64,000 bases of DNA from Massalongia carnosa. Lineage: Eukaryota. Within the stretch, counting starts at the first letter, position 1. Each line of letters opens with the position of its first letter. The notes beneath the pieces are model-generated. The model worked only from the letters and a program-made list of their open reading frames with translations. It was not told where the DNA came from and ran no database searches. Positions 1 to 64,000 of this stretch are shown one piece after another. The translations under genes and the position numbers were made by a program. The stretch covers positions 1,674,001 to 1,738,000 of the forward strand of contig OZ287073.1 in assembly GCA_965645245.1 (NCBI GenBank), written 5' to 3'.

Positions 1-608
1 CTGTAATGCCTTGCACAAAGTTGCATGAAGGAATGTCTATGGAGCTGGACATGAACTTCGTCATGACCACTTACAAACTCGCATACAAAGGAACAGATCA
101 GGTTTTAGAGCTTAGTTTATCGGAACTGGGTCCACTTTATCTTAAACCTCCCGAGCCTGCCTGGCAGCTACTGACCTGCAAAAGAAGACGATCCATGGAA
201 TTCTTTAAGCTCCTCTGCTACACTGGCGGGGGGCTAGAGCCCTATACATATTCTTGTTGCCCTGTTGGGTGCCTTGTTCGATGGAGGAGCCCGTCACTCC
301 GGTATGTACTCTGTTTAATGGCATAATAGCAGGGGGTCAAGCCAAGGACGCTCGCGGTCTATCTCAATCCGATTAACCTTGAAGATATTTACTCTAAGTG
401 CTTGAGGTTTTGAAACGTTTGAAGACCCGTTTCCACGCAAGAAGAGCGTTGACACGTGAAGTGATGCAAGACTTGAGTATCGTCTGTTCTGCTTGATATC
501 ATTTATATTCGCAGATTCGGTATATAGTTAAGGCGGTGGAAGGACGTATGTATCATACCTAAGTCCATCAACATTACAATAATCATACAAGCACATCTCC
601 CATCCAAG

Positions 609-1488
609 ATGCTCCTCTTCAAATCCATTCTGTCTTTGTTCCTAGTTCAATATGCATTGGCTGCCTTAGCCCCTGGAGCACTATTATGACCCCCTGTTCT
701 AGCCAAACTTCCCATCGAACTCGCTTATTCCCCTGACGCGGCGATATCTAAAGCCATAAGCAGGTGAGTAACCCATACCACAGCCTCCAACCGAAAAGCC
801 AAGGCGACTTCTGACGTGGTAGACCAACAGATTCAAAGGATTGGTTCAGGTAGCCCATCCACAATCTGGAGCCGTAGCTAGGTGCGCCAGCCCAGCTTCC
901 ATAAAAGCTTCAACTGTCAGCTGATACCTAAAGCTGGTAGAATTAAACGCAACCTGTGGGCCCCACAACCTTAAATCCTCCCAAACGCGCTCCGCTCGAC
1001 CGTTGAATTCTAGGTCAATATCCCAGGAACTCATGTATGTCCGCGCTCGCATTTGCCCCAAACCCCCAAACCCCCAACCCCCGTTCCCTTTCGAAAATTA
1101 AACCTTTCTTCAAAAGTTTGCACCCCCTCCATCCATCAGACCATCGTTTAAAGCCGCGTCGGCCGCGCCATGGCCGCACACGTCCTTACGACCGGCCTCT
1201 TGTCCGTGTTCAACGTGTGCGAAGGCGTGATCCGCGAGCTGGGCGACGGCTGACTGCCCTCCGTCTCCAACCCAATCGCGCTCGACCTGGTTCCCGGCAT
1301 CGTCGTGCGCCTGCACTCGGGCCTGCTGCATCACCAGCACCTCATCTTCGGCAACATCGCCAACACCATGCGCAGCCTGTTCGACACCTTGGTCACCGGC
1401 GGGCGTCCCGTGCGAGGCTAGCTTCGAGATGTGGGAGGCGCCTTGGGGGCATGTGGGCTGTGGGGCTGTGGTTGCTGTGCCGGTTTAA
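609..1488 (+). pseudogene. Decayed small secreted protein gene (signal peptide MLLFKSILSLFLVQYALAA; C-terminal ...EASFEMWEAPWGHVGCGAV)
   Basis: Signal-peptide-like start at 609 with an early TGA. GC-rich coding-like frame at ~1170-1420 (MAAHVLTTGLLSVFNVCEGVIRELGDG*LPSVSNP...) has an in-frame TGA and a frameshift. GTATGT donor at 1035. Joining these pieces into one gene is inference. Confidence 0.35.
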
Positions 1489-1759
1489 TGTGGGGGGGGG
1501 GCTTCGACGGATGGATGGAGGCAGGAGGGAATGGGGACTATCAGCACAAGTTAGAAAGGTTGGTATTCACATGTACGAAAGTTGTTTGAACTTAGAGTTA
1601 AAGACCCCACTGCCAAGTGCGTTATCACTCAATCAATCGTGTCTACTCCTTCCGTTATACTATCTAGGTAGTGTCTATCCTATCGCGCTAGAGTATTTAC
1701 GTACTTAGCCCGACCTTTTCGCTTTTTCTCCTGTTCTTCCATGTAGGCACCTACCTACC

Positions 1760-2060
1760 TTATTTCCTGCCTATTTGTCTGTCTGTCTATCTATGGAACC
1801 CAGCAAGCCAGCCAGCCAGCAGGCAGGCTACGCTTAAGTCGCTTACGTCCTTTCACTCCACTCACGAGTCAGCCAGCCAGCCAGCCAGTAAGTCAGGATT
1901 CAGAGAAGGTAAAGCGGGTAGGTAGGTAGGTAGATATGTTTCGACTGGATTGAGTTGAGGTGATGTGATGTGATGTGCGTCGAAGATTCCATCCCTCAAC
2001 CACATGGAAGGTTTCAGGTATGTATAAGCTAGGCTGGGCTAGGCTGGGTAAGGATATAGG
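1760..2060. repeat. Cluster of short microsatellites (GCCA)n, (GGTA)n, (GTGAT)n, (TCTG)n
   Basis: Directly visible tandem 4-5-mers. Confidence 0.8.
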
Positions 2061-2711
2061 TATAGTGCTTTTATATATTACTTATAGTAAACAGGTACAT
2101 AGAATCAGGCTCGTTCAGGTAGTATTAATTCAGATCAAGCAAGTTGATAAATAGGGGAGGGATCGGTTCTCTAGGTTGTGTGTGTTTTGATGGGATGGGG
2201 TGTATTTGATGATTGTTGATTGAATGGATGGATGGATGGGTAGACGGAATGAGTGAAGGGAGTGTACGGACTGAGTGGAAAGAACCAGTGCAGAGAGTGG
2301 AAAGAGGAAATAAGTAAGTAAACAAAACCAAAAAAAAATATGGAGAGGGATGGATATTTTTCGTGGCTTATGTTTCTCAAAATTGCGACAAGTGAATTGA
2401 AGGAAGATAGCTTCGACTATCCTAATGCCAACCAAGCATGTTTGCTGTGCGGCTTGTGGATCGAGTTTTTCGGTTTTCGAGTTTGTCAAAGCATAGGAAT
2501 GGGAAAAGAAGCTGGGAACTATTTGGACAAGATCTTCCTGCCAACCGGCGTCTGCTGCCCGCCGCCTAAGTAATAGGACAATAATAGAAGATTAGAGAAA
2601 ATTCATTTCGCAGCATACCACATGGTGAGGATGCACACTTTGAAAATGTATGCTGGGATGTGAAAGAAGGTTGCAAACATGATGTCGTTTCACGCAGATG
2701 GGGCTGGCATG

Positions 2712-3524
2712 CTAATCATCTTCATTAGAGCTATAGCCTGCTAGACCTAAACCCATGGTAGATGGTTTCTCTCCAACTGGAGATTTTGCCGTATTGTTAT
2801 CCTCTCCAGGCTTGTCCTTCGCCGCCACGGACCGAGACACTCCGCCACCCGTCACTTTTGGCAGTGTTGCAGATGGTTCAGGCTCCTGATGCTTCTTAGC
2901 CATTGCTGGTGGTGGTTCATTCCCTGACGAAGATTTCCGCAGCTTCACTCCCTTGAGGGCTTCTTTATCTTTCGTTCGCTTCCTCTTCCTCGCATTGATT
3001 GCCCATTGAGACTCGCTTGATGGGAGACCACCGGAATTTCCCAAAGGATCTGTGTCTTCCGACTTGGTAGCTTCGCGGAGTAACGCCTTGTCGGCCTCCT
3101 CCTGTTGTCGGCGGAAGATTTCTAGCTGTTCCGCTGTCTCCTTCTTCACTGCTTTTTCTTTGGCGCGGGTAGACTCAAGCACGGAATCCAAGAACTCGAT
3201 TTCATCTTCGTCGAGATTTCGAAACTGGTTTTTCAAGCGTATGGATTCTTCAAACGCTTCCTGCTTCGTAGCTAGGGAAAGCGCAATGCACCTGACATGT
3301 CAGCAACGTCGTGAGGAAAATTACTATGGATGGAGATACTATGACGATCGATAGTCACCTTTATTCTGTTGCAGAACGTCGTAGAGCGTTTTGCCCTCGT
3401 CTTGCCTGCCTTCCTCGTCTTTCCTTATCCGGGTTGCCTCAATATCTTTTTGCGCCTGAATCCACTCATCATCCCGCGTAACTGGCTGATCAATCGTACC
3501 GCCAGGAACAAATCCAGAAGACAT
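2712..3524 (-). CDS. FAM192A/NIP30 (Fyv6/PSME3IP1)-like nuclear protein, 2 exons (3524-3359, 3271-2712)
   Basis: MSSGFVPGGT...KTLYDVLQQNK|ATKQEAFEESIRLKNQFRNLDEDEIEFLDSV matches the FAM192A/Fyv6 N-terminal signature; GT-AG intron restores frame; C-terminal GLAGYSSNEDD. Confidence 0.85.
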
Positions 3525-3909
3525 AATGGGCAACTAGCAGGTCCAAGAGTGGTGATAGAGATGCCTGCACGAAACAATGACCTAGTAGACAAGAGCTCCT
3601 AATGATGCCTAACATCCATGTTGGACTTGCAATACGTAGTAGCAGTTGGAGGGTGAATCGGGTCAGTTTAGTTGTTTAGAGTTGGGATATTGAGTTAATA
3701 TGGAGGGAAGCGAATAACTTCACTCAGCCTTATGATAAGGAAATGGCAACCCTAACCTAACCCCTAACGGGCATAGATTCAGTTGGACGAGTAAAGAGGT
3801 ATCATGCGCCTCATACTTATATGCCGTATGGACATGTTCTATTGTAGAAACTATACACGTGAACTTCCATCATCGCCCGCAAAGTCAAACCGGCCAGCAT
3901 CTGGCCAGC

Positions 3910-6900
3910 TTAAACGCCAAAATCTGCCCCCACGGCCTCCAAGAAAGTCTTTAGCGCTGTCGTAACTTCCCCATCCCTCTTCGATACCTCTGTCGCCCGA
4001 ACCACCATTCCGTACAGCCGATGCAGATGCTTCTTTCGCGTCGACGCAATCCCTGGCGCATCCGGAATGGCACCCGGCTCGGAATCCAATTCTATGAGCT
4101 TGCGTAATACATACAACAGTTCCCTCTTCTGGGACCAGGGCTGCGGCATTCGTCCTCGTAACGGCTGATCTAGTACGTATGCTTTTAGAGTGAGGCCTGC
4201 GCGAAGGATCAAATAGGGTGCTGCGGCTTGAGCGAGACGGAGCTGCGCAGGGGTGCTTTCGCGAACGCAGACGAGGTGGAAGAGTTCATCAAGAAGTAGG
4301 TAGCTCAGTTTGGCGCGTGGGGTTGAGGGCAAATCTTGAGTGCGGCCAATGTGAACGGATTGGAGACCTTGGAGGAGGTCTTGGCCTGGACGAGAGAGAT
4401 CGTCGGGATGCGGAGCGTGAACGATGGAGTTATGGAAAAGCGATGCGGTGTATGCGCGCCGTGTGACATCCGGGATGGAGGCTAGGCCGAGAAGAGGCGT
4501 AATCAGCTGCCGCACACGGGTGTAGGCAGATATATCGAAGTCTTGGTCCTTCGGAACGGTTGTGGGGGAAGCGTAGAATATGTGGGCTGCGGATATGATG
4601 CCGTTACCGATTTCTATGACGGAGTTCCAGAATCCCAAGTCATCGGGAACTTGTTCGAAAGCGGGGATTGATGTCTCTAGGATTGCAATCGCGGTGGTGG
4701 TCGCTTTCTTCCAAGGCGGAGGTTCCTTACCTTCTTTACGCCACACGTATTTGAGTTGTATGGGGATGACCAATGCGTCGATAGCTTGGGCCAATAGTTT
4801 GCAATCTCGAATCTGTCCGATGCGGATATGATCTGTGATGCACGATCGCAATAGATCCATTGCTGATTTTGAAAGGGCCACATACGTCTGCTCTTTCTCC
4901 CCGCGTTCTCCTTGATACGCCAGGACCACGAAGCCAGCGATTGCACGAATCAGTTCTGGCAAGGCACCCGGGATATCCGTTCGGATCAGCCTTAAACTCT
5001 CCAACGCATACCTTTGCACCGTCGTCATTTTGTCAATATCAGCGCTATAGGCTACAACGTCTGAATTGACTACGCAGGACCGCAGTCGTTCGATTATGGT
5101 CTTCACCTGGTCGAGCACCATCTCGCCGCCCATTAACCGGCACATTTGGTGGAGCCAATCCAGGTAGGCGGTAATTGATTCCTGATTGCCAACTTTTGCA
5201 AATGTGGTATCAGCATGAAAAACTGGAGTACTAGCTCTCCAGAGACCCCAAGCCTTTGCAAGGGAGGATTTGCCCAACCTGTCTATGTCTTCAATTTCGG
5301 TAAGTATCTTGGTCGTCCCAGCGAATACGGCTGTGCTGACATCAAGTACTTCTCGATCTAGGAGCCCCTGGTAGTATCCTATTAATTGGCTCCACATGTC
5401 TACAAAGTTCGAGCTGGCTATCAAGGTTTCTAGGTTCTGCGTTATGAGTTTGGATACACCTTTGATTATGATAACTGCTGTCTCGTTCCAGCCCACTCTA
5501 GTTTTTTCGATTAAATTGGATGGCTGCATCGCTTTGATAACTTCATAGTGCGTTCGGTCAGCATTTAATATCTCCATCAAGATGACTTTGTAAGACATGC
5601 GCCATGCGGGAGAGCTGAGATGGTCACCGCAAGAATCGAAGATGCTGAACAAAGTGTACAAGGCGCCTGGAACTGTGTTAGCACGATTCCTTGCCTAAAT
5701 TAGAGATCCTCACTATGTCTAACTTCAAGCCTGTCATCGTTCGCAATGCGCGTCAATCGAAGAAGTAGACATAGCCATAAGGCTGAAACAGATTTAGCAT
5801 AGCTCTGTGTTTGGACAATATGGATGAGTTCCGGTTCAGATTTGCACCGAACGGTGCTGGGGTCAAATTCCACGCAAGCACTCTGAAGCTGAAAAAAGTC
5901 TGACACGTTTCGAAAGAAGGTGATTGTCTACTAGGCGGTTATGACCCATATTGATATCCATTCCCTAGGGGCTTACTTACGGTAAGTGAGATGTTGAGGT
6001 CCTGCTGCTGAGACGAAAACGCAAACAAAGTGTCCAACAGGGTCAGGAGACAGGAGTGTGGAACCGAGCTGACGAAATCGGAGCAAATTAATTGCAGCGG
6101 ACCAAATGAGGAGCGAAGCAGCCTCGGCGATTTGGAGGCATATGCTGGCCTTCCGTTGGGAGAAATGTTGCCACTAGAGATTGATTTATCAAAAATACTC
6201 GTAATAATGGTAAACACCGTGTCCCAGCCAAGAACCAACGAATCTTCAGACTGTTCTAAGACCAATCTTAGTGTATCGATGAACAACTTATGTATCTCGA
6301 GATCACAACTTTGTACTGTCCTGCTATCCAACCTTTGCTTTTCGTACAGTGACTCGACGCCCCCAAGAAGTGCGACTAATCCTCTCTTTCTAACCTTGTC
6401 TTGCTCTTCAGATGGTAGATCCTCCTGAGAAGTTGTCACTGCCAAAACTAACTCATGAAGGACGCTTGCAGCTCTGACACGGACATCAGGATCAGAACTT
6501 TGTTGGCCGAGGGCATCGGTGAGGACTTCAACTAAAAGATCCCAGCCAGTCTCGACGGTATCTTGCCGCAAAAGTCGTGATGCGTTGTAGATGGCCGTTT
6601 CACTCAGTCTGGTGAGCACAAATAGATCGCCTCGAACAGCTAAAGGTCTAGCCAAGGAAAATCTTGGTACGCTGGATAATCTTTGATGCCTCCCCAACGA
6701 CAGCTGTGGCGAAAGCAAGTTATTAGTTGCTACTTCCAAAGACCCCAGTGAGCCCTTGGGGCCAAGCCGAAGGAGACCACAAAGGCACTCCAAAAAACTC
6801 AAAAAAGCCTGATCAGGTAAGTCACCGGTGCTCTCAAACATTCTTGTTGTAGCTGTCTTGACGGCAGTCACCTCTGAGCTAAATTCAACCACCCCAGTGG

Positions 6901-9321
6901 CATCTTCTGTTGCTATCTGACTACCCGAACCTTGTTTCGAGTGTCCAGAGACTTGCCGACGTCCAGATGAAGCGTGGGAAAGCACCAGATCTGCTTGCTG
7001 CAGAGTCTCAAGGATTATCAGCCAAGAGTTTTGCAAAACTGGGCCTAGAGCTATGCCTAGATTGAGCAAGGCTCTCAGACAAAGGAGATTACGTGTGCTC
7101 ATCATCATGCTACTAGAATCCGTGGATTGCCGTTTTCGTATAGAGGATGTCCCTGGTGAAGAACCTAGGTCACGGTCGCTTTCCGTTTGATTATCTGTTC
7201 TCTCCAATCCGTTACTGATGGGAGAGTTTCTTGCATTTGCCGCCACAAGCTGCGAGATACCAGCGGTTGGTAAAGAATGTTTGCCAAGTGTGGTGAGAAA
7301 CGCATCCCTAGGCGTTGACAGATCGAGGAGGCCAGCAACTTGGGTAAAGCGTTGGAATGAGCGAATTAATGCGTGATAATACTCAGAATCGAGGGTGGCG
7401 TTGAGAAAAGTTGAGCAGGCCGCCAGCAGCGCCGGCCAACAGTGTTCGACCATTTGACCTGACGTAGAGATTTGACCGTATGATGTATGGCTCTCTAGGC
7501 TAAGGGGATTAACTAGAAGCTTGCGATTCTTATAAGATTGGATTTTTGGGGCTTCTTTATGCGCATCTTCAGAGCCAGCTAAAGCCTCGCTGAGCTCTTC
7601 AGCTTTCTGAGCCCCGCGAGACTTTCGTTTGGCTTTCGTCTCGATAGGCATTGTAAATGGCAAAAGAAATTTAGCAAGGCCTTCGGAAAAGTTATTGACA
7701 CATGTCAGAGCAAGTCCATAGATGTATGATGCTGGTAAAGCAGGTGCTTCAGATTTATCGAGCTGTTCAATACAGGCAACCCTTATGGTACTCCCCCGAA
7801 TACTGATGCCTGGTTCATCAGGCTCCGCCAAGGCGACTGCAGCGCCAATGCTACCCATAAGGCCTTCCGCCTGAATCGCCGCTTGATCACCTAAACGATC
7901 CCCCGAAGTCGAGCTTGTTGCAGGGACTGTCGATTGATTACCGACTCCAATTACAGCTGGCTTTTCTGATGCGAGCCGGACCAAGGTTGCCAAATGATCC
8001 CTTATAATGTTTTTTTTGTCTTCCTGCTCATCAAAGTACGAATATATGGTTCTAACAAGCGAAGGGTCGTTATGTAGGTTTCGAAATACTTCCAGACACA
8101 ATGCCCGCTTCCACACTACTGCTGCATCAGGGTCAAGCATATGGTTGAGAAGGCTCATGACCATCTCACACTCGGATGTGAGAGATGGCAGCAAACGGGT
8201 CAGTATTAACTGAACGAGTCTCATCGCGCGGACTGTGGTGGGAAAAGCCACCCTCTCAGATAGGATTCTGATGATTAATGGCATTAATCGTGTTCGGCAG
8301 ATGTGAATTTGCTCTGGATGTGCTGCGAGCGTATTAGAATAGTTAGATAGGACAGATTCTAAGAGTTCCAAGCCAAAGTTTTCCGAAAGGCTTGCTGCAG
8401 AGAGAGTCAACGCTGGCTGTCCTTCTGTCAAACGACAGATGTCGTCCAGCAGCTAAATCATGTTAACTCTTCCTATCTACGCAGTACCTGGAATAGACGA
8501 ACCTGGTAGGCATCTAATGTATATTGGCCAACCGAGATAGTCTCTTCATCAGTTGGAACATCGGTGAACGGCCCATCATGTAAGGAATGTCCTGGAGCAT
8601 CTCAGATTTAGAAACTTATATGATATGAAGGGGGTTTACCGTCCTCTGATACAACCTTCTCGAACGTCGAGGCTACAAGCTGTTGTAGTGCCGCAGCAGC
8701 TGTATGCGCTATGACTGCAGTCTTGTTGTTATGGAGCAAAAAACAGAGCTGAAAGGCAGTGACCAGTAATTTTCCCGAGAGCTTGCTTGCGTAGTTCTGC
8801 AATAGGGAAGGAAGTGCTTGCAGTACTTTCAATTGGAGATCAAGGGCTGACCGGATTCAGCCTCGAGATGTTGGACTATCAAAGTATGAGGTACAAACCC
8901 AAGGACGAACATTCTTGAAGAGCCTCCAGAACGCCTTCCAAAGATTCATCTGGCAATCCTTTGGAGATAATGAGCCGCTGCAGACACACAATCCCGCTGC
9001 TGGCAAATTTGGGATTGCGGGTGCTGCAAGCAAGCAAGAATGGTCTCACAAAATTTGGTCGACATCTCAAATCTCTTTCAGAGTCAGCAGAGATTAGCAA
9101 ATCTCCAGAGACAGTTCAAGCCGAACCTATTGATAGCTGAGTTTCCGAAGTTTGAGGAAGGGACTTGAGATCATTCAATGAATGTTCAGCAGCCTAAAAG
9201 CTATCAGCAATGAGGAGATTAACCATATAGCTTTTGAACCAACAGTTCTGAGTTCTTGGTTTTTTCTCTTTGTCTCTTGGATCAACGATGATAGCTCTGA
9301 AACCAGCAACTGCGCAGTCAT
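3910..9321 (-). CDS. MON2: Mon2 (Arf-GEF-like endosomal/Golgi scaffold), multi-exon
   Basis: N-term MTAQLLVSELSSLIQETKRKN...AAEHSLNDLK, PFLLAC, LKVLQALP, WKRALCLEVFR, PRDAFLTTLGK, RNLLCLRALLNL, FGPLQLICSDF, QDLNISLT, DQPLRGRMPQP; ORF pieces joined by GT-AG introns. Confidence 0.93.
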
Positions 9322-9910
9322 GCTCGACACAGAAGACTGTAGCTTGCGTATTTTAAAGTATTAGTTCGATTAACTGAATCGAAATGTGCTTAACCATAGC
9401 AATGCACCGTCAATATTTAGATACATGAGAAGAGAAACTGAACTCGTAGTGGACATCTCATTGAATACGGAATTTTGCTGCCTACAAGATAAAGATATGG
9501 ATAACTGTACAAAGTACATTTGTAGGAATACGTCGTATAGATACATATACTCCAAAGAGGCAATAACAGTTGCGATTTAGTTGAATGTATATTACAAAGT
9601 ATTGACAACGGCTAGAGTAACAGGCTTGTATCACACAGTACACGGCGGGTAAAAGTAAATGGCTCTGCGTGTCCACGGGTATGTAGCCCCACCAACTCAT
9701 AGTGACTAAAGGTACCATTTATTTCAGGTACTATGTAATATATATTACCAAGAACAACTTCAGCCTTGCTTCTCGTTACCTCAATCTGCCATACAGGTCA
9801 TCCCCTGTTACGGCATTGCTCTGCCACGAAATTTGGGGGTTTGATGAACCTGTTAATTGTCACACGGAAACACACACGCTGATCGCCGGACTTTCAATCC
9901 TTATCCCATC

Positions 9911-10539
9911 ATGGCGGCAAAAGTACCGAGGAATTTCCGCCTGCTGGAAGAGCTTGAAAAAGGAGAAAAGGGTCTTGGTGCCGGTGGGTTCTTGTCCTAG
10001 CAATTGGTGGAATGAATGAAAGTAACGCTGAGCTTAGAGGCATGTTCCTATGGTCTTTCGGACGGAGATGACCTGATGATGTGGAACTGGAATGGAACGA
10101 TCCTCGGTCCGCCTCATGTAAGAGGGCTACACCTTACCTCCCATACATATCTTGCTAAATTATTTGGTTCCAGAGTGCCCATGAAAACCGTATTTACAGC
10201 CTGAACATACATTGTGGGGAACATTATCCGGATGTTCCTCCGACTGTACAGTTTGTATCCAAGATCAACCTGCCCTGCGTAGATCAGAAGACTGGCAAGG
10301 TAATTAGAAGATCATCTGTTACGATCACATGAGTGACTAGTTTTAGGTTGATCCTTCGAGGCTACCTTGTCTCTTTCAATGGAAGAGGGAGAATACCATG
10401 GAGACCATTCTGATTGAGTTGAGAAGGTAAGGAGCCATGGCATGGCATGTTACGGCACTAACCCCCATTACCTAGGTTCATGGCTTTACCTCAACATAAA
10501 AAGCTTGCGCAACCTGCCGAAGGAACAACCTTCTCCTGA
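9911..10539 (+). CDS. MMS2: Ubiquitin-conjugating enzyme variant Mms2, 5 exons
   Basis: MAAKVPRNFRLLEELEKGEKGLGA|EACSYGL...WNGTILGPPH|SAHENRIYSLNIHCGEHYPDVPP...FVSKINLPCVD; ends KLAQPAEGTTFS*. Confidence 0.95.
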
Positions 10540-10960
10540 ATCCCGAAATACATTCATCTTACGGATCATGATTAATGAGGAGAAGCGGGTTTCGTTGGTA
10601 GATTCATGGATGCATTTGCTAGCGGAATCAAGCACAATTCAAGGCTAGAGACTGGAAGTGTGGTCTAGACACTATCGGAGAGTTAAAGAAATATGTAGCA
10701 TCTTGTGTGTGACTTCCTAGATTGAATAGAGTTGCTGAAGATCAAGTACGATTATGCACGTGATCGTATCTTTCATTCTGTACAGTACTTAGTGATACTT
10801 TACAACTACACGTATTAAGTTAAAGTTACCACATACGGTATGTTTGTGGACGTAGAGGTATCTGTACTCCATATTCGAGATCATATCTATCCCCTCTGTC
10901 AGACTGCCTCTGAGAATCCTTCCTCCTTTAACTCTTCTCGAGGGGCTATTAGATCGATGA

Positions 10961-11959
10961 ATGCCGCCGCACCTGATTGCTCACAGGTCGGGAGTACACC
11001 GTGCAGCATGTAAGACGGAAATCCAGGCTCGGTTCGACCTAGAGTCAATTAATCACTCCTGTCAGGTCTTGCTCTTTTCCGTGCCTTGATCCGGGCGCAG
11101 AAACGGCCTCCTCTGGTTGAACATCAAGAACCTGCACTGTACTCAGCCGTGAAGACGACATTCAAGCGAAATACCAAGCTCGACTCCCCGAAGAAAATCG
11201 TTGCAGCACTAAATCTTGGATACGAGGTAAATATCCCCTAAATTTGCATGATTGAACAAACGAGAAGCGAAGCTGAAGGGATTGCTGCAGACGCTCAAGA
11301 CCCTACGGCATGTTGAGATCGAGCCAAGAAAACTGACGAGTATCCTCCATGACGTTGTCGTAACGAAATCCCTCACCCATGATTTCAACACATCAATCAG
11401 CGCCAAAGGACAACCCAAACCCAAAGCCCAGCCAAAGCCTCCACGCTCACCACCCCGTGTATGGCCACATCCGCAAAATATCCCTGTCCTCAGCCGACCA
11501 TTCTTTAACCTTACTGGTCGCCGCCAAGTTCCGAAGCTCGTTTCCGCCAACAAAATACCCTTCCTACGCCATACCAAACCTCAATCCCCGTTCTTAAGCC
11601 GCATCATCCGCAACAAGATCGACGTGCGCACAAAACGAGTTTACCGAAAGGCAAGTTTGACCGTGTTGGCTGAGTTAGGAAGGGAAGAGGATAGATGGGA
11701 GGATATATTGCACTCCGTTTGTAAGATACGAAGAGTTCCGAAGGAGAGTTCCTGGGCCGAGGAAAGCCAAAATGCGTGGGATCGTAATCAGGAGTTGCAT
11801 CTGATTGAGAAGACACGGATTTTGGAGGTGACACACAAGATGCAGGAGATTGTGGAGAAGGAGCAGGCGCTCGCGGATAAGGAAAGGATGAAGCGAAGGG
11901 ATGAAAAGCACAAGCTGAAGAAAATGAAGCGTGCGAGAGAAAAGGTCAGCGCTGACTAA
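10961..11959 (+). CDS. LYR-motif (Complex1_LYR-like) mitochondrial protein, 3 exons
   Basis: MPPHLIAHRSGVHRAA|CLALFRALIR..., then GRRQVPKLVSANKIPFLRHTKPQSPFLSRIIR and EEDRWE typical of this fungal LYR family. Confidence 0.7.
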
Positions 11960-12475
11960 ATCGTGATTCCAACTTTTGATGGCAAAACGGCGGCACGCTG
12001 AAAAGCTAGGGGCGGGAAAGGGGTGGATCGGAGAGGGCACTGTGCTGCCCATGCTAGTGCGCTACGGTATAGTGCGGTGTAGCGGGATGGTTTCCACAAC
12101 AATCACCTTAAGGGTGTTGGGGCGGTATTTAGGGGGGGGTTGGTTAAGCTTGTCGTAGAGAAAAGGCCTCCCGGGGGGGTTATGGGAGGGAGCTTGGGTA
12201 GATGGGCACGGAAGCTCCGATGAGGAGGGTCGTGGCAGAGAGAATAGCTCGCTCGGGGTGGAATATATGATGTATGGTAGGAACCCCCAATTCCTGCAGT
12301 CGCTCAATAAATCGCCGACGAATTTTAACTCTTCAGCGCGCTTCCGATGAGCGCTAGATACGTATCTTCCAAATCGACCTCCCTTCGTGATAAATTTCCT
12401 CGTCTTCGTTTCTTTTCCATTTTCTATTTCTCTATCTAAGCTAGAACCCCCAATTTCCCCAATCACGACGCTCTA

Positions 12476-13060
12476 ACCCCCGCCTCCCCCCCCCTTTTCC
12501 CCTGTGTGTTTTGTTTCTTCTTCTTCTTCTTCCCCCCATCTTCCTCCGCTACGACCCCCTTCCCTCCATTTGCGAGCGTACCCTCTTGCGTCAACGTGAT
12601 ATATAAAATGACGTTGTGCTGTTGGTGCAAGTGATGGTGATAGTGATGGTGGAGGTGGAGGTGGGAACGTCGCGGGCGCGACTTGACACTGGGAATGGGA
12701 CTGGGGGATGGGGGGGGGGTTTGTAAAGGGAAAGAGGTACGGATGAGGAGGGATGGATTGGAAGGATGGGAGGGGGGAAAGGGGGGAAAGGGGAGGAAGG
12801 CATAGACAAAAGTCCGTAGATTGGGGGGGAAATGAATGTGGAAGAAAAGAACAGGGAAGAAAGGGGGTGTAGGCTAGGATATGTAAAGTAAAAAGAAAGA
12901 CCAGACCAGACCAGACCATCCATATACATACAAACACCAGAATACCTAGCCAGAAGTGAGAGCCCCAGATGCAAACCCCTTCCCCCCTTCCCCCCTTCTT
13001 CCCCAAACCAATCTCATCCCTCAGCTAACCCCAAGGACCTATTGGATGTGAGAGGGGGAA
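12476..13060. repeat. Low-complexity G/C-homopolymer and purine-rich intergenic tract with (CCAGA)n and (TTC)n
   Basis: Visible poly-G/poly-C runs and short tandem repeats. Confidence 0.7.
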
Positions 13061-13183
13061 AGGAATCCGAGAAAACCAAACCAAATCATGCCCCTATCTC
13101 GCCATCCCATCCAAGCCCCGCAATCCAATGAACTCCCTCTCCTATCCCCTCTCTAAAAAAAAAACTACTAAATAAAACGGGCG

Positions 13184-15013
13184 CTAACCGTCTTTAACAA
13201 TCCTGAATTCCCATTGCGAAATCGCGCTTTCCATTCTCCTTAGCTCCACCTCCTGCTGGGCCTTGGGAGGGATCATCGGGTGGCACAAGGCCCAGCCGGC
13301 GCGGTGGCAGAGCTCGGCGACGACGACGTCGCAGTCGCCGAGAAGGTCAATGTCGAAGTTTATGTGGGGGCAGGGCTGTTATTTGCAGGGGTTAGTGGAT
13401 TTGTCCTGAGAGTGGGGAGGGGGGTTTGGTTATAGAATGGAAGGGGGAGGGAAAAGTTAGGAAGGCAAGAGAAGGTTGGAACAGGGAAAGTAGAAGCTAA
13501 GGAAGGAAAATGAACCGACCTCTCTTGAGATGTAGAGCTGGGGGATATGCGCCGGGAGGAAGCCAGGGATGTCGGACACAGGCGCAACTTTCAATGAGGT
13601 GCCTATTACCAGCACTAAGTCGACGAGGTCGCGGTCGTGCTCGAGGAGGCGGGTGTGAAAAGTTTGCGGGAGGTCCTCGCCGAAGAAGGTGATATCGGGC
13701 TAGATACATGTTGGATATTTGTTGATTAGCTATCGAGCAAGTAGATGCGCCCTTTCGAGCTGGGATGCTAAGGGGGGATAGTTTCCTACAAGTCAGGCTC
13801 ATGGTTACGTACCTTCATGACGCCTGCGATAGAAATATCAAAGTCTTCGTCGTCGGTGCTGTCTTCATAATCCTTCCGGACCCGTTTGTTCTTTGAAACT
13901 CCATTCGAGCTTCGTTTTCGCTTCATCCCCCCCGGTTTAGCCTGTCGAATGAGCCGTATACATCGATCGCAGCGCGCGACCCGGCCGGCTTTGAGTTCCT
14001 TGTATATCGCTTCACCCTTGACCTTGTATTTGCATTCCACGCATGTGGCCGTTGCGAAGGAGCCATGGCATTGAATCAATTTCTCCGGGAGGATCCCAGC
14101 GTGGCCTTCCAGGTTGTCGATATTTTGCGTAAAGTTCGTTAGGAGTTTGCCCTTTTCCTGCAGAAGCCGGATGAAGGCGTGGGTAGGGGAATATTTGTTC
14201 GCGGTGGGGATGATGTCTTTGGCGACGGAGTAGAAGATGCTCGGGTCCTCGCGAAAGATGCTAATGTCGAAGGCTTCTTGCGGGTCACTGAGACCAAGGC
14301 ATTCGAGCTTAGAGTAAAGACCAGTTTCTTTAGACCGGAAGTCGGGGATACCTAAACTAGTTGATATCTGCGATCTGTCAGTCAGCTAGGTTCAACGGTT
14401 ATCGAGGTAGACTTGCCCCTGCCCCAGTCACCACGACAATATTCGTCGATTTCTTTAACAGCGACACCGCGTCATCAACTGTGTTGTACTGTAGCAGCTT
14501 CTGTCGTTTTGCTAGCTCGCGGGCCATGCAAAGACTTAGTAAGGTGTAATAAGAAGGATCGTCCGCGCCGTCCAAGAATGGGGGTAATCGACTGCAAAAA
14601 GCCGTGCATAGCTTCTTTGCCGTGATCGTATCAGCTTCCACCGTCTCAGCAGCAAACCGTTCAGCACCGAGTAGCCGTAACTTTGCGCGGTACGCCTTTG
14701 CTTCGTCTGGCGTGCACACATCTTCTGATGGGTCGGCTAAAATCCATCAGTAAGTCTACCCTGCAGCAGAAAGTGAGGGTTTCTATTCACCGAGAGCTAG
14801 CTCATCATCTGTCATCGCATCCAATGCATCTTCGTACATGGATAATCCATCAGCCTCGTCATCTACGCTGTTATCATCATCGCCCCCAACTTTTGAGCGC
14901 GGTATTTGCAATTTTTCTCCTTCTGAGGAGCCATCATCGGAGAGAAGATCGATAATCTCAATCGCAGGATTTTTGAGCGAAGACTCATGCCGTTCGCTAT
15001 GTCTGCTTGCCAT
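13184..15013 (-). CDS. SIR2: NAD-dependent histone deacetylase Sir2/Hst1, multi-exon
   Basis: [70 protein letters not shown]; stop at 13184-13186. Confidence 0.95.
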
Positions 15014-15510
15014 GGCTTCTTTCTGTACACTCCTAGCTGCAGCAGCGCCACGAGTTTACTTCGATGATATTGATCTACAGGGTTATCCTCTTAGCGCCAG
15101 GCGCGCGTGCAAAAGCCGAGTGATTTGCACTCCTATTACTTCATGGATTCAAAGGTGATGGTTTACAAGAAATCAGGGGAACTACATGCAGGACCATTGA
15201 TCGCGTTTCAACATAAGAAATCCTTTGCCACATTAACTACTACCAGAAACCAAACGACTTATTTACATTATGCTACATCGAAGATAACCTATCCTTCTGT
15301 TACGTCTTTAAAGGTAAAGGATTTAGATCCATCCTAAGTAAGCAGCTGCTATTCAATCAAGATTGAAAGCGAGAATGAAGACGTAGTTGTCCGTAAAACC
15401 AACCACCCAATCGTGAGCTCCATGGCATCGATCATCGCGTGTGGGGTATCTTTAAAACATGTATTCCGTACGCCAAATGTCATCGTCCTTCGTATAATTA
15501 TCGTACATCA

Positions 15511-17497
15511 TCATTCGGTATCTAGGAGTAGCTGGGTTGAATAATCTGTCTGAGGGCGCTTGCGCTTCATAGGTCGGGTAGGATCATGGACCTTCATGTG
15601 TCGCTCTAGCGTGCCTGGCAAAATGTCAGAAAACAAGTGAACCCCCCCCTTCAAACAAAGGTACAGTGTATTCTGGTTGGCATACTTGACCTGCTGAATT
15701 TCTTGTTGCAGATGGGGCAAGGATGTTCGGGTGGCTCATGCGCTGCCGAAAGTCAGTCTAAAGGATTTGAGGTGCTGGCGCTTCGGGGTTTGACGTACTC
15801 TTCTTGTGCTTCGCCATGTTAGAAGACTGCGAAGTCAGAGGTTAGCATAAGGAACCCAAGCGCTGCGTTTCGTAGGAGAATCATACATCAGCACAAGCAT
15901 ATTCGCAGACTGTGCAGATCAAAGGTTTAGCGCCAGTATGGTGACGTTTGTGGATTGCTAGCGAGAGGTTAGATTGGAATGATTTAATCAAACATGAATA
16001 TTACTCAAGGCCCCATCGGTAGCAAATGCTTGGTCACACTCGTCGCACGCATAAGGTCTCTCCCCAGTATGTACGCGCTCATGATTTTCAAGTGCTGGGG
16101 TGTTATTGAAACGCTTTCCGCAGAAGGAACAGGCTGCGATCCAATCTGCAATATATATCAGTAACCCGAAGCCGACACACTCGGCGGTGACCGTATATGG
16201 ATAACGTACGGCCGGTATGGATATATAGATGCCTCCTCAACTTCTCCCGACTCTGCAGCGGCTTCCCTACCCTCCTGCAACGTAACCAATTACATAAGAT
16301 CGGGTCCTGGATTCTGCTTTCGTACTCCCGAACGTGAACGTCCTCCGCATGAGCTTGCAATTCAATGCCGTCCTTAAAATTCATCCCACATACTTTACCT
16401 GTTGTGAGGTCTGTTATCCACATGCACACACTTACTTCATGCGCTTCCGGAACTTGGCCTATCAGTGAGGAATGCTTAAAAAATACTGGGGTTGCTGGAT
16501 GTATAGGAATTTGCAGTGCTGATTGGTCGGAACCCATAGGCGATGGCAAGGCATTCAGAGATGGCGATACTATAGAACCGTGGGAAAATTGCTTTGAGCC
16601 ATTTTGGATAGGAGAAGAGTGAGAGTTGGTAGCAAACTGTGTCGAAAGATGTAGAGCCGGGCGATTCTCAGCGTAGGAAGGCAACTGGAACTGATGCTCA
16701 TACTGGGTTGGCGCAACAAGGATATCTTCAAGGTTGTTCGTGAAAAGATGTTCCATATCAACGTGACTTTTCAGCTGGTTCTGACCGATTTTAGAGACTT
16801 CGCACCCTGCCCAGTGACAGTCAACTCTGGCGTGAGCCTGCTTCATATGGGTGTCTAACTGCTCATGATCGGGGAAGGAAAGTTCACAGTTTTGCCAAAG
16901 ACACACATAACTGCCCGGATTGTGTTCGCGCATTACATGAGTTGGTGCCTGCGCCGCATCAAGGACTTGGGCGCACTGATCCCATGGACATGTAACGGTG
17001 TTTTGCGGGGCAATGTGGTCTTTAAGCACATGTTGCCCGAGAGCATTCATCGTTGGAACAGACACGTTGCATTGTTGGCCAGGATTGACCCACAGACAAT
17101 GCTTTGAATCCCCGGCCCCCATATTGAGGCTCGGGCTTGAGAAGTCAACGCCCAAAGGGCGAGGTTGGTCAGGAGATGCAGCAAGGCCAGCCGGGCCGAC
17201 CTGTGCTGGGGAAGCTTCGACGCATGTAGTGTTGGTGCACTCTTGGCTGGCACCACACACGTCAAGCCGGTCGCAGCCCTCGGTTCCTGCGCAGGAAGGG
17301 GTGCACCCTTGCTGGCAGTGGTCGAGGAAGCAAGCATCATCGCAAGATTGCGAGCTGCATTCTTCCCAGCACGATTCCGAATACTGACTTACCCTCCTGG
17401 CATCCCCAGGAGGGTAGTCTGCGCGGAAAAACACGTTTTCAGTCATGCCAGTGACATCGACTGGCGGGAACGAGGGCGCCGAGAGTTCTAAACGCAA
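15511..17497 (-). CDS. Multi-C2H2 zinc-finger transcription factor with Cys-rich N-terminal segment; start codon uncertain
   Basis: CxW..C...H...H fingers (CPWDQC, CLWQNC, CHWAGC, CMW..C, CNWLRC) followed by classic fingers with HTGERPYACDEC and HTGAKPLICTVC linkers over several GT-AG introns. Confidence 0.85.
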
Positions 17498-19315
17498 TCA
17501 GTCCCGGTTAGCGAAAAACATCACAGATAAACCTATTTTTATGCTAAATCACAGAAGAGGGGTATTTTAGATGCCCAGCGAAGGCTGATCGTCCTTTTTA
17601 GAGGATGGATCCATATCACCCCGAAAATGAAGTTATGAAAAGCTTGGTATCAAATTCGAGACGATACTAACATGAAATAAAATCATTGATAACTTGCTTG
17701 AGCGAAGGCTTTGGGCAGCAGGATAAGTAAGGTCAGGCCTCACAAATGGGAAGATATTGCAGTGGTTTCAAATCGAAATACTAATAGCACTCTGGGGTAT
17801 AATACCTTCTAATGGATGTGACTCGTTGAATGCGAGAAGGGCGCGAAAGAGGTTTTGATCTTGAAAGCTCAGGTTGAGGAAGTCGTGATCTGCCATGATG
17901 AATAACTATCGATTAGTCGACGGATTATGGTAATTCCGAGAGAAAAATGTGGCGTAGCAAGATGTGGCGTTGCATATGTACATGATGAATACATCAGCTA
18001 GTCCAGACTTGGTGAGGCCTCTACTCTGCACAGTGAATGAAGCCGAAAGCTTCCGTGCCTGTGAACTACCTCGCTACTTTGTGTTGAAATGGCATGGCAT
18101 TTCCCGCGTCCAGGCAAAGTCTTGTTTTCATCGTTAAGTCCTCAGCACAAACAATGAGTGCCAACATTATCAACTCCCAAACCTTCATCTCTCAGTTCAG
18201 TATAGATATCGCCAAAAAGGGTTGATCTGCTCTGTAATTCTCCACACCTATGCATGCATATGCAGCTTTGGATTCTCGGATCATTTTTTAAAACCACATA
18301 TGAGTGAGTACTCCGTACAGAATACTTACAGGGTCGATGGGTATTGAGCGAAGGAAGAAATAACTAACGCGCCTGACTTTAATAGTTAATCCGATCGCGG
18401 CTGCCACACAGGTACGCACGGAAGTCAGACGTATGCGCGGGTGGCGCGGTGACTTGCCACGTGTTCGCTTACCCTATTCTTCTAATCAGAGATTCTTGTC
18501 CGCGCTTTGCACATGATTGTCTCCTAAACTGTTTGCATGAAATATCTAGGGCTACGATAATCGCATTTCGGGTCTAAGAAATGAGTTGTCTAAATGATTA
18601 GGTATAACTAAGGCAAGCTATAGATCGCTGTCTTTAAAGGTTTATTCATAGAAGTATTTTTTACGAACAAAACATTTATCTAGCTACCAAAGCTACTATG
18701 AAGGCTGCAGAGTTGCTATTTCTCCGTCGAGTAATAGTGCCAGCATGAGGGTGGCCCCACCAAATCCTATCAGACGTTTTCTCTACTCTCAGCGTGTAGA
18801 GAAGTAGTAACTATAGATGGGTCCTGATCTCCTCCTTCAACCACTATACATACCCACTTCAATAGAGACATCAGACTTATTGTATAATCACGAGTCTTGG
18901 ATGGAGTACGAACATCGATGGATCTTTTTTATCTTGAAAGCTTTAAAACATCCACCAGATCTATTACCATCCGGATAAGCTCGATATATTCACCATGTCT
19001 TCTAACTGCATCATCAACAGCAAGCTCTTTTCTACAATTTCAATGGGCGGGAAAAGAAAATTGTTCTAAGTATTGCTGCAAAGACTCAGATGTCGGAACA
19101 CCTGATGGAAACCGCACGAGCTCACAGCCTGCCTTCTAAAGTGCGGTTGTGAAAGACCCACCGCCTCTGCCTGAAGGTATAGCCGAGTTGATCTAGCGCT
19201 CAGTCTTAATCCTGTTATATTCTCTGTAGGAAAGACTCACAGGCGCACAGTGAAATTCAGCACCCCAACCCCGGCGATGAAGTGATAAATTTCGTTAATA
19301 TATTACGATTATCAT

Positions 19316-20138
19316 TCTGGGCCAAAAGCTTACTGATCGACTCAAAAATAGTTCAACCACCAAAGGCACACCCACCATGGTTCGAAGTCTACCCGGCGTG
19401 GCACCGCGAAGCTACCGTTGCGGCAACGGCCCGACACAAGCAGATGCAAACAATCAAAGCACGACAAATGAAGGTCTGGAACGACTCGTGGTGCGCATAT
19501 CAAAATCGCGTCATCGAACCCTCCATAGCACAATCAGTCCCACTGAGCAAAAAACGGCTGAAAATACACACGCAGCTAAAAAAGGCAGAAAGCGCTCTAA
19601 CAACTCAAATCCGCACTGGCAAGATCGGGTTAGCTGACTTCCTCTACAAGCGACGGGTGACCTCCGTCACCTCACCGGCCTGCTCATGTGGCTGGCACAG
19701 ACAAACTCCAGAACATGTAATCATGTTCTGCAGACTTATTGACAATAGAGAACAGATGTTTCGCGCCGCCGGCACGAGTGACTATCAGCAGCTGACCAAA
19801 TCATCAAAAACTCTGAAGATACTAACTGCTTGGCTAATGAAAACAGGCTTATTGAATCAATTCTCACTAGCATCAACATTATTGTAAAATCAACAATAGT
19901 TGAACCTTTCTTTCTTTCTTCTCTTTTCACAAGGCATTACAGTTCCCACACGTCTTTTGCACTGCGTCTCCCGCCCGACGTCGACCCGTAGTCACATCGG
20001 ACGGGTATCAAGGGACATGGTTTTTACACCTGTGAAAGGTTTTCCATGTAACATAACTTAGATAGCTTTGCCCGCATGGGCCGGCCTACGGCCGGTGTCA
20101 TATCGGAGTATGAACACATCATCATCATCATCATCATC
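19316..20138 (+). mobile_element. 5'-truncated non-LTR retrotransposon (Tad1-like LINE): ORF2 C-terminus, 3' UTR, (CAT)n tail, 14-bp TSD
   Basis: ORF ends ...LTTQIRTGKIGLADFL...CSCGWHRQTPEHVIMFC...WLMKTGLLNQFSLA*; (CAT)8 tail; ATTACGATTATCAT at 19302-19315 and 20139-20152. Confidence 0.9.
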
Positions 20139-20601
20139 ATTACGATTATCATATTGCGAAGCCAACTTAGGCTGAACGACTACCTGATCTTTAGAAGCTA
20201 AATTAGTTTTTACGAGAGGACGACTTCAAAGGTCAGTCTGCTCTTGAAAGGGATAGTCGAATGATTGAGTTTGGGTGAGGATATTGTCGAGTATTTAATA
20301 TTAGAATTTCCTTGGTGACAACGAAGGGAAAGCATTGTAGACAAAAAGAAAGGATACCATCAGCATCATTTTACCGTTACATAGAATGGCTTGTATCGCA
20401 GCTGATGGTGGGCCATGAGGGAAATCAGTTTCAACAGCCGTAAATAAACGCGGGAACTCGAAAACGCCTTTAAGTTGTTCCATTACTACATATGCTAGTT
20501 TCATCATCTTACAGTGATAATAATACACTCTATAAGATAGATATACTATGTGCTGTCAATTAAGTTCTTAAAACTTTTCATCAACGCGTTTGACTCTATT
20601 T

Positions 20602-21685
20602 ATGGCTAATCGTCTCAAAGTGGGACAGCAGTTGCAGGGGAAATTGAGCGTCTACACGATCCTTGAACAGAGGCATGAAAATATCTAGATTGCAAACGTA
20701 AGATGCTGACATGATACCCTGTAATCCATCATTCTGACCATGAATAGAATTGCGACAACGCAGAAAGTCATCGTCAAGGTAGCTCCTGCTTACCGATTAG
20801 AGAATGAATTCCGAGTTCTCCAGGCTGTCGGTGGAAATCCATGCATTCGACCACTCATTGAGACAACCAAAGAACCTCACTCTCTGGTCTTGAGGCATTT
20901 AGATGACAATCTGCTCGACGTATCGAATACAAAGCGTCTCGAAAAAGCCGACATCAAAAATTTCGCCCATAATATGCTTACAACGATAGACGCACTTCAT
21001 GGAAAAGGTTACGTCCACACGGATTAGTTTCATAACCAAGTATTGGTCAATGCTTGTCCTAACATTACACACATCAAACCCGACAATATACTGGTCAACT
21101 ATGGTTGTGGTTCTGCTCACTTCAGCGAAATTTAGTTAGGAGATTGCGGGGACATATGCATGGTCGACCCGAACGCGGACCCACTCGAAGGCCCTATTAT
21201 TGGCGCAGCTATCTTTCGTAGCCCTGAGGCAATGATCAATCTTCGTTGGAAGGCTTCGATAGATATCTGGTCATTTGGGGCAACGATAAGTAGAATAGTA
21301 CTCCCCAATTGCATATCCTAGTTAATGGCGGTGATATAGTTAATCAGTCTTATTTGGGGCGACAACTGACACATCTTTAGGCCTGAAAACATTGATATTG
21401 ATAGTGCGGAATATCTGCTGCTAGTCCTCATTAACCAAGCGAGCATCTTTGGGCCGGTGCCCCTGAGTTTTCAGGAGATTGCCGATGACGAGAGACTGGA
21501 GGTTCTTACTAAGACAATCCACTTTATCAACGACAATAATCTTAAAAAACCTTTTTACCTGTCTGCAGATAAGGAATTATCAAAGGAGAGATAGCACTTT
21601 TATCTGCAAGATTATGCAACTAGATCCACGAGACCGACCAATCGCGAAGGAGCTTTTATAGGACGAATGGTTTCGAAAAGACTAG
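20602..21685 (+). pseudogene. Ser/Thr protein kinase pseudogene (fungal CMGC/SRPK-like family)
   Basis: VIVK, GYVHT(D)..IKPDNILVN, LGDCG, FRSPEAM, DIWSFG, LDPRDRP motifs; in-frame stops at 20686, 21133, 21367, 21659 and a damaged intron near 21022. Confidence 0.88.
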
Positions 21686-23434
21686 GTCGTGCTCAAGGTT
21701 CATTAACTGTCTCAATAGTACCACAATAGCTATCCTACACAGCCAAATCACATTGCATATGTTAGAGAATGCAAAGTAGCAAGCAATAGGTAACATATTT
21801 TCAGATAATCGCAGTTTCACTTGATTTTGATGTTATTAAACTTACTATGCGAACGAATAATAATGTGTGACGTTTATCAAAATAGCACTGTTGAAAAAGG
21901 ACGATCACTTTTTATGGGATGATCAATGTCAGTGTTCATCGTCGGTTTGATACTTACCCAATCACGATAGAGCGAATCAAAAAGGTGTCCCATTCCTCAA
22001 TGTCACATTGCGTGAAGTACTTTGACCGTATGGACATGTCCCTTTTTCATTTCCAAGCTGGCCAAGGCGTATCTCTAAACCTCATATCTTTATGTCACGA
22101 TCCTATATCTGTAAAGCTGAGAGTTGCAACGATTGGTATCTAGAAGATCTTGGTCAAGCTATTGACCATCTGCGACGCAATCATGGCCAGAGATTCATCG
22201 ACTGACCGAACGCCATCGGCCTACCTGACTTTCATGGCCATCGCTGGTACTGCAAAAGATGCACGGGAAATTTTGACAAAGATCACCGAAGTTTTGATTT
22301 CCATCAAGCTATGTGGGACCACCTTACTGCTTGCCACAAACTTGTTCTGGACAGTATCGTGCCACGCTGGTAGAAACCCACATCTTCATTCCATACCCGG
22401 ACATGCCGACAATGGAATAGTTGTTCTACCAAGGAATGTCAAAGATTGCACGTTCAGCTCTAAATCGATGGCTGTATTTGGGTAGGCATTTCTCCTAACC
22501 CCCATGCTGTGAACGAGGAAGGGCGTTCCGAGGTGCTTGAGCAAGGGAATCCTTCTCACATCTCGTCCGAGTTTCAAGAATCATTCCTTACTTTGATTTG
22601 CGCATAAACAAGATCACTAATCCTTTACTTCCAAACCCACAGCTCCAACCAGCCCTCCCCACCACGCATAACCAGATATACGACCCTAGCAACGAAGTCG
22701 CTCTAGAAACTCGAGCTTCATCCCCCTCACTAATGAGAAGAATAAAAGAGAACGACAATAAACATGTATCAGCGCCCCACCTCCCAAAAGTAGCAACAGT
22801 AACGGTAAAAGATCGGGTTTGATGAGTGGGACTCCAAGTACGGGGCTGGAACGATCAGCAAGCAAGCAAGCAATCCGTCGTTGGCGTAAAGCTGGAAAGG
22901 AACCGAAGAGCGTGTGATTAGTTATCAGTATGTAACAAACGCCAACTTTAAAAGTCTTATATTCCCAACCCCGTTTTTCCGGACTTACCTATCCCGGTGT
23001 ATTTCCACCCTGGCGAAGCAATCCAGTTGCCCCGCCACCACCAGAGAACTGGTTCCTCCGTTTACTGAACGAGCCATTCATCATCATCCAGCTCTGATGG
23101 ATGTAGGGAGGGAGATAAATGGGTCCATAACTTAGCTTAAGTATGTAAAAGTTCATTGTAGGGTGCTAGTTATATCGTGCAGAAGTAAGGTAAGGAGGTA
23201 CCTACCTAGGTAATTACCCGGAGTAGAATCACGGGTTTTTGTCTACAGTGTAGCGATTTCTACGGGTTTTTTTGCTGCTCTGTACAAGAGCAATGTGAAA
23301 GGTCCTCGCTCGTATTTGCCCGCTCGCGAGGGAATGAGCGTGCCCATTTCCCAGTCTAGTACAAATACATGTAATGCCGTCGTCTGTTGCCGCGTTGGTG
23401 CTCTGTCGATTCCCTGTCACCATCCACAGTTCAG

Positions 23435-24895
23435 CTAAGCATTTCGCAGCCTGTTCCTCCGGCACCTGTTGCACGTGAGAATTCGACACTGCGTGCACTC
23501 GAAAATGTATCGCGAAAGGAGGTCGGTGCATGCTTCACAGCGGTGGGGGCCCACAAGATGACGCCAATTCTGATGATCGCAATTATGGCGTCCTCGAAGG
23601 TTAGCAACAGCTTGATTGAATTGGCGCTCTCCAGCTGCTCCGGCTCGAGGTCGACCACGAGCAACGATTTGGTTGGCCCGGGCTAGGAGGTTATTCTCGT
23701 CCCACTGCGCACAGCGGCAGGTTTTCCAACGTTGCCCACATAGGTAGCTATCAAGACCGGTCAGCTAGGTTGAAGAAGGAAGGGCATGATGAGGTACCAA
23801 AATGCTGCGCTGCAGGGACAACTGCAATTCAAGTCAGCGGTCGTTAAAACCTTTGTTCTCATGACGGCACCTACACCATATGATTGCATGCCATGTCAAG
23901 TTCAACGAGTCTCCGGCAGTTGTAGCACCGCTGCCACCCTTGTTGCCGTGCAGTTTCAAGGACCTGTTGAGTCGCAATGTCTTCCGGGCAGTCACCATCA
24001 TGGGCGTTATTTTTGCAGATGGTGCAAGTGCGTGTGCCACATGTAGTGCATGTTGCTTGCTCGCCAGTGATGTCGAGCGGGGCGATAAACAACGAGCAGG
24101 ACGGCTGGGAGCAATAGGTCCTATCAGAAGTCTTGAATTCAATGCTCTTCAGTTCGAGTGTGGCGAGTAAGGCGGAGCTCAGATATATCTTGACGGACTG
24201 AAAGGGAATCTCTTGACGGCAGCATCGAGGTGGAAACAAAGTTTCATCCGTAACCGATAGCTGAAAAGCGTGTGTAAGCACTCTTGGCAATAGTCGTGCC
24301 CACATGGGGTTTGAAAAGTCTCAAAGAGCGGCTTCTTGAGGTCGCATACGATGCACTGCCGGTAAACCGCGGTTAAAGGCTTTTGTCTTGATGCTGCCCA
24401 AGCTGCGGATTCCCCCCCAACGGAATGACCATCGTCTGCATTTTCCTCCAAGGCCTCGTTCTGGTCGTTTCTATCAGAGATGTAGAGTGCGGCCAATCTT
24501 GCTAGGAATCCGTCGTCCAAGGCACCTCCTGCTGTCGTCTGTTCCGGAGCAGCAGGCGGAGCATTAACCCCTGCTAAGCGATAAGCCAAAGCTCGATCCG
24601 CTGATGCGGCACTCTCAGCTGCCAGAGCCTCGTTTAACAACGCAGCGTCACTGATGACAGCTTGCATGAAACTTTGAGCCATGCTACGGTCAGCTCGGAT
24701 TCTCGCTGTCTCTTGAAGCTCTTGCTGATAGGTCGCTTTGGCCAGATCAGCATCTAATATTTCGCCATCACGGCCTTTGCCTTTGCGAGATTGTACGAGC
24801 TCCTCAATATCTCTATTTTGCAATTGCAGAATTAAGGTCGCTGTTGCGTCATCAACACGGTCAAGCTCGTGCCGAAACGGCAAGCTGATCTCCAT
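23435..24895 (-). CDS. RBR (RING-IBR-RING) E3 ubiquitin ligase-like protein with one apparent frameshift (pseudogene or assembly error)
   Basis: CIVC..PCGHDYCQEC / LFPPRCC / DRTYCSQPSC / WQRCYNCRRLVEL..ACNHMVCPCSAAFCYLCG..WKTCRC / C-terminal HNCDH..CEAC..CTQC..CNRC; frame break at T4 run 24264-24267. Confidence 0.85.
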
Positions 24896-25479
24896 CAGGA
24901 TCTAGGGGGTTTAAAATAACAACTGTGCTGTTTGGTGTGATGTTTTGGATTTATCCAAATCCTGATAGCGCCGACTACTAGACTTATCCACTGATGGTAC
25001 ACCATCTGGCGCGTTATTTCCCATCAACGGTGATACCCTCAATACTTTTATGTGGAAAAACGAAGGTTTCTAGATGGTAATCGACATGGTAGTGGTTTAG
25101 CTCCATACAGAGTAACTACACTCCGCTAGACTAATGAGATAACTTGTTAGCTAACCTTATCAGGTTATACTCTAAAAGACGGGATCGCTTGCATCGTATA
25201 GCTTGAATCTACAGAGAACGTATAAGCCATTTGTATTGAATGAATTGCCTACAGAATCGTGCTTTGATCAGATACTTTTTCTGAAGACGATCTGAGGGAT
25301 GATCTACAAATGATATGCGAGGTGGTTTGAAGGTGAGAAGAGTTGTGATTTGGAAGACGGTAAGAAAGGTAGTGGTTTTGATCTACCTATGCATATAGGT
25401 ACCTAAAGATAGAGTACACCATGTTAACTCGCGTTGTCCTTCTTGATATTGATTCAACTCAATATATAGAGTATTCCTT

Positions 25480-26380
25480 TTATAGACGCTGACACGATTG
25501 AGAAATTAAAGCCATCTAATCATATCAACAGTATCACCAATCCTCCCCCTTTACTTTGATCTCGAAGGAACTGATAATTCTTGCGAGGGATCTATTTCCA
25601 TCTTTCAGTTGCTCGCGCATCCTGGGACACTCTTTATCTCTTGATGTCAACGATCTTGGCAAAGCTACCTTCACGACGTTGGGGCTGGTGGGTAAATGCT
25701 CAAGAGCATCTTAGAGTCTGTTATCATCCCAAAAGGCTTCTTTGATGACCGCAATGACTCTACGCACTTTAAGTCTTTTTCGGCATCGCCCTATAGTGCA
25801 TCTAAGATGTTCAGCTCACAGAGAACGCCTTAAGAAGCCCCATCTCTTTAAAAAGGGTCGTCAACGGCCTCATGAGATGAATTGAAAAGGATGCTCTTAC
25901 TACACAGGAGTAGCAGGCCTGGAAAGCTATTAAAGAGTGAGGTGTAAGGCTTTTCAGCCTCTATAAAGATAGGTCTTATCAGGTCTTTAATGCGCGGCTG
26001 TTGAAGGAGGATATGAAGGCGTGTTGTGTGCAGGACATGGGTTTTTGCTGTATTTGCACAAAGTCGAATTCAGCCGGCATGAAAGATCAAAGCGAAGCAT
26101 GAAACACTGATGAGGATGCAGTCATCGCAACATGGAGCATATCAATCGAAGGATAGTCACAAAGCTTTGAGTCCATGACAGAATCTACGCGGTCATGCTC
26201 TTCAAGGCCATAATGATCGAGTACTCGGTGATTGCTGAGATAATTTCAGTGATCCGGGCTTAGATGATTTTGACGAACTATATGATCCGCTTGAAGACCT
26301 GGAAGACAATTACGAATTCGAGGACTTTACGATATCAGTTTTGAGGGCTTCACAAACAGCTCGTGACCTTCTCTAAGATG
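25480..26380 (+). pseudogene. DEDD 3'-5' exonuclease (fungal EXD-like) pseudogene
   Basis: Fragments LYFDLEG, YLLDV, LKSILES..IPKGFFD.RNDS, DVQL.E.A, Y.VFNAR, CVQD in shifting frames with many stops; boundaries approximate. Confidence 0.75.
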
Positions 26381-26949
26381 CAAACCCGGCTGTCTCTAAC
26401 TGTCTACATAACCCTTGAGGGAATCCTTGTATTTCTTTTTCCTATCAACACGGATTCGCCCGCTTTGATCTCGAAGCCGGATTGAATGTGCAGGGAGTAA
26501 ATATTCCGTTCGAGCTTTCATAGAGCTCTCTGAACTATCTTATCTGTCTAAGAAGACTGTCCGTGCCTGCTCGTTTATTCATCATAGACTCTTCCATTGG
26601 TGCTTAGAAGGTACTGATAGCTAACGTCGCTTTCGGGAACATGCATGATTAAATGCGGAACCTTGCGCTACGAGGTAGTCAGGATTTGGAGATGTGCTCA
26701 CATTGCTCGTGAGGGAGCATCCGAGATGCGCGACAGCAGCCATGAACCGAATGGAGGCTGTAACCTAGCTTCAGCCAGAGCGGGCAACGTCAGCAATTAC
26801 CCAATTAACAGTTATGCGACGTTTCAAACCCGATTGCTGCATAAAGCAGGTAAGCGAAAAGCAAGATATGAAAGTCGGCTAACTGCTAGGCAGCGCGAGA
26901 GAATATTGGAAAATATCAACGGCAAGCTTTTCTTCAGCAATTCTGCTAT

Positions 26950-28655
26950 CATACACCAAAACCATCACCCCAAAAGAGGGCAAAGGATGCACGTGGACAA
27001 CACGAGTTTGTCGAATCAAACTACTCTCCTTTCCAAAGTAGGGCTCACACTTAAAGCTGACAAGTGTCAGCTAAATCTAGGGTGAGGAAGTCATACTCAC
27101 CTCCAATTTTAAGTTGGCTAGTAAAGGGTCTTGAACACCGCCAACGTACTTTTACACTTACCTATCGATGGCTTCGCCCTAATGAGGTAATTCGGCTTGA
27201 GCCAGGTACCAGTCGCGGATACGAACCTCAACAGGTTCCCCGCTTGGTCAAAAGCTTCCTATCGACCCATAACCGCCAGCCTGTAGATCGCGACGATGTT
27301 ATGCGCAACATTATCTCTCTTCATCGGTGTCAAATACAATTCTTTAAGCTTTCGCAGGACTTTGAGGATGCATGCTTACCTCCTCTTTGCAATAGGATAG
27401 TATGTCGTTAAGGCTGGATGTTGTTAGTAGACAGAACTCCTGTGCTGTAGGACAGCGCGGTACATGACGATGATATCTGCTGCCACTCTATGAATCTCTT
27501 GCACGGGTTGGCTTTCAAAAACGTTGTCTGGAATTTTCAGGCCGTAGAAGTACCTTATAACCCTTCTACATAAGCGAGGAAACCCAGCTAATACAAAGGT
27601 TCAAAAAGCCATCTTACTCGATCATCGCAAACAGAGGAGCCGCGCCAATAGATCGCTGGCGGATTCTCAAGAATTCTTCCGCCTCGAGTGTGGCCCTGTT
27701 CTTTTAAAGGTTGGCTTGGCTGAGGACCCCGTCGCAGTAATCCTTCCTACACTTGACAAACCTTCTTTGAGCTCTTTGGATGGAGTCAGTATATACCAAA
27801 GGGAAAGCTTCATCAACCACCAAAGAGCGCATACCCTCGGGTGTCCGCTTCTCCCGAGTCAGCTGATTGCTTTCGACACCTCTGGTAGGGTGACCTTTGC
27901 AATTCGATACCAGACTGAGTTATGGACTTCCACCAATAAACTCGGTTGCGGTAGCACTATCCCTGAATTCTCCGTCGTCATGGCGGCAAAAATATTAATT
28001 CAATTATTGCTAAGCTCTCTCTGGGTCATCTTTCAACGAACCGTTGTCAAAAACTAAACCATCCGGTTAGCCCCAACTAGCCGGACGCCGTCATTTGGGA
28101 AAGTTTTGCTATCATTAAATGGGATAAGCTGCAACGCGATGGGATAAATAGGTCAACCCAAGCGCCATATCAAGTCAAAGCTATGACGGGAACCACACCC
28201 AATTGCCCCAATCACACATCGTCCTAAACTCGTCTGGCCGTGCCTCTCGCGCTATGATGGTAATGGAGTAGGAAGAGCATGCCTTTGACACAGTCCGGCG
28301 TTGTGTCTAGTTGAATTGCCATTTTCTACACATAAATACCCCAAGGCGGATTAGAACAGCGGACTCGGCGCTCAGCAGCGTGATTTTATTGACGAAGCAG
28401 AAAGACAAACTCTAAGATCCACGCTTTGGATTCCGCCCTGACCTTCTGGTAATGCGGGTTGAGCTGGGGTGATTTCGACAAAGACGAGACGGAAAGGTCC
28501 GGGAGAAAAACTGGACTGGACGTTGGAGGATTGCCATCCCCGTTCGCTGAATGAAGTATTCTAGCTGCTGGTGCTGGAACGGGAGACCCGCTGGAAGAAA
28601 GGGCTATGCCCGAGGGAAGAAGCGATTTCCGGGTTGCGGAGATAGAAGAAAGCAC
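26950..28655 (-). pseudogene. Class I (sesqui)terpene synthase pseudogene
   Basis: LPDL..S..PQLNPHYQKVRAESKAW, EFRTMCDWGNW (~28200), VFDNGSLKDDP, NSE triad NDILSYCKEE (27380-27409), HNIV, WYLAQAELP, ANL.W; many stops and frameshifts; boundaries approximate. Confidence 0.85.
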
Positions 28656-31351
28656 GAAGGCTGAGAAAGAGAAATACGAATGGAAGCCGTCGAAAGGGGA
28701 AGAACAGAAGTATAGTTATAGACTAGCTAATTAGTTATACGTACCCTAGCCAACGGCCTAAAACCAAAAACCCGATTATGATCCCCTTTGAGAAAAGACT
28801 TGAAAGGAAATGCCCGAAAACAGTTATGAGAATTGAAGGACTTAATCCCTTCTCGACAGTTATCTGGGCAGGTATGTATCTATCCTCCGAGTCGGTTATC
28901 GAGGGGGATGTCCGAGTTCTGAAATGTCACTAGATGATACATAGGTACGCCATTCTCCATCAAACCCTCGAAAGTACAAACTAACCGCCCCACTCCCAAG
29001 ACTCTCTACATGTCTCATCATCGCCATCATCATGATCAACTCCTATTCCCCTTCCCCCTAGCATTATCATCCACCTTTCCCGATCCAACTCTACCCTTCC
29101 CTTCCCCTACCCTTTACTCAACCCCTCCCTCCACCACCAGCACCCATCCCAATCCACCAACCAAGATAATTCTAGATGCCCAACATAACAAGGCAAAACA
29201 TTACCGATTCGGCTCATCTCAAGCCAAAACCGCTAAACCCCGGTACCGTGAACGGGCGACAGCCAAGATGCATCACTACTCATGCTAGGCTTCGCTCCCC
29301 AATTTGAGAGTGTCTATGCTGATCTATGCCGGTTGTTTGAGAAGTCACCCGAGTTTGAAGGAGGGGGGGATAGGAGTAGATACGACGCTTGTGAAGAAAT
29401 CACGAGACGATGTTGAGAATTTTGAGTTTGAATCTGACTAAAAAGCAGGGGGGTTTTTTATTATCTAATTTAAAGCCCAAAAGAAAAAAGAGAAAAAAGA
29501 AAAAAGAAAGAAACTCCTAATTAGTCAGTCAGTCAGTTACTTACTCACGCGTGACTTGGACTACCATTTTCCTGCTTTGGAGAAACTCCGGCTTGGCTGG
29601 GTAATTAGGAGTAATTTATCACCCCCATTTCGCGGACTTTGCTTCCTATTTCTTTTATTGTTCATTTGTTCATTTGTTTTCGCGAATATAGAGGAAAATA
29701 TACTTTTAGCTATAGGCGAGTTCCTCAAATAAGCATCCTAATTGACTTCCGTATACTCCAATACGTCGCTACAGAGTTCCCACGGAGAGCCTACTAGGAC
29801 CGCGTACAAAGGGGCTGGTTGTTCAAGCGTTCTCATCTTCGTCCCCCTCATCGGACGAAGCATGCACCAAAGTGGTATATTTCAGACCATCCCTCTGCAT
29901 AGCCCTGCTGGCGCCTGTAGACTGCAATCTCTTGGCATCGCCTCATCGCCTGGCTCGCACTCGGCGTCATATACTTGCTGGCATTTTTCGTACCTGTGGC
30001 TAAAAAGATAAAACCAATGCCAAAACTCAGCATGTGGAGTCGAAGAAGCCGGGAAGCGCAGATCTATCCGTGCCTAGCTCAGTTTAAAAGGGTCGGAATT
30101 GCAATGTGAATGTACTGATCCACAAGAGTGCTCCCCGGATACTTAGGGCGCCGCACTTGCCAAGACGTACAACATCGCTGTATTGCTGCTGTGAGGGTAT
30201 AAACTGTAAATCGAAAGGCCATTTCCCACGAGTATTGACATGGTGACAGTGGCTGAGAGCACCACGATTTCTGACGAGTCAGCCAAATCCGTCAGAACTG
30301 CAAGTTCGTGTTCTTTGTTTCTGTTACTACCATGGAAATAATGTAGATCTAGGCTGGAATAAAGGCCCGATACAAAGAACTGGTCTTCTGTCATTAATCT
30401 TGCGCTACGAGAAAGTTACATGTTTTGGATTTGCCGTAAATATCGAGATCAAACATGGTCAGAAACACTCATCGATAGCTGAAAACATGACCCCGGCAAC
30501 GCAGGCTTGAAGAAACCCAACAAGAGCGCTAAACACAAGGACTATCCGTGTTATTAAGAGTGTTGTAAAGGCGTCCAGAGCCTGGTTGAGTAATAAGAAG
30601 ATATCAGGAAAGAAAGTGAGCAAACATGAACACGGATTTAGATAGATGAGAGACAAGCGGATAAATAATCCTGGTACCGGATATCCAAGATATATGGAAG
30701 ATCGAAACATTCTTCTATGAGAAATGGTAGAGATCCATGTCTGGTCCACTTATATAACGTTTGTGATTCTGCAGCCAGTACATACATACATATCCAAGGC
30801 AAAACCATCATCATCCATCCATCCGTCCACCCATCACTTAGTAGCCATGGTGAGAGGGAGATTAATATCCTAGCCTTGGGGGTTATGCCTGTCTATACAT
30901 AAAGTATCAGTCGGGATTGGTCAACGTAGATGGAAGTAACTAAATTAGTTAGGCATATATGTACTATAAAACGTGTCAGCTTCTGTCTGGCAAAGAAGAG
31001 ATTGGGATTGTTCATATCAGCAAGTAGGGCGAAACTTTGCATGTAGTTAGATGGAGATACGTGGGAATAAATGGATGATCCAAGGCTTGGATTCATAATA
31101 TGTAAGGGAGTAGGTACGTAGTAGAGCACAACAGACGGGTCACTGGAACGGTGGTTGAAAAATTTGCCCATGGCATGAGAGGGTGAACAAATAAATGAAA
31201 TCAATGCAATGCTACATACCAAAAATACACTCCGTTCCGCCCCCCTTTTCTCCGCGTCCCACCCCCACCCCCTCCAATCACCTCACCACCCCTCAGCGAC
31301 CAACCACCCACTAGCTTCCCCCCCAAACCGTCTCACAACAGCAGAAAAATC

Positions 31352-31949
31352 ATGGGTAGCCTCTGTAGCAAATCGTCGCGCGACCCCAGCGACCCATTCG
31401 CCCACCCCGGCCGCACTGTCGGCGATGTACCCGAACCTTCCTCGAACCCGCGCGCCGCCGTGCCGAAAATCAGCGCGGGCGCCGGGGGGACTGGACGGAT
31501 GCTTGGTGCTGGTGGAGGAGGAGGAGGAGGGCAAGAGGACGATGCGCGGAGAGCCGCGGCGAGGGCTGCCGAGGTTCGTAATGGCCCATTCTTCGGTTTT
31601 CTCTTTTTTAAGGGGGGTAATTCACACTTTCTTGCCGGGGGGTGGAGGGTTTGGTTGTTGCGCCATGCTTCCGACAGGACAGCTGGGATTTAGTTACCAG
31701 CATAGACAATCTTAACCTAGCTCGCTCGCTCGCTCGCTCGAAAAAAGAATGTGCTAACCCAAATCCCATCGCCCCCGGATCTAGGAACGAGCCGCCAAAG
31801 CAAGCCAGCAGGCGCAAAAGGGAAAGCTGAGCCGGGATCTGGCGAGGGAGAAGGCGCAAACGGTGAATGGCGCCCTGGGAGGCGCGAGTCGGGATGAGCG
31901 GAGGAGAAGAGACGCGGATGAGGGCGCTGAGGCGAGGACTTGGAATTGA
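31352..31949 (+). CDS. Small N-acylated (MGxxCS) SVIP-like fungal protein, 2 exons (31352-31573, 31785-31949)
   Basis: MGSLCSKS..PFAHPGRTVG...GRMLG...DARRAAARAAE|ERAAK...GKLSRDL...ARTWN*; GT-AG intron in phase 0. Confidence 0.75.
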
Positions 31950-32323
31950 GACCTTGAGGGGAAGGGAAGGGGGGGGGGGGAGGGGGGGAGAGGGTGGAAG
32001 GAGATGGGTTTAGGGAAAGAGTAAGAGCAAAGGGGAAGACAAGAAGGAGCCGTGGGGCAATGGGTTTATGATATCTTTCAAGGTTTGACGAGGCAGCGAC
32101 GATTATGGCGTTGATGGCTTGGATGAAGGTATGTAGGAGGGTTTCATGGGGCACATTTATACGATCAAAGAATTTGCTTGGGGAGTTTAGGTGGACCTTC
32201 TGAATGTAGGATAGTAGATCGTCAATAGAAGTAAGGCTCATTGATGAAATAACGACATCTGGGCGCGCATTTATGAGGACGGGTCACGGGATGGATATCT
32301 TGTTCATTGCATCTAGTTCCGTA

Positions 32324-35300
32324 CTAAACAACATTGTACCGACCACTGGTAGGTGCTCTGGCGTCGCTGTCAGCAGCAGCAATGGTACCTTCCTTGAGCA
32401 ACCTCATCAATTCCCTCATAGCATTGGTGACAACCACTTCCGTATCACCCTCCACGAGGATGTATAACTTCGGGTTCTCGCCCGCTTGAGGTTCCTTCCC
32501 TGTTGCATAAAAGCTACCTTTGGTTGTGATTGACGTACCTGTGGCTTCTAGGATCTTGGCGACATTGGTACGGTTGGTGACAGCCCAACGAGCTTTTTCT
32601 ATTCGGAAGTTAGCCAGATTGCACTTGCAGAAGATGGGAGACAAGCTTACGAGGGAAGTCATTAATCTCTAATGTTGCATGGAAAGCGCCTGCATCAGGG
32701 CCTTTATTGTCAATTGGGACCCCTGTGCGCAACTCGCGGTTCTTGCTGAGTCGATTGTGGATATCAGCAACCGCTTGACCTACCTTCTCCAGAGGGTTTT
32801 TCGAGGAACCACTAGTTGAAGGCTCGGTTTTATGAACGACAATCTTGCCGTCTAGATCAATACCCTTGGGAACACCCGGCAGAGGAACGGGTGTAGCAGC
32901 AGACTGTACCATCGAAGCTGCTTTGGCTACAAGGTCGTCATCTTTGTCTTTTTTGGTTTCTTCTTTCTCGTCATCTTCACCTTCCTCGCCAGTCTTGTAT
33001 GTCTTACGTTCCCGCGTACGAGCAGCATCGCGTTCTTGATCTAGACGCTCGAGGCCTTTACCACCAAATCCTGATCCGCTTACTTTCTCCTTTCCAGACT
33101 TGACTTTCTCGATGAACGCATCGACAAGGTTTTGTAGCGCTTCGGGCACTTCTTGACCGCTCTGCCTCAAAGCCTTGGCAATGTCAAGTGAGTACCTCTC
33201 CTGCTCAGGTGTGACAAAAGTGACCGCAGTGCCAGTATTACCGGCACGACCTGTTCTGCCAGCACGATGCACATAATCTTCTAAATGATTTGGCGCATCG
33301 TAGTTAACCACTAGCTTCAACTGCTTAACATCGAGACCTCGGGCTGCGACCGAAGTTGCAATCATTATCGGCACTACGCCAGCCTTAAAGTCGTCGATTG
33401 TTGAGTCTCGATCGATCTGATCTTTGCCGCCATGAATGGACATACATGGATACCCTTTTCGCATCAGATCCTTCAACAGCCCGTCTGCAGATTCCTGACG
33501 ATCCACGAATATTAACGCTCGATCATCCTCGTTCTTTTCTTCTTGATACAAATTCCCCAGTAGCTCCAAAAGGCGGATGAATTTGGTTTCTTCGGTGCGA
33601 ACCTCAACTATTTGAGTTATTTCAGGGGCAACTACACTTCGACCCCCCACAACAATCTCTACGGGCTTGATCAGTGTCTTGCGTGCCAGAGCTTCCATTT
33701 GCCGAGGAAAGGTTGCCGAAAAAAGGACAGTCTGTCGATCGGGGCGGATATTGGCAAGAATTTTCATAACCTGTGGCTCAAATCCCATGTCAAACATCCG
33801 ATCGGCTTCGTCAAGCACCACATAAGTGACCCGCCGAAGGTTTGTTACTCTACCTGAATTCGCAGCTAAGAGATCGATAATACGTCCCGGTGTGCAGACA
33901 ATGATCTCTGCTCCCCGCTTGAGATCAGCAATCTGATCTTTGATTGGAGCACCACCATAAGCACACACAGCACGTAGATTCAATGCTTTCAAGAAAGGCT
34001 TGCATTCTTTGTGAATCTGTGTTGCTAATTCGCGAGTCGGAGTCATAACCAAGCCTACAGGACCGTCCAGATGATCGATGGGCCGCTGATCTTTAATATG
34101 CCTAAACATTGGTAACAGAAAAGCTATCGTCTTCCCAGAACCCGTTTTAGCAACACCGATAACGTCGCGGCCCGACATGATAGAAGGAATGGCCTGCGTT
34201 TGTATTGAAGTAGGTTTATCATAACCTAATTTCTTGATAACTTCTAGCGACGGAGCCCCAAGCCCACATTGGGACCATTTCTGGACAGGTTTGGGTGCAT
34301 CAATCCCACGAATCTTAATGCCATCAAGTTCTAATCTCAAATCAGCTACCTCTTCTTCGGTCATCTCGATCAACTCTGAAGGTTCATGGTAAAAACTTTT
34401 TCTAAATGGTCTATATGTCATTTTAGCATGGTTGACTGTCGGAAGATCTTTCTTCTTCCTTTTACTAGCCATGGCAAGGATATCATCAGGATCTGCAGCC
34501 ACCGTCTTCAAGTCAACATCCTCATCACCGAACATGGCCTCTGGCTGTTGTGCGCTGCGTTTTGATGGCTTGACGGCTTTATTGCTTTGTGCTGCTTTCA
34601 ATGGATCACCCAACCCAGTCATATAGGCGTCAAGAGGATCTGTCTCATCTTCCTCTGCTGCCAACTCAGTTTCCTTTTCAGGCTTTGAAAGCTCCGGAGT
34701 GTTTCCCATAGGGACATCTTCAGCTGTATCGACACTTTCATTCACAGCTGTAGCAGGATTCTCGCCAGCTTGATAGGCAAGACTTTGAGTCTGCAGGCGT
34801 TCTTCCCGCTTCTCAGCAGCAGCTCTCGCGGCAGCAGCAGCTTCTTCTTCGGTACCAGCATCCTGCATGCCTTCATCATCGTCCTCATCCTCGTCTTTAG
34901 TACCGTTAGCCAAAGACGCATTAGCCTCAATTGGGGTATCATCATCAAGAGGAGGGGTAGGTAGCTTTTCCAGCTTCTTTCGTGACCCTTCCTCCTCCTG
35001 AAAATCAAGCCCGCGTTTGGCCGATAGTTTCTCCGACTCGACAGCGGTTTTGCTGGAAAGTCCAAAACCGCTTACGTTGCCCCGGGCCTTGAGAGAAGCA
35101 GGAGGAGCTACTACTGATAGTTAACAAGTCTGAAATTTTGAATTCATTTTCAAGATATACTTACGAGCTGAAGCATTTGCTGAGGCTACAGATTTGTCAG
35201 CCTTAAACCCATTATTGTTAGAATTGGTGGCAGCGGACGCTTTAGCAATTCCTGGCAGCGCCACGTCCGTTCCAAGTTTCGTCACATCTGTTGATGAGAC

Positions 35301-36160
35301 AGCTGCCTTTCTGGCAATAGCTTTGGGGTCAAATTTGCCGGCGTATGGGAGAGGAGTGGTATCATCATCAGGTGTTTCGGGGGATACAGGGGTTGCAACC
35401 GCAGGTGACATTTGTGCTTTCTTGTCTATCTCATCGAGAAGACTTCGTGTGCCTTCCCCAGTTATCTCCAGCTCTTTTTGCTTGCGGTCTCTTTCGAAGG
35501 CTTGTTTCTGCTTCCAAGCTTCCAACTTAGCTAGCCGTTCAGCTTTTTTCTCTTCGTCGGTTTGCAGCGGAATAGCAATGCTTTTTGATAACTGTGACAA
35601 AATTAGCGGGCTCGCTGAAATATAAACGGTTTAAAGCCAGAAAGGCTTACCTCATTGTGGCCAGCACCATTTGGTGTCTTGTGAGAACGTTCCTTACCGC
35701 CGTCCCTTTTCACTTCACGCCGTGGGCTAGCAGATCCATCCCGCCTTCGTCTGTTTCGATCGCGAGAATCGTCTCGCTTGATCCTTATATCCCTGTCACG
35801 GCTCCTCCGTCGATAATCTTTCACGATGTCTCTATCTCGCGATCTTCGTCTGTCTCGCGATCGATCTCGTCGGCCAGAGCGATAGGTATCATCCTCTCGG
35901 CGGTCTCTTGACCTATCCCTGTGCGTCCGGGCATCACGATCTCGATGTCTCCTCTGTGATTGGATGATCAGCCCAAATATCAAGAAACCACCGTGGGTTG
36001 GACATACGACAGGACTTCTAGTTCGGCTTCGGCGTCGATGATCTCGACCATCCTCTCTGCGGCTTTTATCGTAACGATCGTCATCTCGCCGACTCCGCTT
36101 TGACGCAGAGAACGAGCTGCCTACAGGCGATGGTGAGCGAGTATCCCCGTGGCGAGCCAT
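32324..36160 (-). CDS. PRP5: Pre-mRNA-processing DEAD-box RNA helicase Prp5 (DDX46)
   Basis: RS/RD-rich N-terminus, [39 protein letters not shown]-terminal KH-like LEINDFP(Q)KARWAVTNR. Confidence 0.96.
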
Positions 36161-36704
36161 ATGATCCCGAGTGGATCGGTGGTTTGTACTTCAGTATTTT
36201 GTATCTTGAATACTGCCCTACAGCTCAGGATAGACTTTGTTAAATCGAACGTAGCGTTCGCGATAATCCAGATCAGGTGCAGTGGGATGCAGTCCCTCAG
36301 CTAAACCTGGACCTTCGAGCTGGATAAGGGTTATTAGATCTTGGTCAGAAACTCACACCATACTCGAGTACACCAAGATTTCCTTCACGGCCATTCCTAC
36401 GCCTAATCAGTAGTCTGTTTGTTCATATGGCTGAAATGTTGATTGGATGCTGTCTGGAGAAGTCCGTCATTTTGCATGAGCTGGAATAGGTATTTCAATA
36501 CGTAGCACGTGCTAATGCGGCTAGTTGACTGACTACTGGAGCGGCTTAGCTAAATGGCTAAATTCCCAGCCTCTGGTTTTGGTTCATCAGTCAAACACGC
36601 GAGTCGAAGCTTCGCTCCTTTCCTGGTTCTTGCACCTGTTTCACCCAATCATACCTACGAATTTTTGCAACGACCACTCATCATTGAATGTAACGTCAAC
36701 TACC

Positions 36705-37939
36705 ATGAGCTTTCGCAGCGGCCAGAGAATTGGCCGACTCTCCCAATTGAAGGTACCATGCCTCTCAGCTCGCCGCTTCGAGCCATCCATGCTGCAGAGC
36801 AAACGCGTGTCGGCTTCGTTCAGCACACTCCTTAGATGCTTGACAGCATGCTCTCCAATCTCCAGCAGCTATACTGCGCCAGCTGGCTTTCGCGGTTATG
36901 CAGATAGACCCGTATCGAGACCCAAGGCGCATACGGGAAGAACAACGACTGCGCCGCGAAAGAAGGCAGCGTCTGGGATCAGCTCACCCTCGGCGAAGAA
37001 AACATTGGGCCCCAGGAGGTCGGTGGCAAGCACAAAAGCGAAGCCTAAGCCTAAGCCAAAACCGAGATCCGCATCTAAGCTTAAAGCGAAGTCAAAGCCA
37101 GCTGTAAAGCGAAAAGCTACGCGAAAAGCCAAGCCCAATGCGAAGCCTAAGAAGGTTTTAACAGCGGAGGAAAAAGAAAAACTGCGGGCGACACGGAGCG
37201 CAAAGCAGGAGAGGCTAAAGGTTAAAAGCTTGAAGAAAGCTGCGTTGAAACCCCCCACGGTACGGTCAAGCTCATGGCTTGTTTTTCTTAAAGACAAGAC
37301 CAGTGAAAACAAGAGCGAAGGAAAAGTGCCGATATCTGAAGTTACCAAAAGAGCCGCTGTTGAATACAAGAAGCTGACCCCGGAGCGCCTTGAGGTAACT
37401 TGGGAATTCCATGATCGGGTTAATTCATATGCTGAAGTCGATTACAGCACTACAATCACGTTGCAAACCAGGAGAAGGCTGCTTCAGCCGCTGCATATCG
37501 TAAATGGATCGAGTCCTACACGCCTGAGGAAATTCGTCTTGCCAACAACGCACGAAGAAACCTGGCGCGACGGGGTGTTGGTCCTCACTTTCCGCTCAAG
37601 GACGAAAGATTAGTCAAAACGGCTCGGAGCCCTTACCTACTGTTCAGCGTGGAGCGATTTGCCACTGGAGATTTCAAAGGAATCAAACTCCCGGAAGCTG
37701 CATCATTGATAGCACGGGAGTACAAAGCTCTGTCAACCACCGACAAACAGGTTAGTCTCCGGGCGCCTTATCAGTTCGTTGGATCACTATATTAACGAGT
37801 CTAAATCTATAGAAATACAAGGATCTTGCCGCCCAGGACCACCAACGCTACGTGCAAGAATCCAAAGCGGTCTACAACCGCGACATAACCCCTCTGCCCT
37901 CAACGCCTGCTGTTACTGCTGCCGCCGCGGCGGCGTAGG
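36705..37939 (+). CDS. Tandem HMG-box protein with basic linker, probable mitochondrial nucleoid protein (exons 36705-37394, 37448-37750, 37812-37939)
   Basis: Presequence-like N-terminus, K-rich region, AALKPP..SSWLVF...YKKLTPERLE|HYNHVAN..YRKWIESYTPEEIRLANNARR...LKDERLVK...EYKALS..DK|KY. Confidence 0.8.
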
Positions 37940-38792
37940 AAGGAAAAAGAGTCATGTACGTAAAGTTCATCAAGCTCGACCACAGGCTTCCCCCAGTTAT
38001 GTCAAGCGTATATCCATGGGGAAGAAACCCGGGGGGTTGGACAAGTCTTACAAATCAAAACAATATTCTCTCTGTACAGAGCGGGCCCATAATCCCTGTT
38101 GTCATCCTTATATTCCTACCACACGACTTTCCCGGCCATGCCTCGATCCTTTGCAGACTCCCCCTGGGACGTAAGCCTGCTGCTCGGTTTCCTCTCTACA
38201 CGAATATGCTCGTCTATTAAGAGGTGGCTGGCTGGCTCGGCTTTCCTCCTGCCAGCTGTAAGTTTAGGGCTTTCCGTTATTCAGGGCCTGGACAGCTTAG
38301 GTAGAGAAAACAATTCCTCCTTATTTTTTCGTTGAACAGCTGTATATTTATGCTATATCTCTATCCTAGCTAGAAAAACATACGAGGTATTTATACGGTT
38401 CACTCTATCCGCAGCATCATTACACCGGATCTATGCCAACGGCTAGCTCTCTCTCTCTCTGTCGATGTGATTATCTTGCAGCTTTCGGATCATGCAACGG
38501 CAACGATTTTGTTTCGCTTGTTGTGATAACAGAGAAGCACATAAGCGAAGTCATCATGTATGAGGAAGATCAATGTAGAGGCAAAACAACTCCACTGGTT
38601 CTCTCGCATTGGTACCTGTCAACCACTACACCAAAGGATACCCCTCACGAAACCGAACCATGCTTCAATGATATTCGTTCTCTGCTGCCCAAGCATCCCG
38701 CCCCCTCCTTTCACCATTCAGCGCACCATTCAGCGCACCCATCATCCCCCTGGCACCCTATCGCTCCCCTACTAAAGAACTAGCCCTATTGT

Positions 38793-39334
38793 TCACTTCC
38801 CGCTTGGAGGCGTATACTTTGCTCCCCCTTTGCCGTCATTGTAGTAAGTCGAGCCGCTCGGGTTGCTGTAATAGTAACTGCCTACCCACAGACGAAACTC
38901 GTTAATCCAAGAATTTACGCTCACGCCTGCTAGACCACCCCCACCCCCACCCCACACACCGAGACATTACAAAAAAAAAGGGGGGGGGGGGGGGGTGAAG
39001 GCACGAACGAAAGATATTCGGTAGGAGAGGTACATACCATCGGTGTTGGAATAGTGGTAAGAATTGCTATTGGCCGGCTCAGACCCATTGGTGGAATAAT
39101 CACGGGAGCAGTAGTGGTTTCCCTGGGCGTTATGTGATAGATATGTTAGTATGGCAACAATAAGATGCGTACCAAGGTCGATGGTTTGGTTATGGATACG
39201 CAGCGTCGTCATGGAAAGCGTGGAGTGGAGGAGGGCGGTGGTAGGGGCGTACGTACCTGTAAATTAGTCCCTGACGAGGTAGTATTGTAACCCTTGTTAT
39301 TGCCGCTGCCACTGCTGCCTTGGGAGGAACTCAT
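38793..39334 (-). CDS. Small 83-aa S/G/N/Y-rich fungal protein, 3 exons (39334-39257, 39122-39038, 38881-38793)
   Basis: Spliced product MSSSQGSSGSGNNKGYNTTSSGTNLQ|GNHYCSRDYSTNGSEPANSNSYHYSNTD|GSYYYSNPSGSTYYNDGKGGAKYTPPSGK*; donors GTACGT/GTATGT, AG acceptors, exon phases consistent. Confidence 0.85.
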
Positions 39335-40093
39335 TTTTTTTCTCTCGCTCGAACTCCTTGGAGATAATGGTATGTGAGCCTTTTTCTTTTCTTCTTCTCG
39401 TCCCTTCTCTTCTTCTTACCTTTTCTGCTGTGTGTTTGGTTGTTGGATCTGTTTTGGATAGAACTGGTGGTGGGTGGAAGAAGAGAGAGAAGGCGTGGGG
39501 TGAATCTAACACGCTTCTTATACCTTGGGCCCTTTGTTACGGCAAACCAGGTTTTGTGGAACGCCACTGCCCCGCTTTGAAGGCTTCCCGAGTTTAAGCG
39601 GCTCCTAGAGTCAGGTGACGGCGTTCTTTTCCAAGGGGGTTTCCTAGACTGGTTAGGCCAACTGGATGGCCTATCTTCAGTCAGGACTTTTTTTTTTGGT
39701 GCATGTTCAAGAGCCATGTCAAAGATCCAACGGAGAGAGTCTTTTGATCATTTCGTTCGAGTTCTCTGTTTTCCATTGATGGCAGAATGGCTGGAGTGGA
39801 CCGTTAGTCGTCAAGCCTGTCGTCAAGCCCTAAGCCTTGTTGAGCGACGCTATAAAAGTCTCCCATGTTCGATACGTTCGATACGTTGGATACTACCGGC
39901 TCGTTGAAATTCAACTTTGTCATCTCCTTCATCATCCACTGCTTGCCACGCGTCCATAGCGGATGCCATGACGACAATGACGAGTTTCTCAATCTCACTT
40001 GCAGATATGTCTTTCTCTCCTAATCCTCATGAGAGGGCTTCATACTGCCAACAGAAACCCTCGTCGTCCACCTGCATATAAAATATGCATGTC

Positions 40094-40887
40094 ATGAGGA
40101 TGTACTACCTTCTCCTCCTTCCACTCGCGTTGCTCCCCACTCTCGCCCAAAACCAGTCGTCGTCTACGGTGCTACAGTCCGAGATTAACCCAGCCAAGTT
40201 GCAAGTTCTCACCAGCAGCCAGAAACGTACAGCCAGCAGCTAACAATTCCCCTTCCTCAAAACCAGCAACAACACCGCGCAATTCAATTCGCTAGCACAG
40301 CAGATCATCTCGCAGTACATCCCGCCTAGCATTCTTCCCGGCCTGGGCGTCGCCATCCAGTCGGCCGCGGCCGCGGCCGGCATCACCGGCAACATCAACT
40401 CCATCGTGACCTCCGCCCTCACCGCCGCCACCCCGCCAGCCTTCCTGACCGCCGTGCCCACCCAATACCGGGCCAACATCGGGCAGGTGGAGGCGGCGCT
40501 GAGCACCATCCGCGAGGGCCTCAGCAGCGTCTCCCTCCGCGCGCTAAACGGCTCATTGCGGACGGTGAACTCGTCGATTCTGGTGGCGACGACCGATGCC
40601 CGTGGCGTACGTTTCGCCACCGTGCTCCCCGCTACGGTGGTCAACGGTACGAAGATCGTCTTGACGACCAGCACGAGCGCGCCAAGCCCGACCGCGAACA
40701 TGGTAAGATCGGCTTTCTCTCGCAACATCGCCGCCTTGTCGTCTACTAAGCAGTCCAACAGACTCTGCGCAATTCGACGGCGCCCCCGCCATCGCGCTCA
40801 AGCAGCGGCTTCGTAGCTGCAACCCAGATTCCGCTGGCAGCGGCGGCGGGCATCCTCGGAACGCTCGGCTTGATCCTGGCCCTCTAG
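40094..40887 (+). CDS. Secreted, probably GPI-anchored Ser/Thr/Ala-rich cell-surface protein, 3 exons
   Basis: Signal peptide MRMYYLLLLPLALLPTLAQ; C-terminal hydrophobic tail SSSGFVAATQIPLAAAAGILGTLGLILAL*. Confidence 0.8.
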
Positions 40888-41487
40888 AAAGCAGGTACAT
40901 GCGGGCAAAGTCAATGGCAGCAATATGCGTTATTTATTAGTGAACAATCTTGCTTTTTTGATTTTTTTAAATATCGTAATATTTCATAAAAATCTCTAGA
41001 CAGCCAGCAAGCAAGCTACACACCTAGACCTCAGGACTCTCTTTCTCCAACCGACCAACTAATAAGCGCCGCATCTCCCCCTTTTTTCCCTTTGTACATA
41101 CCTATATATACCGAAACGCTATGTACAGTGGAATGCGTTCCGTCGTGTGAACGAATCTATTCATATAGATACGTAAATATATAGATCCAGGCGTTTCCCT
41201 CTGCGCGGAAGTGAAGAAGAAACACATATGAAAATGAGTAGATAGACAGATACTGTAGATTGATAGATATCAAGTTTTTCTCTAACACCTATTCTTTTCT
41301 TCATTTTTCAATTTTCGTCATCATCGTCATCGGCGCTATTTTCTTTTTTTTCAACAGTAAGTAGCATCATCAACAGCACAACAAAGCATAATCTGAAAGA
41401 GGATTGCGCATCGTTTTCGAATTAACACATCAATTAACCTGACTTTGACAAGGAAAATGAAAATGAAAATGAAAAAATAACGACGAT

Positions 41488-41723
41488 TGTTGAATGTTCA
41501 ACTTCTACCAGCATTGCCTAGCCGATAGATTAGATAATATCAGATCTAATCTAAGCGCATAGAGGCTCGGATAAACTATTATCATCTCGCTTAGCAGAGG
41601 TGACCAAGATAAAAGGAACAGATTGCTCTGCACTCCGTAGCAACTCTTCATCCTTAACATCATGGTCATACAGGCCCCTATCTTTACATAGTCATATAGC
41701 CATAGTCATAGACCTATTCAACA
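41488..41723 (+). repeat. 5' LTR
   Basis: TGTTGAAT...ATTCAACA terminal inverted ends; matches the 3' LTR by eye. Confidence 0.97.
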
Positions 41724-41737
41724 GGTTATGAGCCCGG
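41724..41737 (+). promoter_or_regulatory. Primer-binding site complementary to the anticodon stem-loop of initiator tRNA-Met (half-tRNA priming type)
   Basis: GGTTATGAGCCC(GG) immediately after the LTR is complementary to GGGCUCAUAACC; it lacks the TGG start of a 3'-CCA-type PBS. Confidence 0.85.
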
Positions 41738-42163
41738 AAGGGCGCTATCGATCATACAGGAATCGAAGCAATTCTTATCCGCAGCATCACGATGCAAAAT
41801 CATTAGCTGAGCATCATTATCCTTTCTCGAAAAGAACTAGATGGACAATGCAAAGACTAAATCTCTACTTGTTTACAGACCTGAATCAGGCGGGATTCGC
41901 ACCCGCAAGTCTAGCTAGTTGAACAGCTTCGTGAAAGCACATCATGACAACCTCTCAATCAGATAGAGACGTTTAACAACAACGCCACCTGATCCAGCGT
42001 TCCCTACCTACAAAGGGTTATCAGAAAGAGCATGGAAATCATCTACATTATAAGCAGAGAGGCTCTTTGCCAGACTACAAGCATCAGAAGACATTCTCTT
42101 CATATCAGACCATCAGAATGCTCTCATGCCCGAATATCTGAGAGGCACTCCGGAGGATGACGT

Positions 42164-42530
42164 TGACCCAGAGGCAGACTCCAGTGGACCAATTCCATTG
42201 TTTGACCTCTGCTGCATCACCATCCATTTGACTTTTGACCCAGAGGCAGACTCCAGTGGACTAGCTCCAAGGTTTGACCTCTGCTGCATCATCACTCATT
42301 TGACATTGACCCAGAGACAGACTCCAGTGGACCAGTTCCAATGAGTGACCTCTGCTGCATCATTATTCATTTGACTTTGACCCAGAGACAGAACTCCAGT
42401 GGACCAGTTCCAATGAGTGACCTCTGCTGCATCATCATTCATTTGACTTTGACCCAGAGACAGAACTCCAGTGGACCAGTTCCAACGATTGACCTCTGCT
42501 GCATCATCATTCATTTGACTTTGACCCAGG
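42164..42530 (+). repeat. Tandem array of five 71-72-bp units (starts 42164, 42236, 42307, 42378, 42450, partial at 42522) in the copia leader
   Basis: Unit TGACCCAGAG(G/A)CAGA(A)CTCCAGTGGAC...TCCA...TGACCTCTGCTGCATCA...CATTTGAC. Confidence 0.95.
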
Positions 42531-42597
42531 AACAGACCTTTTCACTGAGTTTTGTTCAAAAACCGCGCAGCGCGGCCTTGACCACTCATGAAACTCT

Positions 42598-42880
42598 GAT
42601 TTCTGCTGAATCATCAATTGACTGACGTTGACCCAAGGGCAGACTTCATTCTGACTTTTGCTGCATCACCACTCAACTTACTTTGACCCAGAGACCGACC
42701 ATCTAAACTATCTTTCAGGGTCCGATTTCTGCTGAATCATCAAATGACTGACGTTGACCCAAGGGCAGACTTCATTCTGACTTTTGCTGCATCACCACTC
42801 AACATACTTTGATCCAGAGACAGACTTCGGAAATTCAGTTCCAAGGTTTGATCCTTGCTGCATCATTCATCAACAGACTT
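42598..42880 (+). repeat. Two-copy 126-bp higher-order repeat derived from the same unit
   Basis: GATTTCTGCTGAATCATCAA..GACTGACGTTGACCCAAGGGCAGACTTCATTCTGACTTTTGCTGCATCACCACTCAAC at 42598 and 42724. Confidence 0.9.
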
Positions 42881-43308
42881 TCTGACTAGTCTACGCGTAT
42901 ACAGATGGAGTAATCAGACTTCAATTAAGCAGAACGCCTCAATCGGGAAATTCGGAATCCGGAAAAAACCTTATTCCATTTAACAGGCCCGGCCTATTAA
43001 ATGGAACGGTCGGACCGTGGTTCCGACAGCCTATCTCCACACCACCAAGTGAAAGTTTCACCATCTGAAGAGAGTTCTTTCATGCGGGTACAAGCGTTGT
43101 GGCAAAGAAAGGAACATCACAGTTTGATGACAAAGGAAAGGAAATGTTTTGTCTATAACTAGATTACATATTCCCAATCTCCTCCATTCATTCCAGTGCA
43201 CATCCTACTCCTGCACCAATCTCAGAAACTTAGATACCTTTCAATCTACAGAAGTTTACTAGAGACCTCTTCTTCATCTTCATCTGACTCTCTTCATCTG
43301 ACTTCATC

Positions 43309-44244
43309 ATGTCTCTTCCTGACATCAACAGTTCTACAGAGAAGCCTCACCTTCTAGAGAACTCGGAACACTACTCAGCATGGGCTAGTTACACCAGAGG
43401 TATTCTGCTGAAGAATAACTGTGACACAGCCATTCTGGAAATCCAACCAGAGATCTCATTGGACTCCATCAGAGAGAGCCTCATCGTATCAGGGTTTACT
43501 CCGGCCAGTCTTACTACCAGCATCCTCGTCAAAGAACTTCGGGATGATAAGAACAGACAGAAAACCGAGATGACCAAGGCTATTGGAATCATCCATGGAC
43601 TGGTTGCACCATGTCACTACAACCTCATCAATAACAAGACCGCTGCCGAGATGTGGGCCATTCTGAAGAATAGATTCCAGGACGTGGCACCAATGAGCAT
43701 CACGGATGTCATCTTGAGGGTTAGTACGAAAAAGATGAGAGACTTCGACACAGTCAGTCAATACTGTTCAGAGTATGACGGTGCCTTCAATCAGATCAAG
43801 GGCATGTTGATCGAAGAGGTCAAGGTGAACGTCGACTCCATAGAATTTGTACTTCAGGGAATGCTGCTTGGTAACTGCACAGACAAGTATGACCCGCTCA
43901 TTGCACAACTCCGCAGGGACTGGACGCACGACACCACAAACCTTTCGGAAACAACAAAAATCCTCATAGCCTATGCACGAAACCTAACTGTCAAGGCTTT
44001 TCACACTGGCGCTTCCAACAGAGGTAGAGCACCTATCGGAAGTTGCACCGTTCCAGAGTGTGTAAATAGGAACAGAACACGACATTGGCCAGATGAGTGT
44101 TTCCAGAAATTCCCCCATCTAAAACGGGCGAGAGGAGACACGGCTGAATCAGGGAGGGTCAAGAGACAAAAGAACTCCAAGCCAGAAGTCACCACGTCAA
44201 CTCCAGGCACCACAGTCACTACAACTCCCACAGTGAGCAGTTGA
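43309..44244 (+). CDS. Copia Gag (311 aa) with variant zinc knuckle
   Basis: KTAAEMWAILKNRF capsid-like motif; CTVPECVNRNRTRHWPDEC knuckle; ends in TGA 44242-44244. Confidence 0.9.
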   Translation: MSLPDINSSTEKPHLLENSEHYSAWASYTRGILLKNNCDTAILEIQPEISLDSIRESLIVSGFTPASLTTSILVKELRDDKNRQKTEMTKAIGIIHGLVAPCHYNLINNKTAAEMWAILKNRFQDVAPMSITDVILRVSTKKMRDFDTVSQYCSEYDGAFNQIKGMLIEEVKVNVDSIEFVLQGMLLGNCTDKYDPLIAQLRRDWTHDTTNLSETTKILIAYARNLTVKAFHTGASNRGRAPIGSCTVPECVNRNRTRHWPDECFQKFPHLKRARGDTAESGRVKRQKNSKPEVTTSTPGTTVTTTPTVSS

Positions 44245-47200
44245 CTCACAGTGGTCATGACTACCACTCTACAGAAGGTCATGACCATCAACCATCTCAA
44301 CAGAGACACCTGGCTACTAGACAGCGCAGCGGACATGCACGTATGCAATCACAGGCCGTCGTTCATCAACTACATAACACGCTCCACAGGTCTGGCAGGA
44401 TCTACATCAGATGGCACGTCTCCAGGGAGGGGAATGATCCGGAAAACGTTGGCACTACAGGACGACTCACCCTCGTCAGTGTTAATACTGAACAACGTTC
44501 TTTTCATTCCACAGTGTCCAGTGAACCTCGTCAGTCTGGCACTACTCAACCAAAACAACATCTACTATGACAATGTTAACTGGACCCTATTCAACGGGAT
44601 TAGTCAGAACATCATAGGCTATGTGCCAAGAGTCAATACAAACTTTGTACTAAAGACCTTGGACGCCCCAGACGTGGCTACACATCTTATGCAGACAGAT
44701 GAGAGCACCTTTCAGTGGCCGAACACATCAGTCTACCACACGTCAGCCATAACAGACCTGTCAACATGGCATGCGCGTCTTGGTCATTTAAACCTGATCA
44801 CCTGCCGAGCTTTTCTGAAAAGACTCGATGTGTCGTACTCAGACAACGTGAACAAAGATTGGTACTGTTCATCCTGTGAACTCGGAAAGGCCACTAAGAT
44901 ATACAACCGGACACCTCAGGAGAGAGCAACAGGCATCTTTCAAAAGGTTCATTCCGATCTAGTAGGACCCATCAAACCAGCAGGACTTCTTGAAGAACAG
45001 TACTTCTTTACCTTCACCTACGATGCCAGCAGATACACTCATGTGTATACAGGCATCAAGAAGAGCGAATGGTTTGATCATCTGTTGACATACTACAGTC
45101 TAGCTCAGAACAAGACAGGAAAGAGCAAGCCAATAAACATCTTTCGAACTGATTTCGGCACAGAACTTCGAAGTCTGAAATCGGATGATTGGTTCCTGAA
45201 AGAAGGGATAACGTTTGAACCCTCCGCACCGTATTCACAGGAACAAAACGGTGTGTCTGAACGAACAGGCAGAACTATCATGGACATGACTAGATGTACC
45301 ATCATTGCAGGAGGCATTCCGGACTACCTATGGACAGAGGTGGTTTTAGCTATGGTTCACACAAAAAACGTCAGACCTACAAATGCTTTATCCGGAAAGA
45401 CCCCATTTGAAATTTACGAGTCAAAGTCACCTCCTCTGAATCATCTGCGAGTGTTGGGATCAACCGTGTATGTCCTCATTCATGAGGAAGAACGCAAAGG
45501 CGCCAACAGCAAATCGGCCAAATTTCTACCTCGGGCCCAACGCGGAGTCTTGTGTGGGTACGATGGATGCACAATCTATCGAGTCTTTCTGGAAAAGGAC
45601 TACAGGGTCATCAGGGTCAAAGATCTGCGCATTCACGAAGACGCCATCTCCAAAGACCAGACCAACGTTCCTACATACGAGGCCATCATGACTCCCGATA
45701 CAGTCACTCCATCAAAATCAACAGTCATTTCATCCCCCACAACGATTCCAAAACGTGGACGTGGCAGACCCAGGAAGCATGCTCAGATAGAACACGCATT
45801 GTCTCTTCTATCAGACACAGCTTTAGATGAACCCAATCATACTCCTACATACGATGACATAGACACAGAGGATCCACTCGTTCTTCTTGCCAGAACCTTG
45901 GAAAAGGAAGGATCATCAGGATTGGAAGACTATGACGCACTGTCTCAACTCGACATAGCTGAACCTCAGACATACCATCAAGCTATGAAAGGTCCACATT
46001 CCGAAAGCTGGAGTCGTTCCATGGACAATGAACACAACAGTCTTCTCGAGAACGAAACATGGACTCTTGTCAGAACCGAGGATATGGAGCCCAATCATAC
46101 TGCTCTCAGTGGAAAATGGGTATACAAACTGAAACGAGACGTCAATGGAAATATCACACGGTACAAATCCAGATGGGTGGTGAAAGGCTATCTCCAGCAG
46201 TACGGAGTAGATTTCGAACAGACCTATGCCTCCGTAGTGAAACCAATGGCCTTCCGATTATTGTTTGCCATAGCAGCTCATCATGACTTGGACATCGAAC
46301 AGCTTGATGTCGTCACAGCATTCTTGTATGGGGTAATAGATCAATTGATTTACGTCCAAATGCCCAAAGGATATGAAAAAGCGGGCATGATCTGCAAACT
46401 GAACAAGGCTCTCTATGGCCTGAAACAATCTCCACGCCTATGGTATGAAAGGCTATCCGAATTTCTACTTACCAAGCTGGGTCTGTCCAAACTTCACGCA
46501 GATCATAGTATCTTCTCCTCTTCGGCAGGAATAAGAGGTCCAATTGTTACCTCCTTCGTTGATGATCTGAACATCATAGGTCCAAAGGGATCTCCTATGA
46601 TATCTGAAGTCAAGAAACAACTGAACATTGCGTTCAAGATGGTGGACATGGGCCCAATCAGTCATTATCTAGGCCTAAAGGTAGAACGAAATCGCGATAA
46701 CAGAACAATCAAACTATCTCAATCTACCTACATCGAAAAGGTCCTGGAGAAGTTTCATATGCAGAACGCGAAAACTACCACCACCCCAATGAAAGAAGGC
46801 AGTCTATTCAGAAATGAATCCCAGGCCTCAGAATCAGACATTAAACAGTATCAAGCAATCGTCGGCTCCATCATGTTTGCTATGATAGAAACAAGGCCTG
46901 ACATTGCCTACGCGACCTCAGTGGTCAGCCGACATGCCAAAAATCCTGGCAAATCACACATGGAGGCAGCCAAGCAGATTCTCAGATATCTCAGTGCAAC
47001 CAGAGACAGAGGCATTACCTTTGGTGGCGGAGATTTGTCTATACAGGGCTATTCCGATTCTGATTGGGCCGGTGACAAGGAAGACCGCAAGTCCACCTCC
47101 GGATACGTCTTCATGCTGAACAATGGACCAATCAGTTGGGCCTCAAAAAGACAGAAAACCGTTGCCCTCTCATCCACAGAAGCCGAATATATGGCACTCA

Positions 47201-47547
47201 CCTTAGCTGCTAAGGAGACCATATGGATACGCTTATTGATGACAGAACTCGGGCTGATGCAGGATGATGCTACTCCGACAGTGAATGTACTTGAAAGGGA
47301 AGGCGCTATAGCATTGAAAGGTGATAATCAGAGTGCTATAGCACTGGCCAATAATCCCGTCTTACATTCAAGGACTAAGCACATCGACATTCAGCATCAC
47401 TTCATACGGAATGAGGTCACAGAGGGTCGAATAGACCTTACCTATGTTTCAACAGAACACATGGTAGCGGACGGACTGACCAAACCGCTTACCCACGTCA
47501 AATTCTTCTCCTTCATCAGACAACTTCACATGAATTCATCTAGTTGA
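44245..47547 (+). CDS. Copia Pol (protease-integrase-RT-RNase H), in frame with gag
   Basis: WLLDSAA protease; WHARLGH..CSSC, HSDLVGP, RTDFGTE, QNGVSER integrase; KWVYK, YKSRWVVKG, LYGLKQSPR, FVDD RT; YSDSDWAG, SSTEAEY, DNQSA, MVADGLTK RNase H. Confidence 0.97.
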   Translation, partial: LTVVMTTTLQKVMTINHLNRDTWLLDSAADMHVCNHRPSFINYITRSTGLAGSTSDGTSPGRGMIRKTLALQDDSPSSVLILNNVLFIPQCPVNLVSLALLNQNNIYYDNVNWTLFNGISQNIIGYVPRVNTNFVLKTLDAPDVATHLMQTDESTFQWPNTSVYHTSAITDLSTWHARLGHLNLITCRAFLKRLDVSYSDNVNKDWYCSSCELGKATKIYNRTPQERATGIFQKVHSDLVGPIKPAGLLEEQYFFTFTYDASRYTHVYTGIKKSEWFDHLLTYYSLAQNKTGKSKPINIFRTDFGTELRSLKSDDWFLKEGITFEPSAPYSQEQNGVSERTGRTIMDMTRCTIIAGGIPDYLWTEVVLAMVHTKNVRPTNALSGKTPFEIYESKSPPLNHLRVLGSTVYVLIHEEERKGANSKSAKFLPRAQRGVLCGYDGCTIYRVFLEKDYRVIRVKDLRIHEDAISKDQTNVPTYEAIMTPDTVTPSKSTVISSPTTIPKRGRGRPRKHAQIEHALSLLSDTALDEPNHTPTYDDIDTEDPLVLLARTLEKEGSSGLEDYDALSQLDIAEPQTYHQAMKGPHSESWSRSMDNEHNSLLENETWTLVRTEDMEPNHTALSGKWVYKLKRDVNGNITRYKSRWVVKGYLQQYGVDFEQTYASVVKPMAFRLLFAIAAHHDLDIEQLDVVTAFLYGVIDQLIYVQMPKGYEKAGMICKLNKALYGLKQSPRLWYERLSEFLLTKLGLSKLHADHSIFSSSAGIRGPIVTSFVDDLNIIGPKGSPMISEVKKQLNIAFKMVDMGPISHYLGLKVERNRDNRTIKLSQSTYIEKVLEKFHMQNAKTTTTPMKEGSLFRNESQASESDIKQYQAIVGSIMFAMIETRPDIAYATSVVSRHAKNPGKSHMEAAKQILRYLSATRDRGITFGGGDLSIQGYSDSDWAGDKEDRKSTSGYVFMLNNGPISWASKRQKTVALSSTEAEYMALTLAAKETIWIRLLMTELGLMQDDATPTVNVLEREGAIALKGDNQSAIALANNPVLHSRTKHIDIQHHFIRNEVTEGRIDLTYVSTEHMVADGLTKPLTHVKFFSFIRQLHMNSSS

Positions 47548-47600
47548 GTTCACACCGCGCAGCGCGGTTTTGATCATCAGAACAAGTACTGGCAGAACTT

Positions 47601-47609
47601 GAGGGAGGG
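47601..47609 (+). promoter_or_regulatory. Polypurine tract
   Basis: GAGGGAGGG directly before the 3' LTR. Confidence 0.9.
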
Positions 47610-47845
47610 TGTTGAATGTTCAACTTCTACCAGCATTGCCTAGCCGATAGATTAGATAATATCAGATCTAATCTAAGCGCATAGAGGCTCGGATAAACTA
47701 TTATCATCTCGCTTAGCAGAGGTGACCAAGATAAAAGGAACAGATTGCTCTGCACTCCGTAGCAACTCTTCATCCTTAACATCATGGTCATACAGGCCCC
47801 TATCTTTACATAGTCATATAGCCATAGTCATAGACCTATTCAACA
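47610..47845 (+). repeat. 3' LTR
   Basis: Matches the 5' LTR; followed by TSD ACGAT. Confidence 0.97.
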
Positions 47846-48099
47846 ACGATAGATGCTCGTAACGTTTATCTGACTACACCCCGTTTGCAAAATGGTGTGC
47901 CGAACTTTGAACCCCGAAACTGCGCGGTAAAAATAAAAAAAATAAGCGACAGAATTGGACCACACACCAGAATTTGGTGCAGTAGCTAATGGCCCTCCTC
48001 CCCTTCACACCGCCTTTTGCAGTCTATAGGATCGTACGGTTAATGATATCCTTTTGATTGTCGTTTGTATGAACTTTCAACGTAGTTATTCCAGTCATC

Positions 48100-50080
48100 A
48101 TGCCTCGAAAACAGCCTCCAAAACAGCCCTCCAAAACAGCCCTCCAAATAACCCAGAAAACGGGCATCTACTACTGAATTGCCTAGGAACTCAGCACCTC
48201 CATCCAAACAAAGGCGTAGAATCAATCCTCCTAGATCATCATCACCAGTTTTAAATGCCCGTATTTCTGATCTTCCATCACGTCCACCTTCACCATCTTC
48301 TCCAGCTTCTCCTTCGGCTTCGCCTTTACCTCCTCCTCGTCTCCTCCTTCCCGAGCCAAGGAATGTTCGTCCGACTCGCAATAGTGCGCCTTCTCCTTGT
48401 CTTTCTGAGTTATCTAGTGCTCCTGAACCTGAGCCCGAGCCTGTTTTGTTTACTCTAGAGACAAAGACAATGTTTGAAGCGGAAAAGATAGATAGCAAAG
48501 TAAAGGCGGCAATGGTGGATGGAACTCGGAGGATCAATCTTCTTTCTCTACATAAACAACAGGAAGCGTTACTCAGCACTCATGCCGATAATAATGGCTG
48601 GTCTTGTCACAGAGTGTCTCTATTATTTTCCCCGTAGAAGCGATGGAATCGTTCCATTGACGATCAATTCAGCTGTTGATGACGCTCCAGTCAATAATTC
48701 TCGAAATGAATCTGCTGCTGCTGTCATTTTTGCTGACGCTGTCGCTGGAGGCAAAGGCAGAAGCAAAAAGAGGACCACAAAGACGGATAAACTGTTGGCT
48801 CAGCGAGAAGAGCGTGCAGTTTTACGAGATGATCTGGATAAACGTCAGGAGGCCTTGCAAAGCATGTAGTTATGCACTAGTTCGAGATGCAAATTCAAAG
48901 GCAAATATTGCTGGATTGACAATGAAAAGCATTATCCGCTGAAAAGCAGCTCATATTAATGCTTGGACCCAAGCCATCGAGGAGGGAAAATCCACTCATG
49001 AAAGGCCTCCACCGACGACATTAGAGGTTCTTTTTTCATCAAAACGAAAGGCCGATGCTCTCGAAAAGAAAGAGCAAAAAGCAATCGTTAAAGAATCCGT
49101 CCCTTCGGCAATATATTCGATGACTGCAGGTTCAGCATATCCACCTCCTCATTATCCATTTTTATATCCATATCAACAACCCTCAGCCTCATTGTATCCT
49201 TCACCATATTTCCCCCTTCCTTCCCCTTCCGTACATCAGAATATGCCTTCAGCACAGCCTATTCAGCAAGAAAAATCGGAGAAAGTGGCGAAGAAGGTAA
49301 AGCAGAAGCAGAAAAAGATGAAGAACTTGTCACGCCACCCAAGGCAGCATCTGCCGGCGCACTAACCGCTTCCGTTACTCACCCCTTTTAGCGGTGGATT
49401 GGACGGTCATAGGGACCGAAAGCTCCGAGACGCTAAACCTTATTTCCATCTACGGTAACCGTAGGTGGCCGGTCACCATCAAGCAAATCATAGGGGCAAT
49501 CAACGGAGGTCTGAAAGGACTGAAAGGGACGCATCGGAACGACCTTCTAAAGCAAACACAAATGGAGGAAAGGGACAAAGGACAGAAAGACTGTTTGACC
49601 AAACTGTTCACTTATTGATGAAGACACAAGCAGCTGGATCGGGCCAAGCGATTATCTATATAGACTCCTAGAGAGGGCACCCTTTGCTTACTTCCTTTCT
49701 GCATCTTTGATATTTTCTAGTGCATAGCTTCCCAGTAGATAGTCAATTCCACATCCTGGTTGAACCGTCACAGAACTTTATCTGAATTAACAACCGCTCT
49801 ACCGTTAAGCTTCACCTCCGTTCCTATTCCAAGCAAGTCCAGTGGAGCAAGGTAATTCGTATGATTATATTTTATGGCATATAAAATTCACACCTAGATT
49901 GAAGTTTCACTTTAGACACGCCTATAACATATTGAAGGATAAGTGCTATGATTTACAAATCATTCAGCAGTGGAAAGGTACTGCTTATGAGGAAATAATG
50001 GGAGAAAATGGGAATCGAACCTGGCATCGGCATACGTTTGGCTCGCGATGTCAGCAAATTTGCTAGACAATTGAAGCAGC
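48100..50080 (+). pseudogene. Decayed second (cargo) gene inside the Tc1-like element, unknown function
   Basis: P/S-rich N-terminus; after a stop LCTSSRCKFKGKYCWIDNEKHYPL..(fs)..HINAWTQAIEEGKSTHERPP; C-terminal YILWH...AYNILKDKCYDL...MGIEPGIGIRLARDVSKF; stops and frameshifts. Confidence 0.6.
49400..49772 (+). mobile_element. Possible degraded solo LTR inserted in the cargo gene
   Basis: TGGACGG...CCGTCACA imperfect inverted ends, internal TATA-like TCTATATAGA, interrupts coding-like sequence; TSD not clean. Confidence 0.3.
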
Positions 50081-50082
50081 AC

Positions 50083-51691
50083 TCCCCCCCCTGTGTGAAT
50101 CTTTACTAGTAAACAGCCATTTTACTACTCATCCAGGGTGCGTACAAGCTAACAGTTACACTACGTATTAATAATGTTGCTATTACTAACTAAGCGTATT
50201 CAACATCTATAAATCTAGCTGTTGCGATGGCTTCAACTTCAAAAACTCGTCAGCCAATTGCGATACATCATCTTTTCTAGGCTTCATGGGTTTAGCCACC
50301 TTTTTCATCACCGTTTCCTTTCTCGCTTGAGCCCTAGCCTGTTTGACTGATTTCTCGACTCTTTGCTGAGATCCCAACTCCAATTGAGCCTTTGATTTCT
50401 TCGCCACACCCCGAGATCTTCGCGTTGTTGCAGAGGAAGTAGGGAGAATTTGAATGGCGCGCACGTTTTGGCTAAGATTATAAAGAGATGGAGGCGGCGC
50501 TGCCTGAGGTAGGGTTAAGTTATATAGCAATAAGCGACGGGAAACGAAAGGTCTGTGTTAGTGATTCCAATCAAAACGAATAAAGGCAAGTTCAATTTAT
50601 TAGTATTGAACGTTGTATCCGTTTCTAATAGAAATCCACCCACAAAACGTCGAGTCAGCCTAATTTGCTCCGCATTGCAAAAAAAAAAGAAATGTTCTAT
50701 TACTCGTCTCTCTCACGCACATTATTCTTAACGATATATTTTTCCTTACACCGTACATGAAAGCCCCTATCTTTCAACGAGCTCAAGGCAAAAAGAAGCT
50801 CTTCTTCAGGCGTGTGAGTTTCCTCCGAATGAGCGAGATTATAATAATCGCTCCTCGACAGACGGAGTCCTTGGATTCCTAATATTCTCGCTGCTTGGCC
50901 ATATTGGGTTGACGATGCACGGAGACTCTTTCCTTGATCTAGGGCATCTGTTCGATCAGGGTCCCTATTATGATGTTCTCTGAACGCAAAGGGATCAGTG
51001 GCCATCTCATGATTGTGCTCGGAGTTAGTAACTATTAGTCTCCATGCATTGTCTTTGTTTTTTGAGACGGAGGCGATAAGGGCACTCATTGAACGAAACT
51101 TTGTTATTGGCTCGCACCCGGTCTTCCTCTACTTTTTCTAGTGTTTCTAACTCTTTTGTGGTGGCGTGTGTAGTCTAATACGATTAAATGGTTTTTCTTA
51201 TCGTGAGTTTCTGTGACCAACGCGAAGCCTTGAGTGGAGGCATAGTCTTGAAGACGAGTCTTTGCCTCCTTCCAAGACGAAAATAACTCAGTCTCTTGCG
51301 GAGGAAGAAGGTGAGGTGAGGATAGAAGGGCAATGACATGTTGCTTTCGTGCATCCAAAGAAGTAGAATCGAACTCCATCGCGATGAGGAGTAGTAAAAT
51401 ATATAATATGAGGTATAGCTTAAGTGGAAGGAGAGATTTAGAGAGGGCAAAGGGTTAGGACAAGGGCAAGGGCAAATGGTAAGTGAGGGTGAGGGTATGC
51501 TTTATCAGACCGAGTAGGATAATTATAAGTAGCAATAACAGGTCAGACGATTTAAACCGAAAAGAGTTTAATGTGCTGTTGGCAGTTGCATTACTAGCTT
51601 GTACGCACCCTGCATGAGCAGTGAAATGGCTGTTTACTAGCAAAGATTTACATAGGGGGGGGGGGGGGGACGGTCGGGGGGGGACTGTCCC
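50083..51691 (-). mobile_element. Internally deleted Mutator-like (MULE) transposon nested in the Tc1-like transposase
   Basis: TIRs 50083-50151 and 51596-51691. Minus-strand FAR1-like FSSWKEAKTRLQDYASTQGFALV...WRLIVTNSEHNH and DDE start LETDTTFNTNKLNLPLFVLIGITNTDLSFPVAYC, then an abrupt jump to the C-terminal region. Confidence 0.85.
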
Positions 51692-52085
51692 TAAGCATCT
51701 CGTACGAATGGCCATCTTTCGATTCCAGGCCATCTGCTTCAGAGTTCGAGAAACCGTAGACTCGCTCACCAAGACGTGGAATTCATCATACAAAAACCAG
51801 CACATCTCATCCAAATAAGAGGTAGGTCTCTGATCCAGATACACGAGTAGTTGATCGATTTGTTGTTGCTTCAGTTTCTTGCGCCGGCCAGCAGCAAGCT
51901 GAGGTTTTGCAACCTCATTGTGAACCGTTCCCAATTACGTCTCATCTTACGTAGTTGTCTGATGCTGACACCAGTAGCAGCTATGATCGTGTTATCATCT
52001 TCACCCGTCTGAACTTTATAGCCTGGCGTTTGATGGTGCTGAATAATCGTTCCATGTTTGCTTTTGAAACTACGAGGTAGCAAGA
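51692..52085 (-). pseudogene. Tc1/IS630-like transposase N-terminal HTH region, frameshifted and truncated by the MULE
   Basis: TGVSIRQLRKMRRNW...GRRKKL...YLDQRPTSYLDEMCWFLYDEFHVLVSESTVSRTLKQMAWNRK. Confidence 0.85.
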
Positions 52086-52764
52086 AGAAAGATCTACATG
52101 AAAACACTACATATCATATATCCTACAGACTGCAAAAGGCGGTGTGAAGGGGAGGAGGGCCCCGTTAGCTACTGCACCAAATGCTGGTGTGTGGTCCAAT
52201 TCTGTCGCTTACTTTTTTTTTTACCGCGCAGTTTCGGGGTTCAAAGTTCGGCACTACATACATACATACATACATTTTCATCAATCGCGAGATTCGAACT
52301 TTTCATCACTCACAAACGCCATCTGTTCTTCGATTTTTTTCTTTTCTCTTTTCAAAGAAACGACGACGGAATAAATAATCCTCTAATTTCCCCCCAAAAA
52401 AGGTCGAGTTAACTAGCGTTTTTAAAGCCAACGATCCTGGTTCCAGTTCCTGAACCGACCGAGTAGTTATGTACAGCCGAAGGGGGGAATGGGGGAATAA
52501 GCACTTGACGAGTCGTTAGAGATGAGCACTGATTACAAACCGTGGGATTGATTGAGTCATAGGGGCGTAAAGGATTCTTCTGAGATCCCTGCAATTAATG
52601 TGCGCGAGTGGTTGCCTAAAATCCTTTTCACAAAAAGGCCTAAGGAACAGGTCGGCGACTTGGCTTTTTCCCTCTCGACTTGATCTAACAGATCAAGTCG
52701 AACTTGGTCGAAGGGAATTCGGTGTTTCAAAACCTATCCTCGAAGTTGACTAATATCTTTGAAG

Positions 52765-53874
52765 ATGGACTCTCCAAGCGTAGTGGCCTCGGCCCATCTA
52801 CCTTACATCCTTACTCCGCAAGAAGCTCACGCTGCACTCTCCTCGTCCTCTGCGTCCCTCAGGGGATCCCCTCGCACGATTCCGCTGTACGCGGCTTGGT
52901 TTTTCCCCAACGACCCATTCATCCCTAAAGACCTCACCAGCCATGCCACGTTCATCATCCACCGCATTCCCAACTCCGTGTTTTGGGATTTTGTCGCTGC
53001 AAGTGACCCTGACGCCACCCTCCCGCACACGGCCCCACCAGCTGCACAATTCGCAGCGATCATGTCCACCCTGGGGATCACGCGTTCCGACCGTGTAATT
53101 GTCTATGATAGCGCTGAGCGTGGGTTGCTTACCGCGCCGCGTGTGGCTTGGCTTCTGCGCGCGTTCGGCCATCCGCAAGTTCACGTTTTGGATAATTTCC
53201 ACCTGTGGCTTCAGCAAGGCCTTCCCATCGAGTCCGGAGCCCCCCCAAATTCGGAGGAAGAGGGCGGAATTCAGCGGTCCGAGTATCCTCTAGCCGAATT
53301 CAATCCTACCGCTGCTGCCAACTTTGAGGAAGTGAGCGCCATCTCCACGGCCTCGGGCAATGATACCGGCAACGAGAAGCCGAAGGCGCAACTCCTCGAC
53401 GCACGTTTTGCTAGCATGTTTCACGGGAAGGAGCCCGACGCAAACCCTGGGAATCCATCGGGTCATGTCCCAAACGCGACAAACGTGCCCTGGGACCGCC
53501 TCTTGGATCCGGAGACGCTAGGCTTACGCACGAAAGAGGAACTCGTAAAGTTATTCGAGGAGTGCGGCGTGGATCGTGATCGGCCGGTTGTTTCGATGTG
53601 TCACGTAGGCATCACTGCGGCGATTCTGGACGCGGCGTGCGAGAAGACGGGGTTTGGAGGTGAGAAGTCGGAAAGGAGGATTTTCGATGGTAGTTGGACG
53701 TAAGTTCCTGCTTTCTTTTTGTTACTTTGATGGCCTCGCAAACTGTATGACTGAAGATTGAGCGCAACCGGACGATTTTCGTAGCGGTGGTTGAGCTTGA
53801 ATGGCTAATTTTTGAATGCGAACATCAGAGAATGGGCGAGGAAGGGAGGAGAAATTGTGGAACAAGGGCCGTAA
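52765..53874 (+). CDS. Tandem-rhodanese sulfurtransferase (MST/Tum1-like), 2 exons
   Basis: AAWFFPND, HRIPNSVFWD, LPHTAP, VIVYD, APRVAW....FGH..V.VLD, LLDAR, SGHVPNA, SMCHVGITAA, IFDGSWT|EW. Confidence 0.9.
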
Positions 53875-54328
53875 TGAAGCCGAAGTCTTTGCCCGGGTAG
53901 CACGAACTAGAGACCCCGTATGGAGAACCAATGTTAGCCGTAGACCGCAGTCTTTGCAAACGAGATTTCTGTTGGAATACTCGCTTAGCCCCATTAGTTC
54001 TAGCTCAGCCCTGCAGGCTGCCATGACTGCTATAAGCAGTCACCTCCGTAGTAATTTCAACATTATGCCGTCAACTGTTTATTTAACAATTTCATCTATG
54101 AGTTCTTGTTATGGAGCTTCAATGCATTCCTAAGTTCCTCGCACCAGTAGAGATGTTTGCTCGGGCTATTCTCCTTACCCTTATACTAAGGCTTGAGCTC
54201 TCAGAGGTAAGGTATAGAATCCGCTTGCCGTGAGCAACGTGGCTTTGAAGCAGATAATTTCTACAAAAGCCGATACAGCTTTCAGTATCAAATGATTAGC
54301 ATTGTAGCCATCTATCCCTTTTGTCATC

Positions 54329-55729
54329 TTAAGTGCAAGCTGATGTCTCGATTTCGAGTAATCTAGCTCTAATCCAGGCCGCAAATGCCGCAAACATATG
54401 TGCATTCTTATACTGATTGCAGAACCCGAGGAGTGCGGAATAATGCTGCTTTATATCTCCACCAGTGGCTCGTAGCAATTTAGCTGCGTCAACGGGGCAG
54501 AGGTAAGGAGGTTGCCGGGCATCTTCCGCAAGTGATGCGCTGCCCTGCATGACGCAGGCATAGTACACGCAATGCTCCATGCCAAAGCAATGGCCCAACT
54601 CGTGGCTGGCGGTCCGGCAGACCCGACCTAGCCACAATCCTGATAATGCAGCAGGGGACAAAGATCTCTTGGACCAGGGCAGACCGTCGTGTGCGGAAAC
54701 GGCTGCCGGCATGGGTAAGGCAGCAAAGACATCATGATCAGTTTCAGCAGATAAAGAGCGAGAAAACGAATCAGACGCAACGAGATTCAAAGTAGCGTCC
54801 CCGACCTTTCCTTTCTTCCGAGACGGCGCCGCAACTTGTGTAGAGCCAGCGCAACATGCTTGAACATATGCTTCACAATGCGACGCGGGCCATGCGTGTT
54901 CTCGCTTCAGGTTCTGTTGATGGTCTAGGTTGGGGTTGTATCGCGCCATGGAGATGATAGCCACGCGGCTGCCTCCGTAGGCGCGCCCGCATACGAACTC
55001 ATCCTCTACGCTTTCGAAAAGATCATGCTCCACAAGCAACAGCAGCGCATACGCATCGTCAGGGAGTACACTCATGGCCACGTCAAGAAGATCGTCTAGA
55101 TTTAGCTGGCGCGCGAAAACCTTGTCTACCGAAGGGCGCGTACGAATCCGGATACATTCTGTCGAAGTCGTCAGGCCGATGAAGTACGGCGCGGCAGCTT
55201 TTGTTCTTGCTTTTGAAGCCTTTGATGCAGTCGCGTCCCAAGCTGTAAAGCAGAGAGGCGCCTGCGTCAGAAGCTTAACGGGTAAGCCGTAATAAAATGC
55301 TGCTAGATAGTCCACCACGTCTTGCACTCGAGGTGTCCCGATAGGATTGGCCGCCGGCAAGGGTTGTTGGTGGCTCCAGAGCCTCATAAATTCAACTTCA
55401 GACGCCACATCTGGAGGCGCAGCCACGTAGACCACGTTCTTTCCAGGTTCCACTTTGTTGCGATCCTTCAAGCGTAGCCATGACTGCACACTTTGAGGAG
55501 GACAGCCTGGATCCAGCGACAAATCATCATCCGGCAGCACCAATGGAGCAGGAAAGGATGCTGCAGAAATGTTATGAACGTCCGCGCGTCTCGTTTCAGC
55601 AGCTGCTACTTGTCGCTGCTCCTGAGGCCTATGATAGCCAACTTCAGCAGCGTGGACGGAGAGATTGAAGACTAGATGTCCATGATCGCAACCGGTGTTC
55701 CGTGAATGATCGATCTTGCTGCAAGACAT
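54329..55729 (-). CDS. Archaemetzincin-like zinc metallopeptidase (peptidase M54)
   Basis: HELGHCFGMEHCVYYACVMQGS..(E)D..PPYLCPVD; LPDDAYALL...DLF...FVCGRA; single exon. Confidence 0.9.
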   Translation of the reverse strand: MSCSKIDHSRNTGCDHGHLVFNLSVHAAEVGYHRPQEQRQVAAAETRRADVHNISAASFPAPLVLPDDDLSLDPGCPPQSVQSWLRLKDRNKVEPGKNVVYVAAPPDVASEVEFMRLWSHQQPLPAANPIGTPRVQDVVDYLAAFYYGLPVKLLTQAPLCFTAWDATASKASKARTKAAAPYFIGLTTSTECIRIRTRPSVDKVFARQLNLDDLLDVAMSVLPDDAYALLLLVEHDLFESVEDEFVCGRAYGGSRVAIISMARYNPNLDHQQNLKREHAWPASHCEAYVQACCAGSTQVAAPSRKKGKVGDATLNLVASDSFSRSLSAETDHDVFAALPMPAAVSAHDGLPWSKRSLSPAALSGLWLGRVCRTASHELGHCFGMEHCVYYACVMQGSASLAEDARQPPYLCPVDAAKLLRATGGDIKQHYSALLGFCNQYKNAHMFAAFAAWIRARLLEIETSACT

Positions 55730-56096
55730 TCTAGCAAAGTGCTCAAGACATCAATGCCTTGACTTTCTCAACTGCGAAGAGATACATCGAGCGATACAGT
55801 TTTCAAGTCACATGATTGCAAAACGGAAGGTTAAAACGCTGTCACCTGACTTTTATATTGTTGAACCCTCCTATTCCTTTAAGAGTACACCTCTCCTAGA
55901 ATTGACAGATTCTTTTCTAGTCACCGAGATAAAAAGAATCAACTTCGTTGTATTCTTCTTTGAATATGTATATATCTAAAGTCATTGTACTAGCCCCTAT
56001 GGTCTCGTTAGGATCCATCGCTAGGTGCAAAGAATGATTCTATTCCACAGATTTGTAACCTTGGACTGCCTTTGCTACGCTGGAAGTACATGCCAT

Positions 56097-56888
56097 TTAA
56101 TCAGGAATCGACGGGATAAATCTATTACACCCATGGGCAACCCTAGTAACAATGTCGACAGGACTGCAGCAATAAGACTTGGAAATGGGACACCCTTGAA
56201 ACCACTCCACGCAATTCTCTTTTCTATCAGGGACCTTAGTAGACATGCAGCAGTACGAGTACCTTTTTTCGTTGAACCATCCGTTTTTGCATTTGGGTCT
56301 CCCCGGCTTATTGATGTCAGCTACTCCCGGTTTGCCGTCGGTGGGGTCATCGTCTGAATCTTCCTGGCCATTAGTCGGATTCGGGCAGCTTACGCCAGTA
56401 GCTGGAGCTTCAACTAGTAGTTGGGCGTCGAGCCTTGATGGCGGGTTGGAGTCGTATGAAGAGAATAGGTCGACGTCGGTCGATCTCTTGGTGTTGGATT
56501 GGCTTTTCGTGCACCTTGCTATTTGCGCATCAACTGAATCGGGCAAGTGGTCTGACACGATGGCCAGAGATCCGTCAATGAAATTGGCTGATGAGTCTGC
56601 GCGGGGCGAGTCGTGCGGATGGTCCGAAAATGTTGACAGCGTGGTTGCACCTAAGCTATCTTCTTGAGTTAAAGGACCGATTGTAACGAACATGTCATCT
56701 AAAGCAATGCCAGAAGGGTCTAAAATAACGAAATTCCGATCTAGGTTACCTAGGATACTAGTGCGGTCTCCCAGATCATCTATATTCGCCAGGCCTACAT
56801 TGGATGTATCGCTCAAGCCTTGAGGGAATGGATTTGCTATCACCGGTGCGAGTGACGCAGCCTTAGCAATAAAGAATAGAGGGCGCAT
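56097..56888 (-). CDS. Secreted protein with acidic pro-like region and Cys-rich C-terminal domain (effector-like)
   Basis: Signal-like MRPLFFIAKAASLAPVIANP; internal KR site; C-terminal C..CC..C..C..CC..C pattern. Confidence 0.65.
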   Translation of the reverse strand: MRPLFFIAKAASLAPVIANPFPQGLSDTSNVGLANIDDLGDRTSILGNLDRNFVILDPSGIALDDMFVTIGPLTQEDSLGATTLSTFSDHPHDSPRADSSANFIDGSLAIVSDHLPDSVDAQIARCTKSQSNTKRSTDVDLFSSYDSNPPSRLDAQLLVEAPATGVSCPNPTNGQEDSDDDPTDGKPGVADINKPGRPKCKNGWFNEKRYSYCCMSTKVPDRKENCVEWFQGCPISKSYCCSPVDIVTRVAHGCNRFIPSIPD

Positions 56889-58400
56889 TAGGAAAAGAGG
56901 AAAACGTCTTCAGTTGAGAAGGTGGATTCGGTAGAAGGCGCACAAGAAAACAGGAAAAAGTCATCACTTGAAGAATGGGATTGTTTGGATCCGGTTTGTT
57001 TCATTTATCGTCTTTCGTCCCGTCTTCACGGAACAGCACAGGTACGAGTACATCTTCACTCCGAGAAGGTACGCGAGCCCGTCCGTCAGTTACGGGCTCT
57101 GCCGTGTGCTTCTAAGCTGATCCGTCTTGTAATATCCTCATGCCGTCGTGATGTAGGATAGATTAGGTTCCACAAGAAAGCATTGACATCTTTTCCTCCA
57201 TCTCTGCTTGTCACGCTTAGCGTCGGTCTATAACATACTGAAGCAAACAAAAAAGAAATTGATCAGTACGAACGTTGCATTATTTTCTATACATACCATA
57301 ACTACCTGGAATAACTAGGTATCTTTGAGCGAGCTTGTGTTCCATCATTACCAGGGGTGAACCATGAATCGCAGGGAAAGGGAAAGAGTGAACAAGGCCA
57401 TGATGAACCTAAATTTAACCCTATAGCAGCAGCCGCTAGGGTCACATTCACATACCCTCAAAACCACCTACCTATACCCACTAACAAACAGAGACCACCC
57501 AGGTATTACTGCCCAGCGTAAATACTCGTACAGTACAATCCAGTACACCCCCTAAAAACCCCATGAATACAACCAAACCTTTTAAACCTCTCTCGATACC
57601 CCATCGTCCATTTAGAAAAAATAAAGCCGATAGAACTAATGGAATCATGATGATGTATGGACCTTGAGAAAACGGAGGCAAGGAGAGATTTAGCTGTGCA
57701 TATATATTCCCCCCTGTCCGGAAAGAAGATAAGACAGAATGAAAAGAAAGAAATTAGAATAAGCCCAAAAGCTGATTCTGAGAAAATACCGTACAGACTT
57801 GGTTGGGGGAGAGAGAGAGGGGGGAGGAAGGAAGTAAGGAAAGGAAGCTGTCCATCTATCCATCCACCCATCCACACCGACGAATTTAGCGTACATAGCG
57901 CGGCGGTCACGCACCAGCATAGAGTAGGTAAGAATAAACTTAAACCCAAACTCCGGGGGGAGGAAGTAGGAGGAAACGAGTGGCGGAAGGAATAGACGAA
58001 CAATCCGTTAACGGATATGTTGAAAGGGAGGGAGCCAGGTTGAGGAATTTCGCAGCTGATGATGGATGCGATGTAGTAGGTATATGTAGATGTATGGAAG
58101 GGGAGGGGGAATTCGTATGCTTGGAAAAAGGTATGTATGTATAAACGTACCTAAGTAGGGAGGAGAGCTGTGGGGAAAAGAAATAAGAACTTCAACGATA
58201 AAAGTATGTAGGTAGGTAGGTAGGTATGTACTCGGAAGCGCGCGCACTGCTCGCACACCTTCTAGGAGAACATGCAGATATTTACCCATCACCCATCACG
58301 TACCAATCCAACATGAACTGTTAGAGATCCAAAAAGTAACGCCCACCGGTCGAAATCTCTTGCCCTGCCATCTAACCCCAAACGTTCAGCTTTCCCGCTT

Positions 58401-59717
58401 TCATACCGCCCGAGAGTCCCCTCGAATAGCCCCTGCAGGCTCAGGAACATGGCGCTGTTCCCCCAGCTCCAGATCCTGGTTTCTTGTCTTCCATCTGGTA
58501 TCGTCCCTAGCTGCATATCCTTGCACCCCGAGGCCTACGCCCCACGCCCTATCCTTGCTTCTAGGTCCCCAACTCCACCCTGCGCCGCGCATGATCGGGA
58601 GATGATACCATCTGAACGCAACCCACGCAACGAACAGCCCCATCAGGGATCCAAATATGATGTCGAAACCGTGGTGCCTGAAATCGGTGTAGCGCGTCGA
58701 CGAAATATATATCGCGACACAGATAGGGAAGAAGGCAGGGATGAGCAGATAAGTTGGAGGCGCAGCGGCTTGATTGCGAAGGCGAGGTCGGGGGGTCTGG
58801 GGGCTTGTGGAGAAGGAGTTCGATGTTTCTGTGGAGGATGGTAGGGGGGAGCTTTTGTCTTCACTCAAGCTAAGCGGATCCTGGGAGGCGAAGGAGGGGT
58901 CGTGAGTGGTGTGGGACGAGGGGAGGAGATAGGGGATGCCGATTGCAAATTTAGAACAGATGAAGAGGGTTAGATATGTCATTCCTGCCCATGAAACTAA
59001 ATGTTTGAGTTAGTAGATTCTCTGGAAAATGAAAAAACTTGGATGCACTTACAGGACGAGTGACCGCTCGGAAAGCTAGCGAATCCATCATCAAGAATGC
59101 TCTTGTTTGTTTGTCTGCAAATCTTGTATGAAACCAGAAGCATCCCATTCGCGACTTGATTCCCGAATCCACCCACTACGTGAGCTGTGATATCCGACAA
59201 ATCGGGATCGCATCGGCTTAGGAGATCTGGACGTCCTTTCCCATAGAGATTCTTCATCCCCTCGGTGAAGAAGAACACCGAAGCGAGCGCAAGTGCAAGC
59301 CCCAGCCATCCGGTATTCCATTCCCATAGTTTTCTCCTGATGATGGCCGCCCTAGGCGTGCCTTTAGGAGTCGTAGGGCCAGGAACGAAAATGAGAGAAA
59401 TAACAAAGATGATTACAGCAGGCGCGATGAGCCCCACAACAACCAAGACCGCGGTGGAAACTTTCTCCTTCACGACATAGGGAAACGAGATATCAGGATC
59501 GGTTAGGGCGAAGGGTCGACGATTTGGCGAGGTCCGCGAGAATCCAGCTCCTACGGCGGCTATGAGACTGTTTGTATTTAGTACGTAATCCTTTATTGGA
59601 GACGGATTGGGGTGTGTACATGATTACTATCCAGTCGAAAACATATGAGAAGATCAAGCGCTTGGATGTCTTGGATGTACGTGAGATGGCAGGTGGCCGT
59701 AATGCTGAAGGCATCAC
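58401..59717 (-). CDS. PAP2-family lipid phosphate phosphatase (Dpp1/Lpp1-like), 3 exons
   Basis: SYVFDW, FALTDPDISFPY, C1 KNLYGKGRPDLLSRC, C2 SFPSGHSS, C3 STRYTDFRHHGFDII.G. Confidence 0.92.
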
Positions 59718-60402
59718 TACGATGCAGCTCTATCTAATCCGGAACTGTGAAGTTATATCTCCCAGATGAAGATGCAAATGAACAGACCGAAAGAAGGTTG
59801 AGAAATGGGGATTATATCAAGGAGATTTTCCAGAGATACAACAGAAGGGAATTTGATGTAGTTACCGAGCACGAGGTCATAGGAAAAGAGTGGAATGAAA
59901 GAAAGGTGAAGGACTATTGAGGGGCGGCTAACTTAAAGTCTTTTCCAAGTTACAAGTTAAACCGAGGACAAAGTACGGAGGACAAGAGTATGACAGCGCA
60001 TGAGCCACACGAGCCACATAAGTTAAGCTAAAATTGGGAGGATCTTTAGCGCGGTACTTCTGGACTCTGTGCAAAGCTGACCTATCGCTTAACGGCGGGA
60101 CTAGGCCAGAATGTGGCAAATCCAATATGTGGTGAAACCATGACGCCATGACGACCGGAAGGAGTCTAGTGTATCCAGCGTTAACTCTGTACGCGCGGAG
60201 TATCTGTATCTACTTCTCTGTATCTGTACGGAGTAATAGTAAGTACTCAACAGGACCGTAACCATGGTATATCACGTGACAGTGTCTCTTGCTCCTCACT
60301 CCAAGGATACTGTACTCTCAAGTATAGAGTATAGCGTACTCCACCGACCCTCACTTTCCGTTGGCCCTCTTACGCATTGAGCCTAGGAGCCTAGAAGCAG
60401 TG

Positions 60403-60911
60403 ATGAGTTACGGGGGCCCCGGAGGAGGTCAGGTGTCATACAAACCATCCCCGCCTGAACGAGGGAGCTTTCCGCTAGAGTAAGTCATCGAAGATGTGTG
60501 CCTTGCCGCCATAACATCTAATACAATGACCTAGCCACGATGGTGAGTGCTTCGTTGCGCAACTCGACACGTGGAGGCGCTGATGGTCGGCTGGCGACGG
60601 CAGGCGAGTGCAAACCTATCATAGCGGATTACCTTCGCTGCTTGCGGAGAGTAAAAGGCACCAACGATCACGAATGCAGGATGATGGCTAAAGAATACCT
60701 CAAATGCCGCATGGATCAGTACGTTGAAGGCGTTTCCAACCCGGGTTTGAGGCAAAACTGAATCAATACTTTGTCCAGTAATCTGATGGCTCCAGATGAG
60801 TTGCGAAACTTAGGCTTTGCTGATGAAGACAAAAGTGTGGATCCAATACCTAATCATGCAGGTGGGGCAACGGCGCACAAAGTGAGGGATGATGGGAAGA
60901 AGATATCATAA
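60403..60911 (+). CDS. COX19: Cytochrome c oxidase assembly protein Cox19 (twin CX9C), 4 exons
   Basis: PSPPERGSFPLD|HD|GECKPIIADYLRCL...ECRMMAKEYLKCRMDH|NLMAPDELRNLGF. Confidence 0.95.
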
Positions 60912-61186
60912 GGGCGTTGGGATGAACGTATCGAATTCATCGAGAACGATGGACGAGAGGACCACCTGCTAAACAGACGCTGAGAGGAGGCACTTACTAT
61001 CATGATAATCTGAAGGGAATGTAAAGCAATAACTTACTAGTTATAGCAAACACGAGATCCCTCGAATTATTAGCCATGCAATCCAGCGGTTAATCATTGT
61101 GCTTGACCCTTCGCAAACATGACAACTATTTCATCCATGAATCAATCGTCGGTCTTAAAATCTCCCGTAGACAACTGTTTCTAAAC

Positions 61187-63390
61187 ATGAACTCGACCTC
61201 GCTGCCTCCAAATCCATGCCTAGTGGCCATCCTCCTAGTCGTCAATCACCACCACCAACCCCACCTCGTCTTCCATTACCCGCCGCGACCGGGTGAAGAC
61301 AACTCGCTCTTTAACAACTACCTCAAAAGTGATCTTTCTGATGGCGAAACGACTTCCAGCGATGACGATAGTCCCAGCTCATCGGATGGCTACTCAAGCC
61401 CCAAAGACGATGGATTAACGAACAACATGAGTAAGAATGTGCAAGAGGTGGATCTGGAAGAGGCAGGATCCGCATCGCCGGAAAAGATCAATGGGCTGGC
61501 CTCGATGCGAAGACAGCCCAGGTGGGATGATGTTCTAGGCTATGGAACCATCAATCTTGCAAAATTACTCTGCCCTGCGCCTAGTGCTCATAAGAGGAGG
61601 TTTGAGATGTGCCTCAATGACAAAGTCTTCCTGGGATGGCCAGTTTTCTCCAAAGATGGCCAATGGCAAAAGCGGAAGAAAGAGAAGAGACTCAGGAGCC
61701 AAGGTGGTGGCCCAGGGGAGAAAGCCTTACATGGAGGTGGAGGACAAGGGAACACAATAGGAAAGGCATCGCTTCGGGACGAAGCTGGAGACATGCCAGG
61801 TCAAGAGACCGATGGTGGCCAATACACAGCAGAAGGCATAAAGGCCGGAACCCCAAGGGAGCAATACGCCGCCAATGATCTACCTGATGGAGCACGAGGA
61901 GAGGCTTGCAAGCCAAAAACCACAACGAACGAGTACAGGTCCGAAGACACTTTGAAGATGTTCCATGTTGTATTTGCGCTTGATCCCCCGCCGCTCGAAT
62001 ACCACCTCCGTGTCAAAGAAATGTATGACAATGTCGTCAAAAAGTTCTCACGAGCGCTCAAATGGGAACAGGCACACTCAGGTTACGTGAGTAAGGAGGC
62101 ATCGACCATTTCGGGGGCGAGCAAAGGTTATCATAAACCGTTGGGTACGGATCTGCCCCTGATCCGATTGAAAAAGTCGGCTCACCATTTACAGGCTCTG
62201 ACCACCCTCTAGCCCCAATGTATCAGCAAATACTTTCACAGTCCAGGCTGGCAAAGGCAATCTCTACCCTCTTCAATTGTATATCAAGCTCCAAGATTGC
62301 TCATATCCGTTTGACACCCACTTTGTCTCTGTCGCTACAGATTCCAATACCAACATCGACCTCAATCCTTCCCAACCTCCTTTCTCCTCAGCTGCCTGGC
62401 CTTTGGCTGACAACCGCCAATCCTCTCCCCACCGACGACGATATTGATAGCAATGCCCCACAGCTCGCTTCCCATTTCACGCTTCTTCTGCTGTCAGATC
62501 TTTCCAGCATTCTCTTAGATGTAAACGACTCTGCTTCTCCTATAACCGGGCCGCTAGCCCATTATCTTCGTGTTCAAAAACCTACCAAATCCTTCGTCCA
62601 GATATCCCAATCATCCGGCATTCCCCTCCTTGATATCCAATTCTTAGCATCTCACCTTATTTACTGGCGCCGAGCCCGCGCCATCCCGCCTCTCCATCAG
62701 CGCGACACTTATATCGTCTCTCCTAATGCTGATATGCAGAAACTTGCGTCCGCTACCTCAGCATTTGCAAAAGCTTTCCCGAATCTGCCTTCTCTGCCAA
62801 AATTCCTCAATCTGCTATCTTTTACACCGCGCCCTTACTCGGCCCTTATCCCCAGCCAAAACCACAAGGAAGTCTACCTTGAAATCTTAGCATGGTTGCT
62901 TCGGAATGGCTGGGTGACGCAGCTCCGCACGTTTGTATGGATCAGGGTTCCCCCTCATATTAGAGAGACTGTGGCGAGTCAGCCTGACCTATGGCGGCAA
63001 CCTGATGAATCTAATGATTCCTTCAAGGAAGTCCCGGGCGCTCAGGCTGCAGTATCAACTCGTGTTTTTTCTTCCTCTCCCACGTTTTCAACCCATAGTT
63101 CCAGCGCTGATTTATCAATTCCACCTCATTTCAATACCCCTTCACTCGTTCCCGACCCTCAACATGCCTCCGCCATTCCTTCGGGCCATCTCGCTGCCAT
63201 CTCAGCCCATGTTCTCGAACGGCAGGGGAAGGAGATACAGGCGGCGTGGGATAAGTGCGTGAAATATTTTGATGGCAGGCATGCTGTTGAGATCATTGCG
63301 GTAAGAGAAAGCTGGAAAAGGAAAAGGGTAGGGGAATTGGTGGCTGGTTGGGAGGCGCTAGGTTTGTTAGTCAGGGGAAGACACTGGTAA
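61187..63390 (+). CDS. NPR3: Nitrogen permease regulator 3 (SEACIT/GATOR1 subunit), 2 exons
   Basis: LPPNPCLVAILLV...LVFHYPP, KRRFEM...VFLGWP, MFHVVF.LDPP..EY..RV..MY, ALKWEQA, LASHLIYWRRARAIPPLH.RDTYIVSP, LAWLLR.GWVTQLRTF. Confidence 0.93.
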
Positions 63391-63619
63391 TGGTAAAGAT
63401 GTGATGCAAACACCGATGATGCGAGAAGTTGAGGCGCATTTCGAAAGGTGCGGCCGGCGGCATTGTCGTTAACGGAGGCATATAGGTGAGCTATCAATTG
63501 CTGTTCCCTGTCAACATCCCAAAGTTCTTCTAAAATCAACGCCGTCCAATGGAAGTGTAATCATCCGCCCAGTCATTGATAACGCGGCACTCAAATAGAT
63601 TGAATGATTTTTTTTAGCC

Positions 63620-64000
63620 CGTTCAACGAGTATTGGTCTATGTTTGTCAATGCTTCTTTTATTTTTAACTCTAGTTCTTCCTCTTACAGTCTCTCCTCAT
63701 GGTTATTCCAATGTTTAAATTATAAGGCCATTTCAATCTTTTTATCACGCGCCTCTTCATCTGTTCTATCGTACATTCGCGCAATTCGTTCCAAAAAAAA
63801 GACAGTCATCCCCATTAAAAAGTTCACTCGAGAACTCGTCTGCAGCCGTTTCTGTGGGGAATTGAGTGTTATCTAGACTGGTTTTCTGAGCAGAACTTCC
63901 TTTAATATCGTAATCAAAGGCTTGTGAACCATGTTGATCTTGGATTAATTTCTCCCCTTCCTTTGCATCTTTCAAGCCTGCATTTCCATCTGCCAACTCG
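63620..64000 (-). pseudogene. Possible 3' end of a decayed or truncated gene extending beyond the window
   Basis: Acidic coding-like frame (DGNAGLKDAKEGEK...) with a frameshift at an A/T run and in-frame stops. Confidence 0.3.

Follow-up and report, generated by a model that had tools for sequence, protein, structure and literature searches.

The window, a stretch of 64,000 nt from Massalongia carnosa, a lichen-forming ascomycete (Lecanoromycete), contains a complete Ty1/copia element on the + strand at 41488–47845. Two identical direct LTRs of 236 nt with TG...CA ends (41488–41723 and 47610–47845; 100% identity) delimit it, and a target-site duplication, ACGAT, lies on either side (41483–41487 and 47846–47850). 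The primer-binding site (41724–41737) is a 14-nt match complementary to positions 26–39, in the anticodon arm, of the host tRNA-Met(CAT), and the polypurine tract GAGGGAGGG (47601–47609) directly precedes the 3′ LTR. Tandem repeats occupy part of the 1.6-kb leader (42178–42846), five of 72 nt and two of 126 nt, and both kinds have a CTGCTGCATCATCA-like core in common. Gag (43309–44244), 311 aa from a start codon inferred from alignment, ends in ...PTVSS-TGA and matches Retrotran_gag_2 (PF14223, E 2.9e-07). Pol (44245–47547, 1100 codons) follows with protease, integrase region, reverse transcriptase and RNase H, that is in the order gag-PR-IN-RT-RH typical of Ty1/copia, and matches Pol_BBD, gag_pre-integrs, SH3_retrovirus and the reverse transcriptase model RVT_2; the catalytic Asp codon of the protease is at 44320–44322 and the RNase H end motif ADGLTK is seen in the translation. 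The integrase core model rve has no match in this protein at E 0.001 and is listed for close relatives, e.g. P0013.

Just 3′ of the element, long inverted repeats (47880–48032/52120–52259 and 50084–50151/51595–51662; 4.1–4.3 kb apart) flank open frames and probably belong to a DNA transposon. A neighbouring helicase gene has its best named match, at 88%, in Pseudocyphellaria, and an open frame at 19210–19887 presumably resembles the 3′ end of a non-LTR retrotransposon protein. Two fungal copia clades were considered for the element and rejected: GalEa, in which a conserved hairpin site replaces the primer-binding site and a single large ORF is present (PMC5445492), does not accommodate a tRNA-Met primer-binding site and a split frame, and FunCo1 has the primer-binding site ATTAAGAGTCT, of tRNA-Lys, where the element uses tRNA-Met (PMC5445492).

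An open frame of 318 codons, 311 of them from the Met at 43309, is closed by TGA at 44242–44244, and the same frame is then open for 1100 codons, to 47547. The original prediction, that gag ends at this TGA and that pol goes on in frame for ~1100 codons, is borne out, and all of its coordinates proved correct on re-reading of the sequence. Public sequencing data show that the stop did not arise in assembly. In four DNA runs, drawn from at most three samples and two studies (possibly including the source), 44242–44244 has no alternative letter at a 5% threshold, and in three of the four the listed contig spans the stop without difference. Among RNA data sets, none was listed with the junction, a result that has no bearing on expression.

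A genome scan with a codon-free junction pattern found 91 sites, reduced to 87 once four unrelated ones were dropped. They are distributed over five subfamilies, A–E, labels assigned in this analysis. TGA occupies the junction in 79 of the 87, namely 34/36 in A (the subfamily of the window), 5/8 in B, 7/9 in C, 17/18 in D and 16/16 in E; since the subfamilies are mutually related and come from one genome, these counts amount to five data points, not 87. The other eight codons are TCA (2), TGT (3) and TGG (3). A sister family, G, gave 39 matches, one of them unrelated and dropped, and its junction, AGT-TGA-CAA-CCA, has the stop at all 38 sites, one being altered before the stop and one after it. 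The stop-bearing copies thus total 117 in six families. Over 333 Pol residues, identity to A is 70–77% for B–E and 52% for G. In the tree, A–E are supported at 100/100 and the G group at 99/98; their order is unsupported, G and A–E forming an open fork. The distance from the stop to the catalytic Asp of the protease is fixed, at 25 codons in A–E and 17 in G. Family G, too, contains repeats in its leader, and long open frames lie 5′ of its gag.

It is this copy series, rather than the identity of the LTRs, that supports a fixed and functional stop; the original prediction had reached the same view from the LTRs, an argument that is weak when taken alone. One in-frame gag/pol stop is inherited across copies, as in the layout of Tca2, VdLTRE5 and Tj1, and the series indicates that it is an inherited and functional feature of a copia clade, not decay. 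That it would be a decay mutation in a single-frame element copied in trans is scarcely credible: sense codons do occur in eight copies, and single-frame copia families do exist in the same genome (L060, with open frames of 1460–1498 aa), but six families with up to ~50% divergence have the same stop in the same position, nucleotide conservation peaks around it, and the sense codons are of three kinds and confined to a minority of copies. All five sense-codon copies examined are broken elsewhere or short, four of them with a break either upstream of the junction or no more than 575 codons downstream, and the fifth with a frame of 1154 codons, below full length. Measured against an actual reference copy, 62 copies diverge at 0.8–3.1% of sites, which is enough to explain eight altered stop codons. 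A sense codon in sister copies, named beforehand as evidence against a functional stop, is found in 2/36 of them, a proportion that matches background drift. Three B copies (G000 C2:3446421, C11:325564 and C16:1087850) have in common TGT at the stop and ATG at codon +5, where five TGA copies have ACG; they apparently form a stop-less lineage that was copied, probably in trans. Many near-identical copies of subfamily A have short pol frames (e.g. 168 codons in several), reflecting either shared defects or assembly indels.

The DNA around the stop is constrained beyond its coding content. When one copy from each of A–E is aligned by codon (390 codons), third-position identity is 0.95 in three windows over codons −3 to +6, the top of the alignment, versus 0.46 overall, and synonymous identity is likewise raised, 0.95 versus 0.51. 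The context AGT-TGA-CTC-ACA (44239–44250), which includes a UGA-CU motif, consists of the same codons in 5/5 subfamily representatives; with GTC, these codons are invariant, though Ser, Leu, Thr and Val each have several. Exceptions are G at +4 in 3/18 D copies and GGT at −1 in 5/36 A copies. Both forms of the junction, UGA-CUC in A–E and UGA-CAA-CCA (CARYYA) in G, are contexts permissive for readthrough: UGA-CU alone suffices in the fungus Ustilago maydis (PMC4207609), and the UAG-CAR-YYA motif as well as stems after spacers of 7–9 nt are viral readthrough signals (PMC3159437).

Further downstream, codons +7 to +11, which form the loop of the hairpin described below, display 21 synonymous and 11 non-synonymous differences, compared with 156 and 75 in the protease; the counts are small, pairwise and not independent. 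These codons change like protein and therefore appear to be translated in the pol frame. This bears on the idea that Pol has a start of its own downstream of the stop, at the AUG of codon +5 or +13, used either through reinitiation or on a shorter pol transcript. An in-frame ATG at +13 (44281–44283) is present in 5/5 A–E representatives, seven database relatives have a Met 9–11 residues before the protease Trp, and a weak junction promoter is reported for Tca2 (PMC2194720). Against a separate start stand the codons just mentioned, which lie 5′ of ATG +13, and family G, which has the same AGT-TGA-C stop with Leu at the position of ATG +13 and no in-frame AUG before the catalytic Asp. The ATG at +5 (44257–44259), found in A, C, D and E and missing from G, is ACG in five TGA copies of B, a weak point since the pol frames of those copies are all broken. 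In addition, hydrophobic stretches containing Met also precede the protease in single-frame copias, and Pol made apart from Gag would have to reach the particle by a separate route, a textbook point also made in PMC2194720. Separate synthesis of Pol is thus considered unlikely.

Removal of the stop by splicing meets the same difficulty, as codons +7 to +11 would lie inside the putative intron and yet evolve as protein. The candidate is a minor 42-nt in-frame intron from GTGAGC at 44233 to CAG at 44274. Its donor-like hexamer recurs at −9 in A, C, D and E, an in-frame CAG is found at codon +10 in A, B, C and E, and TTGAC and CTCAC at the junction have what we take to be a resemblance to a branch site. 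Nevertheless, B and G have no donor, D has CAA at +10, and the phases of the first AG differ (1, 1, 2, 0, 0 and 0 in A, B, C, D, E and G); no acceptor or donor common to all six families was found. No spliced joint shows up in the four public runs, all of them DNA and so uninformative on splicing. The intron was rejected on the ground that the look-alikes of A are not common to the other families, which leaves splicing a poor prospect.

A stem-loop follows the stop (44251–44288). As predicted originally, its arms at 44251–44262 and 44277–44288 can form 12 pairs, the two end pairs being G-U, around a 14-nt loop; what is kept in the other copies is only a 9-bp core (44253–44261/44278–44286) after an 8-nt spacer. 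RNAfold finds the full stem (z −2.33 for 101 nt; 4/200 shuffles as good), and the consensus fold of 12 aligned copies has the 9-bp stem 8 nt 3′ of the stop, the outer two pairs being unpaired in 8 and 6 of the 12. By folding energy, the 50-nt segment 3′ of the stop ranks 1, 2, 1, 1 and 2 of 84 in A–E, where z lies between −2.5 and −3.8. The corresponding segment of G comes sixth by energy and 36th by z, and that of H is 75/79. Among the 12 stem pairs, three are invariant, six vary on one side and still pair (Watson–Crick or G-U) and three differ by mismatches only. Paired cells make up 83%, versus 15–42% for slid partners. No two-sided compensatory change occurs among the 12 pairs in the 12 aligned copies, and covariation there does not exceed that of column shuffles (500/500). 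The stem arms also code for a conserved Val-Met. Of the two properties that an alignment of copies had been expected to reveal, the conserved UGA is therefore present (79/87 in A–E, 38/38 in G), and covariation of the stem on both sides is not. Collectively, the sequences point to a 9-bp core maintained in all five subfamilies, a candidate signal. An additional pairing proposed between GTTGA, at the stop, and TCAAC (44288–44292) did not hold, as TCAAC overlaps the last base of the stem and is found in one of five subfamily representatives, the other four having TGAC.

The hairpin may derive from a repeat. Two units of 24 nt, or eight codons (44245–44292), each contain the self-complementary octamer GTCATGAC, and the two stem arms are copies of this palindrome 24 nt apart. 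The units are identical to each other at 12–16/24 positions in A–E and at 5/24 in G, which has one unit; an 8-residue gap appears at the duplicated unit in G and in the database proteins P0022 and P0027, and the A–E hairpin as such is absent from G. We infer that a tandem 24-nt duplication probably created the hairpin. It is tempting to propose that the clade exchanged one readthrough signal for another, UGA-CARYYA on one side and UGA-CU with a hairpin derived from the palindrome duplication on the other, in either direction, a tentative scenario with rather less than even odds. In the G junction at L057:3301–3423, CAACCA after the stop can pair with TGGTTG ~45 nt on, placing the stop at the base of a long stem.

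A Gag profile search of protein databases gave 372 cluster representatives; among the 150 listed, none exceeds 377 aa and none is a full Gag-Pol fusion. A Cys/His knuckle, recognized with a pattern of our own, is present in 43 of these 150: nine proteins end too early, 28 end 25–70 residues after the knuckle, five pass the junction and one runs into unrelated sequence. Among the 28, the last residue is Ser in 19, Cys in two and another in seven. All of these relatives are read as protein; the end of a contig may have cut some of them short, and two or more come from the query set or from families of the window's genome. A Pol search gave 54 matches of 605–1925 aa, and 17 of the 19 best (P0010–P0028) start after the junction; the two others, P0022 and P0027, pass it. 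In metagenomes (JGI), only distant copias were found, with 35% identity at best (80 loci, 25 of them with the protease pattern), and a search of viral contigs gave no matches. Four metagenome copias (L081–L084, 28–29% identity) have TGA-CTAG, a leaky stop context, 29–35 codons before the protease. The lichen genome also has another gag-stop-pol junction, distinct from the first, in a distant copia family: in 3/3 copies (L079, L080 and L174; G000 C12:256778, C2:160366 and C20:560645), CAA-TAG-GGA lies 38 codons upstream of the protease Asp; a 425-codon open frame precedes the TAG in L079, and no strong hairpin is seen at the junction of these three.

Trp takes the place of the stop in all seven relatives that extend across the junction, five from the Gag search and two from the Pol search. 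One corresponds to a D copy with genomic TGG; in the other six the codon may be TGG, or TGA read under code 4. These residues invite an explanation by A-to-I mRNA editing, by which some transcripts would have UGI, decoded as Trp, in place of UGA, with a hairpin loop as substrate. The Gag/Gag-Pol switch would then link Pol synthesis to a host editing stage, and the TGG copies and the seven Trp proteins would be reverse-transcribed traces. The stop does lie in the loop of a weak hairpin, GTGAG/CTCAC (44233–44249), with four consensus pairs, three of them invariant and one broken in B; the splice-donor-like GTGAGC at 44233 is within it. Fungal editing favours loops (PMC11156358), and three TGG copies occur in two subfamilies where ~0.3 would be expected from an A>G rate of 0.35%. 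On the other hand, fungal editing strongly favours U before the A, here preceded by G, and corrects UAG; it went undetected in the tested Eurotiomycete and Leotiomycete, and Lecanoromycetes are unmentioned in the accessible text (PMC11156358). TGG is found in 0/38 G copies, and with only 1/7 Trp proteins traced to DNA, the rest may be TGA under code 4. Editing of the stop is accordingly very improbable, and a switch tied to the editing stage of the host is a long shot.

Programmed UGA readthrough that sets the ratio of Gag to Gag-Pol is the best explanation, with a probability of about 0.7 as judged from sequence comparison, and it fits all six families. Most ribosomes would terminate at the UGA and release the 311-aa Gag, and a minority would insert a residue and go on to a Gag-Pol of ~1412 aa, which would be packaged and then cut by its own protease. 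The local context GU-UGA-CU would determine how leaky the stop is, and the hairpin, 8 nt further on, would probably raise the level; given readthrough, the odds that the stem acts in it are slightly better than even. Several observations count against readthrough. The stem varies without two-sided compensation and its arms double as code for Val-Met, the three D copies with UGA-G instead of UGA-C keep long open pol frames, and eight copies carry a sense codon. Moreover, 300 nt of the junction of Tca2, the sole tested fungal copia, produced no readthrough in S. cerevisiae (PMC2194720).

How fungal copias pass a gag UGA thus has Tca2 as its only tested case, negative in the reporter. In the lichen clade, compact, canonical-looking signals exist in two forms mapped by natural variation, so the mechanism is directly testable there. 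There is also a consequence for annotation, as gag-stop-pol elements are taken for defective copies, and gene callers cut them in two or misplace their starts. Gao et al. (2003) is reportedly the main survey of gag-pol recoding. A literature search that covered few subscription papers found no description of this lichen copia clade, and the main text of a preprint on Peltigerales transposons mentions neither readthrough nor stop codon nor gag. The layout as such is already in print, in Tca2, VdLTRE5 and Tj1, and is of an uncommon kind; the original prediction had made it rarer than the printed record, which, besides Tca2, includes VdLTRE5 and Tj1/Tosmo/Tcry.

Compared by layout, Tca2 (pCal), the Ty1/copia element of Candida albicans, resembles the element of the window as a fungal copia with gag-UGA-pol in one frame, a gag of similar size (972 bp; PMC7175516) and a predicted RNA structure 8 nt after the stop, but has a purine-rich spacer and a predicted pseudoknot where UGA-CU and a simple hairpin are found here (PMC2194720). 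VdLTRE5 of Verticillium dahliae, likewise compared by layout, is a Ty1/copia element of a filamentous ascomycete with gag and pol split by UGA and a leaky stop proposed; it is known from two copies, without CARYYA and with no signal identified in the accessible text (PMC3441728), whereas here 117 copies bear the stop, one family having CARYYA and five UGA-CU with a hairpin. In fission yeasts, Tj1, Tosmo1-3 and Tcry1 share an in-frame TGA with CT (Leu) directly after it, and Tj1 activity requires the stop; these are Ty3/gypsy elements, with GAA before the stop instead of AGT and no hairpin reported in the accessible text (PMC4600332, 10.1101/2022.12.06.519325). Viral readthrough is divided into type I (UAG-CAR-YYA), type II (UGA-CUA/CGG with a 3′ stem) and type III (MuLV, UAG-G with a pseudoknot) (PMC3159437). 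The MuLV type, with its purine-rich 8-nt spacer, was rejected for an element with UGA-C and the spacer CTCACAGT. Family G has the type I hexamer CAACCA, but joined to UGA, and A–E resemble type II in UGA-CU, the 8-nt spacer and the stem, but differ in CUC for CUA, in conservation over ~45 nt rather than 100–200 and in the lack of compensatory changes (PMC3159437). What is new relative to all these systems is a clade-wide natural series with two alternative readthrough signals.
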